Shown here: piece by piece, positions 1 through 64,000 of the stretch
Numbering within the stretch: the first letter of the stretch is position 1
Layout: the number at the start of each line of letters is the position of its first letter
NCBI GenBank assembly: GCA_016840085.1
Contig: JAEOTA010000088.1
Coordinates: 1-64,000, forward strand
Reading direction: 5' to 3'
DNA length: 64,000 nucleotides
From: Promethearchaeota archaeon
GTDB taxonomy: Archaea > Asgardarchaeota > Lokiarchaeia > Sigyniarchaeales > SOKP01
Notes under the pieces: generated by a model
Databases searched by the model: none
Told to the model about the DNA's origin: nothing
Seen by the model: the letters and a program-made list of their open reading frames with translations, nothing else
Made by a program: the position numbers and the translations under genes

Positions 1-136
1 AATTTCGGAAGGTTTTGCGGGCATTAAATAAAATAAGGATTTCACAAAGATAAATCTTTCTGTTGCTCTTGAATCGTCTAATCAATTTTGTCGGGTGAGT
101 ATGGATTAACATTTAAGAAAAAAAAGAGATATACTT

Positions 137-712
137 ATGATTTTACGAATTGATCATGTTTCATTGGCAGTTAATAATTACAAGAAAACTGTTAAATTTT
201 TTACAGAAATTCTTGGTGCTATTCCACAATATCATGGTGAGGATAATAATCTGAAGTATTATTGGGAAACTTTTGCATTAGGTGATCTTTCTAGATTTGA
301 ATTAATAAAACCTACTGGAAAAGGGAGTTTTCTAGATAATTTTTTGAGAAAGAAGGAGGGTGGTATTCACCATCTAGTTTTGCAAACCCCCGATATTGAA
401 ATGACGAGAAAAGTACTTGAAACCAAAAAAATTCCCTATTTCGGTTATAATAATTATGGTGATCCTTGGAAAGAACTTTTTATCCATCCAAAAGATGCAT
501 TTGGGGTATTACTTCAACTTGCAGAATTTAGACCTGATGATTGGCTTGCTCCCTCATATAAGATGCCCGAAGGCAAAAAATGGACTGTTTCTAGAAATAA
601 TGAAGATCATAATCTCACCTTTGCTAATCCAGGCGGAGGTAAAGTAACATTATGTTTAGGTAAGGATGAAATAGAAGAATTAGTTCAAGATCTTAAAAAT
701 TTGATTCAATAA
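137..712 (+). CDS. VOC/glyoxalase family protein (methylmalonyl-CoA epimerase-like) with C-terminal extension
   Basis: IDHVSLAV, ELIKP, GGIHHL, FIHPKDAFGVLLQLAE motifs typical of MCE-like VOC proteins. Confidence 0.8.
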   Translation: MILRIDHVSLAVNNYKKTVKFFTEILGAIPQYHGEDNNLKYYWETFALGDLSRFELIKPTGKGSFLDNFLRKKEGGIHHLVLQTPDIEMTRKVLETKKIPYFGYNNYGDPWKELFIHPKDAFGVLLQLAEFRPDDWLAPSYKMPEGKKWTVSRNNEDHNLTFANPGGGKVTLCLGKDEIEELVQDLKNLIQ

Positions 713-741
713 ATATCTATTATCTACGTATATCTATTGCT

Positions 742-2277
742 TTATGTCATCGATTTGTGATCAATGAATTTTTGATAGTCGTGTAGCTTTCTTAATACGA
801 TTGCCGCGGTTTCAAAATTTCCACCAAATACCATAACTCTATTTTCATCATACTTGTCATATATAGGATTGCCTAAACTTGGAGTCAATGAAATATATAT
901 TACTTTTTTTTCAGGATATTTAAGAGCTAAATTTATTTCATGATCTGCTACTTGATTAATCCTATCGCTTCCCCTCATCATCATCATTTCCTTCATTCTT
1001 TTCCCATAATCATTGTTAGGCTTCAACATTTTTATTCTTTCGAGAAAAGTGGCAGAAGTCATAGTAAATATTACATCAAAACAGTCGGAATTTAACATCA
1101 GTTCTATAATGTTTTGAAAAGCATCAGGATTATTTGTAGCAACCATATCAACAGGATTATTATGACTCCAATAGAATGGAAGATGTTTTGAAATATCTTC
1201 TATAAGTTTTGGACCATTTGATTCTGCATTTAAATCCACAATATTGATCCCGTGTTTTTCACACAGATCAGTAAGATGCACTACAAAACCACCTCCACCA
1301 CTAATAATACCAGCTCGTAAAGGATCATTGTTAGGAAGTGGGAGAAGATTTTGAGCACCTTTAATTAGATAGATGAATTCCATTATCTGATCAGCAAAAA
1401 TAACACCTGTTTGTTTAAATACTGATTTATACATATCTAATGAACCAGCAATTGAACCTGTGTGGCTATTAGCGGCCCTTGCGCCAGTTTTAGTTATACC
1501 TGCCTTAAGAAAGAGAATAGGTTTTTTTTTAGTTGTTTCTGTGCATATTTCTTTAAATCGTCTTCCAGCGCGTAAACCTTCAGCAAATAGCGCAATAACC
1601 TTTGTTTCATCATCTTGAGCATAATATTGCAAATAATCTTCTAAAGTCAAAGATGCCTCATTACCACTGGATACGAAATATCTGATTCCTTGTATAGCAT
1701 TACATAAAATAGTACCCATTGTTCCAGATTGAGAGATTATTGAAACACTACCAGGTTTTGGGAGCATAAATCCAAAACCTAAATGTAAAGGAGACGTTTT
1801 ATCTTCTGATGTATAAAAACCCATAGAATTTGGCCCTACAAAGATTAATCCCCCTTTTTCAGCAAGTCTAACTAATTCTTTATTTTCTCTTTGTCTCTCC
1901 TCCGTTTTTACCTCCCCAAAACCTGCTGTGATTATTGCTGCTGTCTTAACTTCATTTTCTATTGCTTGCTTTACTGAATCTACCACAACATTTGGTGGGA
2001 CAACAATTCCAACTAGATCTATCTGTTCTGGACATTTATCGAGAGAAGGGTAAACTTCATTCCCTAATATTTTCTTTTTTTGATATTTTGGATTTGGATT
2101 GATTGGGTAAATATTCTTTTTAAACCCACAGCTTAAAACACTCATTCCTACAAAGGAACCGATTTTCATCATCTTATCAGTAGCCCCTATAATTGCCACA
2201 TTTTTAGGATTAAACATGACTTTCATTAATTCTAACTTCTCTTCGATATTCATAAATATAGTTCTCCAGACCTTCAA
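742..2277 (-). CDS. Acyl-CoA synthetase (NDP-forming) alpha-subunit-like, CoA-binding
   Basis: FNPKNVAIIGA, ITAGFGE, GPNSMG, ISQSG, SHTGSIAG phospho-His motif, NNPVD; start may be the MNIEEK Met at 2253. Confidence 0.85.
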   Translation of the reverse strand: MKVWRTIFMNIEEKLELMKVMFNPKNVAIIGATDKMMKIGSFVGMSVLSCGFKKNIYPINPNPKYQKKKILGNEVYPSLDKCPEQIDLVGIVVPPNVVVDSVKQAIENEVKTAAIITAGFGEVKTEERQRENKELVRLAEKGGLIFVGPNSMGFYTSEDKTSPLHLGFGFMLPKPGSVSIISQSGTMGTILCNAIQGIRYFVSSGNEASLTLEDYLQYYAQDDETKVIALFAEGLRAGRRFKEICTETTKKKPILFLKAGITKTGARAANSHTGSIAGSLDMYKSVFKQTGVIFADQIMEFIYLIKGAQNLLPLPNNDPLRAGIISGGGGFVVHLTDLCEKHGINIVDLNAESNGPKLIEDISKHLPFYWSHNNPVDMVATNNPDAFQNIIELMLNSDCFDVIFTMTSATFLERIKMLKPNNDYGKRMKEMMMMRGSDRINQVADHEINLALKYPEKKVIYISLTPSLGNPIYDKYDENRVMVFGGNFETAAIVLRKLHDYQKFIDHKSMT

Positions 2278-2539
2278 ATATATTGAAAATTATCTTCAGA
2301 ACGATGGTTTAATAAAGAATTGAATAAATAATAATTTTCCTAAATTCCCTAATTTAATGAACAAAGAAGTCAATTCTTTCCATGATTTTTTTCTGAAATT
2401 ATTAAACCAGGTGAATAAATCAATATTTACATTCTCCTTTAAATAGCTTTTAAAAATTGAAATAATCACAATTCAAATTTAGAGAGTCCATAAATTTATT
2501 TAATAAATCAATTTCTCTAATCTAAAAAGATAGCTAATA

Positions 2540-2773
2540 GTGCTTATGACACATTCGTCAAATATTGCAGAATTACATTTGGAACTTTGTATTGGATGTG
2601 GTGCTTGTGTTGATATATGTCCTACTAAGGCGATTCCTCTTACTATCATTGGTTACTTTTCTACATTGACTGAAATAATTGAAGAAAAATGTAATGGATG
2701 TGGAGAATGTATTAAAATTTGCCCTCATCACGCAATAAGATGGTTAAATAGGAATAATCATACTAAAGAATAA
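2540..2773 (+). CDS. 2x[4Fe-4S] ferredoxin
   Basis: Two CxxCxxCxxxCP motifs. Confidence 0.85.
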   Translation: MLMTHSSNIAELHLELCIGCGACVDICPTKAIPLTIIGYFSTLTEIIEEKCNGCGECIKICPHHAIRWLNRNNHTKE

Positions 2774-2872
2774 ATAGATTGCAAATTTTGATCCTTTTTT
2801 AATCTTCTAATATGGTGAAAACTAAAATATTAGAAAAAATGTTTAAAGTATTAGCTATCTAATATATATAGT

Positions 2873-3166
2873 ATGCCAAAATATATACTTGCAACCAAAC
2901 TTCAAAACCCTGACCTTGTGGAAAAAAGGAAAGAACAGGGCGAAAATTGGTTAAGATTGGTAAGAGAGAGAATTCCAGATATTAAATGGATAGCACATTA
3001 TGCCATATTAGGACCCTATGACTTTCTTGATATTTTTGAAGTAAAAAATGAACAAGAAGCTGCAAAGGTATCACTTCTTTCTCGTTCTGCAGGAGCAATA
3101 TTTGCAGAGACTTGGACTGCTATTCCTTATATGGAATTCCTTGAATTAGTTGATGACTTGAAATAA
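2873..3166 (+). CDS. GYD-domain protein
   Basis: YAILGPYDFLDIFE and TWTAIP motifs, ~97 aa. Confidence 0.75.
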   Translation: MPKYILATKLQNPDLVEKRKEQGENWLRLVRERIPDIKWIAHYAILGPYDFLDIFEVKNEQEAAKVSLLSRSAGAIFAETWTAIPYMEFLELVDDLK

Positions 3167-3274
3167 AAAACATTCTACTAATATAAGTAGGGGTAATAAA
3201 GAAAAGTTGTTGGAGTCTGTAAATTTTATTATTCAAATTTGAATTTAGAATATTGGTGTTTTTAACCTTAGAAC

Positions 3275-3700
3275 TCAAATATCGGGAGATTCCCATCTTT
3301 TTTTATATTCATTATATCTTTCCCATATAATATCTGGATTAAAATCTTTTCCTTTTTGTATTGCTTCAATAAGAATCGCAGTTTGCATAATTTGGAACTC
3401 TTGAGTTTTAATATCTCCCTTGTTTAGAAAACGATGCGTCATTTCAATTGATTTTAGAGAATCTATTGATTTAATATTACGAATATCAAGGTAATATCCA
3501 ATTATATAAGTAAAAAGCAAAAGAAATGGGAAAGTAATTATTGTAATCCAAAGATTTATATTGTATGCAAGTGAAACTAAGGAAATCGCGCTAATTGTTG
3601 ATGTTATTATTGTATAGTATGATTGACCCATTTTCAATCGGGATAATTGCTTCCCTACAAAACTCGAACTTTTTATTCTTTTAAATTTTCGTAATTTCAT
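3275..3700 (-). CDS. Hypothetical membrane protein (2 TM)
   Basis: Two hydrophobic segments; no family motif recognised. Confidence 0.55.
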   Translation of the reverse strand: MKLRKFKRIKSSSFVGKQLSRLKMGQSYYTIITSTISAISLVSLAYNINLWITIITFPFLLLFTYIIGYYLDIRNIKSIDSLKSIEMTHRFLNKGDIKTQEFQIMQTAILIEAIQKGKDFNPDIIWERYNEYKKRWESPDI

Positions 3701-3817
3701 TGAAAGTACCTATTTATAATTCATTTTTTAGTTTAATATCATTGTAAACAAATAAATGATTATGTTTATTATTACTCGAATCTAAATATTATTATTAAGA
3801 AATCACAGTGATAATTT

Positions 3818-5269
3818 ATGTTAATTGAATGGTGGATAGATAAAATTAAGAAAGAATTCGAAGAAAATCATTTACCCGCTATTCAAGACTATTTGCGAGT
3901 TCCTTCAATTTCAGCTACAGGAGAGGGTATACAAAAAACTGCTGAAATGACAGCTAAGGCTCTAGAAAAACTTGGAGCAGATGATATTCAAATTGTTCCA
4001 ACTAAAGGGTGGCCTGTTGTATATGGAGAATTAATAAAAGATATTCATAAACCTACGGTTCTTTTCTATAGCATGTATGATGTTCAACCAGTTGAACCAG
4101 AAAAGTGGTTGGTCCCTCCTTTTAAAGCGGAGATTGTCGACGATTTTGAAGGGATGGGACGTGCTTTAGTTTCTCGCGGAGTAATCAATACGAAAGGACC
4201 AACGATGGCTTTTTTTCAAACACTTCAAGCATTATTAGATTCAGGAAAAGATTTACCAGTAAATTTTCTATTCGCAATTGAAGGAGAGGAAGAATTAGGT
4301 TCAATTCATTTTCCAGATTTTGTGCATTTATTTACAAAACAATTAGAACGTGCAGACTTAGTTTTTTTCCCGAGTTTCAGCGAAACTCTCAATGGGCGAA
4401 TTGAAATTGTATTGGGTTGTAGAGGGATTATTTATTTCAAAATATGGATGCGTGGTGGAGATTGGGGTGGTCCAAAATCCAGAAATATTCATTCTTCTCT
4501 TGCGAGTTTTGTAGATTCGCCCACTTGGAGATTGATTAACCTCATTTCGAAGATGCGAGCTCCAGATGGAAAAATATTAATCCCGGGTATTTACGAAAAA
4601 GTACGCTCTATTTCGAAAGAAGACCAGGATGTAGTAAATGAATTAGCAAAGAAAATTGATATTGAAGAATTTAAGAAAATGATTGATGTCAAGCGATTTT
4701 ATTTAGATGAGAAGGGAAAAGAATTAGATAAAGAACAATTGATACAAGAACTATTTAAACCTTGTTTAACGGTAGATGGGATTATTTCAGGTTATACGGA
4801 AGAGAAAGGGAGTAAAACCGTGCTTCCGTGTAATGCATTCGCAAATATGGACATTAGAATTGTCCCAAATATGGAAGTAGAAGATATTCGTGCTAAAATC
4901 ACAAATTTTATTAAAACTCACGCCCCAGAAGCTGAATTTGAAATGGAAGAAGGGTATAAATGGTCAAAAATGTCAATTTTACACCCCTATATTCAAGCCC
5001 AAATAGAAGTATTAAGTTCGACAGGAAAGGAAATCCAAATTTGGCCGATGGCTACTGGTTCAGCACCATTTTACATTTTTCAAGATAAATTCAATATACC
5101 AATTCTTGATGGAGGATTAGGGCATGGGAGTAGAGCACACTCCCCAAATGAGTTCGCTTTCCTCGAGAGTAAAACGGGTGCTGGAGGAATAATGGATTTT
5201 GAGATTTCAGTAGCCAAATTATTCTCAAAAATAGGAGAAACTGGAAAGGTAAAAAAAAAATATCCATGA
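3818..5269 (+). CDS. M20/M25/M40 family metallopeptidase (dipeptidase-like)
   Basis: YDVQP, RG..N.KG, EGEEELGS, AHSPNE motifs. Confidence 0.85.
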   Translation: MLIEWWIDKIKKEFEENHLPAIQDYLRVPSISATGEGIQKTAEMTAKALEKLGADDIQIVPTKGWPVVYGELIKDIHKPTVLFYSMYDVQPVEPEKWLVPPFKAEIVDDFEGMGRALVSRGVINTKGPTMAFFQTLQALLDSGKDLPVNFLFAIEGEEELGSIHFPDFVHLFTKQLERADLVFFPSFSETLNGRIEIVLGCRGIIYFKIWMRGGDWGGPKSRNIHSSLASFVDSPTWRLINLISKMRAPDGKILIPGIYEKVRSISKEDQDVVNELAKKIDIEEFKKMIDVKRFYLDEKGKELDKEQLIQELFKPCLTVDGIISGYTEEKGSKTVLPCNAFANMDIRIVPNMEVEDIRAKITNFIKTHAPEAEFEMEEGYKWSKMSILHPYIQAQIEVLSSTGKEIQIWPMATGSAPFYIFQDKFNIPILDGGLGHGSRAHSPNEFAFLESKTGAGGIMDFEISVAKLFSKIGETGKVKKKYP

Positions 5270-5353
5270 ATTAAGCCATAAATTAAGAAGATTAATCCTC
5301 TTTTTTATACAGACATTTATTAAATCATTCTTATCTTTATAAGACTGATATTT

Positions 5354-6133
5354 ATGTTTTCAAAACGAAAAGTTAAGCAATTACAAGAAATTCTGATGAA
5401 TTCATGGCCTGCAAAACACTATTACTTTTTAAATGGATGGATTTTACGTTTTACTGAAGGTGTAACTGCGCGAGCAAATTCAGTTCTCCCTTTATATTAT
5501 AATGGAGATAAAGATACTCTAAAAAAAGATATCAAATTAGCTGAAAAAGCTTATAACTCCTATAATTTTCCATCTATATTTACTATGCATGATTTTTTCG
5601 AGCCGAATGATTTAAAAGATATATTAATTCAAATGGATTATCAGCAATTAGGGTGTACTACTAATACAATGGTAGCACCAATTCCACAATTAAAGACTGG
5701 AGAGATAAATGATAACTATACTTATAATTTCTACTTTAATAGAATAAAAGAATTCTCAGATTTTTTAGCTATTTTTTCCAAAAGAGATGATGAGGCTCAA
5801 CAGATTTTAAAAGAATTAACTTATAGAATTATAATTCCTAAAAAATGTTTTATAGTAGCAAGAGACAAAAATAAAATTATTGGAACACTCATGGGTGTCT
5901 TAGATCCTCGAGAATTTTTATATATTGCGGATGTGTTAGTTCACCCAGATTATAGACAAAATGGTTTAGCAACTTCATTGTTTTTTAAAGTAATAAAAGA
6001 TTGGGCATTACCAAAGGGGGCTAAAACTGTTTGGTTACAGGTGGAAACTGATAATGATAAAGCTTTAAATTTATATCAGAAATTAGGAATGAAAATTGCA
6101 TACAGATATTATTATTTGCAAAAAAATAAATGA
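5354..6133 (+). CDS. GNAT family N-acetyltransferase
   Basis: VHPDYRQNGLA acetyl-CoA motif, WLQV..DN..ALNLYQKLG. Confidence 0.85.
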   Translation: MFSKRKVKQLQEILMNSWPAKHYYFLNGWILRFTEGVTARANSVLPLYYNGDKDTLKKDIKLAEKAYNSYNFPSIFTMHDFFEPNDLKDILIQMDYQQLGCTTNTMVAPIPQLKTGEINDNYTYNFYFNRIKEFSDFLAIFSKRDDEAQQILKELTYRIIIPKKCFIVARDKNKIIGTLMGVLDPREFLYIADVLVHPDYRQNGLATSLFFKVIKDWALPKGAKTVWLQVETDNDKALNLYQKLGMKIAYRYYYLQKNK

Positions 6134-6199
6134 GTTAAATTTTTCATTTATAAATTAATTGAAAACAATTTGCAATATTTCTAAATTTTAAATAGATAT

Positions 6200-7087
6200 T
6201 TATTCGTATAAAATAGTACCGTATGAAAATTTCTCATCTAAAGGAATTGAAGCACAATAAAAACCAGAATCAAGAAATTTGAATAAGTCAACAATGTGGG
6301 AAAAATTCTCATACACATAATCAACAAATTGTTCAAAGTAAGTATAAAATCTACCATAAGGAATCGTATAATTTATGAATTCTTTATAATTTAAGTGAAG
6401 TATTACAAATCTAACAAATTGTAATCTAAGATTTTCAGATAAACTTTCACACACTTCGAAGAGATAGTTATTTCCATACTTCAAATCAATAAATAAAATT
6501 AAATCTATTAAATTTTTAATTATTTTATAATTATCTAGAGAAGATTCTAACGAATCTCGGAGTTGAAGTAAGATATTATCTATTAATTTAGAACCTGATT
6601 GATCAAACACATATTTTAATTCTTCTATAGTAAATGAATTCAAATATCCATTATAAAGGAAAAATTGAGCTGTATTTATATAGCCACTTTCAAATCTTTT
6701 TACGATTTCTTCCTTGAATACTCTTAATGCTAAAAGATCGCCTGCTTCAGTTAGTTTTTTAAGTAATGGAAATGCCAGTTTATTATGGAGAATCCGAGTA
6801 TCATATTCATTTTCAACCCAAACTTGTAAATTTGAACAATGACCAATAAATTCTTCTTCGGGAGTGAGTGTTTTTCTAATTAAAGGATCCAGTTCCATTG
6901 AACTGTCAAGTATTTCAGCTGCTTGATCAATAGAATCTATTTTTTCAGTTATTCCAATATCATCTTTAGAGATATTTAGTAATAAATATTTACACTGTGT
7001 AAATAATACGTTGTTTACATATATCGATGTATGCCCATTTTCTAATTTAAGTTCAAGATAATCATTTAGGGTATATTTTTGCATCAA
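6200..7087 (-). CDS. Lokiarchaeia-type conserved protein (domain often found N-terminal to LRRs)
   Basis: LKLE..T.IYV...F.QCKYLLLNI and EEEF.GHCSNLQVWVENEYDTRILH..LAFPLLKKL pattern, recalled as an expanded Loki family. Confidence 0.55.
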   Translation of the reverse strand: MMQKYTLNDYLELKLENGHTSIYVNNVLFTQCKYLLLNISKDDIGITEKIDSIDQAAEILDSSMELDPLIRKTLTPEEEFIGHCSNLQVWVENEYDTRILHNKLAFPLLKKLTEAGDLLALRVFKEEIVKRFESGYINTAQFFLYNGYLNSFTIEELKYVFDQSGSKLIDNILLQLRDSLESSLDNYKIIKNLIDLILFIDLKYGNNYLFEVCESLSENLRLQFVRFVILHLNYKEFINYTIPYGRFYTYFEQFVDYVYENFSHIVDLFKFLDSGFYCASIPLDEKFSYGTILYE

Positions 7088-7182
7088 TATTAATAGTAAA
7101 TTTTAACATTTAGTTTTATTTTTTTGCATTTGAATATATAATCTAATAAAAAAAAATTAAATTTCAAAATAAAAAAAGAATT

Positions 7183-7581
7183 ATGAGTGAATTAAAAAAA
7201 TTACTCTACGAAAGAATTCCTTTTTACTCAACTTTAGGTCTTGAATTACAAGAGATTGGTGACGGAATTGCGATTTTTGAAATCAATTTTCGAGAAGATT
7301 TAACACAAAATGGAGCTATTCATGGAGGGGTTTTGGCTAGTCTTGTAGATTCATCTTGTGCATGTGCTGCATTTTCACTCATTTTTCCTAATGGTTATAT
7401 ATCAACTATAGATTTACAAGTTGAATATCTCAGACCTGTTTCAAGAGGAAGACTTATAGGAAAAGCTAAATGTGTAAAAAGCGGAAAAAATATTTTTTTC
7501 TGTAAAGCTAAAGTATGGAATGAAGAAGGAGAGCTTATCTGCACAGGTAGTTCTCAGCTTCTTCGAGTAGATCTCAAATGA
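7183..7581 (+). CDS. PaaI family thioesterase
   Basis: NGAIHGGVLASLVD hotdog-fold motif, YLRPV. Confidence 0.88.
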   Translation: MSELKKLLYERIPFYSTLGLELQEIGDGIAIFEINFREDLTQNGAIHGGVLASLVDSSCACAAFSLIFPNGYISTIDLQVEYLRPVSRGRLIGKAKCVKSGKNIFFCKAKVWNEEGELICTGSSQLLRVDLK

Positions 7582-7642
7582 AATTTCTATTTTTGATAAG
7601 ACTGAAAAGGATTTAAATAATTTATAATAAAAATAATTTATT

Positions 7643-8227
7643 TTATTTTCCACGGCCTTTATTTGCTCTAATACTTGGCCTAGTTTTTTCGGATCCCCAA
7701 CCTTTTTTATGTAAACCTCGAGCTCTCTTTCCAGCGGAAGTTAAACCTCGAGTAACTCTTTTTGATTGTTGTACTTCTGTAATCCAATTTATTTTAGGAT
7801 CAGATTTGATTACTGGGTGGTTTGGATCTACTAAAATAACTTCATAATACCAATGCTTACCATCTGAGTAAATTTTATAACTATTCAAAACTTGCATATT
7901 TGGATATCTTCGTTGTACTCTTTCCTCAGTAATCCATTGAAGATTTTTCCCTGTAGTATATTTAGAAACACCCATTGCTCTTGGCTTTCTACCTCGTTTT
8001 GGGCGAGTTTTATGCATACCACCTTTTCTAATTCTCACTCTCACAATAATATATCCTTGTTTGGCTTTATAACCTAAAGTTCTTGCTCGATGAATATTAG
8101 TGGGTTTTTCAACTCTTTGGATAGATTTTCCTTTTCGATATTCTATACCACGCTGCCAATGAGGTGTTTGATATCCTTTTTCATGTTTTTCAAAGGTTTC
8201 TTTTACATAATTATATCCAGACTTCAA
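7643..8227 (-). CDS. rpl15e: 50S ribosomal protein L15e
   Basis: RARTLGYKAKQG, VLNSY, YEVILVDP.HP.I..D..INWI, RGLTSAG. Confidence 0.96.
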   Translation of the reverse strand: MKSGYNYVKETFEKHEKGYQTPHWQRGIEYRKGKSIQRVEKPTNIHRARTLGYKAKQGYIIVRVRIRKGGMHKTRPKRGRKPRAMGVSKYTTGKNLQWITEERVQRRYPNMQVLNSYKIYSDGKHWYYEVILVDPNHPVIKSDPKINWITEVQQSKRVTRGLTSAGKRARGLHKKGWGSEKTRPSIRANKGRGK

Positions 8228-8427
8228 TTTAACGATGCACTCTTGTTTTTTATTATCTTTTAAAATATATAGAAATTAATTAATTTTATTATTTCTAATT
8301 TAACTTAAAATTTATTCAACTATTGAGGTCTTTAATTTCTTCATTTTACTTGTTTAGAAATAATTTTAATAGCTCAAATAAATTATAACTATTAATTATA
8401 GCTTAAAGTTTTTATTTTTAGGGAGAA

Positions 8428-8919
8428 TTGCGGTACCTCATGGAAGAAAATAATAAAAAAAAGGATGATTTTAAAAAAGCGAATATTGAGGAAAAAGATG
8501 GTATAAAAATATCCTATGATAAGAATGAATTAAAAGAAACATTCCCTCATTTAGTTAAAGAAATCTCTAGAAATCAAAAATCACTTAAAATTGATTCTGT
8601 TAGAATGGAAATTGAGAATACAAATGATCAAAATTCTCAAACTTCAGATAACTTTTCCCCTAATGAAATAATTAATCCTAGAGCAATTGATTTTATTAGA
8701 AGATGCACAAAAACTGAAGAGGCCATCGAAATATTAAATTTTTTATTAAAAAGAAAAGAATTAACTCGTTCTGATTATATATCATTGAAAAATCAAATAT
8801 TACAAGAAAATGGATTAAGAAATTTAGTTAATAAACATGGAGGATTTAAAAGATCTGGATATTATGAAAGAAAATTTGGAACTTTGAGAATTAAAAAAAG
8901 TGATAATGAAAAGAACTAA
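8428..8919 (+). CDS. DUF2095-like archaeal protein
   Basis: FPHLVKEI and P.AIDFIRRC.K.EEAIEILNFLLKR.E..GYYE motifs. Confidence 0.65.
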   Translation: MRYLMEENNKKKDDFKKANIEEKDGIKISYDKNELKETFPHLVKEISRNQKSLKIDSVRMEIENTNDQNSQTSDNFSPNEIINPRAIDFIRRCTKTEEAIEILNFLLKRKELTRSDYISLKNQILQENGLRNLVNKHGGFKRSGYYERKFGTLRIKKSDNEKN

Positions 8920-8974
8920 CTAATAGTTAAATTTATTCATAAAACAAAAATAATCAAAAAAATTATAATATTAT

Positions 8975-9056
8975 GAGAAGAAATATGATGAGCTTATGAC
9001 AAACCGAACTAATGCTCTTAGTGATGATACTTGTCGCCCCAATCTGATTTTTTCTC
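8975..9056 (+). ncRNA. Box C/D sRNA (2'-O-methylation guide)
   Basis: C box ATGATGA 8985-8991, D' CCGA 9004-9007, C' GTGATGA 9021-9027, D CTGA 9044-9047, terminal stem GAGAAGAAA/TTTTTTCTC; intergenic. Confidence 0.8.
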
Positions 9057-9088
9057 TTTATTATCACTAAACTGTTCTCCAAAATTCT

Positions 9089-9346
9089 TTATGAAATACT
9101 TGTTTCTAATTTTTTTTTAAAATTACTCCCTTTTGCAGTTAGGAAATGTTCTTGTTTAACTATTTTAATAAGTTGTAAATCAAGTAAAACAGGTACCCTT
9201 CCTCTAATACATTCGATTGGTAATCCTGAAAATAATTTGATAGTTTCAAAAGTTTTTGCTCCTTTGTCAATTGCAAACAATATTTCAATTCCCATAAATC
9301 CTAAGAGATTCTTTAAATCTTCCTTCGTTTCTTCTCCATTAAACAT
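9089..9346 (-). CDS. Small winged-helix protein
   Basis: 85 aa with wHTH-like pattern ending LTAKG. Confidence 0.55.
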   Translation of the reverse strand: MFNGEETKEDLKNLLGFMGIEILFAIDKGAKTFETIKLFSGLPIECIRGRVPVLLDLQLIKIVKQEHFLTAKGSNFKKKLETSIS

Positions 9347-9435
9347 AGTATGTCGGAAATTTCAACTTATTCAAAATTATAATTTTAAATTTTGGTTGAA
9401 TAGGTGGTGATTCATTTTCTCAGAAATTTTTGATT

Positions 9436-10608
9436 TTAATTTTTATTAATATTTTCAGATTCATTACTTTTTAACGGTATTTCAGCTTTTTTCGCTATAA
9501 CTGGGTCAGATTCTTTTGGTAACAATTTTCTCATCCATTCAGGAAAAGCTGTTGTTATCTGTAGATTTGTTTTTAAAAGAATATAAGTTTCATCATTATA
9601 ATTCAATTCTTCAATAACATCATATTTCTTGAGAAATTCAATATTTTCCACAATTGAGTCAAGAGTTTTTTTAGATAGTAATTTAGGTAATGCATCCTTT
9701 GAAATTAAACCATTTCTTAATTCAGAAAGAACATTATACTTTTTTGGATCTGCCATTATTTGAAATAGTGTAAAAGTATCTTCTTTTAATTCTTCATCTG
9801 TTTTTTTTTCATATTCACTATAGTACTCTTGAACTTTAGGAAGAAGCAAATCAATTAATTCTGGTTTATCATCAATGTATTCTATTACACTATCTGGAGG
9901 GATTCTTTCTGCATTTACTTCTTTTAATAAAAGTACATATTTTTCCACTAAACCAATTTGATTTATAAAAATAAATTGTTTATCTTCTAATGTATTAATT
10001 ATCTCCTCAAAATTCTTGCTAGGAAAATTTTCAATAAACCATTCTCTAAGCATCTCTAAAGGTATTGGACCTCTTGATAATTTCTCTAAAGTTTCAAATA
10101 TATGCTTATCATTTAATAAAATTGCTATTTTCTCTTCTACAGTTTTTTCTCTTGTATTTTCTAATATGGCATAATATAGAGTCTCCACCCATACTTTTAT
10201 CAAAGATTCATTTTTTATTATTCTCTCTTTATCATTTTCATGATAATTTAAATCATTTATATAAAATGCAGTAAAAATTTCTTCATTTGATCGCAATCTT
10301 TCTGAAAATTCGATACACAAATCTGAAATTTGTTCTTCTATTTCTGGAGATAATTGTTGATCCACAATTGTAGAAACCATTAGTATTTCCTTATTCCCAC
10401 GCGCCCAATCGGAGTGAATCTCAAAATAATAATTCAAAGATCTTAAATTCTCAAAAGAATGAGTGAAAAAACCTTCATTAAATTGTTGATCCATAAAATT
10501 GGCTATTTTAGATGATAAATCTTTATCTAATGAGTCTTTAGGATAAGAATACACTACTAATGGTCCAATTTTACGATGAAACCATGATAATGCTACGATT
10601 GTCTTCAA
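9436..10608 (-). CDS. uDENN/longin-like domain protein (Asgard type)
   Basis: N-terminal IVALSWFHRKIGPLVVYSYP resembles the F..xGP..Y.YP start of uDENN/longin folds. Confidence 0.55.
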   Translation of the reverse strand: MKTIVALSWFHRKIGPLVVYSYPKDSLDKDLSSKIANFMDQQFNEGFFTHSFENLRSLNYYFEIHSDWARGNKEILMVSTIVDQQLSPEIEEQISDLCIEFSERLRSNEEIFTAFYINDLNYHENDKERIIKNESLIKVWVETLYYAILENTREKTVEEKIAILLNDKHIFETLEKLSRGPIPLEMLREWFIENFPSKNFEEIINTLEDKQFIFINQIGLVEKYVLLLKEVNAERIPPDSVIEYIDDKPELIDLLLPKVQEYYSEYEKKTDEELKEDTFTLFQIMADPKKYNVLSELRNGLISKDALPKLLSKKTLDSIVENIEFLKKYDVIEELNYNDETYILLKTNLQITTAFPEWMRKLLPKESDPVIAKKAEIPLKSNESENINKN

Positions 10609-10811
10609 TTAATGAATCTCCAAAACGGGATAATTATTTTTTAAATAAAACAGTTAATTTTAGAATGTATAACTTAAATTAAATTAATATTAAAGATTAT
10701 ATATTATTAAAGATAAATAAATTTATCTTAACTCAACCTCTATTATCTTTAAGTAATAAAATTTAACATTTAATTAGTAATATTTTATTAGCTTTAAGAT
10801 AATTACAAACT

Positions 10812-11561
10812 GTGACAATGTGTTCTATAAAATTAGTTGGATTCGATTTAGATGACTGTCTATTTGATTCAACAGGATTATCTGATAGAGCTAGAATTAA
10901 GGGAATTGAAGCAATGATCTCACTTGGCTTAGATATACAAAGACAAAAAGCAATTAAAATATTAAAAGAAATTGTCAACGAATATGGCTCTAATTCTTCA
11001 AAACACTATAATTATTTCATACGTAGATTAAATCAAATAGATGATGATGTAGAATATATTTCTTATAATGACCAATACAAGTATATAGCTTCCGCTGTTA
11101 TGGCATATCATGCAGAGAAAATCAACTCAATTAAATTATATGATGACGTTGAAGAATGCTTGCTAAAATTAAAAAAAAAATCCATTAAAACAGCTATTAT
11201 AACAGATGGTATTCCAATTAAGCAGTATGAAAAGATTTTACGGCTTAAAATTGATATCTTAATAGATTTAGTTGTAATTTCAGATGAAATAGGAATTAAA
11301 AAACCAAATCCAGAATTATTTAATTATTGTTTAAAAAAATTTGGGGTTAATGGTTCTGAAACGATTTATGTCGGAGACCGAATTGATAAAGATATAATTC
11401 CTTCTAATTTCAATGGAATTTTTAGTGTTTATATTCATAGAGGTGGAAAATATGACACTTATAAAGCAGATTCAAAATTCAAAGAAGAATTGAAACCTAA
11501 TTTTGAAATTACTGATTTAAATCAAATATTTGACATTATTGATGTTATAAATCAAAAATAA
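10812..11561 (+). CDS. HAD-superfamily hydrolase
   Basis: FDLDDCL, ITDG, KKPNP, YVGDR..KDI. Confidence 0.9.
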   Translation: MTMCSIKLVGFDLDDCLFDSTGLSDRARIKGIEAMISLGLDIQRQKAIKILKEIVNEYGSNSSKHYNYFIRRLNQIDDDVEYISYNDQYKYIASAVMAYHAEKINSIKLYDDVEECLLKLKKKSIKTAIITDGIPIKQYEKILRLKIDILIDLVVISDEIGIKKPNPELFNYCLKKFGVNGSETIYVGDRIDKDIIPSNFNGIFSVYIHRGGKYDTYKADSKFKEELKPNFEITDLNQIFDIIDVINQK

Positions 11562-11581
11562 TCTATTGGCTAATATTATAT

Positions 11582-12403
11582 ATGAAAGTTGCTTGCCTTC
11601 AACCCAGGATTCTTCAAGATAGAACTAAATGTTATCTTGAAATTGAGCAGATTTTAAAAAGCTTATTAAAAAAATGTAATAAATGTGATATTGTATGTCT
11701 ACCTGAAAGGTGGGCTCCATTTTTTAAAGATACATCTAAAAATTTCCAGAAAGAGAGAAGTAATGATTATCATTTTATTAAAAATCTAGCTAAAAATTAT
11801 AATATTAAAATTATTTCAGGAGCAATTTGGGAAAGAAGAACTAATGTAGGAAAACCAATTATTACATGTTATTTTTTTAATGAAAACGGAGAAGAAATAG
11901 GCAGACAAGATAAGTTACATCTCTATTCTTATGAAAGAGAGCAATTTGAATCTGGTGAGGAGTTAAAAATATTTAAATTAAATAATTCAGATTATTTCGC
12001 GATTCTTATTTGTTTTGATATGGCTTTTTTCGAAACACCTCGATTAGCCGTCGAAAATGGAGCAAGTATCTTATTTTCTCCCACTCAAATAAGAGAAGAT
12101 GGAATGTATAATTGGGATATATATTTAAAAGCACGTGCTCTTGAAAATAGAGTGCCAATTGCAGCCTGCAATTCCGTTGGACACTATTTTAAAAGGAACT
12201 TCCTAGGAAACAGTAAAATTATTTCTTTTACTAAAGGAAAAATTTCTCCTTCTAAACTTAAGATTGTAGAAGGCCCTATTGATTCAAGCGGATTTATTTT
12301 TGATGAAGTTGATTTAATTTTTCCCAAAAAGCTAAGAAAAATTAGATTAAAAGAGAACATCGATAAGAATAAAATAAATGTGAAGATAATTAATAATTAT
12401 TAA
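11582..12403 (+). CDS. Carbon-nitrogen hydrolase (nitrilase family)
   Basis: E-K-C triad: LPE, DKLHL, ICFD; RALEN. Confidence 0.9.
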   Translation: MKVACLQPRILQDRTKCYLEIEQILKSLLKKCNKCDIVCLPERWAPFFKDTSKNFQKERSNDYHFIKNLAKNYNIKIISGAIWERRTNVGKPIITCYFFNENGEEIGRQDKLHLYSYEREQFESGEELKIFKLNNSDYFAILICFDMAFFETPRLAVENGASILFSPTQIREDGMYNWDIYLKARALENRVPIAACNSVGHYFKRNFLGNSKIISFTKGKISPSKLKIVEGPIDSSGFIFDEVDLIFPKKLRKIRLKENIDKNKINVKIINNY

Positions 12404-12418
12404 ACGTTAAAAATTTTA

Positions 12419-13384
12419 GTGTGTAATATGAAAAGTTTTAACGAGCTCAAAAAGATACTCTTCTGTGGTTTAGCAAATGGGGGAAAAACCTCAATTCTAT
12501 TAACCTTAGATAGAAAATTCAGTTTATTGACTACTGTTAAACCTACAATAAAAGCTAAAAGAAGTGTATATACAAATTCATTACTGGGGGTCTCAATTAT
12601 CAGATGGGATTTAGGAGGTCAAAAAGGTTATAGGAAAATTTACTTAGAAAATAAAAGTAAATATTTTACAGATATGCAATCAATATTTTACGTAATAGAT
12701 ATTCAATCTTCCGAACATTTTAAAGAAGATTTAATTTATCTTAAAGATATTGTAAATATCATGTCTACTTCTCATCAAGATAATTTTCAGTTCTTAATCT
12801 TACTCCATAAATGTGATCCTGATATAAAAAAAACTAAAAATATTATGACTAAGATTAACTACTTAAAAATTAAAATTCCAACAATAATTAATGATTTGAA
12901 ATTCACTATATATACAACTTCTATTTATGATGAACCAAGTTTATTAAAAGCATTTTCTGATGGTGCTTTTTATGCTACTCATAAATCTAAGATGTTTCAA
13001 ACATTATTAAAAGATTATATGGGTAAAACTTATAGTAGTGCTACTCTCTTATTAGATCAGAATTGTTTTATAATTGCAAGCAGATCTACAAATGAAAACT
13101 ATCAAAGAATTTGCGAAGCAATTGCTCCAAGATTAACACAAGCATTAGAAAAATTAGAAGAATGGGATATAAATACTATAGATATAGTCACAAATATTGA
13201 TTTTTCAGAAAAACACTCAGATTTCCAAAAAGAAGGCATCATTTTTCTAAGAAAAATGGATATTATTGAAACTAGATTTTATCTTGTTGCACTCTGTTTA
13301 AATAAAAATGTAAAAATCAAATCTTATGAATATTTACCATTATTGGCTAATAATCTACAAAATTTATTAGAAAGTTTTGAATGA
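12419..13384 (+). CDS. Rag/Gtr-like small GTPase with C-terminal roadblock/longin-like domain
   Basis: GLANGGKTS, WDLGGQ, HKCD (Rag-type G4), TSIYD (Rag-type G5), ~130 aa C-terminal domain. Confidence 0.8.
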   Translation: MCNMKSFNELKKILFCGLANGGKTSILLTLDRKFSLLTTVKPTIKAKRSVYTNSLLGVSIIRWDLGGQKGYRKIYLENKSKYFTDMQSIFYVIDIQSSEHFKEDLIYLKDIVNIMSTSHQDNFQFLILLHKCDPDIKKTKNIMTKINYLKIKIPTIINDLKFTIYTTSIYDEPSLLKAFSDGAFYATHKSKMFQTLLKDYMGKTYSSATLLLDQNCFIIASRSTNENYQRICEAIAPRLTQALEKLEEWDINTIDIVTNIDFSEKHSDFQKEGIIFLRKMDIIETRFYLVALCLNKNVKIKSYEYLPLLANNLQNLLESFE

Positions 13385-13535
13385 CTCTTCCTCACTAAAT
13401 TAAGATGATGTTCTAGAATCTAAAGTTCTCTCTTATTTTCAATTATCTTAAAATTCATTTTTATTTCCAATGACCTCTCTGGGTGGGGTTTAAATACCTA
13501 CATATGAAATAAACTTAAAACAATGGTAAATATCA

Positions 13536-14726
13536 ATGGCTATAAATTCAAAATCTGACCCTATTTATATAGGTCCAAAAGCTATATTTGATCCGTATTA
13601 CGTACCCCCATGTATATTACATAGAAAAAGAGAACAAAAATTATTATATTCTCTCTTAACGGATTCTATTTCCGATGAGTTTTGCCTTAATATACTCTAT
13701 CAAGGAATTGATGGAATTGGGAAGAAAACAATTATAAATAAAGTGATTAATGATATTTCGATTCAAAATGAAGAGTATATGAATATTCATAAAATATCTA
13801 TTGATTGTAAAGAAAAAAATTTCGAGGAAATGACTTTTTCATTGATATCTGATTTGCTTATCCTTTCAAATCGCGAATTTAATATTGATTCAATTTTAAA
13901 TTCAAATATCTCACATATCTGGAATGTGTTTAAACTATTATGTCAAAAAAGTAATTACAACCTCTTTTTTATATTTAATAATATAGAATATCTAAAACCT
14001 GAGCTTTATAAAAAATTTCTCCATTTTGGAAAAGAAGCAAAAATTACTATGATATCAACTGTTAACAAAGTATTAAGACCACATACTATTGATATTTTAC
14101 AAGAATTCGATTTCAAAAATAAACTAAATTTCTTTACTTATCGTGAACTTTATTCTATTCTAAAACAAAGAGTTATGTTGACTTTTTCACATGATTTAGA
14201 TGATGATCTAATTAGATATATTACAGATTTGGTTTGCGAGCAATATGTACCAGTCCCAGGAAAAGGGATTGAAATTCTTCGAGATCTTTACCCCTTATTA
14301 AAAGATAAGAAGAATTATAAAAATTTTGAAGTAATGGAGAATTGTCAGAGTCATTTTGATCAATCCCAAATTTCTGACGAATTTAGTATGTTGAATTATA
14401 TTTCTGAAGAAAATTTATTAAATATTATCTTCTTGGATAATCTCTCAAATTATTTTATAAGTAAAATGGATTATTATATATCTTTGAATGAATTACATGA
14501 ATTATATAATATTTCTTGTGAATCTTTGACTTATAAAAAGAGTTTAACTGAATTTCGAACTATAACTAAAGAATTGTTGAATATTGGAATTTTAAAACTC
14601 TCAAAACAAGATTCTTGTGAAGATGATGGTTATTTTCATAATTTGAATTCGAACAGTAATTTATATTACATGTTAATAAGCCCTCATCAATTAAAAGCCA
14701 TTATTGATACTGTTTTTAACAATTAA
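13536..14726 (+). CDS. Divergent Orc1/Cdc6-like AAA+ protein
   Basis: FDPYYVP..ILHR..EQ, GIDGIGKK Walker A-like, Y...EL..ILKQRV, C-terminal wHTH; Walker B degenerate (FIFNNIE). Confidence 0.7.
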   Translation: MAINSKSDPIYIGPKAIFDPYYVPPCILHRKREQKLLYSLLTDSISDEFCLNILYQGIDGIGKKTIINKVINDISIQNEEYMNIHKISIDCKEKNFEEMTFSLISDLLILSNREFNIDSILNSNISHIWNVFKLLCQKSNYNLFFIFNNIEYLKPELYKKFLHFGKEAKITMISTVNKVLRPHTIDILQEFDFKNKLNFFTYRELYSILKQRVMLTFSHDLDDDLIRYITDLVCEQYVPVPGKGIEILRDLYPLLKDKKNYKNFEVMENCQSHFDQSQISDEFSMLNYISEENLLNIIFLDNLSNYFISKMDYYISLNELHELYNISCESLTYKKSLTEFRTITKELLNIGILKLSKQDSCEDDGYFHNLNSNSNLYYMLISPHQLKAIIDTVFNN

Positions 14727-14896
14727 TATTAATAAATTTCAAGGAAGTATTTAGTACTTCTTTAAAAAATACTACGTTCTAATAATTCAGAAAAACAGAA
14801 AATAATATCAGATTTTTTTATATACAAAACATGCCTATCATATATATAATGGTTTTACTCTATTTTTAATAATAAAGGAAGAAATGGAGAAAAATT

Positions 14897-17800
14897 TTGA
14901 CTTATATTAAGAAAATTTCTATGACGGGATTCAAATCATTTGGAGACCGTACTGTAACAATCAAACTTTCAAGTGGCTTTACTTGTATCGTAGGCCCAAA
15001 TGGAGCCGGTAAATCTAATATTATAGATGCGCTATGCTTCGCTTTAGGTAGATTGAGTAAAAAAACTATGAGAGCTAAGAGTTTAGAAGATTTAATATTT
15101 GCAGGTTCTAGAGGAAAAAATCCTTCTCAAAGAGCATCGGTAACAATGTATTTTGATAATTCAGAGAATGTTTTCCCAGGAGGTACAGAATCTTTTGAAA
15201 TTACTCGTGTTATAAAAAGGGGAGGGGGTGGTGGTTATAAGATGAATGGAAAAAAGTCTACTCGCCAACAGATTCTAAATGCATTAGCTGCTGCAAATAT
15301 TGATCCTGATGGTAGTAATCAATTCGTTTTACAAGGAAAAATTGTTGAATTAACACATATGAATGCGGAAGACCGAAGAAAATTTATTGAAGAACTTATA
15401 GGACTTCAAAAATATGATGAAATGAAAGATGTTACACTAAAAGAATTGGAAAAAGCAGAAAGAGATCTAGGACAGTTCGAAGCAATTTTTAATGAAGTAT
15501 CTTCTCAGCTTAAAAAAGTTGAAAAAGAAAAGAATGATGCGTTAGCGTGGAAAGAATTAGATGATCACATAAATTTTTTGAATTCACAATTAATAGCTTT
15601 AAAAATTTCAAAGTTAAGACAAGAAGAGGATGAATTAGAGAAAAAAATTGATAATTCTCTAAAAATTATCGAAGAATTGGAAGAAAAAATTGTTAGACAA
15701 GAAGATTTGCTAAAACAAGAATCACTTGTTATGGATAATATTCAAGTAACTATAAATGAAAAAGAAAAGGAGAGAGAGGAAATTACTGAAAAAATAACTC
15801 AGTTAAAGACCAAAATCTCTTCAAGTCAAACTACATTAAATCTAGCTAATAAGTCAATTGAGAAATTGACTCAAGAAATAAAAAATTTAGAAAATTTACA
15901 AATGGAGCTTGAAGAAGGGCAATCTATTGATTTTTTAATAGAAAAAGCTTCAAATGAAATTTCTGAAAATGAAAATCTTATTGAAGAATCTAAAAAGGAA
16001 ATAGAAAAAAGACAGCAAACTCAAGCTGAACTGGAGACAAAAATAAAAGATACTGATGAAGAAAAATCACAATTTAAGACTGAAATCTCAAGTGTTAAAC
16101 AAAATATATCGTCAAATAAGGCTCAAATAAAAGTTCTAAGAGAAAATATTATAAAGAATGAAGATAAGAAAACCAAATTAGAAAATGAATTGAATAAATT
16201 AAAAAGAGATGCAGAAAGCATAGATGATGCAATTGAAGATGCAAGAAAGACAGAAAAGGAAATTCGAAAACAAATTGATAATTTAAAGGTAAAAGTCTCA
16301 GAAGAAAACCAAAATAGAAAAGATTTGGAAAATAAAATAAATACACTTCAAGAAGAAAGAAATATTTTAAATGCAAATCTCGGAAATTTACAATCATCAT
16401 TATCATCTTTGAATACTGAGATTAATATGAATAACAGTAATATTCAAGATTTAAATAAGAAAAAAAATTCAATCGAGAAGAAAATTCAGGAATTAAGTAA
16501 GGGTAAAGACACTGAACAAGTTGTTAAAGAATTATTAAAAGAAAATGAAGACATTAATAAAACATTAACAGGATTAAGAGCAAAATTAAAGGAAGAAAAC
16601 TCAATTTACAAAAAAAATGAACAGAATCTAGAACTCTGGAAAATGAAAAAATATTCTATTGAGTCTGAAATTAATGATAATAAAGGAAAGATTGACAATA
16701 TTAATACTGAACTAAAAATATTTACAAAAGAATTAACTAAATTGGAAAGAGAAAAAAATAATTTAGACTCACAAGTTAATACACTTAATAAAAGTCTTTC
16801 AGATATCGAAAAGGATATAGAAAAATTTAGTTTAAAAAAAGAAAATATACGAAGGCGTTTGGAAGAACTTAAAAAAGAAAAGGAGAATCTCTTAAAAAAA
16901 ATTGAATCTTCAGAAGAAGAATACGAAAAAAATACAGAAGACATAACTGGAATCTTACAAATTTTAAACATGCTTACTCAAAACATAAATATATCAGTTG
17001 AGTCCATAAAAGGCAATATTCAACAGTCAAATGCCGAAGCAATAGAAGTATCAGCCGAAGATTTCAAAAAATTTATATTAGATATTGTAGATATAATGAA
17101 AACTATCGAAACACTCGGTAGTGATACAGAACAAACTGCCGAAATGTCAGAAATGCTCAGCTCGATAATGGAAACATTAAGTTTATTTACAGATAATGCT
17201 GATTCTACAATTAATCAACTAATTGAAAAAGTAAAAGAATCCGCTGATGTAGAAGTACAAGCATCAACTGCAACTTTTGATAGTTTTGTGCAAGATCTAA
17301 TGGAAATTCTTGAAAATGTGTATTTATCTTTAAGAAAGTTAACTATGTCTAAGAGTCAAGAACTATATAAACAATTAGAAGAAATTTCTGATACTATTAG
17401 TGCTCAAACTGATGATTTTAATGATGTTGAGAAAAAGTACACTGAAAATAATGTTCAGAATCAACATAGTACAGAAAACCTTTCAATATTTAATCGTAGA
17501 CTTGAAGAAATTAATAAAAGAATTCAAGAATTAAATACTAGAGCTGTGAAATCAGAAGAGGAAAACAATGAAAGAGATGCAAATATTAATGAAAGACAAA
17601 AAGAAATTGAAAATTTAGATGCAGATATTAAAAAACTAGTAGAACTTAAAGATACATATTGGGATAATATTTCTCAAATCCAAGATGATATCGAGAAAAA
17701 ACAAATAGAATTAGAAGCTTTGAGGGAAAAGTTACAAGAATTACATGGAATTCAAAATTTATTCGAAAACATTACTGATATTGATGAAAATATACAAAAA

Positions 17801-19351
17801 TTAAATAGTATGATCGATGAAAAGAAAAATCTGATTATTAATACTGAAAATAGTATTAAAAAAATTCAAGAAGACCAGAATTCTTTGCAAAATGAAATTG
17901 ATACTTACACTTTAAAAAAAGAAAAATTCTGGGAGATAACAGAATATATCCAGAAGCAAATTGAAGATAAAAATAGAGAATTAGAAGATACTATGGATCG
18001 TCTTAGGGCACTGGAAAATGTAATGAGAATAATCAATTCAATTGAAGATATTCAAAAGGAGAATGCAGATGCCAATAATAATATTGAAAAATGTTTGAAA
18101 GATATAGAGGTTTTTAACTCTCAGGTCGATGAAATTCAAAAAAGCGTTGATCAAAAGCAAGAAATAATAGATTCTCTTAGAAATGAAAAAACTAAAGAAT
18201 TAGAATCACAAAAAAAAGCGCAAAAGAAATTAAACAAACTGAATAAAGATTTACAGAAACAACAAGGAAATTTAAATGAGTTAAATAAGAATAAAGAAAG
18301 AGAACAGAAAATTATAGAATTAGGTGAAGAGATAAAAGACACAGAAAAACAAGTAGAATCTATATTGAAAGAATTAGAGAATTTAAAAGAAGAATTAGAT
18401 ACTGAAAATGAGAAAAAGGATACCAAACAAAAAGAAATTGATAAGTTTATTCAAGAAAAAGATGAATCGTGGAAAAAACAAAAGCAATGTCAAAAGATTA
18501 TTACAGATTTAAAATCAGATCTTTCAATGGAAAATTCTAAAAAGAATAACTTTGAATCTAAAAAAATTATATGTGCAGATCAAATAGAAACTTTATTTCA
18601 ACGATCAAAAGAATTTGGCTCATTACCAAGAGTAACTGAAGATCTTTCAGAACCAGGATTACAATCTGAAATATTAGAAGCAACCAAAAAGAAGAAAACT
18701 CTCGAACCTGTGAATTTAAAAGCTATTGAACAATATGATGCAGTAAAAGAAAGATTTGATGAAATTGATATGCGTAGACAAACAATACAGAGAGAACGAA
18801 AATCAATTTTAGATGCAATAGATAAAATAGAACTTGAAAAAACGAGAACATTCATGAAAGCATATCATGAGATTAACAGAGAATTTAGTAGGATTTTTCA
18901 AAAGCTCAGCCCTGGTGGTTCGGCTAAAATGATTTTAGATCGTCCTGATAAACCTTTTGAGGGAGGGATTAGTATTGAAGCTAGACCTCGTGGTAAAAAA
19001 ATATCAAGTTTAGAGATATTAAGTGGAGGAGAGAAGACTTTAGTTGCCTTATCTTTTATTTTTGCAGTTCAAGAATTTTACCCAGCACCTTTTTACGTTT
19101 TAGATGAGATCGATGCAGCCCTCGATGCTCCCAATGTCCATAGAGTCTCCATGTTGCTGAAGGAATTTGCCATACAAGCACAATTCTTGGTTATAAGTCA
19201 TAGGGAGGAAAATATTGTAAATGCGGATAGGATATACGGAGTATCCATGCAACAGTCGGGTATAACAGATATATTTAGTGTTGATTTGGAGGAGGAAGCA
19301 AAACGTATTTTAGAACTTGAGGATATCGAGCCCACCATTACGGAGAATTAA
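14897..19351 (+). CDS. smc: Chromosome segregation SMC ATPase (long, non-canonical hinge)
   Basis: GFKSF, GPNGAGKSN, VLQG, LSGGEK, LDEIDAALD, ISH; long coiled coils; scpA/scpB downstream. Confidence 0.93.
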   Translation: MTYIKKISMTGFKSFGDRTVTIKLSSGFTCIVGPNGAGKSNIIDALCFALGRLSKKTMRAKSLEDLIFAGSRGKNPSQRASVTMYFDNSENVFPGGTESFEITRVIKRGGGGGYKMNGKKSTRQQILNALAAANIDPDGSNQFVLQGKIVELTHMNAEDRRKFIEELIGLQKYDEMKDVTLKELEKAERDLGQFEAIFNEVSSQLKKVEKEKNDALAWKELDDHINFLNSQLIALKISKLRQEEDELEKKIDNSLKIIEELEEKIVRQEDLLKQESLVMDNIQVTINEKEKEREEITEKITQLKTKISSSQTTLNLANKSIEKLTQEIKNLENLQMELEEGQSIDFLIEKASNEISENENLIEESKKEIEKRQQTQAELETKIKDTDEEKSQFKTEISSVKQNISSNKAQIKVLRENIIKNEDKKTKLENELNKLKRDAESIDDAIEDARKTEKEIRKQIDNLKVKVSEENQNRKDLENKINTLQEERNILNANLGNLQSSLSSLNTEINMNNSNIQDLNKKKNSIEKKIQELSKGKDTEQVVKELLKENEDINKTLTGLRAKLKEENSIYKKNEQNLELWKMKKYSIESEINDNKGKIDNINTELKIFTKELTKLEREKNNLDSQVNTLNKSLSDIEKDIEKFSLKKENIRRRLEELKKEKENLLKKIESSEEEYEKNTEDITGILQILNMLTQNINISVESIKGNIQQSNAEAIEVSAEDFKKFILDIVDIMKTIETLGSDTEQTAEMSEMLSSIMETLSLFTDNADSTINQLIEKVKESADVEVQASTATFDSFVQDLMEILENVYLSLRKLTMSKSQELYKQLEEISDTISAQTDDFNDVEKKYTENNVQNQHSTENLSIFNRRLEEINKRIQELNTRAVKSEEENNERDANINERQKEIENLDADIKKLVELKDTYWDNISQIQDDIEKKQIELEALREKLQELHGIQNLFENITDIDENIQKLNSMIDEKKNLIINTENSIKKIQEDQNSLQNEIDTYTLKKEKFWEITEYIQKQIEDKNRELEDTMDRLRALENVMRIINSIEDIQKENADANNNIEKCLKDIEVFNSQVDEIQKSVDQKQEIIDSLRNEKTKELESQKKAQKKLNKLNKDLQKQQGNLNELNKNKEREQKIIELGEEIKDTEKQVESILKELENLKEELDTENEKKDTKQKEIDKFIQEKDESWKKQKQCQKIITDLKSDLSMENSKKNNFESKKIICADQIETLFQRSKEFGSLPRVTEDLSEPGLQSEILEATKKKKTLEPVNLKAIEQYDAVKERFDEIDMRRQTIQRERKSILDAIDKIELEKTRTFMKAYHEINREFSRIFQKLSPGGSAKMILDRPDKPFEGGISIEARPRGKKISSLEILSGGEKTLVALSFIFAVQEFYPAPFYVLDEIDAALDAPNVHRVSMLLKEFAIQAQFLVISHREENIVNADRIYGVSMQQSGITDIFSVDLEEEAKRILELEDIEPTITEN
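19130..19351 (+). repeat. Recoded smc 3' copy (left repeat)
   Basis: 35 of 66 identical-residue codons differ synonymously from 28401-28622. Confidence 0.9.
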
Positions 19352-19367
19352 TAAAAATGAGTTGAAT

Positions 19368-21452
19368 TTATTTTTTACAAGTGTTACACCAACTTCCTTG
19401 GTATACAGCTGCCGGGGTGGTTTCCCACACATGATTATTTTTACATTTTATTTTTATAGGTTTAAACCGTCCTTTATATGGTGTTATTAGCTGACCTCCT
19501 TTCTTACTGACAAAGATTTGAAATTTTTCAGCATATATATCCATTTTACATTTTGGACACAATATCTCAATTTTTTTATAACTTTTTTTAAGCCAATACG
19601 GTGATTTTTTAAATTTATGTCTTTTTGAACATCTATACCATAATGGTGTTTTAGCATTTATATATTCACTAATTAATTTACAACCAAATTTCTTCCCAAT
19701 CTTTCGAAAATATTCCGTTGTTCCTTTCATATTTCTAGCACACTCAGGACACCAATTATCCTGATATACAGAGTTTGGGGTAGTTTTCCACTGGTGTCCC
19801 TTCTCACACATAAGCGTTACTTCTTTTCTTGCCGAAAAATAGGGAGTCATTAGACTTCCACCTTTCTTTTCGACATATGCTCTAAATTTTTTAGCATATT
19901 TATTTTCATATATAATAAATTCTCTATAATCGTATTTGGGGATATTTTTCAGCATTTTTCCCGTTTTTCTTTCATATTCTTGTTCAATATATTTTTGCAT
20001 TTTGGTGTAGGGAAGAAGTTCATCATCGGGAATTTGAATGAGGATCACCCCATTTTTCTCGCATAATTTTAATTTAAGAGCATCTTCTTTCTGTATGTCT
20101 TTTAACTCGTCATCAGTTTTGTTAAAAGCTTTTTTACGGTGTTGAATTCCTTGATATTCAAATGCTAATCCTAAATCTTTATTATATCCGTCGAGTTCCA
20201 TTTGATTTCCCTTCTCATTAATTAGCCATTCGGGATAACTTTTTGGAAAAGGCCTTTTAAAAACCTTTTCAAAGAATTTTCGACAAATTGTCTCACTAAT
20301 GTATATGTTACAGTGTGGACACCAAGAATTAGTATAAACAACACTATTGTAAGTAGTAATAAAATGATGTCCCTCGGCACATTCAAGGTGTAGTTTCGAT
20401 TTAGCATTTTTCAAGGTTTTACTATGACATTTTCCACCTTTCTTTGCTGCAATTTTCCTTATGGTGTCTAATGAGACATGTGTCTGCGTTCGGATATATT
20501 GTTGGTATTCATTATCGGTTAATATCCTTTTTAATTGATTACGAGCAGAAGTATCGCTTAATAAGAGCCATTTTTGAATGTCGTATGCATTGTATTTTCC
20601 TGGATTTTCTAAAATGATAGACTTAACAACTTTATTTACGCAATCAGTATCTCTAATTTTTGTTGTTAAAGAAACAAAATTCGAAATTAATTTTATCTGG
20701 TTTTTAATAGCTTTGGTTTTTTCATCTTTAGACAGACTTAATAATTGTATTTGTTTTTCCTTTAAAAAGTGTATAAATGTTTTGGTCGGGCGGAAGTTTT
20801 TTAACCAATTACCAGAGCGATTGAATTCTTCAACAAGTTGCTTTATTAACGTGCTTCTATGTATGTAATATAAAAAAGTTTCAAAAAGTTCATAATCATA
20901 CCCCCATTTCATGTACTTTTCTATATAATTTTTAAAATCTTCTCCGAATATTGAAACTAAATCTTTTGTTGGAAGTTTGCTTAAGGTGAATAGAAGCGTA
21001 GCCTTATCTTCATCACTAGGCTTTTGTTTTTGAATGATTTTTAGTAATATTGATTTTTCTTTTAAGGTCAAGGTTGTATTTTTATATAAATTCTCCTTTA
21101 AAATCTCCTTTAAATTTTGAAAATCGGGATTATTTTGATTTATAATTTGTTGTAAAGCGTTTCTTTTTTTTATTTCAACCAATAGATGAGTTAATTTTTT
21201 TGCGACTCGTTTTCCTTCAGGAATTAAACTTTTTTCATAGTTTCTACTTTTATATTCCTTATAAATTGCTAGTGAACTTTTTAATTCGTTAAAAAAATCA
21301 TCAAATCTTGGATTATGTTCTTTTAATTGTTTAATTAAAAGCTTATTATTATTGGTAAACTGATGAATTAAACATTGTAGTTCTTCTTTAATTTCTTTAG
21401 AGATCTCTTGGTCTGTTGACTCCTCAATATGATTTTTCAAAAATATTGCCAT
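19368..21452 (-). CDS. Zn-ribbon repeat protein with restriction-endonuclease-like (Vsr/DUF559-type) domain
   Basis: Four C..(G)H......CxxC modules; ELDGYN..L.LAFEYQGIQH...D..K..LC..NGV.LI.IP nuclease signature. Confidence 0.75.
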   Translation of the reverse strand: MAIFLKNHIEESTDQEISKEIKEELQCLIHQFTNNNKLLIKQLKEHNPRFDDFFNELKSSLAIYKEYKSRNYEKSLIPEGKRVAKKLTHLLVEIKKRNALQQIINQNNPDFQNLKEILKENLYKNTTLTLKEKSILLKIIQKQKPSDEDKATLLFTLSKLPTKDLVSIFGEDFKNYIEKYMKWGYDYELFETFLYYIHRSTLIKQLVEEFNRSGNWLKNFRPTKTFIHFLKEKQIQLLSLSKDEKTKAIKNQIKLISNFVSLTTKIRDTDCVNKVVKSIILENPGKYNAYDIQKWLLLSDTSARNQLKRILTDNEYQQYIRTQTHVSLDTIRKIAAKKGGKCHSKTLKNAKSKLHLECAEGHHFITTYNSVVYTNSWCPHCNIYISETICRKFFEKVFKRPFPKSYPEWLINEKGNQMELDGYNKDLGLAFEYQGIQHRKKAFNKTDDELKDIQKEDALKLKLCEKNGVILIQIPDDELLPYTKMQKYIEQEYERKTGKMLKNIPKYDYREFIIYENKYAKKFRAYVEKKGGSLMTPYFSARKEVTLMCEKGHQWKTTPNSVYQDNWCPECARNMKGTTEYFRKIGKKFGCKLISEYINAKTPLWYRCSKRHKFKKSPYWLKKSYKKIEILCPKCKMDIYAEKFQIFVSKKGGQLITPYKGRFKPIKIKCKNNHVWETTPAAVYQGSWCNTCKK

Positions 21453-21459
21453 TTTAAGT

Positions 21460-21477
21460 CAAATAAATTTTTATTTG
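21460..21477. promoter_or_regulatory. Inverted repeat (possible operator) in short divergent intergenic gap
   Basis: CAAATAAA-TT-TTTATTTG between divergent starts at 21452 and 21531; AT-rich, so weak. Confidence 0.3.
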
Positions 21478-21530
21478 TCAAAACTATTTAATACGAAAGG
21501 ATAAAATTAAAGAGATAAACCTAGTAGAAA

Positions 21531-22328
21531 ATGTATTTAATTTATATAGATGAGTCTGGATCATCTACATATAAAGAAATGAATGTTGATTATACGCTTG
21601 CTTCAGTAATAATAGAAGAAAGCAATTGGCAAGCTATTAAGAATGAAATTGATCGTATTAGAATTTTATTTTTTCCAAATTTGGATCCAGATGATATAGA
21701 AATTCACACAAAAGAAATATTCCATAAACAGAATATATTTTGGTCTTTAAAGAATGATAAGAATTTTGATTTTCTAAGAGAATTGTATACAGCAATATCA
21801 AATATGGACTTAACGATAAATGCTATTCATATATTTAAGAAAAATTTAAAGAATAAACAAGATACTCACTCTTATCCAAGAAATTTCACTCCTGAAGAAA
21901 TAGCTTGGACCTTTTTAAATAATAGAGTTTCAAAATATTTAGATAAAATTATGCAAAAAAGAAAAACTGAAGGTAAACCTGCTACTTTTGGTCTTTATTT
22001 AATCGATAGAATTAATAAAAAATATGATCATAAAAGAAAGAAAAGAATTATCAAATATTTCACAACTTCTAAAATAAAAATTGGATTTTTCAAGCCTGTT
22101 TCTCCTTACATGTTGAATGATCCCGTTTTTGTAGATTCAAGTTTTCATATTTTAATACAGATTGCTGATTTAATTGCTTTTGTAATTCATCGAAAACATA
22201 ATTCAAACAATAATAGTAAGATAGATACCTATGTGGAAGAATTTTATAATTTAATAATTCCAAAATTTGATAATGATTCTTTAGATCCTTCAACATACTT
22301 AAATTATGGATTGAAATTGTATCCTTAA
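21531..22328 (+). CDS. DUF3800 family protein (RNase H-like)
   Basis: YIDESG N-terminus, EIH, FVDS....IQIADLIA C-terminus. Confidence 0.85.
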   Translation: MYLIYIDESGSSTYKEMNVDYTLASVIIEESNWQAIKNEIDRIRILFFPNLDPDDIEIHTKEIFHKQNIFWSLKNDKNFDFLRELYTAISNMDLTINAIHIFKKNLKNKQDTHSYPRNFTPEEIAWTFLNNRVSKYLDKIMQKRKTEGKPATFGLYLIDRINKKYDHKRKKRIIKYFTTSKIKIGFFKPVSPYMLNDPVFVDSSFHILIQIADLIAFVIHRKHNSNNNSKIDTYVEEFYNLIIPKFDNDSLDPSTYLNYGLKLYP

Positions 22329-22334
22329 TAAGAA

Positions 22335-22405
22335 GAGGTGAAGGTGAGTGGTGATAAACACCACGATCCCTCCACATTGATGGTGATAAACACCATCAAA
22401 ACTCA
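22335..22405 (+). ncRNA. Candidate DUF3800-associated structured RNA (twin hairpins)
   Basis: GTGGTG-ATAAA-CACCAC (22348-22364) and TTGATGGTG-ATAAA-CACCATCAA (22377-22399); GC-rich patch just after the DUF3800 stop. Confidence 0.6.
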
Positions 22406-22944
22406 TTTAATATATGGATATACATATTTATAAATTTAATCTCACAAACAAATTAGTAATTTCTTTAATTTGTATCTTTTTAATTCTAAGTCTCATGTCT
22501 TAAATATATATTTCAGAATTAAATTTTATTTTATCTTTCTACAATTTTTATCAATAAAAGGATAAAAATGTAAAGATTTTTTTTAAAGCAAAATATAATT
22601 TTTAATCAAATATCTTTTCAGAATATCAAAAATGCCGACGGAAAATTCAACCAGTTTTTAATACCATTAATAAAAAGTTAAGAAATGATTTCAATCATAT
22701 TATAAATTGAAAGTTTTTACAACCTTTATAAGCAATAATAATTTTCATGAAATTTTAACTGTAACTTCTTGAAATTTTTTAGGCATTGATGTTTTTTTTT
22801 ACAATACTAATTTGTAGATGTAGTAATAAGTCAAAAACTACTATAGAAAATTCATAGAGGATTGAGTTATAAATCAATTTATTTAGCTGGGTCTCTTAAT
22901 TTATAATAAATGTAATAGATGTAGATTATTAGTGGGTAGTTAAT

Positions 22945-23832
22945 TTGATAGAATTTAATAGAAATACGTTAGCAATAGTTATTTCAGATATACATATTGG
23001 GAATGAATCTTCCAGAATTCAAGAATTTGCAGAATTTCTTGACATTATCCTACAAAATGTAATCAATAGAAAATTACCCTTTCTTAGAACTCTAATTATC
23101 CTAGGGGACTTCTTTGACCTTCTAGCAACTAGTTTTGAAGATCTATGTTTCAATGAAAAATATTTCCAGATTTATAATGAATTAGATCAAATTAAAAATC
23201 AAAAGATAAAAGTTATCTTTGCATTAGGTAATCATGAGATTTCTACCAGTTTGTTTTACAATCTTCAATTTAAAGGGCGGAAGAAAAGCTTTTTGAGGAA
23301 ATTTGATTACTACTCATTTCCTTTCGATTTTCTCACACTAAATACAATATGTCAATATGTTATTTTAATGAATGATGATGATGATATTTATTTGGGTTTA
23401 TTGGATTCTATTCATGATGAGCCATTTATATGGCTTCATTTAGCAAAAGGATCATTTCTAAATAATGAAACTTATTTTATGTGTCATGGATACCAATTTG
23501 AGGATAAAGATACTCATCATTCGGTTACAGGTTGGTGGGATTATGCGAGAAATTTAACTGAGGGATGGAAGAAAATTATAACATCTACATGGGCAAATAT
23601 TAAAACATTATTACAACAAAGAGATACTTCAAGATTTTATGACAATATAAGTACCAGTTTAGAAAATGCTGATAACCCATATTCCCATATTATATTTGGG
23701 CATACTCATAAGTGTGAAATAAAAGATTCAAAAATATTAAATACAGGTTGCTAGCTTAAAGATTCAAATCCCAGTCATCTTGAAATTTCAATTGATGGTA
23801 GTTGTAAGTTATATGAAATAAATTTTTTATAA
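22945..23832 (+). pseudogene. Calcineurin-like metallophosphoesterase (LpxH-like) with in-frame TAG
   Basis: SDIHIG, LGDFFD, GNHE, HG, FGHTH, NTGC*; TAG at 23752-23754 sits where NTGxW Trp is expected; frame continues 25 codons to TAA 23832. Confidence 0.7.
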
Positions 23833-24046
23833 TTTTTACAATTTTTCTACCTCATTATTCTCTAATAAAAATGTATCCAAATTATCAACTTCAAAAATTC
23901 CAGAATTATTTTTTATTAAAATGTGCTCTTGAGGATTTTTGATATACTATTTTAATATTAAAGTTTTAGTATTCATGTCTTATTAAAAATTAGGGATTAT
24001 CAAGACAACCTCAGAATTAAATAAAATAGAAACATACTTTTATTTA

Positions 24047-24472
24047 ATGAAAGAAGCAGAATTAGTTGATAATTATATTATATTTAGAAAAAAGTCAGAA
24101 CCAAATATTATCATAATAAAAGAGAGAGGTTATCGACAAAAAAAAATTGATCTTATTGAAATAAACTTAAAAACAAATTTAAACTTCCATGGGGTAGAAT
24201 TCAAAATTAAGAATTGGAAACTTGGTCTAAAGCAATGTCTAGGCAATCGAATATTGGTTCCCTATAATTCTTTAGCAATATATTATAAATATGAAAAAAA
24301 TATACACATAGAAGAATTCTCCAAACATGGAATTGGTCTAATCATTATAAGTGATGATGGTTTTAGACAAAAAATACTTCCAAAAAAAAATGATCTATTA
24401 AACTATTACAAATATCATTGTATTTATGAAAAAATAAGAAACATCTTTCCAGAAACTTTAATAAATTGCTAA
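24047..24472 (+). CDS. Small PD-(D/E)XK nuclease-like protein
   Basis: MKEAEL, KIDLI, GVEFK..NWK.GL.Q, GIGLI pattern. Confidence 0.6.
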   Translation: MKEAELVDNYIIFRKKSEPNIIIIKERGYRQKKIDLIEINLKTNLNFHGVEFKIKNWKLGLKQCLGNRILVPYNSLAIYYKYEKNIHIEEFSKHGIGLIIISDDGFRQKILPKKNDLLNYYKYHCIYEKIRNIFPETLINC

Positions 24473-24530
24473 ACTCCCTATTTTTAAGATTAAAAAAAAA
24501 AAAATACTAAATAAAAACATTATTTTAAAG

Positions 24531-25874
24531 ATGGATATTTTTTATAGATTAAACTCACCAAAAGATTTAGCAGATTTGAACGATAGCTTTTCTCAAAGCC
24601 TGTGTAAAGGATTTTACTTCTTTTTAGATGATATTAAATTGCAAAACGACAAAGCAATTCCTAGTAAAAAAAATCTAACTTATCTCAAAACAGTAAAATC
24701 TCTTAAGAGAGATATAATCCTAACTTTTGATTTTAATAAAAAGTTTAGTAGACCTGATTACCATTCTCCAAGATTAAATATAAAAACAACCAAACGATTA
24801 GAAGATAGATTACAGAGAGGCTTTTCTACTAGAAGAGATGTTGAAGAAGAAAAAGAATTTTTCAATTCTATTTTAAGGAAAAACCAAGAAAAAATAGGAG
24901 AGCTAAAAAAACTTGAAAATAAAAAATATTGTATAACAATTTTTAAAGAAATTCTTGATTATTATAAGAAAGTTAAAAAATATTTAGAAGAAGAAGTAGG
25001 TTTAATGCGATTTATTCCTCACATTAGGAAGACAAATGTTATTGGGTATGAAGTACCTTTAATTGCAAATTATAAAATTGAAGAATTAAATGATCCATAT
25101 TTTCAGGTTATTCAAAATTCAATTTTTAAAATAAACAATCATCTTGTAAATTTATGCAGAAAGAGTAGTCTAGATGATTTTATATATCCATTAACAGTAA
25201 TGACTGAAGATTTACAAACGAAAAATCAATTCTTAAATACCCAAATGAACTATCTAAAGGATTTTAAAAGATTATTGATATGGGTAATTGATTCAAATGA
25301 ATTGTATAGTACCAGAAAAAATAAACAGCTATATTTTGATATTGTTCGCGAATTAAGTAAAGACCATCATATATTTATCAAGTATGTTGGAGTAAAACAG
25401 CTCCAAAAATATAAAAAAGAATTTAATGAAGCATCAATTATTTTTCGTGAAGACGCCTATTCGGGTTATAATATTAACATTCAGAGATCTGCTAAGCCAA
25501 AAAGAACTAGAAACATATTAGATCCAAAAGACATAAAACATAAGGATGATAGAGGTCTCTCGAAGGGAAATGTAAATGCCCATTTTGAATGTAGTTGTAC
25601 TATCTGTAATGCTTTTGGAATTGATACTTATAAAAAGGCGATAGATTTTTATCATGGATCTAGGATTGCTAAAGAACCCGAATTTGCTAAGGAAATTTCC
25701 CCAAAACGAGAAGTAAAAGACGAAAAAAAGTATAGACTAGAAAAAACTAAAAAACTCCAAACAAAATTTAGAAAAATACATAACTTCGAAGTAGCGGATA
25801 ATTTAATTTTTATTAAACTAAACGAATTTATAAAAAAATATCCTAAAATAGCAAATCAAATTGGGTTGAGGTGA
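24531..25874 (+). CDS. Hypothetical protein with TGT-like C-terminal zinc site
   Basis: CSCTIC followed by IHN, as in tRNA-guanine transglycosylase/DpdA zinc motif; rest unrecognised. Confidence 0.45.
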   Translation: MDIFYRLNSPKDLADLNDSFSQSLCKGFYFFLDDIKLQNDKAIPSKKNLTYLKTVKSLKRDIILTFDFNKKFSRPDYHSPRLNIKTTKRLEDRLQRGFSTRRDVEEEKEFFNSILRKNQEKIGELKKLENKKYCITIFKEILDYYKKVKKYLEEEVGLMRFIPHIRKTNVIGYEVPLIANYKIEELNDPYFQVIQNSIFKINNHLVNLCRKSSLDDFIYPLTVMTEDLQTKNQFLNTQMNYLKDFKRLLIWVIDSNELYSTRKNKQLYFDIVRELSKDHHIFIKYVGVKQLQKYKKEFNEASIIFREDAYSGYNINIQRSAKPKRTRNILDPKDIKHKDDRGLSKGNVNAHFECSCTICNAFGIDTYKKAIDFYHGSRIAKEPEFAKEISPKREVKDEKKYRLEKTKKLQTKFRKIHNFEVADNLIFIKLNEFIKKYPKIANQIGLR

Positions 25875-25877
25875 AAA

Positions 25878-27032
25878 ATGAAAAATAGAATAAATAAATT
25901 TAATGAAATAATTGAAAATGAAGAATTAGTTCTCTTGATTTTATTTTATTCAGAAAGATATTACACATTAAAGACACGCTTAGTAAAATTGTTATTTCTT
26001 TTTAAAGAAATTTTTCCGATAAACGAAGAAAATGAATTAGATTTAGATTTTTTCCCTTATAATTATGGAGCTACACTTGATTATGATGAGTATCAGTTAT
26101 TAATTAGTACATTAAAGAACTATGAATTCATTGAAGTGGAAGAACAGATATTAAAGAAATATAATAATCCATTAATTAAAATTAAAATTCACGAAGAAAA
26201 AGAAGAAGAAATAATATATATGATTAAAGAAAAGCTTATACCAGAAAAACCAATATATAAAATCGAATTAATTGAAAAAATATGTAAAACCTTCCCTAAT
26301 TTTGATAATAAAGCATTACTTCAATTTGTTTATTATATTAGAGAGGATTTTACTGAAAAAAGCAAAATAAAGGAAGAAATATTTAATTTATCTAAAACAC
26401 AAATACAAGAAAAGACTATAAATCTCTTTAAAGAGCTTCGAATACGATATTTAGATATTTTTCTTGAATACTTAGAAGGAATCTTGAAAATATTTAATAT
26501 AAGTAAAACTATAGCAGATTATCAAATCTTTAAAGAACTTTTCGCAAATTTCCATATAGGCCTAAAAACTAATTCTCTTAAAATTAATAAAAATATCATT
26601 CAAAACTTAGATCAAATGTCCTTAAAAGATAAGAAACATCATAGACTGAAATTATCACTTTTAGACATATTCCTAAAAAATCAAGGTAAGGATTGGGATA
26701 ATGAAGCTATAATTTCTATTATAATATACATATTAAAATCCTTAAGTCTTAGTTGGCCTTTAGAAAAGCCCTTAGATCGAGAGATTTTTATCTCACTAAC
26801 TTCAAAATTACTTCAAAATTATAAATCTTTTTACAAACCGGAAGATACTTTCTCAGTATTAGAAAAAACCATACCTACAGAAGAAGAAATTCAAAAATTT
26901 ATTTTAAAATATGAAAATGACTTAACTGATAGTGAGGAAAAAGAAGAAGATACTGTAAAAGATGAATTTGGTCAAGACTTTACAGAAGACGACGAATATG
27001 AGGATGATATAATTAAAAAGTCAAATTCTTAA
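25878..27032 (+). CDS. Panacea/DUF4065-like (SocA-like) wHTH protein with acidic tail
   Basis: KTRLVKLLFL...FFPYNYGA and LLQFVY motifs; GAGGTGA RBS overlaps the previous stop. Confidence 0.55.
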   Translation: MKNRINKFNEIIENEELVLLILFYSERYYTLKTRLVKLLFLFKEIFPINEENELDLDFFPYNYGATLDYDEYQLLISTLKNYEFIEVEEQILKKYNNPLIKIKIHEEKEEEIIYMIKEKLIPEKPIYKIELIEKICKTFPNFDNKALLQFVYYIREDFTEKSKIKEEIFNLSKTQIQEKTINLFKELRIRYLDIFLEYLEGILKIFNISKTIADYQIFKELFANFHIGLKTNSLKINKNIIQNLDQMSLKDKKHHRLKLSLLDIFLKNQGKDWDNEAIISIIIYILKSLSLSWPLEKPLDREIFISLTSKLLQNYKSFYKPEDTFSVLEKTIPTEEEIQKFILKYENDLTDSEEKEEDTVKDEFGQDFTEDDEYEDDIIKKSNS

Positions 27033-27039
27033 GCTTAAT

Positions 27040-27939
27040 GTGGAGAATAATAACTTGGATTTGGTATTAGATTCATCAGCATTAATAAATCTCTTTTTTG
27101 GAAGTACTAAGACTTCTAAAAATATCCAGAAAATTATTTCATATTATGAAAATATTTGTATTACTAATATAGTTCGGTATGAATTTCGAAACTACTTTTT
27201 AGATTTCTTCCGTTTCCTAGAAATCTATAAATCAATAATAAAAGATTTCCAAGAAAATAAAATTATTATACATAAAATCTTTCCTGACTTATTAGAAGAA
27301 CTTTCTCGAATATATCACCGAAAATCACAGCGTTTTGGTAGGATAAGAATAATCTATGAAGGAGTACTAGAAAAATATCAAAAAAGGATCTTAGAAACCA
27401 TGATTAAAGGTTTACAAAATTGTGAAGATATAAAGCAAATTCTAATAGACCGGTTAAAAACTGTAATCTGGGACTATCAGATAAAATTAAAAATTGTTTA
27501 TGAAACTCTTACAAATTATATTGTAATAAAAGACTTTGATTGTAGTTTATGTAATTGGAAATACTTTTATGATGCAAATATAGATGAATTTATTATAAAT
27601 GAAAAAAGAGTATGTTCAAGGATTTGTTTCAATATTAAGGAAAAGTTATCATATTTCGCTAATGAAAATCAAACTTTTATTGACTTAATTTTGGAAAATT
27701 ATATTAAATTAAGTAAAGAAAGAAAAATAATGAATTATGATAAAAATCTTATTCCATCTTTGCAAAAAATTATAAATAATAAAAATGCACATATTGGAGT
27801 TAAAGATTGTAAAAGCTTAGGTGACTTTTTTATTTCATCAATTGTAGATGATAATCGGCACATTTTAACTAATAATAAAAACCATTTTTTATTATTATTA
27901 CTTTGTAAAAATAGAGAGAATTCTTTGATCTTATTCTAA
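27040..27939 (+). CDS. PIN-domain protein
   Basis: LVLDSSALI, VRYEF, LGDFFI, ILTNNKNHF PIN motifs with large insertion. Confidence 0.65.
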   Translation: MENNNLDLVLDSSALINLFFGSTKTSKNIQKIISYYENICITNIVRYEFRNYFLDFFRFLEIYKSIIKDFQENKIIIHKIFPDLLEELSRIYHRKSQRFGRIRIIYEGVLEKYQKRILETMIKGLQNCEDIKQILIDRLKTVIWDYQIKLKIVYETLTNYIVIKDFDCSLCNWKYFYDANIDEFIINEKRVCSRICFNIKEKLSYFANENQTFIDLILENYIKLSKERKIMNYDKNLIPSLQKIINNKNAHIGVKDCKSLGDFFISSIVDDNRHILTNNKNHFLLLLLCKNRENSLILF

Positions 27940-28391
27940 TAAAAAAAAGATTACTGAATCTTAAATATATTAATTAAAATTATTTCTTCATACTATATTA
28001 ATTCATTTTCTACTTTCTTGCAGAATTTGAAGGTAGATTTACAAACATAATTTAAAGATCCTAAATAAAATCTATTCAATTTTTCATTTTTCTGTTTTAA
28101 TTATGAGAATATTCACTAAATTAGATTTATAAAAGTGAGGAAATCAAGTATTTCCAAGTAATTATCCATCTTAAGTAATATAGTGAATTTAGTAAAAATT
28201 AGAATATATTTAATCCAATATAAATATCAAAAAAATACAATAAATTATATAGATTTTCACTTAGTTTAACTCTCTAGTATGGATTATTAATATTTTTTAG
28301 GATGAAATCCTATCATCATATTATAGCTAAATAAAATAAAAGAATAAAGTATAATTTATCATAGATAATAATTTTATTTAAACAAATCAAT

Positions 28392-28622
28392 ATGAGTAGC
28401 CCAAATGTTCATCGTGTAAGTACAGTAATACAAGATTTTGCTTCACAGGCTCAATTCCTCGTAATAAGCCATAGAGAAGAAAATATCGTAAATGCAGACC
28501 GCATATACGGAGTTTCCATGCAACAAAGTGGAATAACTGACATTTTTAGTGTTGATTTAGAGGAAGAGGCTAAACGTCTCTTAGAGCTTGAAGATATTGA
28601 GCCTACTATTACAGAAAATTAA
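28392..28622 (+). pseudogene. Orphaned smc 3' end (76-aa ORF)
   Basis: PNVHRVS...ISHREE...EDIEPTITEN duplicates the SMC C-terminus; directly upstream of scpA. Confidence 0.85.
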
Positions 28623-28653
28623 ATATGAAATATAGTTGAAATGGTGAATAATT

Positions 28654-29652
28654 ATATCAGAAGACCAAAAGTCAGAGAAAGAATATAATTTTATCCAGTG
28701 GACAGTAAAAGAATTAAGGGAGTTTGCCTCCAAAAACAATATAAAAGTTCCTTCAAAATCTAAAAAGAATGATATAATTGAATTATTAAAAAAAATTGTG
28801 TCTCATCCTGAATTTGTTGATCGATCTGAAGAACCAGAAGAATTGGAAGAAGAACTTATAGCTGATTTTGATGAAGAGGAAGATCTTGCTTTATTAAGGA
28901 AAGAAAAAATAGACCTGAAATTTTGGCAAAAACCACCTTTTTCAAGTTTATTAGATACAGAACTAGCAAAAGAATCAGATATAGCATTTTATGATTTAGC
29001 TAGTCTAGTTGATAAATTTTTCGATAAAATGCTTCACGAAGATTTAATTAACTATAAGATCTCTGGAATTGCATTGAAGACTTCAGCATCATTACATCAT
29101 TATAAAATTACTAGTATAATAAAAGAAGAAGAACAAATACAGAAAAAGGAAGAATTAGAACGATTTCGACAAAGACATGGGAGATCTATACCAAAAGCTT
29201 TACCCCAACCAATACAACCTAAAATGCTAATTGCTACAAAGGAGGAATTATTCGATGCTATGAGATCTGCTATAATAGAAGTAATGCAAAGCAAAGAAAA
29301 ATTAAAAAGAAGGAGGATGCGAAAAGAAGAATTGAAACAACAGAGAATACAACTGAGATCAAAAGCTCAATTACCCAGAGAACTGTTAAAACATATTAGT
29401 GGAAAAGATCAGACCATTAAAGAGCTTCATAATTCATGGCATAATCGGATAAAAGCCACAATTAATTTAGATAATAAAGAAACTAGTTTCTTTGATTTAA
29501 CAAATATTATTAAAGATGAAGAAGAAAGTAGTATTGGTAGGAAATTTGCTTTAGTAAGAATGTTTTTAGCTCTAATGTTTTTATCCACAGGAGGCAAATT
29601 AAATTTGTCTCAAGATGAAGATTTTAAGAATATATCTGTAGATATAAAATAA
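28654..29652 (+). CDS. scpA: Kleisin ScpA with N-terminal SAP/HeH-like module
   Basis: DLASLVDKFF..M....NYKISGIAL N-kleisin, FLALMFL...GKLNLSQDEDF..I C-kleisin; frame opens at 28648, GGTGA RBS 28643-28647, probable ATA start upstream of the called GTG 28798. Confidence 0.8.
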   Translation: MSEDQKSEKEYNFIQWTVKELREFASKNNIKVPSKSKKNDIIELLKKIVSHPEFVDRSEEPEELEEELIADFDEEEDLALLRKEKIDLKFWQKPPFSSLLDTELAKESDIAFYDLASLVDKFFDKMLHEDLINYKISGIALKTSASLHHYKITSIIKEEEQIQKKEELERFRQRHGRSIPKALPQPIQPKMLIATKEELFDAMRSAIIEVMQSKEKLKRRRMRKEELKQQRIQLRSKAQLPRELLKHISGKDQTIKELHNSWHNRIKATINLDNKETSFFDLTNIIKDEEESSIGRKFALVRMFLALMFLSTGGKLNLSQDEDFKNISVDIK

Positions 29653-29680
29653 AAAAATTAAGGACAAATTTTAAAATCTC

Positions 29681-30601
29681 ATGAATAATATTAATGAAAA
29701 TTTAAAAGAAAATCCAGAGGGAGAATCCCAGGAAGATATTGAAGAAATCTCTGAAGTTGTCTCAAATGAAGAGAGTGAATCAGAAGACTCTAAGGAAAAT
29801 AGTCAACAAATTGAAGAAGTCTCTGTCGATGAAGTAAGTGAAGAAGAATTCGGTGTTGATGACAAAAGAGCTATTATAGAAGAAACAGATGGGGATGTTG
29901 AATTTGAATCTATAGAGCGTGAAAAGATAGAAGATATTGATGAAACGGTTGAAGACAAACCTTTAGAGAGTGAATCAATAGAAGAAATATCATTAGAAGA
30001 ACAGCTAAGAGAATTTGATAGGAACTTAATTGAAGCTTCATTATATGCTGCAGGCAGACCTTTAACAATCGAAGAAATTTCAAATAAGTTAGAAATATCT
30101 AAAAAAAAAGTAGAAGAATTAATCAATGAGGTTGCTTTTGATTATCTAGAACGCTCAACAGCATTAGTTATAGCCCAAATAGGGGATAGATATCAGATGC
30201 AGATTAAACCAGAATATACTGAAAAAGTATCAAAATTTGCTAAAGGAGGAGCTATTGCTGAGCGGTATTTAAGAACCTTAACGATTATTGCTTTAAAACA
30301 GCCAATCTTAAAATCAAGTGTGATCAAATTAAGAGGTACTGGAGCATATGAACATGTAAAATATCTTATTGATAATGGATTTATAGATGCCGTCAAAAAA
30401 GGAAGAACTCATGAGTTAACAACGACAGATAAATATTCGGATATGTTTGGACTACCAAAAGATAAGACTGAATTGAAACGTGTTATGATTAAACAATTAG
30501 GTGTAGAAGAAGTTGCAAGTATTGAACAACCAGAAGTAATCGAAGAAGAAGAAATTGTAGAAAAAGAAAGCCTGGAAAAAGAAAATTTGGAACAAGAATA
30601 A
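29681..30601 (+). CDS. scpB: SMC-Scp complex subunit ScpB with acidic N-terminal extension
   Basis: IEASLYAAGRPL, LRTLTIIALKQPI, RG..AYEHVKYL, TT.KY...FGL. Confidence 0.92.
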   Translation: MNNINENLKENPEGESQEDIEEISEVVSNEESESEDSKENSQQIEEVSVDEVSEEEFGVDDKRAIIEETDGDVEFESIEREKIEDIDETVEDKPLESESIEEISLEEQLREFDRNLIEASLYAAGRPLTIEEISNKLEISKKKVEELINEVAFDYLERSTALVIAQIGDRYQMQIKPEYTEKVSKFAKGGAIAERYLRTLTIIALKQPILKSSVIKLRGTGAYEHVKYLIDNGFIDAVKKGRTHELTTTDKYSDMFGLPKDKTELKRVMIKQLGVEEVASIEQPEVIEEEEIVEKESLEKENLEQE

Positions 30602-30618
30602 ATCCAATCTTCAACAAT

Positions 30619-33219
30619 TTATTTAAAGAAATAAATTATAATATTAAGGTCTTCAATAAATTGCTTTAAATCTGGTTCAGCTTTAATAGACTTCTCTTCC
30701 GACTTATCAATAACTTCTATATTTGCTATTCTAATTGTATTTTTTATATCTTCTCTTGAATCTATAATTTTGTCCCTTTGACTTTTTTCAGTTATAAAGA
30801 TTACTTTATCAATCTCCTGATTTAATGGTATTTGAAGCTGTGATTTATTCATTCTCAGAAATTTTATTAATTCAATGGCTAATTTACCTTTTTCAGATAA
30901 TTCTTTAGAAATATTTTCATAATTCATAGGCCATTTCTCTAAATGAATTGATTTCAAATTTCTAAATTTCTTATAAATGATATGATATATTTCCTCAGCA
31001 ATAAATGGCAGAATAATAGCGAAAATGCTTAATATTTTGTGAAATAGATTTAAAACATTCTTTAATGAGACTCTTCTAATATTTTGGTCTTCTATATAAA
31101 ACTTATATTTTATTGCTTCAATATAATTATCGCAAATATCACTCCAGAAGAAAGATCGTAAAAGCATTGTCGCTTCATGCCAATTGTACACATTAAAATA
31201 ATTTGTAATCATGTCTAACTTTTTGTTAAACTCTGAGAAAAAGAAACAATCAATTGGAGATAAATCTTTAGGATTAATATTCAGGTTATTAATCTCGATC
31301 TTTTTTAAATTTAAGTATAAAAATCTATAAGCGTTCCATAGTTTAGTGATAAATCTTGAAGCACCAACTAATTGTTCATATCTTATCCCATACTTATTAC
31401 TGAATTTATCTTCTGGAAGCTTGTTCCTCTCCTTTAAGATATTTTCAATAGGAACCGGTTGTTTAGATTGAAGATTAACCCAAGAAAATTCGAATGGATA
31501 ATCATCGCCAAGTGAGCCCATAGCTGCCCAATATCTAATAGTATCAGCTCCAAAATCCGGCATAACCTCATCTGGTGATACAGAATTTCCAAGACTCTTA
31601 GACATATGACGACCATCTGGACCAGCAACCATCCCGTTTATCATTACTTCATAAAATGGAGATTTTCCAGTTAATTTTTTACATCGAAATAATGTATAAA
31701 ATAGCCACGTTCGAATAATCTCATACCCTTGAGGTCGATGAACTTTAGCATTTAAATAAGTTTTTTCATAAAAAACCTTATCTTCTTCCCATTTTGCTAT
31801 TTCTAATGGAGTTATGCTTGAATCAATCCAACAATCGCAGATATCTTTCTCTCCTATAATATTTTTGCTCCTACATTTAGGACATTCTTCAACAGGCGCT
31901 GAGACTTTCACTGGATCTAATGGCAACTCCTCTTTTTCTGGAGGTATAACTTCACCACAATCTTTACAATACCAAAATGGTATAGGAGTTCCAAAAACTC
32001 GTTGACGAGAAATTACCCAATTCCAATCTAAACCTTCAGCCCAATCAAGCAATCTTTGTTTCTGTTTTTCTGGATACCATCTCATATTTTCTGCTGATTC
32101 AGTAATCTCCTGAGTAAAATCTTTAACATTAATAAACCACTGATAAACTGGTAAATATTCAATAGGTTTACGACAAGATGGACGTTCAGTGTGAACAATA
32201 ATGCTATGTTCATAATCTTCTATTCTCTCAATTAGTCCATTTTTATCAAGATCTTCGACAATTTGATCTCTAGCTTCCATTATCGTTAAACCTTGATATT
32301 TAGAGTTTTTATTCATATGACCATCTTCAGTAAAGATTTGGATTTCATCCAGATTATATTCGATTTTCCATTTAATATCCATCTCATCTCCGTACGTGCA
32401 AACGTAAACAATACCCGTTCCAAAATTCATATCAACTATGCTATCCATATAAACTCGAACAGTACGATTCGTAAAAGGGATTTCTATTTCAGCAGCAGAT
32501 AGATCGTAATAACGTTCGTCATTTGGATGAACCATTACAGCAACACATGCTTCCATGTATTCTGGACGTGTTGTAGCTATCGTAATATATTCATTTTCTC
32601 TCCCTACAATTGGCAATTTTAAATACCATAATTTTCCTTCCTCTTCCTGATATCCTACTTCTGCTTTAGCAACAGAAGTTTCGCAATTAACACAAAAATG
32701 AGTTGGAAATTTTTCCCGATATAACCATCCTTTTTCATAAAAATAAAGAAGTGATAATTGAACTTTATATTTATAATCATTATTCATAGTACGATATGTA
32801 TAATCCCAATCAGAAGAATAACCTAACTCATCAAATTGTCTTCTCATATTTCTGATATTTCTATCTACCCATTCAACACACTTTTCCAGGAATTCATTTC
32901 GCTGATGTTGGGAGATTCCATATTCCCTTTGCACAGCTAACTCTACCGGAAGGCCATGACAATCGAAACCCTGTGGGAAATAAACATTATCTCCTTTCAT
33001 CTTATGATATCTTGCTACGAAATCGATCCAGGAATGATTTAAAATGTGCCCCATGTGAAGACTTCCACTTACAAATGGAGGAGGTGTATCTATAGAAAAC
33101 ATATCACCCATTTGATTGACATCAAATGCATAAATTTTTTCTTCTTTCCAATATTTCATCCATTTCTCTTGAACTACTTTAAAATTAAACCTTTTTGGAT
33201 ATGTTGTTTCTTGTGCCAT
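30619..33219 (-). CDS. valS: Valine--tRNA ligase
   Basis: IDTPPP..SG.LHMGH, W.ISRQR.FG.PIP, DCWIDSS, HMSKSLGN. Confidence 0.95.
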   Translation of the reverse strand: MAQETTYPKRFNFKVVQEKWMKYWKEEKIYAFDVNQMGDMFSIDTPPPFVSGSLHMGHILNHSWIDFVARYHKMKGDNVYFPQGFDCHGLPVELAVQREYGISQHQRNEFLEKCVEWVDRNIRNMRRQFDELGYSSDWDYTYRTMNNDYKYKVQLSLLYFYEKGWLYREKFPTHFCVNCETSVAKAEVGYQEEEGKLWYLKLPIVGRENEYITIATTRPEYMEACVAVMVHPNDERYYDLSAAEIEIPFTNRTVRVYMDSIVDMNFGTGIVYVCTYGDEMDIKWKIEYNLDEIQIFTEDGHMNKNSKYQGLTIMEARDQIVEDLDKNGLIERIEDYEHSIIVHTERPSCRKPIEYLPVYQWFINVKDFTQEITESAENMRWYPEKQKQRLLDWAEGLDWNWVISRQRVFGTPIPFWYCKDCGEVIPPEKEELPLDPVKVSAPVEECPKCRSKNIIGEKDICDCWIDSSITPLEIAKWEEDKVFYEKTYLNAKVHRPQGYEIIRTWLFYTLFRCKKLTGKSPFYEVMINGMVAGPDGRHMSKSLGNSVSPDEVMPDFGADTIRYWAAMGSLGDDYPFEFSWVNLQSKQPVPIENILKERNKLPEDKFSNKYGIRYEQLVGASRFITKLWNAYRFLYLNLKKIEINNLNINPKDLSPIDCFFFSEFNKKLDMITNYFNVYNWHEATMLLRSFFWSDICDNYIEAIKYKFYIEDQNIRRVSLKNVLNLFHKILSIFAIILPFIAEEIYHIIYKKFRNLKSIHLEKWPMNYENISKELSEKGKLAIELIKFLRMNKSQLQIPLNQEIDKVIFITEKSQRDKIIDSREDIKNTIRIANIEVIDKSEEKSIKAEPDLKQFIEDLNIIIYFFK

Positions 33220-33339
33220 TTTGAACTCTAATTAGAAGGTTATTTAATATAAAAATGTATAATGCTTGATAACTTTATAAGATTTGTTCAAATCATGGTA
33301 GTCAATGTAGCTTTCTTAATGCTATAATTTAAAAAATTT

Positions 33340-33359
33340 AATAGACCTGACGGGAATCG
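33340..33359. repeat. att-like duplicate of tRNA-Ala 3' end
   Basis: AATAGACCTGACGGGAATCG vs AATGGACCTGACGGGAATTG (34165-34184): 18/20, 14-bp perfect core. Confidence 0.75.
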
Positions 33360-33401
33360 TCTAAAAGTGATATCATGAAATTATATTTTTTCTATTAAAT
33401 T

Positions 33402-34013
33402 TTAACTTTTAATCCTTCGACCAATATATCTAAATACTTTTCTTTTATATTCAACATAAGCCTTTCCAAAGATTTCCTCTAATTCTTTTTCTTCTATCTT
33501 AATTCTATAATGAAAATTAATAATGAATATAATAATACATAGGAATGTTATCCATGTTGGAATTATTAAACTAAATCCTATTGTTATAATATGTAATCCA
33601 AGATAAATAGGATTTCTTGATATTGCATATATTCCTGTTGTCTTTAATTCAGATGAGTCAGATTTATCTGCTAAATCTCTTAATGAATTTAGATTAAAAT
33701 ATGCTATTAGAAATATGATGGTTCCAATTATAACAAAAATATCTCCTATATGTTTTAAAAGGTCTATATATAGCATTTCTATCGGTAAAAAAAGATTAAA
33801 TGCTAAAATAGGATTGAAAATATAAATTAATGTTAGAAAGCATATATAGATATATCCTAAAATACAAATTATTATTATTGGATAAATCCATTGAGGAATC
33901 TCAGGAAAATTAACTGCTCTTTCAATTTTATGTGATAATTTTCTATAAATTATATGGAATAAAACGATAATCATTATTATCCAAAAAATCATCAATGATA
34001 TTTTAGTAAACAT
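33402..34013 (-). CDS. Isoprenylcysteine carboxyl methyltransferase / PEMT family membrane protein
   Basis: LKTTGIYAISRNPIYLG and EEKEL...FG..Y..YKRKV.R. Confidence 0.85.
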   Translation of the reverse strand: MFTKISLMIFWIIMIIVLFHIIYRKLSHKIERAVNFPEIPQWIYPIIIICILGYIYICFLTLIYIFNPILAFNLFLPIEMLYIDLLKHIGDIFVIIGTIIFLIAYFNLNSLRDLADKSDSSELKTTGIYAISRNPIYLGLHIITIGFSLIIPTWITFLCIIIFIINFHYRIKIEEKELEEIFGKAYVEYKRKVFRYIGRRIKS

Positions 34014-34166
34014 ATTAAAAAAAAAGAATTAGTTTTAACTAAATTTTATTTTTAGTATGCTTTTAATTTTACTAGAATGATTAATTTTAACTAGATTGAT
34101 AATATATTTACTGCTAACTGGATTCATGTGTTACTTAAAATCCTTTTAAGGTGTGTAATAGTAGAA

Positions 34167-34299
34167 TGGACCTGACGGGAATTGAACCCGTGACCTCTTG
34201 AATACGCGAATCTCTCTAAATGATGTGGATTTTGCGAATCAAGCTTAGGATTAATTTATATAATTATAAATTAATGATCTTCCACTGATCTACAGGCCC
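34167..34299 (-). tRNA. tRNA-Ala(CGC) with two introns (25/26 and 37/38)
   Basis: Spliced: GGGCCTGTAGATCAGTGGAAGATC|GCTTGATTCGCA|TTCAAGAGGTCACGGGTTCAATTCCCGTCAGGTCCA (72 nt, G3:U70); introns 34245-34275 and 34203-34232 form relaxed BHB motifs. Confidence 0.9.
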
Positions 34300-34380
34300 A
34301 AGTATAATTATTTATATTTATTAAAATCAGAATACCTAAAATTATTTATTATTTTTCATGGATTTTTAAAAATTAAGAGA

Positions 34381-36759
34381 TTAATACTCAGTTCGAGCGA
34401 TAATTTCATCTTGTGCGTTTTTTGATAATTCTGTAAAATATACTGAATATCCTGCAATTCTTACAACCAAACCTCTATAATTATCAGGATTTAATTGAGC
34501 TTCGCATAGAGTTTCTTTTCCCACAACATTAAATTGGACTTGATAACCACCTTTAGGTTCAAAAAAAGTTCTAATAAGTGGGATCAACACTTCCGATTTT
34601 AATGAATTTGGATGAAAGGCTAAAATCAGTGAATTACCATTTGTCATTAACTCATTATTAAGTTTTTTTACAGAATTAAGAATAGCAGTAGGACCTTTTT
34701 TATCCATACTACTTGTGGGACATAGACCATTAGACAAGGGTTCTGTTTTTCTTCTACCGTCTGCTGAAGCCCCTGTAAAAAAGCCAAATGCTAAATGAAA
34801 TGTTGTAGAATAAATTCCAGGATTAAATTTCCCTCCTCGATAATTTGAATGCTTTGAAATTTCTTCACAATAAAATTTTGCTACTTTAACAGCTATTTCA
34901 TCAACATAATCATCATCGTTTCCGAATTTTGGTACTTTATTTATAAAAATTTCTCGCCACTCTGTTCCTTTTCTTCCCTGATAAATACCTTTGAAATTTT
35001 TAGCAAGCAATTGAACTAAATCTTTTACTTGAAGAAGATTTTCTTCAAAGACAACTTTTTTAATTACAGCAAGACTATCTGCAACTGTAGCTAAACCAAT
35101 TAATTGCGGACCTGTAAAATTGTAAACTGCTCCGCCTCCAGTTATATCCAATCCACGTTCTAAGCAATCATCTATAGTTGCCGATAAAAATGGTTGCGGA
35201 GTAAGTTCAGCAATTGCTTTATCGAGAAAATACATTGTTTTCACCATATAATCAATGAAATATTTCACTTGCTTCTTAAAGTTATCCCAAAGATCTTCAT
35301 AAGAAGTAATTTCCTTAGAATTTCTAAGTCCATATTCTCTTCTAGTTAACATATCGACTCCATTATTCAATGTTAATTCTAAACATTTCACTACATTGAA
35401 TTGATTAGCATTTGTTGATCCAAATGATTTATATGGATGTTGAGGTTCAACACATCCTATTGGTGCGTATTCTCGAGCATCTTCAAGAGTAAAACCTCGA
35501 TTAATAAGACCAGATATCATTACATCATCATTAAATAAGGCAGTACTAGTACCACTTTTTATAGATTCCCCAACTTTCATAAGAAAATCTTCGGAAGTAT
35601 TTCTATGAATTCTAACACAAAAAGTAGGTTGAACAGTTTTTATATGAGTGTACCCCTCTAAAATAATCAAAGATAATTCATTTGTAGCATCTTTTCCTTC
35701 ACGATCTAATCCCCCAATCACTAAGTTTTCAGCAATAGGAGGTCCTTCGACTGCTATCACTCCTTTTGAAATAACATAATTCCATAAAGTAGAAAGTTTG
35801 ATGAAAAAGCATTCAATAAGAAACTGGACTTTTTCTTTTGTAATTTTTCCTTTTTTTATATCTAATAAATAATAAGGATATAAATACTGATCTAACCGAC
35901 CAACTGAAATAGCAAAGCCGCCATCTTCTAAGCCAGATATTAAATGAGTAAAATAAATTAACTGTAGCGCCTCTTCAAATCCGTTTGGTGGATTTTCAGA
36001 GATATTTTGACAAATTTTAGAAATATCATAAAGTTCTTTCTGGCGTTCGAGATGTTGTTCATTTTCAGCCATTTCTCTTGCTAAATTTGAAAATCTACAG
36101 ATTAATTTCTTAGCCGCATTCAATAAAATGATTACTGACTCTAAAAAAATCTTTTTCTTATTGTTATTAGTAAATTTATCTAAATTCTCCTTAGATTTTT
36201 GAATTAAACCATTGATTCCATTTTTTAATACATTTTTATGTCCAGGAAAAAAATGACCAATTCCACTAGAAAGTTCCACATCTACAGTAAAAACAAGCTT
36301 TTCCATAATATTTCTTATATCTGGATCTAAATATGATTGAAACCGCTCTTGTACAGTTATTTCTTCATTTTTCCAGTAAGGAATTATATCTTCTTTTATA
36401 AACTGTTTCTCTTCACTTGTTAAAAAAAGCCTTTGGACAGGACGAGAATCATAATTTTCAATATCTTGCTCTATTGTATCTATTCGAGCTTCAGGATACA
36501 AGGGAGTTCCTACAAATTTTGTACATCTATTCCCAACTATAAACTCATCATTCCATATTCTTATTGTCATATTTGTTAAATAATAATCCATAGCTTTAGC
36601 AAATCTAATAATTGGGTTCTCTCCTTTGGTTGTTTTATATGAATCTGTAAATAATTTAGCTCTTTCTATACATATTTCATGTGGTGCCTTAACAAGTTTA
36701 CTTTTCATTCTTATTGTGCGTTCTTTATAATTTGAAATGGGAATTTGTTCTAATTGCAT
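34381..36759 (-). CDS. Glycyl radical enzyme (PFL2/eliminase class)
   Basis: GRLDQYL, single-Cys GCVEP loop, QFNVV, VRIAGYS glycyl motif. Confidence 0.9.
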   Translation of the reverse strand: MQLEQIPISNYKERTIRMKSKLVKAPHEICIERAKLFTDSYKTTKGENPIIRFAKAMDYYLTNMTIRIWNDEFIVGNRCTKFVGTPLYPEARIDTIEQDIENYDSRPVQRLFLTSEEKQFIKEDIIPYWKNEEITVQERFQSYLDPDIRNIMEKLVFTVDVELSSGIGHFFPGHKNVLKNGINGLIQKSKENLDKFTNNNKKKIFLESVIILLNAAKKLICRFSNLAREMAENEQHLERQKELYDISKICQNISENPPNGFEEALQLIYFTHLISGLEDGGFAISVGRLDQYLYPYYLLDIKKGKITKEKVQFLIECFFIKLSTLWNYVISKGVIAVEGPPIAENLVIGGLDREGKDATNELSLIILEGYTHIKTVQPTFCVRIHRNTSEDFLMKVGESIKSGTSTALFNDDVMISGLINRGFTLEDAREYAPIGCVEPQHPYKSFGSTNANQFNVVKCLELTLNNGVDMLTRREYGLRNSKEITSYEDLWDNFKKQVKYFIDYMVKTMYFLDKAIAELTPQPFLSATIDDCLERGLDITGGGAVYNFTGPQLIGLATVADSLAVIKKVVFEENLLQVKDLVQLLAKNFKGIYQGRKGTEWREIFINKVPKFGNDDDYVDEIAVKVAKFYCEEISKHSNYRGGKFNPGIYSTTFHLAFGFFTGASADGRRKTEPLSNGLCPTSSMDKKGPTAILNSVKKLNNELMTNGNSLILAFHPNSLKSEVLIPLIRTFFEPKGGYQVQFNVVGKETLCEAQLNPDNYRGLVVRIAGYSVYFTELSKNAQDEIIARTEY

Positions 36760-36840
36760 TTATATCCCTAAATTTTACCAATCATTCAGTTTAATTATAA
36801 TTATAATTGCTCTATTTAATAAACGTTTTTATTATATTTT

Positions 36841-36978
36841 TTTAAAGAAATTCTGGAATTTAAACTTGTTTGGGAAATAGCTTTTAATAAAATCGCTGAA
36901 AAATTTGGAATTTCAAAATCAAAAATAAGTGAAATTTGTAAAAAATATTATATAGAAAAAATAAAAGTTAGTTATTGA
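36841..36978 (+). pseudogene. Remnant HTH gene
   Basis: KLVWEIAFNKIAEKFGISKSKISEICKKYYIEKIKVSY* resembles the LVW..IA..GIS...ICK...GYW HTH family; no start codon, and TGA where W is expected. Confidence 0.45.
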
Positions 36979-37125
36979 ATGAAGAATCGGATATAAGAAA
37001 TTATTTTTTATCTAATATTAAAATCTTATTCTAGAATAAAGTTCAAATCGTATAATCATTATCTATTTGATAATAATAGAATTATTGTAATTTAAAAAAT
37101 TCCCATGAAGAATGGAGAAAATTAA

Positions 37126-37677
37126 ATGCCCTATTCTTATATAACGATAAATTGGAATCTTCCTAAAATAAATTCGAGAAATGAGTTAAGAAAATATGTT
37201 GTACTTAAATTTATGGAGGAAAATCCTGGTCGAGGAACTGGAACATTAGTTTCTAGATATAAATACATAGTTGAAAACTTTTCAGATGGAAGAAAATAAT
37301 ATTTAATTAGACCTGCTCAATATAAGATGGGATTTGATTTTCAAATATGGATGGAGAACTGGAATAAATCTAACATACATAAAATGCCTAGTTATATAGA
37401 CATCATTCAAGATTTAAAACTAAAGGAACAAGAGAATCAACGTAATTTTAACATTTTACTTAAAGCTATAGATAAAATTTTCATATGTGAAGACGATAAC
37501 CGCATTTTAAATTGGTTAAAAGCAAAAAATATAATCTTCTCTGCCGGTGAAAACATTAATGTTTTGCTAAAAATTATTAAATGGATGTTTATTGAACAAG
37601 ATATAAGATATTGGAATTTTAGTGGCCAGATGAAATTAAAAAATTTTATTGATAATAATTTTAAAATCGCACCTTAA
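37126..37677 (+). pseudogene. Interrupted gene, putative methylase-associated endonuclease
   Basis: ATG 37126 in frame with the 37327 ORF; single TAA at 37297-37299; KWMFIEQDIRYWNFSG motif; near Dam MTase. Confidence 0.55.
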
Positions 37678-37726
37678 AATGATAATTATTATATTGGTAG
37701 TAAAATCAAAACTGAAATTTTCTTAA

Positions 37727-38638
37727 TTAATTAACTTTTTCACTTTTCCAAATATAGATTCGATTTCTAATACCACTTTCGAGCATCCAAATTTCATCTT
37801 CACCATTAACTAAGTCTAGTATACTTTTAACAAACAGATTTTTAAAAATAAATCTTATTTGATTTGCTTCAATCAAAGTGTCTTTCTTATGAATACTAGT
37901 ATCTAATTTCTCATCAAACTGTTCAATATTAAAGAGTACTTTATTTTTAATTGGGATGCCAACATGAAATATAAAACGTACTATTGCTGTAGTTTCATCT
38001 ATTAAATATTCATCACCTTTAGTTCTTATAAGGGCAACTTCAGCAAAAGTCTTTAAATCATCTATTTTAAATCTACCTTTAACCGTTCCAATTGAATATC
38101 CTCCAAACCTTTTAGAAATCCAATTACATATTCTCTCTCTATATTGAACTTCAGAATCTTCCTTCTCTTTTGGAAAAGCATTATATAATTCATTTAAGGG
38201 AATTCTATTTAATGTCAACTTAATAGTGTCTTTATAAAAAAGCTCATCTAATGATGACCTTAAATCTGATTCATTTGTTAAGGGCATGAAAAATTCAAAT
38301 ATCATCAAATCTGTATAATATTCTTCTATGTAATCTACTTTAATCTTCGAACTTTGCGAATAAAAACCCCGAAATTTCTTCCATTTCGAATATTTCTTAA
38401 AAATACCAGAAACTAAGAATTTTCCTTTATCATTTGGAGATTCTTCCAGTAAATGTTTAAATTTTTTTGAAAAATATGTTTCAAAATTATCGGGATTTGG
38501 ATAATCTGCAAATTGTTTAAATTCTTCTTTTGAAAAAGCTTCAGGTGTTCGAGAATGGTCTTTTAAAAAAATAAAAGCTCTCCTTATAGGATCTTCAGAA
38601 TTCTCCAAATTTCTCTCTCTAGAATTCATTTTAATCAT
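37727..38638 (-). CDS. Hypothetical protein (possible N-terminal wHTH) downstream of Dam MTase
   Basis: 303-aa ORF co-oriented with the MTase; no family recognised. Confidence 0.55.
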   Translation of the reverse strand: MIKMNSRERNLENSEDPIRRAFIFLKDHSRTPEAFSKEEFKQFADYPNPDNFETYFSKKFKHLLEESPNDKGKFLVSGIFKKYSKWKKFRGFYSQSSKIKVDYIEEYYTDLMIFEFFMPLTNESDLRSSLDELFYKDTIKLTLNRIPLNELYNAFPKEKEDSEVQYRERICNWISKRFGGYSIGTVKGRFKIDDLKTFAEVALIRTKGDEYLIDETTAIVRFIFHVGIPIKNKVLFNIEQFDEKLDTSIHKKDTLIEANQIRFIFKNLFVKSILDLVNGEDEIWMLESGIRNRIYIWKSEKVN

Positions 38639-38777
38639 CTTTTGGTTTTAATTTGAAGAAAAAAATTCTCTTAGAATAATTCTCTGTCTAATAATTCTAT
38701 ATTGAAAACGATAGAATAATAAACTTTTTGATTCTTTCTCCAAATTTTATTTCCCATAAAAATAGAATGTGATATTG

Positions 38778-39701
38778 TTAATAATTTAAAATAAGTAAAA
38801 CATTTACATTTCCTCTTTTCGCAGCGTTACAATTAATAGCTCTCCTGGCATTCAGCGTTATAATTTTGTAGTCTTTATATAAGTTTTTTATATATTCATT
38901 ATAAGAATTACTAAGCATAAGCTTACAATCACGATCATCCAACTTTTTAAAAATATTAAGTAATTTTTGTTGAGAATCTTCTTCAAAATTTTCCTTAGTA
39001 TAGCTTGTAAAAGATGATGTTTTCGATATAGGATAATACGGAGGATCAAAATAAATAAAATCACCCTTTTCAGCATAATCTAAACAAATCTCAAAAGAGC
39101 CATAAATTATCTTAAAGTTTTCCAATGCTTTACTTACCGCTAATAGATTTTCCTCATCGCAGAAATTTGGATTTTTATATCTACCAAATGGTACATTGAA
39201 TTGCCCTTTACTGTTCACTCTATATAAGCCATTATAACAACATCTATTCAAATAAATCATTCTGGAGGCTCTTTCTATATTGGATAATTTATTAAACTTT
39301 TCTTTATCTCTATCTAATGCCCTTATTTTATAATAATAGTCTTTCTCATTTTTATGAGTTTTTAGTAATTCTATTAATTCATTTACATTGCTTTTTATAA
39401 CCTTGTAGCAATTGATCAATTCTTCATTAATATCAATTATAATTGAAAATTTTGGTTTCAGATAAAAAAGAACTGCGCCACCACCTACAAATGGTTCAAT
39501 ATATTTGTTAAAATTTTTTGGAAAGTATTTATTCATCTGTGAAATTAATTGTCTTTTCCCTCCTGCCCATTTTAGAAATGGATAAGGGATTTCACTTATT
39601 AAATTTCCATTCTTTTTTTTGATTAAAAATGTATAATTACTATTCTTTTTGGAAAAATCTTGAGTAATATCTTTAAATATTAATTTTTCCTCATCAGACA
39701 A
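38778..39701 (-). CDS. Dam-family (D12 class) N6-adenine DNA methyltransferase
   Basis: LKWAGGK, EPFVGGG, YNGLYRVN..G.FNVPFG, DPPY. Confidence 0.93.
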   Translation of the reverse strand: MSDEEKLIFKDITQDFSKKNSNYTFLIKKKNGNLISEIPYPFLKWAGGKRQLISQMNKYFPKNFNKYIEPFVGGGAVLFYLKPKFSIIIDINEELINCYKVIKSNVNELIELLKTHKNEKDYYYKIRALDRDKEKFNKLSNIERASRMIYLNRCCYNGLYRVNSKGQFNVPFGRYKNPNFCDEENLLAVSKALENFKIIYGSFEICLDYAEKGDFIYFDPPYYPISKTSSFTSYTKENFEEDSQQKLLNIFKKLDDRDCKLMLSNSYNEYIKNLYKDYKIITLNARRAINCNAAKRGNVNVLLILNY

Positions 39702-39963
39702 TTTTATTCCTCCATATTATCTATCAATTGCAATATATTTGAAACGTATGTTTATAAACGACAAAACTATTAAATAATTTTTATCAAATTTATAATAATT
39801 TTATATATAATAATTATAATTATAATCTTAAATTATTTTTGCCATTTAAATTAATAAATAGATTATATATAATTAATCTTTAAAAAATTAAATAAATATT
39901 CAATAATATCTAGTCAAAAATGATAAGTAAAAAATTATATATAATTAAAATTTATTAATATTT

Positions 39964-40305
39964 GTGGATGCCGACAAAAAGTCTCTTTTCGAAGTAGTTA
40001 ATTTATTAGATAAAATTTCCAATAAAATTAATTCTGAACTTTCATCATTAAAGAGAAAAATCAATTATACTGTTTTTAAAATCCCATTAAAAAATTATCA
40101 TAAGAATTTTTTAAAAAACATTTTAATCCCTCTTTCTGATAAAAAACCAACTTTTTCAATAATGGATATAGAATTATTATGTAAAAAAACTAAACCTTTA
40201 GAAAAATCAACAATACGTTGCTATTTAAGTGCTTTAAAAAGAAATAATCTTATTATCATAAAAAAAACACAAGATAAAAGAGGTCACCTCTATAAAATAA
40301 TTTGA
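39964..40305 (+). CDS. Winged-helix DNA-binding protein
   Basis: STIRCYLSALKRNNLI...DKRGHLYKI. Confidence 0.55.
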   Translation: MDADKKSLFEVVNLLDKISNKINSELSSLKRKINYTVFKIPLKNYHKNFLKNILIPLSDKKPTFSIMDIELLCKKTKPLEKSTIRCYLSALKRNNLIIIKKTQDKRGHLYKII

Positions 40306-40389
40306 AAATAAAATTTCTATTTTTTAATAGAATAGAAGAATTATATTTCTATCTTCATATTATGCAGATTCTTCCTTTTAAAAAAGATA

Positions 40390-41811
40390 TAACGAATTCG
40401 ACTGGCTTTAAGCCATACTAAAACAGAAAATCCTTACTCAGACTAAATATAAATATGATTCAAAAGTACTAATTCATACAAATGATTTTATCGCAAAAAA
40501 TTAGGATTTTTCCAACCAAACAGCAAAAATCAGTATTATGGGATTTATCGGAGAAATGCAGATTGGTTTATAATTTTGCGTTAAAGGAAAGAAAAGAAAG
40601 ATGGAATGATAACAAAAATAAACCTAAAAACGAAAGGGTTTATATTACTTATAAAGATCAACAAAATCAATTACCTGAACTTAAGAAAAAATTCCCTGAA
40701 TATAAATGGGTTTATTCTAAAGTACTACAAGCAATATTAAAGAAATTGGATTCAAACTTCAAGTCTTTTTTTACATTGTGGAATAAGGGAGATAAGAAAG
40801 TTAGACCTCCAAAATTTAAAGGAAAGAAATATTTTTCTACCCTATGCTATAATCAATCAGGATTTAGGATTGAAAATAACAAGATCAATTTCTCTCACAA
40901 ACACCCGTCTAGAATTATTTTAGAGTTCACACTTCTTAAAAATTTAATACCTAAAGGAAAAATAAAACAAGTTGAGATCTATTTAAATAACCAAAAGTAT
41001 TGGTTTGTTTTAATAAATTACGAGATTAAAATCCCAAAATATACAGATAACGGATTATACCAAGCATTTGATTTAGGAGTTAATCAAACAGTTGGCGTTA
41101 ACATTTATAGTAAGGTATTTAAGTGTAAACATAAAAGAGCTGACCTCTATTGGAAAAAAAGAATAAGTGAAGTTGAATCCAAAAGAGATCATTGTAATAA
41201 ATTTAGTAATAAATGGAAGTGGTACAATGATAAGAGAAATAGAATGATTAAGAAAAGAACTAATCAACTAAAAGATCATCAGCATTGGTTATCAAAACAG
41301 ATAGTCGAAAATACAAAAGCTAATACTATTATCATAGGAGATTTGAATATTAAGCAAATGGCAAGGAAAAAAAAAGGAACAGGAAACAGAAGAAAGACAA
41401 AGGCTAACAAAACACTTAATCATTCGATTCATAATCTAGGTTATATGAGAAGATTTGTCCAATTCTTAACCTATAAAGCAGAATTATTAGGTAAAAGAGT
41501 AATAAGAATTGACGAATCTTACACAACTCAAACTTGCTGTAGATGTGGTAAAAAAACCAAGAGAAAGTTATCAGAAAGAATTATTTGTTGCGATTGTGGT
41601 AATCTAATTGATAGAGATTTGAACTCTGCTATCAATATAATGGGAAAGTTTCTGAACTCAAAAAAAAATTACGATTACCTATTGCAAGAACGCTCTGTGA
41701 ATGAGCAATCTTTTCTAAATTGTTGGAAAGGGTTTTCTACGATAAACAGCCTTATTAATGAGAATAATGGACTCGTAGGAAGCCATTGCCTTTAGGTGAT
41801 GTGCAATTCAC
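40390..41811 (+). mobile_element. IS200/IS605-family non-autonomous element (tnpB only)
   Basis: Left hairpin TGGCT-TTA-AGCCA 40403-40415; right end GAAG + CATTGCC-TTTA-GGTGATG hairpin + TTCAC ending 41811; no tnpA; left boundary approximate. Confidence 0.75.
40482..41795 (+). CDS. tnpB: RNA-guided endonuclease TnpB
   Basis: KIRIFPT..Q, PPKFK, AFDLG, IIIGDL, IDESYTTQTCCRCG, CCDCG..IDRDLNSAINI. Confidence 0.92.
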   Translation: MILSQKIRIFPTKQQKSVLWDLSEKCRLVYNFALKERKERWNDNKNKPKNERVYITYKDQQNQLPELKKKFPEYKWVYSKVLQAILKKLDSNFKSFFTLWNKGDKKVRPPKFKGKKYFSTLCYNQSGFRIENNKINFSHKHPSRIILEFTLLKNLIPKGKIKQVEIYLNNQKYWFVLINYEIKIPKYTDNGLYQAFDLGVNQTVGVNIYSKVFKCKHKRADLYWKKRISEVESKRDHCNKFSNKWKWYNDKRNRMIKKRTNQLKDHQHWLSKQIVENTKANTIIIGDLNIKQMARKKKGTGNRRKTKANKTLNHSIHNLGYMRRFVQFLTYKAELLGKRVIRIDESYTTQTCCRCGKKTKRKLSERIICCDCGNLIDRDLNSAINIMGKFLNSKKNYDYLLQERSVNEQSFLNCWKGFSTINSLINENNGLVGSHCL

Positions 41812-41812
41812 T

Positions 41813-42053
41813 TATTAACTTTAAAGTTTTGTCTTATCAAAAACTTAGTATATAATTAAGAAATTTTCAATATTAAAAATATTCCAAAATTAAAATAAGT
41901 CAAATACTTAATGTTCGTATTTCAATAATATATAGATTAACATAAGAATTTTGGAATAAAAATATTCAGAAGCGAGTATTCGTTTAAAGCAAAATTTTAT
42001 TCTATTAACTTTAAAGTTTTATATTATCTAGCACTTAATATTCATGTAAGAAA
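41813..42053 (+). repeat. Imperfect 51-bp direct repeat, 190 bp apart, containing palindrome AACTTTAAAGTT
   Basis: 41813-41863 vs 42003-42053: 41/51 ungapped, first 18 nt identical. Confidence 0.65.
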
Positions 42054-42090
42054 AACATCAAAATTCTCTACAAGTATTTGAGCCTTAAAT

Positions 42091-43032
42091 ATGATAGATA
42101 AACAAAAATTTGAGGAATTATTTAATCAACAATTTATCAAAGATATCTCTCAAGAAGATATAGATATCGTTCTTTCAGGCCAATATGGTAAAGCACTTGA
42201 ATTATTAAGGGATGCAGAGGCAACAGGTCTTTTTCCGGCTTTAGTTGGTCCACCAGGAGTTGGAAAAACAATTTTATGTCGATACTTTGCCAGTTTACGC
42301 GCCCGTGAGAGTAAATCAAAAAATTTTTATTGGCTTACTATGGATGAGAGTATTAAACCATCTCATTTTATCGGTTCATTTGATCCAGCAATTACTTTAA
42401 AGAAAGGTTTTATATTAGAAGCCTTTAATCCAGGACCTTTATTAAGTGCTATGTTAGAGGGAGGTACATTCTTAGCGAATGAGATTAATCGAGCCACAGA
42501 ATATTCACAAAATACATTGTTGGAGCCATTAGAAGAAGCTTCAATTGGAATTCCTCATTTAGGTAGGATTAAAGCTCAAGAGGATTTTTTCTTTATATGT
42601 GCGATGAACCCTGAGGAGTTATCAGGAACTCATCGCCTATCTGAAGCATTAAAGGATAGGATAAAAGTATGGATTAAATTAACTTATCCCGATAAATCAA
42701 CAGAACTGGATATAATACGAATAAATTTACCTGAACATTTCCATATCGAGGAATCTGAATTAGAGCTAATATATTCTGTTATAAAAGAAACAAGACAAAA
42801 TAAGATTGATGTTGACATTCCTGCTTCAATTAGGGCTGGAATTGCAATGGCTAAATTATTAGGAAGAAGACGACTTTTAGAAAAAGAAGAAAAAGTAAAA
42901 GAAAAAGAATCTATTTATATATATTTATCTGAAATAGCGAGACATGTATTATTAGGAAGTATAAAACCAAAACCAGGAGTGAAAGTTGAAAATGTCATAG
43001 AAAATATTATTCAAAAAACTTTGGGAGGGTAA
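42091..43032 (+). CDS. MoxR family AAA+ ATPase
   Basis: GPPGVGKT, NEINRA, QNTLLEPLEE, AMNP, LSEALKDR. Confidence 0.9.
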   Translation: MIDKQKFEELFNQQFIKDISQEDIDIVLSGQYGKALELLRDAEATGLFPALVGPPGVGKTILCRYFASLRARESKSKNFYWLTMDESIKPSHFIGSFDPAITLKKGFILEAFNPGPLLSAMLEGGTFLANEINRATEYSQNTLLEPLEEASIGIPHLGRIKAQEDFFFICAMNPEELSGTHRLSEALKDRIKVWIKLTYPDKSTELDIIRINLPEHFHIEESELELIYSVIKETRQNKIDVDIPASIRAGIAMAKLLGRRRLLEKEEKVKEKESIYIYLSEIARHVLLGSIKPKPGVKVENVIENIIQKTLGG

Positions 43033-43036
43033 TTAT

Positions 43037-45526
43037 TTGGGAGTATTTCCTGAAAATCCATGTGAGTTTGCTGTTGAATTTATTCGAAAGATGAGAAACC
43101 ATCCAGACATAATTCAAATACCCTCATCACGTCAAGTATTATCAATTCCTAAATTAATTGTGTCGAGATATTACCGAAAGGGATCTGTAACACCAAGCGA
43201 CTTCATTGAGATTGGTAAGGTTACATCATTCCCAGATAATCAACAATTAGCACAAGAAATTGCTTTTGAGATTTTATTTCCTAATTATAAAAAGAATATA
43301 ATGAAATCATTTTTTGAAGGCACCGAATTCGATGAATTCGAAGAAGAATTAATACCTAGGGAGATAAAATCAGAATTAGATGAATTACAAGAATTAATAG
43401 ATGAAATTGAAGTTACAAAATCGATCGACACTGATTTTATAGAACAAATGGAACAATTTATGGATGAATTAAACCGGAAGAGAAATGAAGAACCATTTAA
43501 GTCTGCTCTTAATTTTTTTGATGATGATTCTGAATTATATAAAGAACAAATTACATCTTTAGAAGAATTATTAGAAGAAGCTAAAAATAGAATGCTCCAA
43601 AAAATTAATTCTTTAGATCCCAAAGACCTCAAAGCTGGTACTAACTTAGGGTTAAATAATCTAATTTTAGAACAATCTTTAAGAGAATGGGAAAAACTTA
43701 CAAGTAAAGCTTTAAATAATCAAAATATTGGGCCTGATTTAAATGAATTATTAAAATCAGGTAGTTTAGAAGATTTACTACAATCTATGAAATTCTTAAA
43801 AGACACCAACGCCATTTCTAAAGAACAATTAGAGGATCTGAGAAATAAACTTCAAAATAAAATAGATAATTTAGATCAATTATTTCAAGCGGCAAAACAT
43901 TTAGGAGAATCTCCTAATTTTAATCAAGATAAAGTATTGAGTAATTCTTTAAAAAATTCTTCATTTGAACATAACTTTAACTTAGCAAATTCCCTTGACC
44001 AATTTTTTGGTACTAACCTTAGAGCCTCATTATTAGAGAAATTTGATCAACAGATTAAAAATTCCCAAATGAATATTTCACTTGAAAGTTTAACTAAAAC
44101 GGCATTTGCTAATAAATCATGGAATTCTCTTTTTAATAACGCTCTTGAAAATGCTATTAATGAAGCCATGAGTCAAAGTAGAAAATCCGAAGCTTTCAAA
44201 ACTTTGACTCATCAAATGCAACAGTTAGCAAATAGTTGCCCAAATATGCATTGTGGTCAAAAAATGGCTCAAACTATTCCAAATTTACTTTCTCAAACTT
44301 TGGAGTCATGTGAAAATCCTTATCAGCTAAAAAATGCTGTCGAATTTTTAAGAAAACTTGGATTAAATCCAGACCTAGAAGATATAAAAAATTCTGGAAA
44401 AAAACTTGAAATGTCAGAGGAGGATATTTTTGAATTAATAGAACCGAATTATCAATTGCTAAAAAAATTAGTTGATAAAAAATCAGCTGATTTTCAACGT
44501 TTAAGTAATTTAATGAATCTACTTAAAGATCAATTAAACTATGAGAGAATTAAAGAACTAGTATCAAGTGCTTTAGCTTCAGATAATAGAGATGCTTTAG
44601 GTGCTTTAGGGAATTTTAATCTAAGTGATGCTTTAAGAGGTGCTCAACAAATTGGTGGTAAAGAAGCACAAGATAAGATGATTTCCTGTCTAACTGCAGG
44701 TAGTGGTGAAAATCTCCTTAAACAATGGTTTATCCACCGAAAAAGCTTACCAGAGAATGCAAAGCAGAAAGTAAAAGAATTAGCAAAAAAAGTTTTGATC
44801 GAGCTTGGGATCTATTACTCTCGCGCTCGTTTAGGTAGCTCCACAACAGGACCAATTCCTATTAATATAGTTAGACCCTACTCAATAGGAGATGATTTTG
44901 AAAATATTGATCTTGAAGAAACAATTTTTAATATCTTAGAGAAAGGAAAGAAATTAGAACATATAGAATATGATGATTTTTTCGTTTTTGAAACAGCTAA
45001 GGGTCTTAGAACTGCTTGTTTTGAATTGGATATTTCCGGAAGTATGTCTGGAGACAAACTGGCTTATATGGGGATCTGTGTAACAATGTTGTGCTATGGG
45101 ATGCGTAAAGATGAACTTGGAATCACTTTCTTTGAATCGGACACTCATGTTTTAAAATCTTTAGATGAAAAAGTAGATTTAGATAAATTAGCAGATGAGC
45201 TCCTTTCTGTTTCTGCTCGAGGTGGTACAAGAATACAAAGTGCCGTTGAATGGGCAAATAAGCAATTTAAAGAGCATTCAAATTCGCGTGAAAAATTAAA
45301 TGTATTATTTACTGATGCTGAAATTTTCGATCTTAAAGAAGCTATGACAGAATTTAGAAAAATGCGTTCGTTAGGCGTAGATTTCATCTTAATTTGTCCT
45401 GAATCTTCTTATAATTTAAAAGAGGCTAAAAAAATGGTAAAAGTTGCTGGAGGACAACTTTTAACAATTAAAGATTGGAATGAGTTTCCCAAATTAATTT
45501 CAGAGATAATAAAATCAAGATTCTAA
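43037..45526 (+). CDS. VWA domain protein (MoxR partner)
   Basis: C-terminal MIDAS DISGSM, GGT, FTDAE; adjacent to MoxR. Confidence 0.85.
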   Translation: MGVFPENPCEFAVEFIRKMRNHPDIIQIPSSRQVLSIPKLIVSRYYRKGSVTPSDFIEIGKVTSFPDNQQLAQEIAFEILFPNYKKNIMKSFFEGTEFDEFEEELIPREIKSELDELQELIDEIEVTKSIDTDFIEQMEQFMDELNRKRNEEPFKSALNFFDDDSELYKEQITSLEELLEEAKNRMLQKINSLDPKDLKAGTNLGLNNLILEQSLREWEKLTSKALNNQNIGPDLNELLKSGSLEDLLQSMKFLKDTNAISKEQLEDLRNKLQNKIDNLDQLFQAAKHLGESPNFNQDKVLSNSLKNSSFEHNFNLANSLDQFFGTNLRASLLEKFDQQIKNSQMNISLESLTKTAFANKSWNSLFNNALENAINEAMSQSRKSEAFKTLTHQMQQLANSCPNMHCGQKMAQTIPNLLSQTLESCENPYQLKNAVEFLRKLGLNPDLEDIKNSGKKLEMSEEDIFELIEPNYQLLKKLVDKKSADFQRLSNLMNLLKDQLNYERIKELVSSALASDNRDALGALGNFNLSDALRGAQQIGGKEAQDKMISCLTAGSGENLLKQWFIHRKSLPENAKQKVKELAKKVLIELGIYYSRARLGSSTTGPIPINIVRPYSIGDDFENIDLEETIFNILEKGKKLEHIEYDDFFVFETAKGLRTACFELDISGSMSGDKLAYMGICVTMLCYGMRKDELGITFFESDTHVLKSLDEKVDLDKLADELLSVSARGGTRIQSAVEWANKQFKEHSNSREKLNVLFTDAEIFDLKEAMTEFRKMRSLGVDFILICPESSYNLKEAKKMVKVAGGQLLTIKDWNEFPKLISEIIKSRF

Positions 45527-45534
45527 ATGTTAAG

Positions 45535-47883
45535 ATGACAAATAAATCAATATCAAGTCTAATAATAGATAAGTTCGGTTTAAACCTTTACCAAAAAAGT
45601 CTTAAATTCCTAAGTAATAAAATAAATATTTTCTATTTACGAGAAGAACCAATAAAAATTAGAAGTGTTATTTTAGATAATGAACGTGAATATCATCTTA
45701 TAATTGATGAAATGAAATCTGAAATATATCATGACTGCCCATCTTTTTTGATTCATTCTGAAAGAGAAAGGAAAATTTGTGTTCATCTTATTAAACTTTT
45801 TTTAATCATCAAAAACCAACTCTCTCAAAAAATCTTAGAAAATTTAAATACTTATAATTTTACTTCAGAAGATTTAGTTTCAAAAAAAAAAAGCAAAAAC
45901 TTTTTGTTATTAGCTAATAATTGCTTTGAAAGCGAAAATTATGTTGAAGCACTGAGTTATTTAAATAAAGCGATTATTAACCAATATGATAAAGAGCCTA
46001 TTATTGAAACTTATTTCAAAACAGCAATAGAAAACAATTTATTCATTGAATTCTTTGACTTTTTAAAATATGGATATGAAAATGAGTTAGGAGATTATTT
46101 TATTAAAAATATTGAGTTTGTAGAAAAAGGTTTTAAAAAATTTTTAAACATTATTCCACAATATTCTTTCTATAATTTACTTAATATAATTGAATCTATT
46201 GATATAATTTTTAATTTCATTGATATATCTTTTATAGCTTCAGATATAAATAATATAAAAAAATTAGTTAATAGCACCAATTTTAATGATAATTACTTCT
46301 CAATTTATTTGGTAAAAAAAAATTATGATAGACTTGTTGAAACAAATCCAAACTTCAAGGATATAATCAATCAGAATAAATTAGATTCGTTAAAACATGA
46401 AATTTTGAATTATTTTTTTTCTGAAATTGATAACTTTTGCATAATTAACAAATTAAAATTGTTAAAAAAACAGTTCAAAGTAATAGATATTCCAAAAGAA
46501 AAATTTTATATTAAATATAAAAAATACAAGATAGAAATAAAAGAACTTGAAAGAAAAGTATATTTGAAAAAATTTTCGTTTTTAAAATTTTTAATAGAAA
46601 AATATAATGTAATTAGAACTAAAGGGGAATTCAGAAAAAAAAGGAATGCGTATATTGTTAAACATAATACAGATAATATAAAAAATCCCGTTTATCACTA
46701 TATAATTTCTCGTGTTGGCTTTTTTGGATTAAATGAGCAAACAATTAAATCATCTGAAATCGGTATTAATTACTTTATTATGAAAGAATTATTTTTAGAT
46801 GATTTGAGTTCCTTTCAGGATGTTGACTATTATAGAAAACAATTCTGGGGAGAAAATGAGTATGATATAAGATCAATTAATGGTTTTTCTTTGTTAAGTA
46901 AAAATATAGAGTATAGTTATAAAGGAGAACAAAAATATTCAGATGATGTAATGCTTATTGAATGGGATCTAGCAAGTAAACCCATTCAAGGAAGTATTGT
47001 GAATGCTTATGGCTCTCAAATTATAATTCCAGATCAAAACAATCCGTTATTTCATGATTTAAAACCTTTTGATCTCTGTTATTGTAAAAAAACTCCTGTA
47101 AAAATAGAGAGTATTATCAAAACAATTAATATAATTACAAAGTGCTCATTTAAAGATGCAATTAAAAGTATTTCTAAACGAATGGCTTTTATAGAAGGAT
47201 ATTATCCATTATCACTTATAAAAGCAGTTTTAAACAAAGAAATAAATCCTTTTCAAGCAAATGAAATAGTAATAACTAATCCAAACAAATTATTTATACC
47301 AAATTACTCTCACTTTATTAAAGCTTTTAAAAAATTCTTATTTGATTTTATATTTAAACAGAAAGATTATATTTTTCAACAATTAAAATCAGAACCTAAA
47401 GAGAGATCACATCAAATCCTTACATTATTGGATTTGAGGAATGAATTAAGTGGAATAGATTTGCCATACTTAGAAATTATGAAAGATATACTTCACTCTA
47501 ATATTAATTTAAAAGATTTTAAAATAAGATTTTTGAATGAAATACACTTATATATAAAGGAATTGTTGAACAAACGAGATATTGGGACCACAATAATGTT
47601 TGATTTGAAAAAATTACGAAATACCTCTTTTTCAAAATATTCCAATCAAATCTTAAATATTAGGAAAGAAGAATTTGAATCATCTAAGATCTATAAATCT
47701 CAGAATAAAAATGAAATTAATTATAATATTTCAGAAATAAATAGAACCTATTATGGTAGTAAGTTTTTAAATATCTTAGATTTAGAAGATCGATTCACTC
47801 TTAAACCAGAAAAATTTAAAAAGTTCTCTGATTTTTCTTTAAAGTTAAATCTAAAATTAAATATTGTAGACTCCTTTAATTGA
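45535..47883 (+). CDS. SWIM zinc-finger domain protein
   Basis: HDCPSF...ICVHL near N-terminus. Confidence 0.55.
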   Translation: MTNKSISSLIIDKFGLNLYQKSLKFLSNKINIFYLREEPIKIRSVILDNEREYHLIIDEMKSEIYHDCPSFLIHSERERKICVHLIKLFLIIKNQLSQKILENLNTYNFTSEDLVSKKKSKNFLLLANNCFESENYVEALSYLNKAIINQYDKEPIIETYFKTAIENNLFIEFFDFLKYGYENELGDYFIKNIEFVEKGFKKFLNIIPQYSFYNLLNIIESIDIIFNFIDISFIASDINNIKKLVNSTNFNDNYFSIYLVKKNYDRLVETNPNFKDIINQNKLDSLKHEILNYFFSEIDNFCIINKLKLLKKQFKVIDIPKEKFYIKYKKYKIEIKELERKVYLKKFSFLKFLIEKYNVIRTKGEFRKKRNAYIVKHNTDNIKNPVYHYIISRVGFFGLNEQTIKSSEIGINYFIMKELFLDDLSSFQDVDYYRKQFWGENEYDIRSINGFSLLSKNIEYSYKGEQKYSDDVMLIEWDLASKPIQGSIVNAYGSQIIIPDQNNPLFHDLKPFDLCYCKKTPVKIESIIKTINIITKCSFKDAIKSISKRMAFIEGYYPLSLIKAVLNKEINPFQANEIVITNPNKLFIPNYSHFIKAFKKFLFDFIFKQKDYIFQQLKSEPKERSHQILTLLDLRNELSGIDLPYLEIMKDILHSNINLKDFKIRFLNEIHLYIKELLNKRDIGTTIMFDLKKLRNTSFSKYSNQILNIRKEEFESSKIYKSQNKNEINYNISEINRTYYGSKFLNILDLEDRFTLKPEKFKKFSDFSLKLNLKLNIVDSFN

Positions 47884-47892
47884 GCAATAATA

Positions 47893-49083
47893 TTATGTAT
47901 CAAATTGTAATTTGCCGTATATTGCATCATGACCTGGGATAAACCAGAATTTTCCTCTTCTTATTTTACAAATAGCATCAATTAGCTCTTCAGGAATTCC
48001 ATTAAAATTGCTTTTTCCTTCCCAAATATTAAATTCACCTCCATTATTAGTAGTTAAATCTTGATATATAGAAAGATTTTTTTTACTATATTCAGTTCCT
48101 CCTAAAATAACTGTAATTAAATGTAATAGTGGAACAATATATTGAAAATTAAGTGATGTAGGTTTTTTTTGATCCCTTAATTCATAAACTCTAGATAAAA
48201 CCCCTTTTGTTAGTTTTTTACCACAATAGGGGCAATTTATAACATTAAGCTTAGGGCTACAAAAGTAATCTTCACCATGCAAATGTCGATCTTCTCTATG
48301 TCCATCATAGTAATACTTACCTGCTGAAGGTTTAAATTCATATGTCTTAATAATTCTGTTTTTTCTAATAGAGTCAATTAAATTTCTATAGTTTAAATTG
48401 TTTAACTTCAATATTGTAGCCTCTCTACCTAATCTATGATAATTTGTAGAATGACTGTCTGAGTTAGAAATAATTGAAATATTATCTAAATCTGAAATAC
48501 CCCTTATCATTAGCGGATCTGCACTTAATCCAGTTTCTACAGCGTTAATATATTTTGTTGCGTCTCCTAATGCTTCTCTTAAATTATTAAATTGTAAGGT
48601 ATCCCCAAATATACCAAAATAAGGTGTGAATATATGAGCTGGTATTATTTCAATATCATTATCAATCGATTTTAATCCAAAAATAATTTTTTCAGGTGAA
48701 TTGTATAATTTAGCCCTTCCATCTTTTCTTAAATTGCCAAATTTTGATAAATATTCCACGGAATCTTCTAATTTTTCAAAGTTAGGGAAAAAGAGGATGA
48801 AATGGACTTTTTTCGTATTAGATTTGTAATTCCAAATGGCTTCAATTTCAGTTTGTAATACAAAATTTACATTTGGTACTTTTGGACTATAAAATATTCC
48901 ATCTGAATATTCAAGTAACTCGTTCTTTAATTCATTTAACCAAATAGGATGGATACAATCCCCTGTAGCTACTATATCTATCTCTTTTTTCTCACAATTA
49001 AATGCGATTTTAAAAATATCTATATTTTTGCTTGCTCCTCCAGAATACTTACTATGTAAATGAAGATCACATATTTTGTGCAT
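47893..49083 (-). CDS. Endonuclease Q family (PHP domain + Zn ribbon)
   Basis: DLHLHSKYS, PAHIFTP, ETGLSAD, NSDSHS, LGREAT, GKYYYDGHR, CPYCG, PG.D..YG. Confidence 0.85.
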   Translation of the reverse strand: MHKICDLHLHSKYSGGASKNIDIFKIAFNCEKKEIDIVATGDCIHPIWLNELKNELLEYSDGIFYSPKVPNVNFVLQTEIEAIWNYKSNTKKVHFILFFPNFEKLEDSVEYLSKFGNLRKDGRAKLYNSPEKIIFGLKSIDNDIEIIPAHIFTPYFGIFGDTLQFNNLREALGDATKYINAVETGLSADPLMIRGISDLDNISIISNSDSHSTNYHRLGREATILKLNNLNYRNLIDSIRKNRIIKTYEFKPSAGKYYYDGHREDRHLHGEDYFCSPKLNVINCPYCGKKLTKGVLSRVYELRDQKKPTSLNFQYIVPLLHLITVILGGTEYSKKNLSIYQDLTTNNGGEFNIWEGKSNFNGIPEELIDAICKIRRGKFWFIPGHDAIYGKLQFDT

Positions 49084-49331
49084 TTTAATTTAATCAGTTT
49101 TGTTAAAACTTGTAAAAAAATTAAGTACAAAATATTTAAAATCCTCTATAATTGTTAGACTGATATAAATTTGAAGAAAAAACTTTGTTTTTATATTCAT
49201 TATCGCAAATAAATAAAGAAATTTTATGAAGCTGGACTTTTTAATAACAATATTTTTTTATTCTGGTTATATTTTATTTTAAATAGGATCTATAACTTTA
49301 TTTAAAAAAAAGGTAATTAAATGGTCAAGAC

Positions 49332-50612
49332 ATGAAAAATAATACGTTCCAGCATCCCTCAAAAGATATTGTTGAAAGTAAAGGAACCATTTTAAGAGGT
49401 AAAACAATATGTTTATGTTTAACTGGTTCCGTAGCGGTTATTTCTTCTCCAATTGTAGCTCGAGAACTTATGAGGTTAGGTGCTGAAGTAATTTGTGTTA
49501 TGTCCAAAGCAGCTACTAAGTTAATAAATCCCGCATTAATGGAATGGGCAACAGGAAATAAAGTAATAACTAAATTAACTGGAGCTGTAGAGCATGTTTA
49601 TCTAGCGGGAGAAAGACCTAGAAGTGTTGGAAAGGCTGATTTAATTTTAATATGTCCTGCTACCGCAAATACAATTTCTAAAATTGCATGTGGAATTGAT
49701 GATACCTCTGTTACAACTGTTGTATCAACGGCATTTGGATCGTCTATACCTATAGTTATTATACCTGCAATGCATGAGAGCATGTATAGGCATCCTATTT
49801 TAGAGAACAATGAAACAAAATTACGGGAATGTGGAATCGAAGTCTTAGGACCTAGAATTTCAGAGGGAAAAGCTAAAATTGCTAGAGTTGATGATATAAT
49901 TGATAGAGTTATAGATTTACTAATTTCTGAGAAAGATTTAGAGGGTAAGAAAATTCTTATTACAGCAGGACCCACAAGAGAAGCAATAGATTCTGTTAGA
50001 TTTGTCTCAAATAAGTCATCAGGAAAAATGGGAATAGAATTAGCAAAAGAAGCTTCTGCCAGAGGAGCTGATGTATTGTTAATTGCCGGAGAATGCATGA
50101 CAAAACTTCCAGATTATATAAACATTAAACACGTTGTATCTACTGATGATTTTATAAAAGCTGTTAAAGAGGAAATCTCGTATAAGAATTATGATTTTTT
50201 CATTTCAGCTGCAGCGGTAAGTGATTATAAACCTATTGAATGTATTGAGGGAAAAATATCCTCTGACAATGTAGAGGAATTACATCTTGATATGAAATTA
50301 ACTCCAAAAATAATTAATGTTGCTAGAAAAAAGGATTACAATTTGTTTATTGTTGCATTTAAGGCAGAAACAAATGTTTCTAAAAGTGAGTTAATTGAAC
50401 GGGCGTACAACAGGCTTGTTAAATCTGAAGCAGATTTAATTGTAGCAAATGATATTGGTAGAGAAGATATAGGATTTAGTAGTAAATATAATGAAGTATT
50501 CATTATAGATAAAAAAAGACATATTACTCATGTTGAGAGAAATACAAAAAGATTTATAGCATCTAAAATACTTGATGTAACTTTAGAATCTTTTAAAAAA
50601 AGCAACCTTTAG
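49332..50612 (+). CDS. coaBC: Phosphopantothenoylcysteine decarboxylase/ligase
   Basis: TGSVA, PATANTISK, PAMH..M, TAGPTRE.ID.VRFVSN.SSGKMG, AAVSDY, FKAET. Confidence 0.95.
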   Translation: MKNNTFQHPSKDIVESKGTILRGKTICLCLTGSVAVISSPIVARELMRLGAEVICVMSKAATKLINPALMEWATGNKVITKLTGAVEHVYLAGERPRSVGKADLILICPATANTISKIACGIDDTSVTTVVSTAFGSSIPIVIIPAMHESMYRHPILENNETKLRECGIEVLGPRISEGKAKIARVDDIIDRVIDLLISEKDLEGKKILITAGPTREAIDSVRFVSNKSSGKMGIELAKEASARGADVLLIAGECMTKLPDYINIKHVVSTDDFIKAVKEEISYKNYDFFISAAAVSDYKPIECIEGKISSDNVEELHLDMKLTPKIINVARKKDYNLFIVAFKAETNVSKSELIERAYNRLVKSEADLIVANDIGREDIGFSSKYNEVFIIDKKRHITHVERNTKRFIASKILDVTLESFKKSNL

Positions 50613-50861
50613 AGTTATTATATTATAAAGCCTTACTAATTTCTTTTTCCAAATACTTCTAAAATTTTAAAGGTTAAGATCCTAATCATAATATTTAAAT
50701 AGTAATTTAATTACTGTAAAAAATGAAGAAATTAGTAATAATTATGTTAATAATATTTAAAGATTAAGACAAGAGATCATTGATCTTATCCATAACTATA
50801 ATATAAGAAGATTTTGTAATAAACACGTAAAAATTAATAATTTATTTAAAGAATTAATAAA

Positions 50862-53800
50862 ATTAAACAACAAAAGAGTGCATCTAAAATTACATCTAAA
50901 GAAGAAGGTAAGATAAAACAAGGCACAATCGCAGAATATATGCGAAAGAGAACTCAGCTTGTTGGTTTTGAGTTTGGATACTGGAAACATGTTCAATATT
51001 GCGCAGAATTTATAGACAATGCACTTGATGCTATTGAAAGCTTTCAGTGGAAGGAATTAAATAAATCTGATTCAAAAATAAAATTCTCCTTAGATCAAGA
51101 ATTATTTTTAGAGAAATTCTCTATTGTAGAAGAAGCAAAAGAAGAAAAAAAATCTCAACATTTAGATCCAGAGGCAAAACATACTTTAATGCATGAGTTA
51201 GGTATTGAAACTACTGACGTTGATAGTTCTACAGTTCAAAAATCAGAAGTAAAAGAAGAGGAATCTGGAGAAATTACTGATAAAGAAGAATTAGAAATAG
51301 AAGAGGAAGTAAAACGAATTATTGACGATATGCAAGAACTAATTAAATCAGTTGAATACATCCTTGATGTAGAACCAATTTGTATAGTTCGTATAAGAGA
51401 GTTTGAGGCCCCCTCGTTTCTGACATCTGAATTAAGTCAAAAAAATGTAATGAGTTTTACTTTCGAGATTTTTGATAATGGGACCGGAATGGCTAAGATA
51501 GATTTAAGAAAATTTGGAAGATACCTAGCTTCATCAAAATCCATAGAACTCAAACAAACACGTGGAAGTCAAGGATTTGGTGCTCCTAGCGCATTTAGTG
51601 ATGCTCAAAACACAACTGGTAGACCCATTATCACAGTTTCAAAAATTGCTGATAATGTGTATGCTACGGGAACTGAATTTTTCACAACATCTAAGAATGA
51701 AAAAAAGTATTTAATTCACCCCACTGATATAGACAGCCCTTTTCTTCATGGTACATATATCAAGCTAAATTATCTTAATGTAAAATACGTCAGAGGTTAT
51801 GTTGAAAAATACATTGAAGAAACCGCATTTATGAATCCTCATATAACCATTATTTATATTGATCCAGATGGTAAGGAAAAAATTTATCGAAGATTAGCTT
51901 CTTCTTTTCCAAAAGAACCAAAATACGCCAAACCACATCCTTCATCTGTTAATATTGGAGATTTGCAAGATTTAATAACCAAATCAGAAAATAAATCTAT
52001 TACTGCCTTCTTAAAAGAAAATTTTGTTAGAATTAGTTCCAGAACAGCCAAGGAGATTGTAGAATTGGCCGAAAGGGATCTTCAAGATAAATTAAACCTC
52101 TTAATTCTTGAGCAAGGTTATGTAACTAAAATTCAAAAAAAAGTTGATAATATTTATTTCCTAAGATTTGAAAAAAGAGTATTTGGTCGGTCAAATAAAC
52201 CAAGAGATAAATTAATTATATACGAAATTAAATCTGAAAATTTGAAAGAAGATGTTTGGAATTTAATGGATAATTATAATAAAATTGATAAGAACCAAGA
52301 AAAGATTAATAAAGAGATAAGAAAACATAATATTCGAATTGAAAAATCTGAAACCCTAAAAGAAATAAAAAGTATTGAAAAAGAAATAAAAATGTTATTA
52401 AAAAATATAGATAATATTAAAAAAGAAAAAGAAAAAATAAAACTTCAATTGAACAACCTTTTTGAAACTCAAAAAGATGGATTAATTGAATTAAAAAAGT
52501 TAAAAAATAGAAGTGATTTTGAAGATTTAGTCAATAATGTTCAAATTTCTAAAGCTAAACCTATCGACTTAACAAAAGAACAATTTAACTCTCTTTTTCT
52601 TGCTTTTAAATCTGTGAGATATCTAGCACCACCTACAGACACAGCTATTCCAGTAGGTGATTCTATTTTAGAGAATACTCTAATTAAAGAAATTGGATTG
52701 AAAATTTCGGAGAATTTAGATGATTTTGATTTACCAATAGATAATATAAACCAATCGACTGAAATATTACTAGAAGAAAAAAAAGAAATATTGATAAATG
52801 AAGATCCTAAGACTACTGAAGACACTATAAATAATATATCTGTCGATTCTGATGAAATCATTAATATAAGCTCTGAGATATTAGGAAGTATCGATATTGA
52901 AGAAGATAAAGTAGATGATGAACAATATAAACAATCTATTAATGACATTCTTACTTATTCAGATTTAGAACCTATTGATAGTTATACCAATGTATTTGAA
53001 TATTTTATTGAAAATTATACTAAAGATGATGATTTTGTAGCAGCAGAAACAAGAACTCCAACAAGCGGAAAAGGTTTGGCTTATGTTGTGGAAGCAGTAT
53101 TGGCCTATTCTAGAAATATTGAAATACCAAAACGTTCTAGGGATGTTTTATCAAGATTTGTAAATAGAACACCCAAACTTAGAGATAGTGCGGATTGTGC
53201 TATAACTAAAGCTGTTCAATCAGTAAATTGGAAAAATTATAATTTAGATACATATGATAATGGATTGCCAAAAGGACCAATAAAATTATTAGTAAATGTT
53301 TCTGGTCCTTTTGTACACTTAATGTTTAAATCTCAATCTAAAAATGCTTTAGCTGATGATGAAGATTTAATTAAAGAAATGAAATTTTGCCTTGAAGCAA
53401 TTGGAAGAAGGTTACGAGTTTATCTTAATAGAAAAGCAAGTCTTCGTAAAAGTGAGAAAAGAGCTAGTCTAATCGATCGATATATACCGATTTTCGTTGA
53501 AAGTGTTTATAATATAGCCACTCAGGGAAGTAGTATTTATAAAGCAAAAATAAATACTAAAGAATTAGAAGATTTAATGAGAGGAGCAATTAGTAAAAAA
53601 GCTGCTCCTAAAGTTGTGCAAGAAACCCAGCCTCTTAAACCAATAGGTATTGAGAAAGAGATAAAAAAGGAAGAAATTAAGATAGAAGAACCTAAGAAAA
53701 TTGATGTAATTAGTGAAGTAAAACCGCCACACGAAGAAATACCTATTAAAAAACCTAAACTAAAAATTTCCAAAAAAACTCTTCTGAATTGGACTGTAAA

Positions 53801-54233
53801 GGAACTTAGAGATTATTGTGCTGAACAGAAAATTACTGTTCTTTCTAAAGCTAAAAAAGTTGAAATTATAGAACAAATATTGAAATCATTTGATGAAGAA
53901 AGAGTTATAGAAAAAGTAATTGTCCCTGAGAAAGTAGTAGCAAAAATGCCACAGGTAAAACCTACTGTTGCTCAAGTACCTGTAAAATCAAAACCTAAAC
54001 CTAAAATTTCAAAACCAGAACCAACTCAAACAACATTACCAGTTATAACAACTGATAATATATTAGAAACGTTATCTAATGAATGGCAAACTATCAAACA
54101 TCTAATATTTAAATTAAAAATAAAAGATATGATGGATGCAAGATATCTTCAATTAAAACTCAAAGAATTAGAGCGTAAAGGACAAGTATTGGTTGAAATA
54201 AAAATGGGTAGAAAACATTGGAAGTTAAAATAA
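50862..54233 (+). CDS. top6B: DNA topoisomerase VI subunit B with large insertions
   Basis: EFIDNALDA, DNGTGM, QTRGSQGFG, AKPHP, RFVNRTP; frame opens at 50850 and the IAEY motif lies upstream of the called ATG 50940, so an ATT start is likely. Confidence 0.88.
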   Translation: MKQQKSASKITSKEEGKIKQGTIAEYMRKRTQLVGFEFGYWKHVQYCAEFIDNALDAIESFQWKELNKSDSKIKFSLDQELFLEKFSIVEEAKEEKKSQHLDPEAKHTLMHELGIETTDVDSSTVQKSEVKEEESGEITDKEELEIEEEVKRIIDDMQELIKSVEYILDVEPICIVRIREFEAPSFLTSELSQKNVMSFTFEIFDNGTGMAKIDLRKFGRYLASSKSIELKQTRGSQGFGAPSAFSDAQNTTGRPIITVSKIADNVYATGTEFFTTSKNEKKYLIHPTDIDSPFLHGTYIKLNYLNVKYVRGYVEKYIEETAFMNPHITIIYIDPDGKEKIYRRLASSFPKEPKYAKPHPSSVNIGDLQDLITKSENKSITAFLKENFVRISSRTAKEIVELAERDLQDKLNLLILEQGYVTKIQKKVDNIYFLRFEKRVFGRSNKPRDKLIIYEIKSENLKEDVWNLMDNYNKIDKNQEKINKEIRKHNIRIEKSETLKEIKSIEKEIKMLLKNIDNIKKEKEKIKLQLNNLFETQKDGLIELKKLKNRSDFEDLVNNVQISKAKPIDLTKEQFNSLFLAFKSVRYLAPPTDTAIPVGDSILENTLIKEIGLKISENLDDFDLPIDNINQSTEILLEEKKEILINEDPKTTEDTINNISVDSDEIINISSEILGSIDIEEDKVDDEQYKQSINDILTYSDLEPIDSYTNVFEYFIENYTKDDDFVAAETRTPTSGKGLAYVVEAVLAYSRNIEIPKRSRDVLSRFVNRTPKLRDSADCAITKAVQSVNWKNYNLDTYDNGLPKGPIKLLVNVSGPFVHLMFKSQSKNALADDEDLIKEMKFCLEAIGRRLRVYLNRKASLRKSEKRASLIDRYIPIFVESVYNIATQGSSIYKAKINTKELEDLMRGAISKKAAPKVVQETQPLKPIGIEKEIKKEEIKIEEPKKIDVISEVKPPHEEIPIKKPKLKISKKTLLNWTVKELRDYCAEQKITVLSKAKKVEIIEQILKSFDEERVIEKVIVPEKVVAKMPQVKPTVAQVPVKSKPKPKISKPEPTQTTLPVITTDNILETLSNEWQTIKHLIFKLKIKDMMDARYLQLKLKELERKGQVLVEIKMGRKHWKLK

Positions 54234-54249
54234 AATTGGTGAAGATATT

Positions 54250-55437
54250 ATGGCTAAAAAAGGAAAAAGTAAAGAATGGGATTTAAAAGCTGCTAAAAAG
54301 TTATTTTTTGATTATTTAGAGAAAGGGAATGAAAATAAACCTTTTGAACTCCCTCTTGATACCGTTAAAATAGATGATCTTAAAAGAAAAGAAGCTCTTG
54401 AAAGATTATATTTATTAATTGATGACGTTTTAAAGAAAATCTATGAAACAGGTCGTCCATCAATTAAACTTCCTTCTAGAACGAGTTCAAATATTATTTG
54501 GGATGAAGAAAATGATTTATTACTTCTTGGTCAGCAAATCATGGAAAAACAATTTCATTCACTAACAAGTGTAGCAGATATTACTCGGTTAATGAAAGTT
54601 TTAGAGAAGGTTAATGAGCTATTAATAAAAGATTTACATGCAACCAAAAGAGAGATTTTTTATTCAGATGTTAAATTATTCCAAGATCAAAAAAATAGTG
54701 ATAAAAGCATTGAAGACGTTGCTACTATGCTTTATACAACTAGAAATGCTACTCACATTGTAGCTTCTGCTAAAGGTTCATGTATTGGCAGACTAAGAAT
54801 TAGAGATAAAAATGATATAATTGATTTGGAAGGATTGGGTAGTGGAGGGTGGACAATAAGTCCAATGCTCGATAATATTGAAATAATTGAATCAGATGCA
54901 GAATTCATAATAGTCGTCGAGAAAGATGCGGCTATGATAAGATTATCAGAAGCCCGTTTTTGGCGAGAATTTCCTTGCATTATCTTAACAGCAAAGGGTG
55001 CTGCTGATATAGCAACCAGAATGTTTTTAAGAAAACTAAGCAAAGACTTAAATCTCCCAGTTTTTAGTTTAGTTGATAGTGATCCATATGGACATTATAT
55101 ACATTCAGTCTATTTAAGAGGATCAAAACGTTTAAGTTATGAATCTCCATTTTTAGCTACACCAGATATAAAATTATTAGGCGTTTTAACCAGAGATTTA
55201 GATAAATATAAAATTCCGAATGATTGTAGGCTTTCAATGAATAAAATGGATATTAAAAGGACAAAAGAACTCCTTAAGGAAGATTTCGTTAAAAAAAATA
55301 AACAATGGGAGCAAGATCTCAAATTAGCGCTTGATTTAAAAGTCAAAGCAGAAATTCAAGCGTTATCATCACATGGATTTGAATTCTTAACTGATGAATA
55401 TTTACCAGAAAAACTAACTACAGGAGATTGGATATGA
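54250..55437 (+). CDS. top6A: DNA topoisomerase VI subunit A
   Basis: TKREIFY catalytic Tyr, VEKDA, DSDPYG TOPRIM, KAEIQAL. Confidence 0.95.
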   Translation: MAKKGKSKEWDLKAAKKLFFDYLEKGNENKPFELPLDTVKIDDLKRKEALERLYLLIDDVLKKIYETGRPSIKLPSRTSSNIIWDEENDLLLLGQQIMEKQFHSLTSVADITRLMKVLEKVNELLIKDLHATKREIFYSDVKLFQDQKNSDKSIEDVATMLYTTRNATHIVASAKGSCIGRLRIRDKNDIIDLEGLGSGGWTISPMLDNIEIIESDAEFIIVVEKDAAMIRLSEARFWREFPCIILTAKGAADIATRMFLRKLSKDLNLPVFSLVDSDPYGHYIHSVYLRGSKRLSYESPFLATPDIKLLGVLTRDLDKYKIPNDCRLSMNKMDIKRTKELLKEDFVKKNKQWEQDLKLALDLKVKAEIQALSSHGFEFLTDEYLPEKLTTGDWI

Positions 55438-55952
55438 GAATTTTTCTTAAAAAAGAAGGTGGCGCTGTCCAATTAATTGATAAAGAAAAAATGCAAGAGT
55501 GGCCCGTTGAACTTCCGTTAATATTTATTGAATATATTCGAAATAACCAATTAAAAAACTATGATGATACTAAAGTACGAGCAGAAGTAGAGAAATATCT
55601 TGATGAAATTCTAGAAGATGTTGCAATACCTAGATTGATAAATGTTTTAGAAGGAGATGACATGGAAGAAATTGTTTTAGCACTAACTCGGATTGAAGAA
55701 ATTTCAAAAAAGAAAATTGAAATGGTTAAACCAATTAAACCCTATCTAGAAAAATTATCAGAGATGAAAAATACTACAATTCTTAAGTTAACACAAGAGA
55801 TTTCAAATAATTTTCAGAAAGCAGAGAGAAGAAAAGAGCTAGCAAAAAAAAGGAAAATAATGCGGGAGAAAGAACAATTATTCTTAGAAGGAAAAATTAA
55901 TGGACAAGAATATGCAAATGCTAGAAAGGAATATTTAACATTGAAAGATTAA
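55428..55952 (+). CDS. Hypothetical protein, C-terminal SHOCT-like motif
   Basis: Overlaps top6A stop; LFLEGKINGQEYANARKEYL. Confidence 0.55.
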   Translation: MDMRIFLKKEGGAVQLIDKEKMQEWPVELPLIFIEYIRNNQLKNYDDTKVRAEVEKYLDEILEDVAIPRLINVLEGDDMEEIVLALTRIEEISKKKIEMVKPIKPYLEKLSEMKNTTILKLTQEISNNFQKAERRKELAKKRKIMREKEQLFLEGKINGQEYANARKEYLTLKD

Positions 55953-55963
55953 TTTTAATTCAT

Positions 55964-56644
55964 ATGAAGTGGGAAAAAGAAAAAATAAACTTTAATAATT
56001 TTATTATTGAAAACAATGTAATTGGTTTGTTTAAAGAACCAATAGTATTAAAATCTGGTAGACTATCCTACTGGTATGTTAATTGGAGAAATATAGCTGC
56101 TGATGTTTATTTACTTGATAAATTAACTGATTATCTCCTTTCCTATATTGATTTTTTGAATCTTAAACCTAATTGTTTTTATGGCGTACCAGAGGGAGCA
56201 AGTAAATTAGGAATTATAACTCAATTTAAGTGGGCAAAAAGGCACAAAAATTATAGTGTTGGAGTTTTTACTTTATCAATGGGGAGAGGGCTTCAAAAAG
56301 AACATGGGGACCCAAAAGATAGATTTTTTTTAGGAACCCCAGATGGTAAGGTTATTATTCTGGAAGATACGGTAACAACTGGTGATTCGCTAGTTGGAAC
56401 TATTAAAGAATTGAAGAAAATTGGTATAAACTCTATCGCTGCTATTGTATTGACTGATAGAAACGAGTTACGAGATGATGGCAAGAGCGTAGAAGAAGTT
56501 ATCCTAGAACAAGGAGTTAAATATTATGCGATGAGTAATGCTATAGAATTACTGCCAAATCTTAAACTAGATAAAGAAATTGCGAAAAAAATAGAAGAGT
56601 ACTTTGAAAAATATGGCTCTAAAGAGATTAGACTAACTAATTAA
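55964..56644 (+). CDS. pyrE: Orotate phosphoribosyltransferase
   Basis: LKSGRLS.WYVN, KEHG, ILEDTVTTGDS PRPP motif. Confidence 0.8.
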   Translation: MKWEKEKINFNNFIIENNVIGLFKEPIVLKSGRLSYWYVNWRNIAADVYLLDKLTDYLLSYIDFLNLKPNCFYGVPEGASKLGIITQFKWAKRHKNYSVGVFTLSMGRGLQKEHGDPKDRFFLGTPDGKVIILEDTVTTGDSLVGTIKELKKIGINSIAAIVLTDRNELRDDGKSVEEVILEQGVKYYAMSNAIELLPNLKLDKEIAKKIEEYFEKYGSKEIRLTN

Positions 56645-56668
56645 ATATAAGAGAAACAAACTAATCGA

Positions 56669-57241
56669 TTATTCATTTGTTAAAAAAAAATCTCGCCAGG
56701 TTTTTATTAAATTATAAATATATTTGTAAATTAATTTTTCTGAAATTGTTAATTTTCTCTCATCCTCTAATGATAATTCTGCTTTGGCTAATTTTAATAA
56801 TTTAAGTAATCTACTATCAACAATACTTGCTGTGTATGAAATAAATCTATCAAAATCAATTATAGGTTTTTTTTTGAGTTTTATATCATTTTCCATGAAT
56901 ACTTTAAATTCTTTAATTTTAGTCAAGAAATAATTGTTATCTCTTCTAATTAGTTTCTGATCTTCCTTTTCTCTTATAGCATATCTTTGAACATCAACAT
57001 TGTCACATTTATCGGACTCATCTACTTTTAAAACCTCATTTTCAATAAAAGGAATAGCAGAATACACTTTTACTTTATATTTTTTTCCTTTTTCAAAAGG
57101 ACCAAAAGATTCCCCTAATAATGTAAACCCATTATGACTTTTTATACATTCCGTAGTAATCTTTTCATTTCTAAACATAAAATTAATTCTATTGAGGGAA
57201 GTAGCTAATTGTTCTTCAAGCTTTTCCAACGATTCTCTCAC
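56669..57241 (-). CDS. GINS complex subunit (Gins23/Psf2-like, B-A domain order)
   Basis: N-terminal FGPFEKG..Y.V.VY.A beta domain, then helical DSRL.KLL..A...LT.SEK; near mcm. Confidence 0.65.
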   Translation of the reverse strand: MRESLEKLEEQLATSLNRINFMFRNEKITTECIKSHNGFTLLGESFGPFEKGKKYKVKVYSAIPFIENEVLKVDESDKCDNVDVQRYAIREKEDQKLIRRDNNYFLTKIKEFKVFMENDIKLKKKPIIDFDRFISYTASIVDSRLLKLLKLAKAELSLEDERKLTISEKLIYKYIYNLIKTWRDFFLTNE

Positions 57242-57336
57242 CAGATTTAATAAATTAAAAAATCTTTATATATTATACAGAAGTGTTTCAAGAGAATTAA
57301 ATATAATATTAAATTATTAATATTCTACCAATTTTA

Positions 57337-60300
57337 GTGGTAATTTTGATTGTAGAAATAATCTTACTTATACTATTTATAGTATTTTTTGTATTTGGCT
57401 TTTATATAATTTACAGACAAGTTTCACTAGTTAAAAAAGGGGAATTCAATAATAAAGATCGTTTTCAATGTGTACTTTACGGAATTATTTTTAGTATGGC
57501 AGTTTTGGTTGTAATAACTGTAGGCTTTATATTTACCGTTAAAACACCTGAATTTTGGGAAACAACACCCCCAGAAGTACATCCATTAGCATTAATTATA
57601 CCATTTACCTTCTGTCTGATTTATATTTCACTATACCCAATTATTGATTTTCTTAATATTGCCTTAAGTAAAGAATCAGATGAGGGTTTAACACCATTTC
57701 ATAAATTTATCAGTGAAAAGATAATCAATAGATTTAAGAAAAAATTTATTGCTATCATTTTTGCTATAGTTTTTTATGCTTTAGCGTTTTTTGCAGCCCC
57801 TCTTTTGTTAGCATTACTTGGGTTACCCTTCATAATTGGATGGTTGACTTTTATGCTTATTTACCCCTTATTGATATTAACATACTACGGTTCAAAAGGA
57901 TATATTGCAGGGATTTCAAATGTTTATTATCATATTCCCGATATAAAAAGATCTATTTTTCTTAATTTCGAAGATAATAAAAGAGGAATGAAACAATTCG
58001 CATCTAACCCTGGACCATATATTGTTTTTGGATTAATGTTATTCGTTTTTGTATGGGCTTGGATTTCTTTAATCCAAACAATTGCTTTCTTCTTTACAAG
58101 ATCTTTAGCTATTTCGACAATGTCTTCCATTTTTGTATTTGTAACCCTTTTTTTTGGAATAATGGGATATTTCACCCGTTTTTGGGGAAGAAAAATAAAA
58201 TATCGAGGAATAGATATTTATTTTGCTGCTTATCTTATGGCAGCGATAGGGATTAATGTTTTAGTTAATTTTTTAATAGTTAATCCAAATAAATTATTTT
58301 ATACTTTTAACTTATGGAATTTAACTAATCCAATAGTTCCAAATTATTATATATTAGCCTGGGCAGCAGTTATTGAAGAAATAGTACTAGTTATTTTCAC
58401 ATCTTATTACTTTTTAGCTAAAAATAATGAATTTATAAGAAATATTCGTTATTCAAATATTACAAAAAGCGGTCAAACTTTTGATCCAATCCCCTTATTT
58501 AATTTTATCAAAAATCAAGATCGTGAAATAAGAAAGCATGCAGAAGAAACTCTAATTTTAATGTTTGAAAGAATTCCTCTTAAATCAGAGATAAATCTAA
58601 ATGAATGGAAATTTAAATACTTACTATTTGATGGAATATGTGATTCTGATCCAAATTCAAGAAGAATTTGTTACAAAATTTTGACTCAATTAGAGAAAGA
58701 TGTTCCAGATATTATATTACCCTGGATAATTGAAGCTTTGAAATCTCCAAATTATGACAAAACTATCCCAATTTTAAGATCTTTATTAAAAATAGATATA
58801 AATCTTTTAGAAAAAATACCAAGGGATTTGATTCTTAGTCTTATTGAAGATACCGAATGGAGAACACGAATATTGGGATTGAAAGTATTAACTCGATTAT
58901 TTGATAAAAATAAAGATTTAATTGCACATCTAAATATAAAAAAGTTAATAAATGACCCTAATAGTAAAATTCAAGTAGAAATTCTTAAAATAGTTGCTAA
59001 TTCTTCTTTTATACTTCCTATTGAAATTATAATTGATAAAATTAATCATACAAATAAGGAAATTAGCTCAATAGCTATTAAGAGTTTAACAAATCTTGAA
59101 GCAAAAGAATTTGACCCTAAGTTAATTCCACGGATCGTTCCATTAATGAAAGATCCTTCTAGTTTAATTAGATCATCTATATTTAGTGTATTTGCTAAAA
59201 TTGGAAATTTTAAGAAATATAAAATTCCAATTTTACCCTTTTTAGAAGGATTGACTGATTCTAATGAAAATGTTAGAAATTCTGCAATATTAGCACTCGA
59301 AAAATATCATACAGAACAACCCTCTTCTTTAGATCTGGATTCACTAATAAATAAAATAGTTCCAGATAATTTTGATCAATTGAATAGTATTATAATTTTA
59401 CTTGGTAAACTATGGGAATTCAATCCTGAAAAAATAGTAACAACAATCTTAACTTACATAAAATTCGAGAATGAAAAGTTGCAAGAAGAAATTTCTAAAA
59501 TTTTGATTGAAAACTATCATAAAAACCCTGATTTAATAATTCAAAATTTAATTAAAATCCCTGATGTTTCCAAGTTTATTACAAAAGGTATAATTTCAAG
59601 AACAATAATTAAAATTGGTAAAAGATATCCTAATAAAGTCATTCAAAAATTATTATATTACTTAGAAAATGAAAATGACGACATAAGATTAAATGCAATT
59701 ATATCATTAGAAGGTTTAACTGATGAATTCTCTACGATTATCAGAATTAAACCAATAATCGCATTATTACATAGGGATAAAAATAATCAGATAAAGAAAG
59801 AAACATCAAAGCTTATATCAGAAATAGCTAAAAATGATCCTTCTTTGATGAAACCATTTATCTCCGAGTTTATTCAAGCATTAAATGAACAAGAATTATC
59901 AGTAAGGATCGTTCTCTCTAAATCATTATTGGATATGGCAAAAGTGTCTCCAGAAATTATTCCTGTTCATAATATCATTAACTTTCTTTCAGACTCAGAT
60001 TCTTTCATTCGTGAAACAAACACAAAAATTCTAGGACTTATTGGTTATAAACTTCCATTAGTAGTTGCAGAGGCTTTGATAAATAATGCTTTAATCGATG
60101 AAGAATGGATTGTAAGAGAAGCAGCTATTTCAAGTCTAGGAAATATGATTGATCATGTTGAAAAAAAGGAGCAAATCATTGAGAAACTTGTTCCTTTACT
60201 TAAAGATGAGCAAAATTGGGTTCGTAGAACAGCAATGAATATTTTATCAAACATTAAGGAAGTCAATGAAAATCAAATACCATTTGAAATCATACTACAA

Positions 60301-60684
60301 AATTTATCAAGTGAGGACTCTAAAGTTAGAGAAGCAGCAGCAAACTTAATTAAAGTTTATTGGAATCAAGTTAATAAAATATTTGATAATCTAATTATAT
60401 TATTAGATGACTCATCTAAAGAAGTGAGGTCAAGTATAATCAATAGTTTTGTAGAAATTATTCAAAAAATAGGGCTTAATCAAATATTATCAAATCTTTT
60501 ACGAAATCTTAGTGATGAAGGCTCCTTAGAAACTCAACGTTCAATAGCAATAATTCTTGGAAGAACTGTTAAATATGAAGATGAAAAAATCAAGAAAAGA
60601 GTAATATCTCTATTAAAAATAAGATGTGAAATGAGTCAAGATCCAATAATTTGTGCTATTCTACAACAATTAAAAGAAAATTGA
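57337..60684 (+). CDS. Multi-pass membrane protein with C-terminal HEAT repeats
   Basis: ~8 hydrophobic segments in the first ~350 aa, then repeated L.D....VR..A...L motifs. Confidence 0.8.
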   Translation: MVILIVEIILLILFIVFFVFGFYIIYRQVSLVKKGEFNNKDRFQCVLYGIIFSMAVLVVITVGFIFTVKTPEFWETTPPEVHPLALIIPFTFCLIYISLYPIIDFLNIALSKESDEGLTPFHKFISEKIINRFKKKFIAIIFAIVFYALAFFAAPLLLALLGLPFIIGWLTFMLIYPLLILTYYGSKGYIAGISNVYYHIPDIKRSIFLNFEDNKRGMKQFASNPGPYIVFGLMLFVFVWAWISLIQTIAFFFTRSLAISTMSSIFVFVTLFFGIMGYFTRFWGRKIKYRGIDIYFAAYLMAAIGINVLVNFLIVNPNKLFYTFNLWNLTNPIVPNYYILAWAAVIEEIVLVIFTSYYFLAKNNEFIRNIRYSNITKSGQTFDPIPLFNFIKNQDREIRKHAEETLILMFERIPLKSEINLNEWKFKYLLFDGICDSDPNSRRICYKILTQLEKDVPDIILPWIIEALKSPNYDKTIPILRSLLKIDINLLEKIPRDLILSLIEDTEWRTRILGLKVLTRLFDKNKDLIAHLNIKKLINDPNSKIQVEILKIVANSSFILPIEIIIDKINHTNKEISSIAIKSLTNLEAKEFDPKLIPRIVPLMKDPSSLIRSSIFSVFAKIGNFKKYKIPILPFLEGLTDSNENVRNSAILALEKYHTEQPSSLDLDSLINKIVPDNFDQLNSIIILLGKLWEFNPEKIVTTILTYIKFENEKLQEEISKILIENYHKNPDLIIQNLIKIPDVSKFITKGIISRTIIKIGKRYPNKVIQKLLYYLENENDDIRLNAIISLEGLTDEFSTIIRIKPIIALLHRDKNNQIKKETSKLISEIAKNDPSLMKPFISEFIQALNEQELSVRIVLSKSLLDMAKVSPEIIPVHNIINFLSDSDSFIRETNTKILGLIGYKLPLVVAEALINNALIDEEWIVREAAISSLGNMIDHVEKKEQIIEKLVPLLKDEQNWVRRTAMNILSNIKEVNENQIPFEIILQNLSSEDSKVREAAANLIKVYWNQVNKIFDNLIILLDDSSKEVRSSIINSFVEIIQKIGLNQILSNLLRNLSDEGSLETQRSIAIILGRTVKYEDEKIKKRVISLLKIRCEMSQDPIICAILQQLKEN

Positions 60685-60857
60685 GATCAGATTTAATTCA
60701 AACAACTAGAAAAACTACAAATCAATAAATCCTCCATCAGTCTTTTGGTTTATATTGTTGTTTATTTACTCTTTAATAAAATTATGTGATTAATACTAAG
60801 GATTATAAAATTATCAAAATTAATTTAAGCATATTGAAAAAATTGATGTGATTTTTA

Positions 60858-62981
60858 ATGACGACACCTCTTTCAAGCTCTAGTCAACCGATTAATAAAG
60901 TTCAACGCTTTGAAGATTTTTATCGCTTATTTCAAGAGAAACCAGGAGTATATAAATATCAAGATCAGATAAATGATATCTTTTCAAAAGGAGGAAATTC
61001 ATTAATTATTTTTTATGAGGATCTACTTGCATTTGATCCTCAGATTGCTGATATGTTGAAAAATGATCCTGAATCTTTATTAGAAGACGCTATAGAAGCA
61101 TTTAAAAATATTTTAAAATTTCAAGGGGCATCGTTAAGTAATCAGAACCTTTTTGTAAGAGTAGCAACTAAAGATAAAAAATCTCCTCTGTTAATTCATT
61201 TAAGAATGTTAAGAGCAAAACATATTGATAAATTGATTTGGTCTAAAGGAATTTTAGTAAGAAGTTCCGCGATTAGGCCAAAATTAATAAACGCTACATT
61301 CGAATGTAATTTATGTGGAGCTCAATTTGAAGTGATCCAATTAACATCAAAAATAAGATGGCCAAAATTTTGCACTAACAAACGATGTAAAGCAAAAACC
61401 CAATCAGATTTCCGACTTATATCAAAAAAATCTGAATTTATTGATTGGCAAAGTGTTATGATCCAAGAAATCCCTGAAGATTTACCTTCTGGGAGAATTC
61501 CAAGATCCGTTCAAGTATTATTAACATATGATCTAGTAGATTCTGTCAAACCAGGAGATAGAGTTAATATAATGGGTATTTTTAAATCTGTATTAGCTCA
61601 ATCAACGAAGAGCATCAATTCTACATTATTCAAAACGTATATTAATGTTAATTTTATTGATCCCGAAGACAAAAGTGATGATGTAATTGAACTTTCTAAA
61701 GAAGACAAAGAAAAAATAGAAAAATTATCAAAAGAACCAATGATCCAAAAAAAGATAGCACGTTCAATTGCTCCAAGTATTTATGGAAGAGACAAGTTAA
61801 AAATGGCATGCGCTTTAAGTTTATTTGGAGGAACAAGAAGAAAAAAACCAGGTGGAGGATATAAGCGGGGAGATATTCATTTCCTCGTAGTAGGGGACCC
61901 TGGCACAGGAAAATCAGTAATTTTAAAAGGTGCAATAGAAGTTTCTCCTAGAGGATTATATACTTCAGGTAAGGGTTCCACGGGAGTAGGATTAACTGCT
62001 GCTGTAATAAAAGAAGCAGATACAGGTCAAATGAACCTCGAAGCGGGTGTTGTTGTGCTAGCCAATGGAGGTGTTGCTGCAATTGATGAATTTGATAAAA
62101 TGGACACAGCAGATCGATCTGCGCTGCATGAGGCAATGGAACAACAGACGGTGAGTATTGCCAAGGCAGGAATAGTTGCTACACTAAAAGCTCAGACAGC
62201 AATTATTGCTGCCGCTAATCCTCATTCTGGCAGATATGACAGATATAAAACACCTACACAAAATATCCGTTTGCCACCTTCTCTTTTATCTCGTTTTGAT
62301 TTGATTTTCGTAGTTGTAGATAGACCTAATCCTTCTGAGGATGCACAAATGGCTGAATTCATTTTAAAAAATTCCATGGTTGGACCAGAAGATAATTTCG
62401 AAGAAGAAGATCTTATCTCTCCAATCCCAAAAGATATACTTAAAAAATATATAAAACATGCCAGAAGAATTTGTTTTCCTATTTTATCTGATGAGGCAAA
62501 AGAAAGAATAAAAGAATTTTATTTAGAATTACGTGGTCAATATGATAGTGAAGATGCAATTATTTCCATTTTGGCTAGAAATCTAGATGCACTTGTTAGA
62601 TTATGTGAATCTCACGCAAAAATGGCATTGAGAGATAACGTAACAAAAGAAGATGTCGAAGAAATTATTAAACTATTTAAAAGATATCTTAAAGATACTG
62701 GTTATGATGAAACCACTGGAAAAATTGATATGGATAGAATTTTTGTAGGGCAATCTAGAAGTAACCTTAATAGACTTGAAACATTAATGAATAGATTAAA
62801 GGAGATTTTTGAAGAAAATAATTGGAAATCAATTGAGAAAAATAATATAATTCAAATCTTAGAATTAGAAGAAAGCTTAGATAAGAAGTTTATTGAAAAT
62901 GCCCTTGAAGAACTGATAAAAGAGGGAACCGTTTATGAACCTAAGAATGGATTTCTCAGATTTACAAATAAAGCAGAATAA
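60858..62981 (+). CDS. mcm: Replicative helicase MCM
   Basis: C4 zinc finger, GDPGTGKS, GLTAAV, IDEFDKM, EAMEQQT, SRFD. Confidence 0.96.
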   Translation: MTTPLSSSSQPINKVQRFEDFYRLFQEKPGVYKYQDQINDIFSKGGNSLIIFYEDLLAFDPQIADMLKNDPESLLEDAIEAFKNILKFQGASLSNQNLFVRVATKDKKSPLLIHLRMLRAKHIDKLIWSKGILVRSSAIRPKLINATFECNLCGAQFEVIQLTSKIRWPKFCTNKRCKAKTQSDFRLISKKSEFIDWQSVMIQEIPEDLPSGRIPRSVQVLLTYDLVDSVKPGDRVNIMGIFKSVLAQSTKSINSTLFKTYINVNFIDPEDKSDDVIELSKEDKEKIEKLSKEPMIQKKIARSIAPSIYGRDKLKMACALSLFGGTRRKKPGGGYKRGDIHFLVVGDPGTGKSVILKGAIEVSPRGLYTSGKGSTGVGLTAAVIKEADTGQMNLEAGVVVLANGGVAAIDEFDKMDTADRSALHEAMEQQTVSIAKAGIVATLKAQTAIIAAANPHSGRYDRYKTPTQNIRLPPSLLSRFDLIFVVVDRPNPSEDAQMAEFILKNSMVGPEDNFEEEDLISPIPKDILKKYIKHARRICFPILSDEAKERIKEFYLELRGQYDSEDAIISILARNLDALVRLCESHAKMALRDNVTKEDVEEIIKLFKRYLKDTGYDETTGKIDMDRIFVGQSRSNLNRLETLMNRLKEIFEENNWKSIEKNNIIQILELEESLDKKFIENALEELIKEGTVYEPKNGFLRFTNKAE

Positions 62982-63043
62982 TACTTTTTACTTTTCTATA
63001 AGCTCAATCTTTGCTAATTAATTTTAAATACTCTAATAATATC

Positions 63044-63574
63044 TTAATTATCATGAAAATATTTTATTGCTTCTTCAGAAATAGCTTTAAACGCTAATTC
63101 TACATGGTCTCCTGTTTTTGCTGAAGTATAGAAAGTTGAAATTGAATTTATTCGTTTACCTAAAGAAGTGATTTCTTGTTCATTTAATTCACTTACTAAA
63201 TCATTTTTATTAGCAAGTAATGTTATTGGAGCAGAAGGACAATATTGTTTTATATCAGGAACCCAGAATTCTTCAATCTGAATAAACGTATTTCTCCTTG
63301 TTAAATCCCCGACTAAGAGTATACCTTTAGCTCCAGCATAATACGCATATCTCATTTTAATCCAGCGTTCTTGTCCAGCAATATCCCATATTTGAAGTGT
63401 TATTCTAACTTTGTTGTCTAAGATAATATTTTTAATATATATGTTTGTCCCAATACTTGAACGATAATCTCTTGTAAATTGACCCGAAACAAATTTCTTA
63501 ACTAAGCTTGTCTTACCAACGGCGGGATCTCCAATTAAAATGATTTTTAATGTAAATTTCTTGGTGTTGCTCAT
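63044..63574 (-). CDS. Rab-like small GTPase
   Basis: GDPAVGKTS, WDIAGQE, NKND, TSAKTG; no C-terminal Cys. Confidence 0.9.
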   Translation of the reverse strand: MSNTKKFTLKIILIGDPAVGKTSLVKKFVSGQFTRDYRSSIGTNIYIKNIILDNKVRITLQIWDIAGQERWIKMRYAYYAGAKGILLVGDLTRRNTFIQIEEFWVPDIKQYCPSAPITLLANKNDLVSELNEQEITSLGKRINSISTFYTSAKTGDHVELAFKAISEEAIKYFHDN

Positions 63575-63692
63575 ATATAATTTATTTTATGAAGAAAGTT
63601 TTTTAAGTTTATATATAAATATTAAAATAATTAAATTCTAAAATTAAATAAAAGAATTGAGAACTTTAAAAATAAGATAGTGATCATTTGTT

Positions 63693-64000
63693 ATGACTAC
63701 AGGTATAGTATATGATGATATTTATCTTGAACACAGAATTGGAACTCATGTTGAAAGTCATTTTAGACTCATTGAAATTATGGATTTCTTGAAAAGCAAT
63801 AAAATATTTGAAAATCCTAATTTTAAGTTGATTAAACCTAGGTTAGCTTCATTAGATCAAATTAAATACGTTCATGAAGAGAGCTTGATTAATGAAGTTA
63901 GAGAAATAAGTGATTTAGCAGAAAAAACAGCCCGTATCCAAAGCCTCGACATGGACACGAGTGTATCTTCCAAAACATATGAAGCATCTTTATACTCAGT
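63693..64000 (+). CDS. Histone deacetylase family protein (partial, runs off window)
   Basis: MTTGIVYDDIYLEH..GTHVESHFRL...VH....I...DMDT.VS..TYEA. Confidence 0.8.
   Translation, partial: MTTGIVYDDIYLEHRIGTHVESHFRLIEIMDFLKSNKIFENPNFKLIKPRLASLDQIKYVHEESLINEVREISDLAEKTARIQSLDMDTSVSSKTYEASLYS

Follow-up and report, generated by a model that had tools for sequence, protein, structure and literature searches.

Results

Gene content of the smc locus

The DNA analysed here (the window, 64,000 nucleotides in length) carries on its forward strand an smc gene (14897-19351), which was delineated from the list of open reading frames and by Pfam and NCBIfam and which encodes a hinge-less, long-armed Smc of 1484 aa, termed type A in the following. 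To be counted as an Smc-ScpAB condensin, a protein should have a split ABC head of the Smc type, genes for a kleisin (ScpA) and a kite (ScpB) linked to its own, coiled-coil arms that are long, antiparallel and constrained in length, and an alpha/beta hinge (PF06470); it should also form a homodimer by way of its apex and use ATP to entrap DNA or extrude loops, two properties that are only inferred for the protein described here. In NCBIfam the prokaryotic Smc models (TIGR02168: 616 bits, cut-off 567; TIGR02169: 633 bits, cut-off 729) outranked the ASRP, Rad50 and RecN models by far. The N-terminal half of the head (14897-15421, forward strand) contains Walker A (aa 33-40) and the Q-loop (aa 143-147), and the C-terminal half (18794-19291, forward strand) contains the signature (aa 1375-1380), the Walker B/D-loop (from aa 1401) and the H-loop. 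All of these motifs are intact, in agreement with a preliminary description of this DNA, which had called them canonical; by motifs, NCBIfam scores and the head tree described below, the head is of the Smc type. Throughout the order, heads are 67-95% identical. Just upstream of smc (12419-14726) lie a Rag/Gtr1-like GTPase gene and a Cdc6/Orc1-like gene without Pfam match; a Cdc6-like gene is found upstream of smc in most of the family.

The genes scpA (28798-29652), identified by profile comparison with Asgard kleisins, and scpB (29681-30601), identified by family match, follow on the same strand. That both are present had been stated before and holds for the window as a whole, but an island of about 9 kb separates them from smc. 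The kleisin ORF gave no Pfam or NCBIfam match. Compared with Asgard kleisins, five of which exceed the Pfam ScpA cut-off, it was matched by HHalign with 99.7% probability (E 3e-26), and its PDB matches, though weak, were every one ScpA/Scc1. It is the sole ScpA-type match in its own genome. The linked kleisin and kite of an Smc-ScpAB condensin are thus present, with the linkage split by the island in this genome.

The island (19352-28391, no strand assigned) is located at the smc 3' end, encodes a Zn-finger protein, a DUF3800 protein, a metallophosphoesterase and a four-gene cassette, and lies outside the complex. At the end of the island the last ~76 codons of smc are found once more (28392-28622, forward strand; 189 nt, 79% identical). 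The island is missing from a 96%-identical relative (G276), and none of its ORFs could be recognised as an integrase. Since a related Zn-finger gene lies directly after smc in two other genomes (G207 and G343) and a similar insertion is found in a third (G030), the smc 3' end looks like a recurrent insertion site. The four-gene cassette (24047-27939) has no Pfam matches and occurs a second time, in the same order and with 54-69% identity, on another contig of the genome (C44:35114-39008). It could represent a module for defence or a mobile one.

The hinge is replaced by a duplicated, predicted helical hairpin

In the preliminary description the Smc was proposed to lack both a hinge and a CxxC hook. 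A Pfam SMC_hinge scan of the whole protein and of residues 560-960 gave no match at E<=1, and the apex model obtained with AlphaFold contains no strands; the alpha/beta hinge of an Smc-ScpAB condensin is therefore not found. A degenerate hinge as the origin of the apex was rejected as well, because profile-profile comparison with the hinges of the nearest relatives revealed no homology (HHalign probability only 0.4%). The protein has five cysteines (30, 47, 1066, 1198 and 1226), none of them in a CxxC motif, and such a motif was found in 0 of 24 type A proteins. No MukB-family match was among the Pfam and NCBIfam matches listed, in which Smc models scored highest; on these matches, membership in MukB/MksB/JetC, which would demand a MukB-type head and hinge, was rejected.

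In the place of the hinge lies an acidic all-helical hairpin (16928-17362, forward strand; aa 678-822), which is inferred to be a dimerisation domain. It consists of repeat unit 1 (16949-17113, aa 685-739), predicted as the ascending helix, a turn (17126-17137, aa 744-747), which differs between homologues both in length and in sequence, and repeat unit 2 (17162-17326, aa 756-810), the descending helix, all on the forward strand. The internal repeat of ~71 aa noticed earlier could be reproduced: the motifs start at aa 685 and 756 (nt 16949 and 17162) and at aa 719 and 790 (nt 17051 and 17264), each pair exactly 71 apart. At this offset the self-score was 64, compared with 23 for the runner-up offset (mean -33, sd 22), and profile autocorrelation likewise had its maximum at 71 (z 3.7). 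Local alignment of the repeats scored 73, whereas 2000 shuffles gave a mean of 29 and a maximum of 57, and 80 windows taken from the arms of this protein a maximum of 58. In the AlphaFold model the apex is an all-helical antiparallel hairpin (pLDDT 83, pTM 0.42) with its turn at aa 744-747, so that the two repeats correspond to its two strands; each monomer is thus modelled to fold back at this turn with repeat 1 against repeat 2, the low pTM being a weakness of this model.

The apex is a peak of conservation, three of four apex windows reaching 70-84% as compared with 34-56% in the flanking arm. Conserved apolar columns amount to 41-45% in the apex (arm mean 22%, arm maximum 36%) and form an arc of 200-260 degrees with a period of 3.66 (11/3-type), which exceeds what a two-stranded coil buries. 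From these extra columns and the wide arc it follows that one face of the apex is left over once the hairpin has formed. The apolar residues are arranged in two collars with a waist of small residues between them, giving an internal pseudo-twofold. The net charge is -11 to -18, with an acidic apex in 20 of 20 homologues, while hinges range from -9 to +11. Fold searches with the apex returned only generic helical hairpin and coiled-coil matches (best Z 11.3, 8.6 A over 218 residues), including the cytoplasmic four-helix bundle of chemoreceptors (2ch7, 3g67), which is alike in its long helical hairpin and in the parallel dimer geometry proposed below; without a sequence family match, this remains an analogy only. 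Crystal structures of SMC hinges were matched in the fold search only via flanking coils, a sequence search of the PDB gave coiled coils only, a structure search of the ESM Atlas was empty, feature matches were all below 0.9, and no phage match was found. A homodimer prediction for aa 640-880 scored 0.00, which is no verdict and can be used neither for nor against binding.

The arms are long, of fixed length and built from modules

The N-terminal arm (15422-16942, forward strand) has about 505 aa and is built from modules of ~97-98 aa, as indicated by an autocorrelation peak at 195 (2 x 97.5); the C-terminal arm (17342-18793, forward strand) has about 485 aa and is built from 90-aa modules (autocorrelation maxima at 90 and 180). 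The distance from the Q-loop to the apex was 535 aa and that from the apex to Walker B 577-579 aa in 22 proteins, whose apex identity goes down to ~30%. In two short proteins (P0153 and G314) of Ca. Sigynarchaeota, a basal lineage, these distances were 439 and 489 aa, each arm having one module fewer (97 aa and 90 aa, respectively, as seen from the deletions in P0153). The matched deletions in both arms confirm the fold-back register, and the long antiparallel arms of constrained length expected of an Smc-ScpAB condensin are present. The modules echo the period of 91 aa with which arm length determines viability in B. subtilis Smc (PMC5344682). Long arms by themselves are not new, since the lengths of natural arms are known to cluster near 423 and 515 aa (PMC5344682).

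Type A Smc is distributed throughout one order of Lokiarchaeia

An apex profile matched in 99 of 113 further genomes belonging to the order (CR-4/Sigynarchaeales of Lokiarchaeia in GTDB, which includes Promethearchaeum) and in 0 of 7 genomes representing the remaining orders of the class. With the domain in 171 proteins, an assembly artefact or a strain-specific lesion was rejected. Of 225 genomes outside the order in a phylum-wide sample, two (G193 and G205) had a match. Because these matches sit on short contigs and both genomes hold a separate Smc of ~1200 aa (with a degenerate hinge in G193), they are probably bin contamination. Against 1.84 billion representatives the profile found 43 clusters, the strong ones being long Smcs, their fragments or one headless family. 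Homologues carry the labels Promethearchaeota or Lokiarchaeota; some proteins of 70-85% identity bear other names at NCBI, such as Thor-, Hod- and Hermodarchaeota, which seem to be wrong.

In most loci read, scpA and then scpB directly follow the type A smc. This order holds in P. syntrophicum (DSAG12_00820/819/818), Ca. Lokiarchaeum ossiferum (type A Smc UYP46603) and Ca. Harpocratesius, while other Asgard lineages have Smcs of ~1190 aa with a hinge. In one single-contig MAG (G316, L168:2393-6844) the type A smc is present as two ORFs of 878 and 529 aa, owing either to a sequencing frameshift or to a real break.

Paralogues and origin of the hinge-less Smc

Up to three SMCs (types A, B and C) were found in the order. 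Type B has ~1200 aa and a canonical hinge; an ScpB-like gene lies next to its gene, and a second kleisin is encoded at an unlinked site. It was detected in 24 of 121 genomes and in 0 of 35 genomes of this genus, and it was not found in most of the family or in the genome studied here. At the type B loci (L033, L053-L057, L162-L163), which are patchily distributed, no kleisin lies between smc and its ScpB-like neighbour, the second kleisin being encoded elsewhere. Whether the genome encodes another SMC with a hinge had been raised in the preliminary description; one was found on contig C19 (Pfam hinge, SMC5/6-like). This type C protein is probably SMC5/6-related, and SMC5/6-like SMCs with a hinge occurred in those genomes that were checked. 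Type A is the only canonical-type Smc found in its own genome. In the genome scan a third SMC-like gene was found on contig C44 (19641-22499), encoding ~950 aa with a short central domain without Pfam hinge match.

In a phylogeny of the heads, which had been proposed as a check, type A forms one clade (SH-aLRT 100) nested among hinge-bearing Smcs. Its sister group (94) comprises the Smcs of family f24 and of the remaining orders of the class, in which a hinge, though divergent, can still be detected. These head-only trees are quick ones with SH-aLRT support only and a single long outgroup. A hinge is present in every other sampled lineage but for the zinc-hook-like SMC L157. As type A is one clade and hinges occur in all other sampled lineages with this exception, the simplest reading of the sequences is a single, derived replacement of the hinge, which would have taken place in the common ancestor of the order. 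The Smcs nearest to type A (L042, L060, L069, L038, L154-L156) have shortened or divergent hinges, several of them under the Pfam cut-off, which suggests that hinge decay preceded the replacement. The SMC L157:4236-8018 (G302; 1260 aa) has Smc-type heads, a central CxxC and no Pfam hinge, and may be a zinc-hook Smc of natural origin, from a different order of the class.

The earlier proposal that a different domain has replaced the hinge in an Smc-ScpAB is well supported: no hinge was detected by Pfam, by HHalign or in the model, and the protein is the Smc of an smc-scpA-scpB operon with its head nested among hinge-bearing Smcs.

Two apex copies occur in a headless protein

Genomes of the Promethearchaeum family (f2), the only ones in which it was found, encode a headless protein of 920-1180 aa (e.g. 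DSAG12_01461) with two apex copies, which are joined at their bases by a short Gly turn and followed by a region rich in beta structure and a lysine-rich tail. Further examples are L014:5997-9122, L016, L018, L020 and P0122-P0132; the tail is histone-H1-like. The protein may be a nucleoid protein or a mimic of the Smc apex. A model calculated from 17 sequences (pLDDT 86, pTM 0.56) matched the up-down four-helix bundles 4uos (Z 12.3, 186 of 188 residues aligned, 3.3 A, model residues 69-444) and 6w6x (Z 12.3, 120 of 126 aligned, 3.2 A, model residues 99-408). The four-helix matches cover both hairpins, and as the aligned ranges (about 99-408 and about 62-450) are symmetric about both turns (~125 and ~378), the two hairpins are indirectly read as predicted to pack side by side with their tips together. 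The model suggests, but does not show, a parallel Smc apex dimer. The linkage of the hairpin bases favours a parallel arrangement by itself, the geometry was read from alignment ranges, and such Z values are common for helical bundles.

Discussion

Comparison with known SMC proteins

With Smc-ScpAB (TIGR02168/TIGR02169; B. subtilis, Pyrococcus and other Asgard Smc) type A shares the head motifs, head phylogeny, operon, long antiparallel arms and a length step of ~90-97 aa; it differs in having an acidic helical hairpin instead of an alpha/beta hinge and in its arms, each of which is roughly 120-170 aa longer and visibly repeat-built. RecN is likewise an SMC-like ATPase without hinge or hook and dimerises via apical helices (PMC4255302), but it has short arms, no kleisin or kite and a distant head (TIGR00634 36 bits, cut-off 408). 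Membership in RecN, which would require a RecN-type head, short arms and no accessory subunits, was rejected. Rad50/SbcC and ASRP (ClsN/Sph; PMC9389158) also have no SMC hinge, but their CxxC zinc hook is missing in type A; membership was rejected by scores (NF045487: 163, cut-off 300; Rad50 models: at most 102 bits, cut-offs 454-1087). An oceanic cluster of 'hinge-less' SMCs assigned to Actinomycetes (PMC12153180) likewise combines SMC-type heads with the lack of a hinge or zinc hook, but is bacterial and metagenomic, and no replacement domain is described in the part of that source available to us. The apex profile matched no proteins like those of this cluster among the 1.84 billion representatives, and taxonomy and head tree point to a position of type A outside the oceanic actinobacterial clade. 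None of these known hinge-less relatives matches type A. In the engineered B. subtilis chimera Smc(Zh) (PMC5344682) the Smc also carries an unrelated apex domain, whereas type A is natural, order-wide, metal-free and all-helical, with a function that is inferred.

Surveys of Asgard SMCs (PMC8665677; 10.1101/2024.01.07.573240) handle these genes by phylogeny. The latter cites the smc-kleisin-kite operon of P. syntrophicum as a model for a condensin/cohesin-related Asgard complex; this is probably the type A operon, and the missing hinge is not mentioned in the text and supplements of that work. In searches limited to open-access literature no description of this hinge loss was found.

A condensin probably closed by a helical clamp

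The present analysis establishes that the heads are intact, that smc is linked to scpA and scpB, that no homology to hinges can be detected, that the domain is conserved throughout the order and, in the simplest reading, has a single origin, and that arm length is fixed and changes by whole modules. These findings are best explained if the protein serves a single Lokiarchaeia order as its main Smc-ScpAB condensin, being a member of the condensin Smc lineage that fails the hinge criterion; that no second canonical-type Smc and no second ScpA were found in its own genome also counts for this role. The dimerisation of the apex, for which no experimental data exist, is inferred from its position, the conservation peak, the extra apolar face and the model of the tandem paralogue.

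We consider it probable that two type A monomers are joined by a parallel four-helix bundle of their apices and bridged at the heads by ScpA, the apex acting as a passive clamp, and that they organise the chromosome like other Smc-ScpAB. In the common ancestor of the order, a duplicated helical hairpin of ~135 aa would have taken the place of the alpha/beta hinge. Two hairpins side by side, tips together, would form a bundle ~65-70 residues (about 10 nm) long, resembling the chemoreceptor signalling bundle. Both arms would exit it on one side, giving the usual Smc rod or ring closed at the heads by ScpA, and DNA loading and loop extrusion would proceed via heads, kleisin and tuned arms. The position of the apex at the fold-back point counts for a clamp, as the two-copy headless protein with its four-helix model does for pairing. 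Being strongly acidic, the apex is unlikely to bind DNA or to serve as a gate, an inference made without DNA-binding data. B. subtilis Smc functions with an unrelated zinc hook replacing the hinge (PMC5344682), so an unrelated dimerisation domain suffices there. Against this reading, the hinge-bearing SMC5/6-like SMC that is also present could do part of the work; in addition, archaeal ScpB may not join Smc-ScpA (PMC7055376).

The apex might instead not associate with itself, its spare apolar face binding another protein or a membrane while the two Smc chains are kept together only by their heads, the kleisin and contacts between arms. Weak, sub-threshold apolipoprotein-like Pfam matches in 8 of 21 members would fit this, as would the headless protein, in which the domain is in use outside Smc; but that protein was found in one family only whereas the apex is order-wide, and its two copies pair in the model. 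To our knowledge, all characterised SMC-family proteins have an apical dimer interface, which also speaks for self-association, and we regard its absence as unlikely.

If the hairpins did pair in the antiparallel manner, the distal collar of one would lie on the proximal collar of the other, as an antiparallel overlap needs and as the internal pseudo-twofold of collars and waist would provide; RecN offers a precedent for dimerisation by apical helices (PMC4255302). The heads would then be apart and engage between dimers, producing chains or very large rings. However, the headless-protein model reads tips-together, the short Gly turn between its hairpin bases cannot span an antiparallel pair in one chain, and type A has kept its kleisin and an arm length fixed as in ring-forming Smc, which leaves this arrangement quite unlikely. 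A repurposing of the complex as a structural filament or for defence or repair, with chromosome organisation left to hinge-bearing paralogues such as the SMC5/6-like SMCs or, in some genomes, type B with its own kite and second kleisin, is very improbable given that type B was not found in this genus and most of the family, whereas type A is almost universal throughout the order and has kept the ancestral arrangement of the operon, housekeeping neighbours and strongly conserved heads.

Returning to the parallel clamp, its fullest form is evenly balanced in our judgement: a working, loop-extruding condensin whose acidic four-helix clamp neither opens nor binds DNA, which in most genomes of the order has no other canonical Smc-ScpAB beside it, and whose clamp was copied in tandem into the headless, lysine-tailed protein as a mimic of the Smc apex.

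Models of loop extrusion by SMCs disagree on what is required of the hinge, be it DNA binding, opening as a gate or reaching as far as the heads, and in one engineered B. subtilis swap the hinge fold was dispensable (PMC5344682). Type A appears to be what was previously obtained only by engineering, and would be a natural, order-wide hinge swap in an otherwise complete Smc-ScpAB. Its two natural arm lengths, one module apart, provide a test of the arm-period rule. P. syntrophicum and Ca. L. ossiferum, both of them cultured, possess it, and some cultured Asgard archaea also carry a hinge-bearing Smc for comparison.

Follow-up and report, generated by a model that had tools for sequence, protein, structure and literature searches.

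The integrative elements e14 and phage 21 in icd restore the 3' end of their target gene. Mobile ORFs (mORFs) of fungal mitochondria make gene hybrids, as in atp6 of Allomyces macrogynus and in atp6, atp9, cox2 and nad3 of Glomus (PMC3630166), and likewise in atp6/cox2 of Phlebia (PMC4019555). T4-like phages contain free-standing homing endonucleases, encoded by mobE and the seg genes (PMC2790892). The EDxHD motif was described for the I-Bth0305I homing endonuclease family (PMC3239194). Displacement of C-termini by homology-facilitated illegitimate recombination was proposed for the orphan 3' ends of Rhs and T6SS arrays (PMC5361080). Most cases of gene-tail swapping by a nuclease known so far are from fungal mitochondria and phages. 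A probable selfish DNA-cutting gene has repeatedly entered the end of smc, a gene for chromosome organisation, in Loki-type Asgard archaea; it brings a foreign replacement tail and kilobases of variable cargo, and no integrase.

The window (the whole stretch of DNA analysed, 64,000 nucleotides) contains the following features at this locus.

14897..19351, + strand: smc, 1484 aa, a hybrid of host body and foreign 3' end (NCBIfam SMC_prok_A/B, E < 1e-180)
19000..19351, + strand: foreign (converted) smc tract, from the ABC signature to the stop; left edge at ~19000-~19110
19127..19144, + strand: predicted cleavage/recognition region, G/A-P-N-V-H-R after the D-loop, placed here because five remnants start there and because occupied alleles have residue changes, and AGR in place of CGN for Arg, at this point
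19130..19351, + strand: in-use smc tail, 73 codons, element-borne; the nearest tails are from unrelated hosts
19368..21452, - strand: 694-aa nuclease, found behind smc at all loci with readable context
19959..20306, - strand: nuclease catalytic domain, E-D-H-D invariant in 24 homologues
21531..22328, + strand: cargo, DUF3800 protein (Pfam PF12686, E 6.5e-15)
22945..23754, + strand: cargo, calcineurin-like metallophosphoesterase (Pfam PF00149, E 1.2e-11)
24047..27032, + strand: cargo, three ORFs (141, 447 and 384 aa) with no family matches
27040..27939, + strand: cargo, PIN-like protein (Pfam PIN, E 0.0025, under the curated cut-off)
28271..28400, + strand: non-coding right end, conserved over about 110-130 nt and closed by a start codon
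28392..28622, + strand: displaced original smc tail, a 76-aa ORF with homology from 28401
28654..29652, + strand: scpA-like kleisin gene (weak Rad21_Rec8 match, E 0.087)
29681..30601, + strand: scpB (Pfam SMC_ScpB, E 3.5e-34)

The last 73 codons of smc occur twice, at 19130-19351 and 28401-28622, with an ungapped offset of 9,271 bp. The two tails are identical at 66 of 73 residues and differ by seven replacements and 35 synonymous differences, with codon-family switches of Ser at 19148 and 19256 and of Arg at 19142 and 19229. The DNA identity is 75%, and the longest identical run is 14 nt. This recount confirmed the duplication as first described in a sequence-only reading of the window. The second copy was matched by tblastn (E = 1e-34), and its ORF starts with its own ATG at 28392. 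The foreign tract of the in-use smc begins upstream of the duplicated part, between ~19000 and ~19110, and thus the replaced stretch is longer than the duplicated stretch.

That reading had considered that the layout might be a misassembly of two strains, or that the downstream copy might be left over from a complete smc paralogue. In run X1, one stretch covered by Logan contigs spans the left junction (19050-21106) and another runs from the cargo through the right end and remnant into scpA-scpB (21411-30376), with zero differences and even depth; the Logan runs are of a single study and may be the source sample of the window's genome. These contigs, and the presence of the same architecture in other species, exclude a misassembly. 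A search of the genome for another full smc of this type found none, only the one full copy, and no paralogue body is present. The genome bin has a contamination of 7.6%, but against these results an artefact or a paralogue leftover is extremely improbable.

According to the tail tree, the remnants of G000 (the window's genome), G008, G043 and G069, four of the five, group with the body-sisters of their hosts with strong support. The remnant of the window groups with the tail of its body-sister G024 (support 100/98). For the in-use tails, no such grouping with relatives of the host is seen. The G043 remnant is 98% identical to the tail of the empty-site sister G057, and the G043 in-use tail is 74% identical. 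On the smc-body tree, for which the metagenome rows were picked for being occupied, the occupied state needs nine changes, seven of them forced by strong branches. The grouping of the remnants and the nine changes indicate that the downstream copy is the host's and that the hosts were invaded separately. The earlier proposals that the downstream copy is the original, and that the functional SMC ends in element-derived DNA, were both borne out. The 'original' tail of G000 and G024 in turn clusters (97/100) with the tails that the elements of G008 and G012 carry, suggesting that it had itself been replaced in a previous round. The nearest relative of the window, G067, has an element-type tail and no island.

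As in the mORF hybrids, an in-frame foreign C-terminus and an endonuclease gene between two tails are found, empty alleles exist, the native C-terminus is displaced downstream and matches close relatives, and there is no self-splicing element. The smc island differs in lying on an archaeal chromosome, in its EDxHD/Vsr-type zinc-ribbon enzyme in place of LAGLIDADG or GIY-YIG, in the convergent orientation, in 2-17 kb of variable cargo and in a conserved right end ahead of the interrupted scpAB operon; its mobility is presumed. Of these differences, the location on an archaeal chromosome, the zinc ribbons of the enzyme, the cargo and the right end are new relative to the known systems. A search of a literature collection with few subscription papers turned up no account of such an element from Asgard archaea, and the preprint 10.1101/2025.07.27.667033 does not mention smc.

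The smc tail was recovered from 44 of 54 congeneric genomes. The site is empty, with scpA directly after smc, in 33 of the 44, and occupied in nine (G000, G004, G008, G012, G023, G043, G048, G062 and G069); of the other two, G057 has a contig break at the site and G053 a rearrangement. The inserts with both tails on one contig are 6.8, 9.3, 13.5 and 17.5 kb. The minimal loci have inserts of 2-5 kb, and two of them (L109, L144) contain little besides the nuclease; G023 has 37 kb to scpA. The cargo varies strongly between islands. The six cargo genes of the window are absent from all other fetched smc islands, and a three-gene block is common to G004, G012 and two other loci. PADLOC gave no defence-system match for the island proteins. 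The smc-specific hotspot that had been proposed from the window is supported, and so are the expected empty sites in relatives and other cargo at the same codon. Five remnants start at one codon (N-V-H-R).

A zinc-ribbon nuclease gene is present at every occupied locus and ends convergently at the smc stop, in one case a gene away. It is directly behind smc in nine congeneric genomes and in five genomes of three other genera. Members of the nuclease clade (56-78% identity) were found behind smc in 8/8 contig look-ups, three of which probably represent the organisms of G069, G138 and G092. By the labels of homologues, the organism of the window belongs to Promethearchaeota/Lokiarchaeia. The order-wide matches, from four genera of the family, are all behind smc where the context is readable. 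The constant gene is an intact and conserved nuclease, so that the element is not simply decayed, as had been offered.

The 694-aa nuclease consists of an N-terminal module (aa 1-188), which is swappable, a helical/HTH-like part, a Vsr/EDxHD-type catalytic domain and five zinc-ribbon repeats. In the model built from 24 homologues (pLDDT 84), the best fold match of the catalytic domain is I-Bth0305I (3r3p, Z 8.5, rmsd 3.2, 98/98 aligned), tied with Vsr (1cw0, Z 7.9). The core residues E199, D233, H250 and D269, invariant in the 24 homologues, were mapped to I-Bth0305I by motif and spacing. The two enzymes have in common the catalytic fold, the E, D, H and D residues and a D-to-H spacing of 17. 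The smc nuclease differs in having no NUMOD repeats, in the five zinc ribbons (DUF4379/CapR-like) which flank the domain, and in its location outside an intron or intein. The fold and the E-D-H-D residues fit a predicted EDxHD-type homing endonuclease, a shared fold by itself being no proof of function. Foldseek with both models gave no match at E <= 0.001, a PDB sequence search gave no match, and an ESM Atlas feature search with the helical part gave no usable match. The ESM Atlas shape search returned only DUF4379/CapR zinc-ribbon clusters (TM <= 0.35). Paralogous nucleases on C35 and C60 have no duplicated tail in their neighbouring genes.

The nuclease might instead be a delivered effector of the polymorphic-toxin type, whose place behind smc is historical; such delivery and homing might also go together. 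Four further genes of the genome share the N-terminal 188 aa (~70% identity) and have different nuclease-like ends, HNH in one, and a 1461-aa form in G069 points the same way as the genes for a HerA-like ATPase and a membrane protein. However, this leader is absent or different in most smc-linked homologues, no conserved immunity gene is adjacent, the five zinc ribbons suggest a long DNA target, and the tail swap is left unexplained. We consider an effector role highly improbable.

The five remnants are preceded by a conserved non-coding stretch of 110-130 nt, which ends in a start codon and has one match in the genome. This right end, with short dyads, is common to G000, G004, G008, G043, G069 and partly G012. 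No core is shared between the left and right junctions. On the left side, the divergence of the window from G067 jumps from 3% to 21% at 18994, and that from G024 from 10% to 24% at 19006; GC3 rises from ~19100 in smc. In close pairs, the left breakpoint varies between codons -82 and -33, counted from the GVSMQ anchor, and the distance from the onset of divergence to the downstream junction varies from 0 to 47 codons. In the G008 and G000 remnants, the initial 12-24 codons diverge more than the rest. The variable left breakpoints and the diverged remnant starts indicate recombination tracts, not a fixed crossover.

An integrase-type island, moved in trans by a recombinase such as XerA that acts on the conserved right end, with attP giving the replacement tail, would agree with the fixed right junction and the dyads of the right end, and at least one tyrosine recombinase is encoded elsewhere in each of the genomes with resolved islands. 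The smc island resembles e14 and phage 21 in its replacement 3' end, displaced original and variable cargo. It differs from them in having no integrase, no att core and variable breakpoints. No tyrosine recombinase (PF00589) was found in the five resolved islands, the matches all being on other contigs, and some elements are without the right end. A Tn7-like element is not indicated either: no TnsA/B/C/TniQ family was matched among the island ORFs of the window, and no terminal repeats of the island were found. The joint of an empty or excised smc site was not matched in four contig sets, which are presence-only data. The sequence-only reading had correctly noted the lack of an integrase and of a long att core, but the e14/phage 21-type integration which it invoked is not supported by these results. 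An integrase-type island is very unlikely.

Tracts over the junction are also observed in sister pairs in which both sites are empty (G005/G045, G019/G022 and G056/G057). The identity of G005/G045 is 98-99% in the body and 70-83% in the junction region. No such tracts are present in the control pairs G001/G051, G020/G046 and G006/G009. All 38 empty alleles have the junction Pro and Val, which are changed in 5/15 occupied rows. The junction Arg codon is CGN in 21/38 empty alleles versus 0/15 occupied rows, in which AGR is used; the rows are not independent, and G141 is one probable exception to the Arg-codon pattern. The nuclease of G012 is different (863 aa, 27-30% identity, the same broad type), and this locus keeps the right-end motif and joins at D-R-I-Y, 32 codons downstream of the usual junction. 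The contig break of G057, a 77-nt overlap, starts on the exact base of the G012 junction, as would be expected if the population held both alleles.

It is likely that a free-standing homing endonuclease cuts the empty smc near G-P-N-V-H-R and that homologous repair then copies the island into it. In this account, the zinc-ribbon nuclease of EDxHD/Vsr type, whose gene lies behind the smc stop, would cut the empty allele near these codons, and the break would be repaired from an occupied donor chromosome, brought in by a presumed route of DNA transfer. At the left end, recombination would occur in smc upstream of the cut, and a variable stretch would be co-converted. At the right end, it would occur in the displaced tail of the donor, or in scpA where the remnant is absent. 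The recipient would gain the diverged tail of the donor, the nuclease, the cargo behind it and the right end, and its own tail would mostly be kept as the new remnant. The diverged tail would keep SMC functional and presumably resist cutting. Repair via the in-use tail of the donor, or later recombination between the tails, may produce an empty site with a foreign-type tail.

We favour homing because the nuclease is the only constant gene and always smc-linked where readable, because I-Bth0305I is the best fold match with the catalytic residues invariant, and because occupancy is patchy and the host-type remnants all start at one codon. The variable left tracts, the tracts in empty sister pairs, the junction-centred changes, the different junction of the different G012 nuclease with the G057 break on the same base, and the absence of an integrase from the five islands argue for the same mechanism. 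The remnant and the right end are missing at the occupied loci G023, L105, L109 and L144, which fits plain intronless homing as in T4. The likeness to mobE and the seg genes includes an intergenic nuclease gene, a target in the adjoining conserved gene, co-conversion of the flanks and mobilised passengers. The smc island differs from T4 in its cellular chromosome, its duplicated target tail and a cargo far above the 2 kb co-conversion reported for T4 (PMC2790892).

Several observations stand against homing. The genome contains at least nine other tail duplications around inserted genes, none matching the nuclease profile; thus the architecture alone needs no nuclease. The fixed right junction could descend from a single old insertion spread by ordinary recombination. 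Distances between the nucleases follow those of the smc body (Mantel r 0.61) no less closely than those of the tails (r 0.43). G092 has a split nuclease of this clade, yet its remnant begins N-A-D-R-I-Y. The loci without remnant or right end, the many occupied alleles which retain G-P-N-V-H-R, and the tie of the fold match with Vsr also count on this side.

The nuclease-free displaced tails and the Mantel values are compatible with the main rival, a passive displacement of the tail. Foreign DNA from a relative would pair with the conserved smc head through homology, be joined illegitimately at its other end, and then spread by ordinary homologous recombination between the conserved flanks; the nuclease would be retained for defence or addiction. 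The mechanism is that proposed for the Rhs/T6SS arrays, in which orphan 3' ends likewise lie downstream of new DNA; at smc, by contrast, the protein shows conservation instead of diversification, and the linkage to one nuclease is invariable. The defence-like DUF3800 and PIN proteins in the cargo, and a synonymous divergence no more than saturation, also agree with passive displacement. It does not explain why one nuclease clade is found only behind smc in four genera while the cargo is fully turned over, nor the second nuclease type in the same gene with another junction, the conversion tracts over the junction in empty alleles, or the junction-centred substitutions of occupied alleles. Passive displacement is considered unlikely.

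The divergence of the two tails had been read as recoding. Identical codons are used at 30 of 65 degenerate positions, compared with 32.2 expected from independent draws on host usage, and the codon identity between the tails of the window is the same as for tails from other genera. A test of over-saturation for designed recoding was negative (z -0.6), and an NG86 calculation on the tails showed saturated dS (pS 0.85, pN 0.095). The divergence is thus that of a foreign allele saturated with changes while under purifying selection; design is not demonstrable. The shift away from host-preferred codons is nevertheless real. GC3 is 0.41 in the in-use tail and 0.17 in the smc body, the largest tail-versus-body shift of 1809 long ORFs. 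As the nuclease gene beside this tail has a GC3 of 0.23, a GC-rich donor alone does not explain the shift. Selection away from host-preferred codons, for immunity or for stability against collapse with the remnant, is plausible.

If homing is correct, a cargo-carrying island in the chromosome of a cellular archaeon is powered by a homing endonuclease, and this route of gene gain would be overlooked by integrase-based island finders. Frequent DNA transfer and double-strand-break repair would then take place between Loki-type species 5-25% apart in DNA, which bears on gene exchange among Asgard archaea. The enzyme has a predicted site, and dozens of natural substrates are predicted to be sensitive or resistant. 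The smc 3' end is unsafe as a phylogenetic marker in this group. We give about even chances to a more general proposal, in which integrase-free Asgard islands are driven by homing: an EDxHD zinc-ribbon endonuclease would cut an essential gene, the displaced tail, lying right at the cut, would be a homology arm that renews itself, and cargo of 5-17 kb would be copied between species. Repeated invasion by at least two nuclease types would have made the conserved SMC ATPase head mosaic across the family, also in genomes now without the element.

The right end at 28271..28400 is possibly a replacement promoter for scpA-scpB. A sigma-70 scan of the right end gave chance-level scores, the sigma-70 model being unsuited to archaea, and an Rfam scan of the region gave zero matches. 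For the scpA-like gene, the start called from ATG, GTG or TTG codons is 28798. Judged by its reading frame and a GGTGA motif, the gene may begin earlier, with ATA at 28654.

Copies of the 3' end were found 1.5-16 kb downstream of at least nine other genes of the window genome (G000), and these copies are 72-89% identical, with inserted genes lying between. The genes with a duplicated 3' end include ahcY, GluRS-like, tryptophanase-like, DUF166 and PyrK-like genes, and others.

Displaced-tail loci in G000 (contig and positions)
C19:37536-42225, displaced 3' tail
C35:14849-17766, displaced 3' tail
C40:36837-40247, displaced 3' tail
C46:89461-93471, displaced 3' tail
C47:362-18760, displaced 3' tail
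C74:7255-16377, displaced 3' tail
C82:60090-63232, displaced 3' tail
C83:80109-82891, displaced 3' tail
C85:89919-96293, displaced 3' tail

The profile of the smc nuclease, which is encoded behind smc in occupied loci, gave no match at these other loci (at least nine). It appears that G000 has commonly gained genes through tail displacement.

A paralogous nuclease is flanked by MoxR and vWA genes at G000:C82:51460-55154 (L142), and the first 21 vWA codons are duplicated there (86%). The trick is the same as that of the smc island, but in a 5'-end version. More nucleases of the smc type are located at G000:C60:39066-42042 and C35:47987-50110, and they end in convergent orientation to genes of RuBisCO-like and CooC-like type; a duplicated tail was not seen at these two loci. 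The C60 nuclease is the closest relative of the smc nuclease of the congeneric genome G012. Residues 1-188 of the smc nuclease of the window (20889-21452) have ~70% identical copies in four other genes (L148-L151), and the C-terminal ends of these genes are differing nuclease-like domains, of which the assigned one is a double HNH in the C86 gene. Some of the genes with this N-terminus are giant and carry acidic repeats.

In several genomes of other genera, smc and scpA are separated by 1.7-5 kb of genes (L127, L147, L165, L166, L169). Both the nuclease and the remnant of the original smc tail are absent from these stretches, and the element-type smc tail often precedes them. They are possibly relics. 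In the window, a 384-aa cargo ORF lies directly before a PIN-like gene (25878-27939). The ORF has no Pfam match, and its N-terminal pattern is reminiscent of SocA/DUF4065 antitoxins. The two genes may form a toxin-antitoxin pair.

The assembly of the empty-site sister G057 (L052/L053) breaks, with a 77-nt overlap, exactly at the junction base of G012 (L034), which may reflect a mixture of occupied and empty alleles. In G069, the left half (L050) and the right half (L051) of the element are on separate contigs with adjoining host genes, which suggests that a rearrangement split smc from scpAB. Also in G069 (L050:5559-12726), the genes for the 1461-aa nuclease form, a membrane protein and an ATPase of HerA/DUF87-like type all point the same way, and homologues of this ATPase are present in the G023 insert (L100:18036-19829, L101:1-1759).

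Judging from the sequence, scpA of the window probably starts at the ATA codon at 28654, behind GGTGA (region 28640-28660). ATA/ATT is found at the start position in relatives, and with such a start standard callers would truncate scpA by ~48 codons.

Follow-up and report, generated by a model that had tools for sequence, protein, structure and literature searches.

The stretch of DNA analysed here (the window; 64,000 nucleotides from the Asgard archaeon Promethearchaeota archaeon, GCA_016840085.1 JAEOTA010000088.1:1-64000) contains a cassette of four intact ORFs on the plus strand at positions 24047-27939 (Table 1). An ORF listing gave these coordinates for the four co-oriented genes described in the original prediction, which was made from the sequence alone, and reproduced exactly the overall span and the intergenic gaps stated there, of 58 bp (ORF1/ORF2), 3 bp (ORF2/ORF3) and 7 bp. 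The island carrying the cassette is bracketed by a direct repeat (19163-19351 and 28434-28622; 79% nucleotide identity). The displaced smc tail is kept at 28392-28622, its protein being 87% identical to SMC 1409-1484, and the ScpB gene lies downstream of the island.

Table 1. Positions of the cassette genes, the upstream box and the island in the window
Feature	Position	Strand	Description
Island	19352..28433	.	~9.3 kb; inserted in the 3' end of smc; carries the cassette
ATTAAATAAAAT box	24016..24027	+	19 nt upstream of the ORF1 ATG; identical in six cassettes
ORF1	24047..24472	+	141 aa; predicted small PD-(D/E)XK (restriction-endonuclease-fold) nuclease, catalytic motif intact
ORF2	24531..25874	+	447 aa; predicted TGT-superfamily-like (beta/alpha)8 barrel, helical insertion 80-153, C-terminal Zn subdomain
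ORF3	25878..27032	+	384 aa; putative N-terminal Panacea (PanA/SocA-like) domain ~1-170, helical C-terminal domain, acidic tail
ORF4	27040..27939	+	299 aa, GTG start; putative PIN-domain nuclease-like effector, ~200-aa insertion with four conserved Cys

All four genes have dN/dS values of 0.09-0.30 when compared with three other copies, i.e. they are under purifying selection; this, together with the recurrence of the cassette (see below), indicates that the ORFs are real genes and not chance ORFs of AT-rich DNA. The ATTAAATAAAAT box is invariant across the six cassettes while the rest of their upstream DNA is unalignable, and it is probably an archaeal TATA/BRE promoter for a leaderless or near-leaderless four-gene transcript. 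When the four window proteins were searched against Pfam, NCBIfam and PADLOC, the sole match was a sub-threshold PIN match for ORF4, and no meaningful match to PDB sequences came from profile searches with any of the four families.

The AF2 model of ORF1 (pLDDT 91) has an alpha-beta-beta-beta-alpha-beta core (helix 3-17, strands 21-29, 32-40 and 47-53, helix 57-67 and strand 73-79), in which strand 2 carries D35 and strand 3 carries E51-x-K53. Residues D35, E51, K53, W57, Q63 and G97 are invariant among 65 relatives. Restriction-endonuclease-fold proteins dominate the Foldseek list, where the best match, 3dnx (E 4e-6, TM 0.68), is followed by AF2093, EndoMS, SfsA, XisH, PaqCI, BamHI and Hjc. 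ORF1 itself has no Pfam match; REase_MTES_1575 is matched by 15 of the 65 relatives, and other relatives match SfsA, NERD, Mrr_cat_2 or Hjc. Two ORF1-like proteins matched PADLOC models weakly (E 7e-4 and 9e-3), in both cases unrelated ones. By its modeled fold and its invariant D35/E51/K53/Q63, ORF1 is a PD-(D/E)XK nuclease of predicted activity, as had been proposed from the motif ID...EFK...Q.

The AF2 model of ORF2 (pLDDT 86.8, pTM 0.86) has the eight alternating strands and helices of a TIM barrel. An exhaustive structure search of 48,161 chains gave as its best four matches ArcTGT (1iq8_A, Z 16.4), bacterial TGT (3unt_A, Z 15.6), QTRT2 (6fv5_A, Z 14.5) and DpdA (7ui4_A, Z 13.8), with 285-305 aligned residues and rmsd values of 4.1-4.9. 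Other barrels scored Z 12.8 or less, Cap10 being the twelfth match (Z 12.1); the assignment to the TGT family is made from one predicted model, whose best match exceeds generic TIM barrels by about 3.6 in Z. The link to TGT came only from this exhaustive VIA search, as Foldseek against the PDB returned generic TIM barrels only (E>1e-3). A TatD or Endo IV-type TIM nuclease was also considered and was dropped, both being absent from the top structural matches. A feature search of the ESM Atlas, which gave weak ERCC4-labelled viral clusters at 0.84 (below the useful range), was set aside.

The 30 relatives compared all keep the putative metal ligands of ORF2 (C354, C356, C359 and H417) as well as P176 and W251, and in the model H417 sits in the last long helix (398-426). 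The knuckle is in register with that of ArcTGT (hhalign E 5.6e-4, 21 columns). In the comparison of the ORF2 family with 30 Asgard ArcTGTs only this 21-column CxCxxC knuckle aligned, and global mode gave nothing; the catalytic residues of ORF2 could therefore not be mapped by sequence. Like TGT and DpdA (PF01702; PDB 7UI4, 1IQ8, 3UNT), ORF2 is predicted to be a (beta/alpha)8 barrel whose beta8/alpha8 insertion bears a beta-hairpin and the CxCxxC motif, with a His from the terminal helix completing the knuckle. This agrees with the TGT-like zinc protein that the original prediction had suggested from its CxCxxC...HN signature. However, unlike TGT and DpdA, ORF2 has a Cys-to-His spacing of 57 residues instead of ~22 and a three-helix insertion of ~75 residues after strand 3, and its Pfam matches, its neighbouring genes and its active site also differ, as set out below.

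TGT and DpdA have three invariant active-site Asp residues, which serve as the general acid after strand 3, in base recognition after strand 4 and as the nucleophile after strand 8 (PMC10164549). The ORF2 barrel has no invariant acid: mapping from predicted strands, which is not a residue-level superposition, places D or N after strand 3 and variable residues after strands 4 and 8. Its best-conserved acids, D254 (83%) and E257 (80%), lie at the end of strand 6. The Pfam TGT model (PF01702) does not match ORF2 at E<=1, and across the genome it recovers the true ArcTGT and an ArcS-like gene, with both copies of ORF2 going undetected; no other Pfam or NCBIfam family matches ORF2 above cut-off. 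In the Dpd system, DpdA is accompanied by DpdB/DpdC and the restriction genes DpdD-K. No Dpd system genes, and no ParB-like or helicase sets, were found beside the cassette in the window or at more than 20 other loci.

These results suggest that ORF2 has a TGT-like fold without a conserved catalytic Asp triad. The barrel sought in ORF2 was found, and the three TGT aspartates were not conserved. As the triad is not conserved, base exchange, which the original prediction had offered as a possible activity, is unlikely, a role in binding or sensing being the more probable one; the silence of the Pfam TGT model and the lack of deazaguanine synthesis genes alongside point the same way. Two of the structural matches of ORF2 are precedents for a TGT fold that does not exchange bases in nucleic acid: QTRT2, which serves as a non-catalytic subunit, and Cap10 of type IV CBASS, which in its immune system has been remodelled for binding to a partner protein (bioRxiv 10.1101/2025.04.06.647259). 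ORF2 differs from both in having no detectable sequence similarity to them, and neither a QueC-like Cap9 nor a CD-NTase was found in the cassette or among the neighbouring genes listed.

Neither ORF3 nor the other long forms of its family match Pfam SocA_Panacea (PF13274). Short stand-alone homologues are picked up by an HMM of the long forms (E 1e-8 to 1e-15), and one of them (L068) scores 33.6 bits against SocA_Panacea (cut-off 25.7), with a further four (L052, L018, L073 and L077) at 18-25 bits. By transitive homology through these short forms, the N-terminus of ORF3 is assigned as a Panacea (PanA) domain, and the acidic tail is present, in keeping with the Panacea/DUF4065-like protein with an acidic tail that had been expected. 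ORF4 scores 18.9 bits against Pfam PIN, below the cut-off of 23.6, and the same model matches 7 of 10 members of the ORF4 family (best E 1.1e-5). E48, D262, T277, N279, C168, C192, C196 and C257 are invariant in ORF4; D11 is D or E in the relatives once upstream frames are read, and N279 is the fourth position of the acidic set. ORF4 therefore appears, from its PIN-matching relatives, its conserved D/E/D set and its four invariant Cys, to be an enlarged, nuclease-like PIN protein with a four-Cys insert, much as the earlier reading of a PIN RNase-like protein with extra Cys had it.

We modeled the ORF3-ORF4 complex and obtained an ipSAE of 0.71 (median of three runs), with the best control at 0.00; of 80 solved complexes 58 attain this mark, against 2 of 110 mismatched pairs, although these counts are rough (own alignments were used). 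The runs share at least 54% of contacts and the partner pLDDT is at least 78. The predicted interface joins ORF3 245-313 to ORF4 113-182, i.e. it uses the C-terminal domain of ORF3 and not the Panacea domain. This agrees with the published result that multidomain PanAs use added domains for neutralisation, while Panacea may be a sensor (PMC10440598). The model supports binding of ORF4 by the C-terminal domain of ORF3, with toxicity and neutralisation as predictions.

The nuclease, TGT-fold and Panacea genes occur together in about 25 loci, from 16 of 400 Asgard genomes, and on an Arthrobacter plasmid, so that the conservation of gene neighbourhood proposed as a check was observed. The ORF2 family is patchily distributed (the same 16 of 400 genomes, 9 of 85 genera), and the genome studied here has two diverged copies. 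More than 10 other loci, whose flanks are unrelated, have all four genes in this order and with these sizes. Linkage was counted in those ORF2-family loci, 25 in Asgard genomes and metagenomes, that were fully read. All but two of them have an adjoining Panacea-like gene (the exceptions are L071 and L066; the Panacea link of L066 is only transitive, through 24% BLAST identity to the L072 homologue), and an ORF1-like gene adjoins in all but two (none was detectable in L066 and L072). There are two gene orders, ORF1-ORF2-Panacea-effector and Panacea-effector-ORF1-ORF2, and start and stop codons often overlap through all four genes.

The fourth gene is swapped between loci, encoding a large PIN, a minimal PIN_3 (48.6 bits), a protein with 2-3 transmembrane (TM) segments or SIR2_2, and the Panacea-like gene adjoins a PIN, TM or SIR2 gene in 22 of the 25 fully read loci. 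A 230-aa protein of L018 was rejected as a PIN homologue, having two transmembrane helices instead. This swapping (minimal PIN, TM proteins, SIR2) and the predicted ORF3-ORF4 binding support the toxin-antitoxin abortive module suggested at the outset. The Arthrobacter plasmid, pSI-1, is mobilizable and carries the same four-gene set beside its relaxase, with an ORF2-like protein that lacks the Cys knuckle. At other loci the neighbours of the cassette include an integrase (L050) and a McrB-like gene, a type IIG R-M gene, AAA_21/RloB and HipBA. A search with a closer ORF2 alignment found only the two genomes already known and no viral contig. Two ORF2 forms had no tblastn match among 50,697 phage records, and a profile search of a 5.8-billion-protein set with the 30-sequence ORF2 alignment found no further relatives. 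We know of no phage or virus of the host.

The combination had been put forward as one without a name, and this still holds: ORF2-family proteins match no PADLOC model and a literature search found no paper on it. The cassette looks like a variant of Panacea toxin-antitoxin or defence modules that is apparently undescribed, with a defence role that we infer. As in PanAT systems (Kurata et al. 2022, PMC8832971; Ernits et al. 2023, PMC10440598), a Panacea protein adjoins interchangeable toxins, including PIN and membrane proteins, and an added domain of the antitoxin, rather than Panacea itself, is predicted to hold the toxin, in line with what has been published for PAD1, Phd-C and ZBD. The cassette differs from PanAT systems in that the pair is found with two extra conserved genes, for the PD-(D/E)XK nuclease and the TGT-fold Zn protein, and ORF3 differs from their antitoxins in being itself below Pfam detection, with a putative neighbour-binding C-terminal domain and an acidic tail that match no Pfam family. 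The PanAT survey left out neighbourhoods suggesting operons longer than three genes (PMC8832971), which may explain why the cassette was missed. As in VapBC-type PIN pairs, a PIN protein with a D/E/D set is encoded directly after its predicted neutraliser. However, ORF4 is split by the Cys-bearing insertion of ~200 residues, which is the predicted docking site, and the neutraliser is Panacea-based, not a VapB-type DNA-binding antitoxin. Compared by the component A model, the short Panacea-like proteins of type B cassettes match PDC-M19A of the PADLOC candidate system PDC-M19 (E 1e-10 to 1e-11), whereas ORF3 of the window does not.

We consider it probable that the four genes form one integrated, horizontally mobile conflict cassette, of immune or abortive-infection type, built on a Panacea toxin-antitoxin core. 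To the folds, motifs, linkage, effector swapping and predicted ORF3-ORF4 interface computed here, this reading would add a defence role, a ligand for ORF2 and an order of events, as follows. ORF3, as a multidomain PanA-like protein, would clamp the insertion domain of ORF4 with its C-terminal domain and so keep this PIN nuclease-like toxin inactive. ORF1, with its intact nuclease motif, and ORF2, with its TGT fold and lost Asp triad, would act as a conserved companion pair that detects nucleic acid which is invading or aberrant and possibly cleaves it; this event would then be passed to the Panacea domain, leading to release of the effector.

The main alternative is that two independent systems are neighbours here, i.e. 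a restriction-like or modification-dependent pair, in which the TGT fold of ORF2 reads a base and ORF1 cuts, and an ordinary PanA-PIN pair. This is essentially the two-layer picture of the original prediction, in which a nuclease was backed up by a toxin-antitoxin module. Panacea-toxin pairs are widespread on their own (PMC8832971), ORF1 relatives exist without ORF2 (e.g. in L051, next to an N6/N4 methyltransferase gene), and the 58-bp gap lies between ORF1 and ORF2, that between ORF2 and ORF3 being 3 bp. However, ORF1 and ORF2 are almost never found without an adjoining Panacea gene, in both gene orders, across Asgard families and on the actinobacterial plasmid, and stop and start codons often overlap through all four genes; independent systems are not normally so tightly linked through rearrangement and cross-domain transfer. 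As the ORF1/ORF2 pair has an adjoining Panacea gene in 23 of the 25 fully read loci and on the plasmid, a single integrated system fits better than two layers, and we regard two separate systems as unlikely.

The cassette could also be an addiction module that stabilises the island and the plasmid by post-segregational killing, with no antiviral role. PIN toxin-antitoxin pairs classically stabilise replicons, and the positions of the cassette on the smc island, beside an integrase and beside a plasmid relaxase would suit this function. The SIR2 effector, the defence-island-type neighbours and the effector swapping are instead hallmarks of immunity modules, and a simple addiction module would not need a conserved nuclease and TGT-fold protein, making this explanation quite improbable. 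Least credible, and in our estimate very improbable, is that ORF2 is an active DpdA-like exchanger that marks host DNA or RNA as self by inserting deazaguanine or another base, with ORF1 restricting unmarked DNA: although the fold and Zn site resemble those of TGT and DpdA, the host makes preQ0-pathway substrates (as the genuine ArcTGT and ArcS-like gene are present) and Asp/Asn is found at the general acid site, this is countered by the missing invariant acids, the silent Pfam model and the lack of QueC/D/E, DpdB or DpdC-like genes in or beside any cassette seen.

Within the preferred reading of a single integrated cassette, a more specific proposal, which we advance only tentatively and hold to be rather doubtful as it stands, is that ORF1 and the remodelled ORF2 are a dedicated nucleic-acid-sensing input to Panacea, making the cassette a new cross-domain defence system (Asgard archaea and Actinomycetota) with swappable PIN, membrane and SIR2 effectors. 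The TGT fold would have in this cassette a third role in conflict systems, this time without the catalytic triad, after DNA modification by DpdA and protein deazaguanylation by Cap10. What Panacea antitoxins sense is an open question in the literature (PMC10440598). A nuclease and a base-pocket protein strictly linked to Panacea are a concrete candidate for its upstream input, and the sensing-input reading, if correct, would provide the first concrete trigger pathway for the hypothesis that Panacea is a sensor. A module common to Asgard archaea and bacteria also bears on the movement of immune genes between the domains.

The cassette comprises genes for a putative PD-(D/E)XK nuclease (ORF1), a zinc protein with a TGT-like fold (ORF2), a Panacea protein (ORF3) and a PIN protein (ORF4), and its relatives occur in two gene orders. 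In type A, ORF1 is followed by ORF2, a long Panacea protein and a large PIN protein (the window and loci L006-L010, L013, L015, L016, L050, L065 and L074); three further loci are partial, i.e. no PIN-like fourth gene was detected at L067 and ORF1 was not found at L066 and L072. In type B, a short Panacea gene is followed by a variable gene, ORF1 and ORF2; the variable gene encodes a minimal PIN_3 domain (48.6 bits) at four loci and two or three predicted transmembrane helices at four others. At one locus (L052) the order is short Panacea, ORF1, ORF2 and SIR2_2; this SIR2 protein is similar to defence SIR2 models and has AAA_21/RloB and HipBA alongside. The two gene orders and the varying fourth gene therefore define a conserved core of nuclease, TGT-fold protein and Panacea with an exchangeable fourth gene.

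The ORF2 family is rare, with 21 matches among 1.84 billion representative proteins in a profile search, and its genes were found in 16 of 400 Asgard genomes, representing 9 of 85 genera. The nearest database relative is labelled Candidatus Hodarchaeales, and a second cassette-bearing genome is titled Promethearchaeota. The genome that carries the window has a second complete cassette, and the divergence between the two copies suggests two diverged specificities rather than a recent duplication. In bacteria, an Arthrobacter plasmid (pSI-1, 61% GC) was the sole match among 72,556 plasmids; its four genes overlap, are all annotated as hypothetical and adjoin a relaxase gene, and the Cys knuckle is absent from its ORF2-like protein. 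The best shape match in the ESM Atlas, a 455-aa actinobacterial cluster (TM 0.64), fits with this plasmid cassette. The flanks differ at every locus; among their genes are those for an integrase accompanied by a McrB-like ATPase and for a type IIG R-M enzyme. At L050 a phage-type integrase precedes the type A cassette, and a second short Panacea-like gene and a McrB-like gene lie downstream of it.

Coordinates of the cassette, its surroundings and related loci (window positions unless a locus or accession is named)
Feature	Position	Strand	Details
ORF1	24047-24472	+	141 aa
ORF2	24531-25874	+	447 aa
ORF3	25878-27032	+	384 aa
ORF4	27040-27939	+	299 aa
AT box ATTAAATAAAAT	24016-24027		12 nt; 19 nt upstream of ORF1 ATG
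Island-borne and displaced smc tails	19163-19351 and 28434-28622		79% nt, 87% aa identity
Old smc tail ORF	28392-28622		76 aa; ahead of scpA/scpB
Other island genes	19368-23754		694-aa protein, DUF3800 protein, calcineurin-like phosphoesterase
tRNA gene	34167-34299	-	133 nt
Second complete cassette, same genome	G000:C44:35112-39009 (L006 5112-9009)	-	55-69% protein identity to the window's
Arthrobacter sp. AK-1 plasmid pSI-1 (L080)	NC_010494.1 61825-64653		Type B set: Panacea-like 184 aa, 3-TM 200 aa, ORF1-like 148 aa, ORF2-like 409 aa
Second short Panacea-like gene	L050:6523-7083		186 aa
McrB-like AAA_5 ATPase	L050:7645-9351		Just downstream of cassette
Upstream in-frame PIN strand	L008:5831-5914	-	ORF4 homologue
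Upstream in-frame PIN strand	L050:4843-4923	+	ORF4 homologue

The ORF listing reproduced exactly the placement of the four genes in the original prediction, with intergenic gaps of 58, 3 and 7 bp. The window is AT-rich (GC ~27%) and archaeal, and contains, besides smc-scpB, a class I aminoacyl-tRNA synthetase gene. The cassette is part of a ~9.3 kb island by which smc is interrupted at its 3' end and given a replacement for its last ~63-76 codons; because the island carries its own smc tail, SMC remains intact, and the old tail persists as a separate ORF. The 694-aa island protein has a treble-clef zinc finger (DUF4379) and its gene is convergent with smc; neither it nor the DUF3800 and phosphoesterase genes are conserved beside other cassette copies. 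Comparison with three other copies gave dN/dS values of 0.09-0.30 for all four cassette genes. The AT box is invariant across six cassettes, in upstream DNA that is otherwise unalignable, and is probably the TATA box of a single leaderless operon mRNA. Elsewhere in the window, a tRNA gene missed by ARAGORN matched Rfam at 44.6 bits; the match is far longer than the 71-position model, which implies one or more introns, in keeping with an archaeal host.

The AF2 model of ORF2 was confident (pLDDT 86.8, pTM 0.86) and consisted of eight strand-helix units, with three helices inserted after strand 3 (residues 80-153) and with a C-terminal subdomain. Foldseek against the PDB returned generic barrels only. 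An exhaustive structure aligner ranked ArcTGT (Z 16.4), bacterial TGT (15.6), QTRT2 (14.5) and DpdA (13.8) first to fourth, with unrelated barrels at Z 12.8 or below and the CBASS protein Cap10 at rank 12. In a 30-sequence alignment covering both cassette types, the sole invariant residues were P176, W251, C354, C356, C359 and H417, the last lying on the terminal helix, as does the zinc-binding His of DpdA. ORF2 is thus modeled as a TGT-superfamily fold with a predicted zinc site. A true DpdA-like modification system, a rival explanation of the cassette, would share this fold and His placement. However, the three active-site Asp residues are invariant throughout TGTs and DpdA (PMC10164549), whereas the ORF2 family has D or N after strand 3 and variable residues after strands 4 and 8; its best-kept acids, D254 and E257, follow strand 6. 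Alignment of the family with 30 Asgard ArcTGTs by hhalign matched, in register, the CxCxxC knuckle alone, and the Pfam TGT model found neither ORF2 copy in the host genome, although it did find a true ArcTGT and an ArcS-like gene. Transglycosylase activity is therefore probably absent, judging from sequence and model, and QTRT2 and Cap10 are precedents for a TGT fold working without nucleic-acid base exchange.

ORF1 itself had no Pfam match. A profile search gave 81 clusters of relatives; 15 of 65 relatives matched REase_MTES_1575 and others matched SfsA, NERD, HSDR_N_2, Mrr_cat_2, PDDEXK_9 and Hjc. The AF2 model (pLDDT 91) contained the alpha-beta-beta-beta-alpha-beta nuclease core, Foldseek returned restriction-endonuclease-fold proteins (top match 3dnx, E 4e-6), and D35, E51, K53 and Q63 were invariant among the relatives. 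ORF1 is accordingly predicted to be a PD-(D/E)XK nuclease whose active-site motif is intact.

ORF3 also had no Pfam match. An HMM built from the long forms alone detected short proteins (167-222 aa; E 1e-8 to 1e-15) encoded beside distant ORF2 homologues, and these matched SocA_Panacea (best 33.6 bits, cut-off 25.7; four others 18-25 bits). By this chain of profile matches, the N-terminal ~170 residues of ORF3 are assigned to a diverged Panacea domain; residues 171-384 form a helical domain matching no Pfam family and end in an acidic tail. PIN was matched by 7 of 10 ORF4 family members (best E 1.1e-5), with ORF4 itself under the cut-off. The family keeps E48, D262, T277 and N279 invariant, together with four Cys in a ~200-residue insertion, and D11 on the first strand is D or E in all copies, counting frames upstream of two short-called homologues. 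In these two (L008 and L050) the first PIN strand (IPDTS, IIETS) precedes the first ATG/GTG/TTG in the same frame, which would reflect either a non-canonical start codon or a miscalled start.

We modeled the ORF3-ORF4 complex from a separate 10-row alignment for each protein. The runs gave ipSAE values of 0.63, 0.73 and 0.71 (median 0.71) against 0.00 for all three controls, and shared at least 54% of contacts, with partner pLDDT of at least 78; among solved complexes 58 of 80 reached this ipSAE mark, and among mismatched pairs 2 of 110, both counts being approximate here as own alignments had been used. Confident contacts joined ORF3 245-313 to ORF4 113-182. The model supports the PIN insertion being gripped by the added C-terminal domain of ORF3 and not by the Panacea domain. 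Experiments on multidomain PanAs revealed the same pattern, which led Ernits et al. to propose Panacea as a sensor (PMC10440598). A plain addiction module is another rival explanation of the cassette.

Immune or abortive-infection modules typically share three traits of the cassette: the effector (RNase-like, membrane or NADase) swaps behind a conserved core, the distribution is patchy and mobile, and the neighbours are of defence type. A single system is favoured over two independent neighbouring ones, since the nuclease/TGT-fold pair is almost never seen apart from Panacea, in both gene orders and both domains of life. In such a single system, ORF1 and ORF2 would provide nucleic-acid recognition, and possibly cleavage, that is fed to the Panacea-held effector.

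No PADLOC model matched ORF2-type proteins; the short Panacea forms matched the PADLOC candidate PDC-M19A. Full-text literature searches found no paper joining a TGT-like protein with Panacea, and operons of more than three genes were left out of the PanAT survey (PMC8832971). The parts of the cassette come from known superfamilies, and it follows a modular logic known from other systems; as read from sequence and predicted structure, it includes a branch of the TGT fold that is new and catalytically remodelled.
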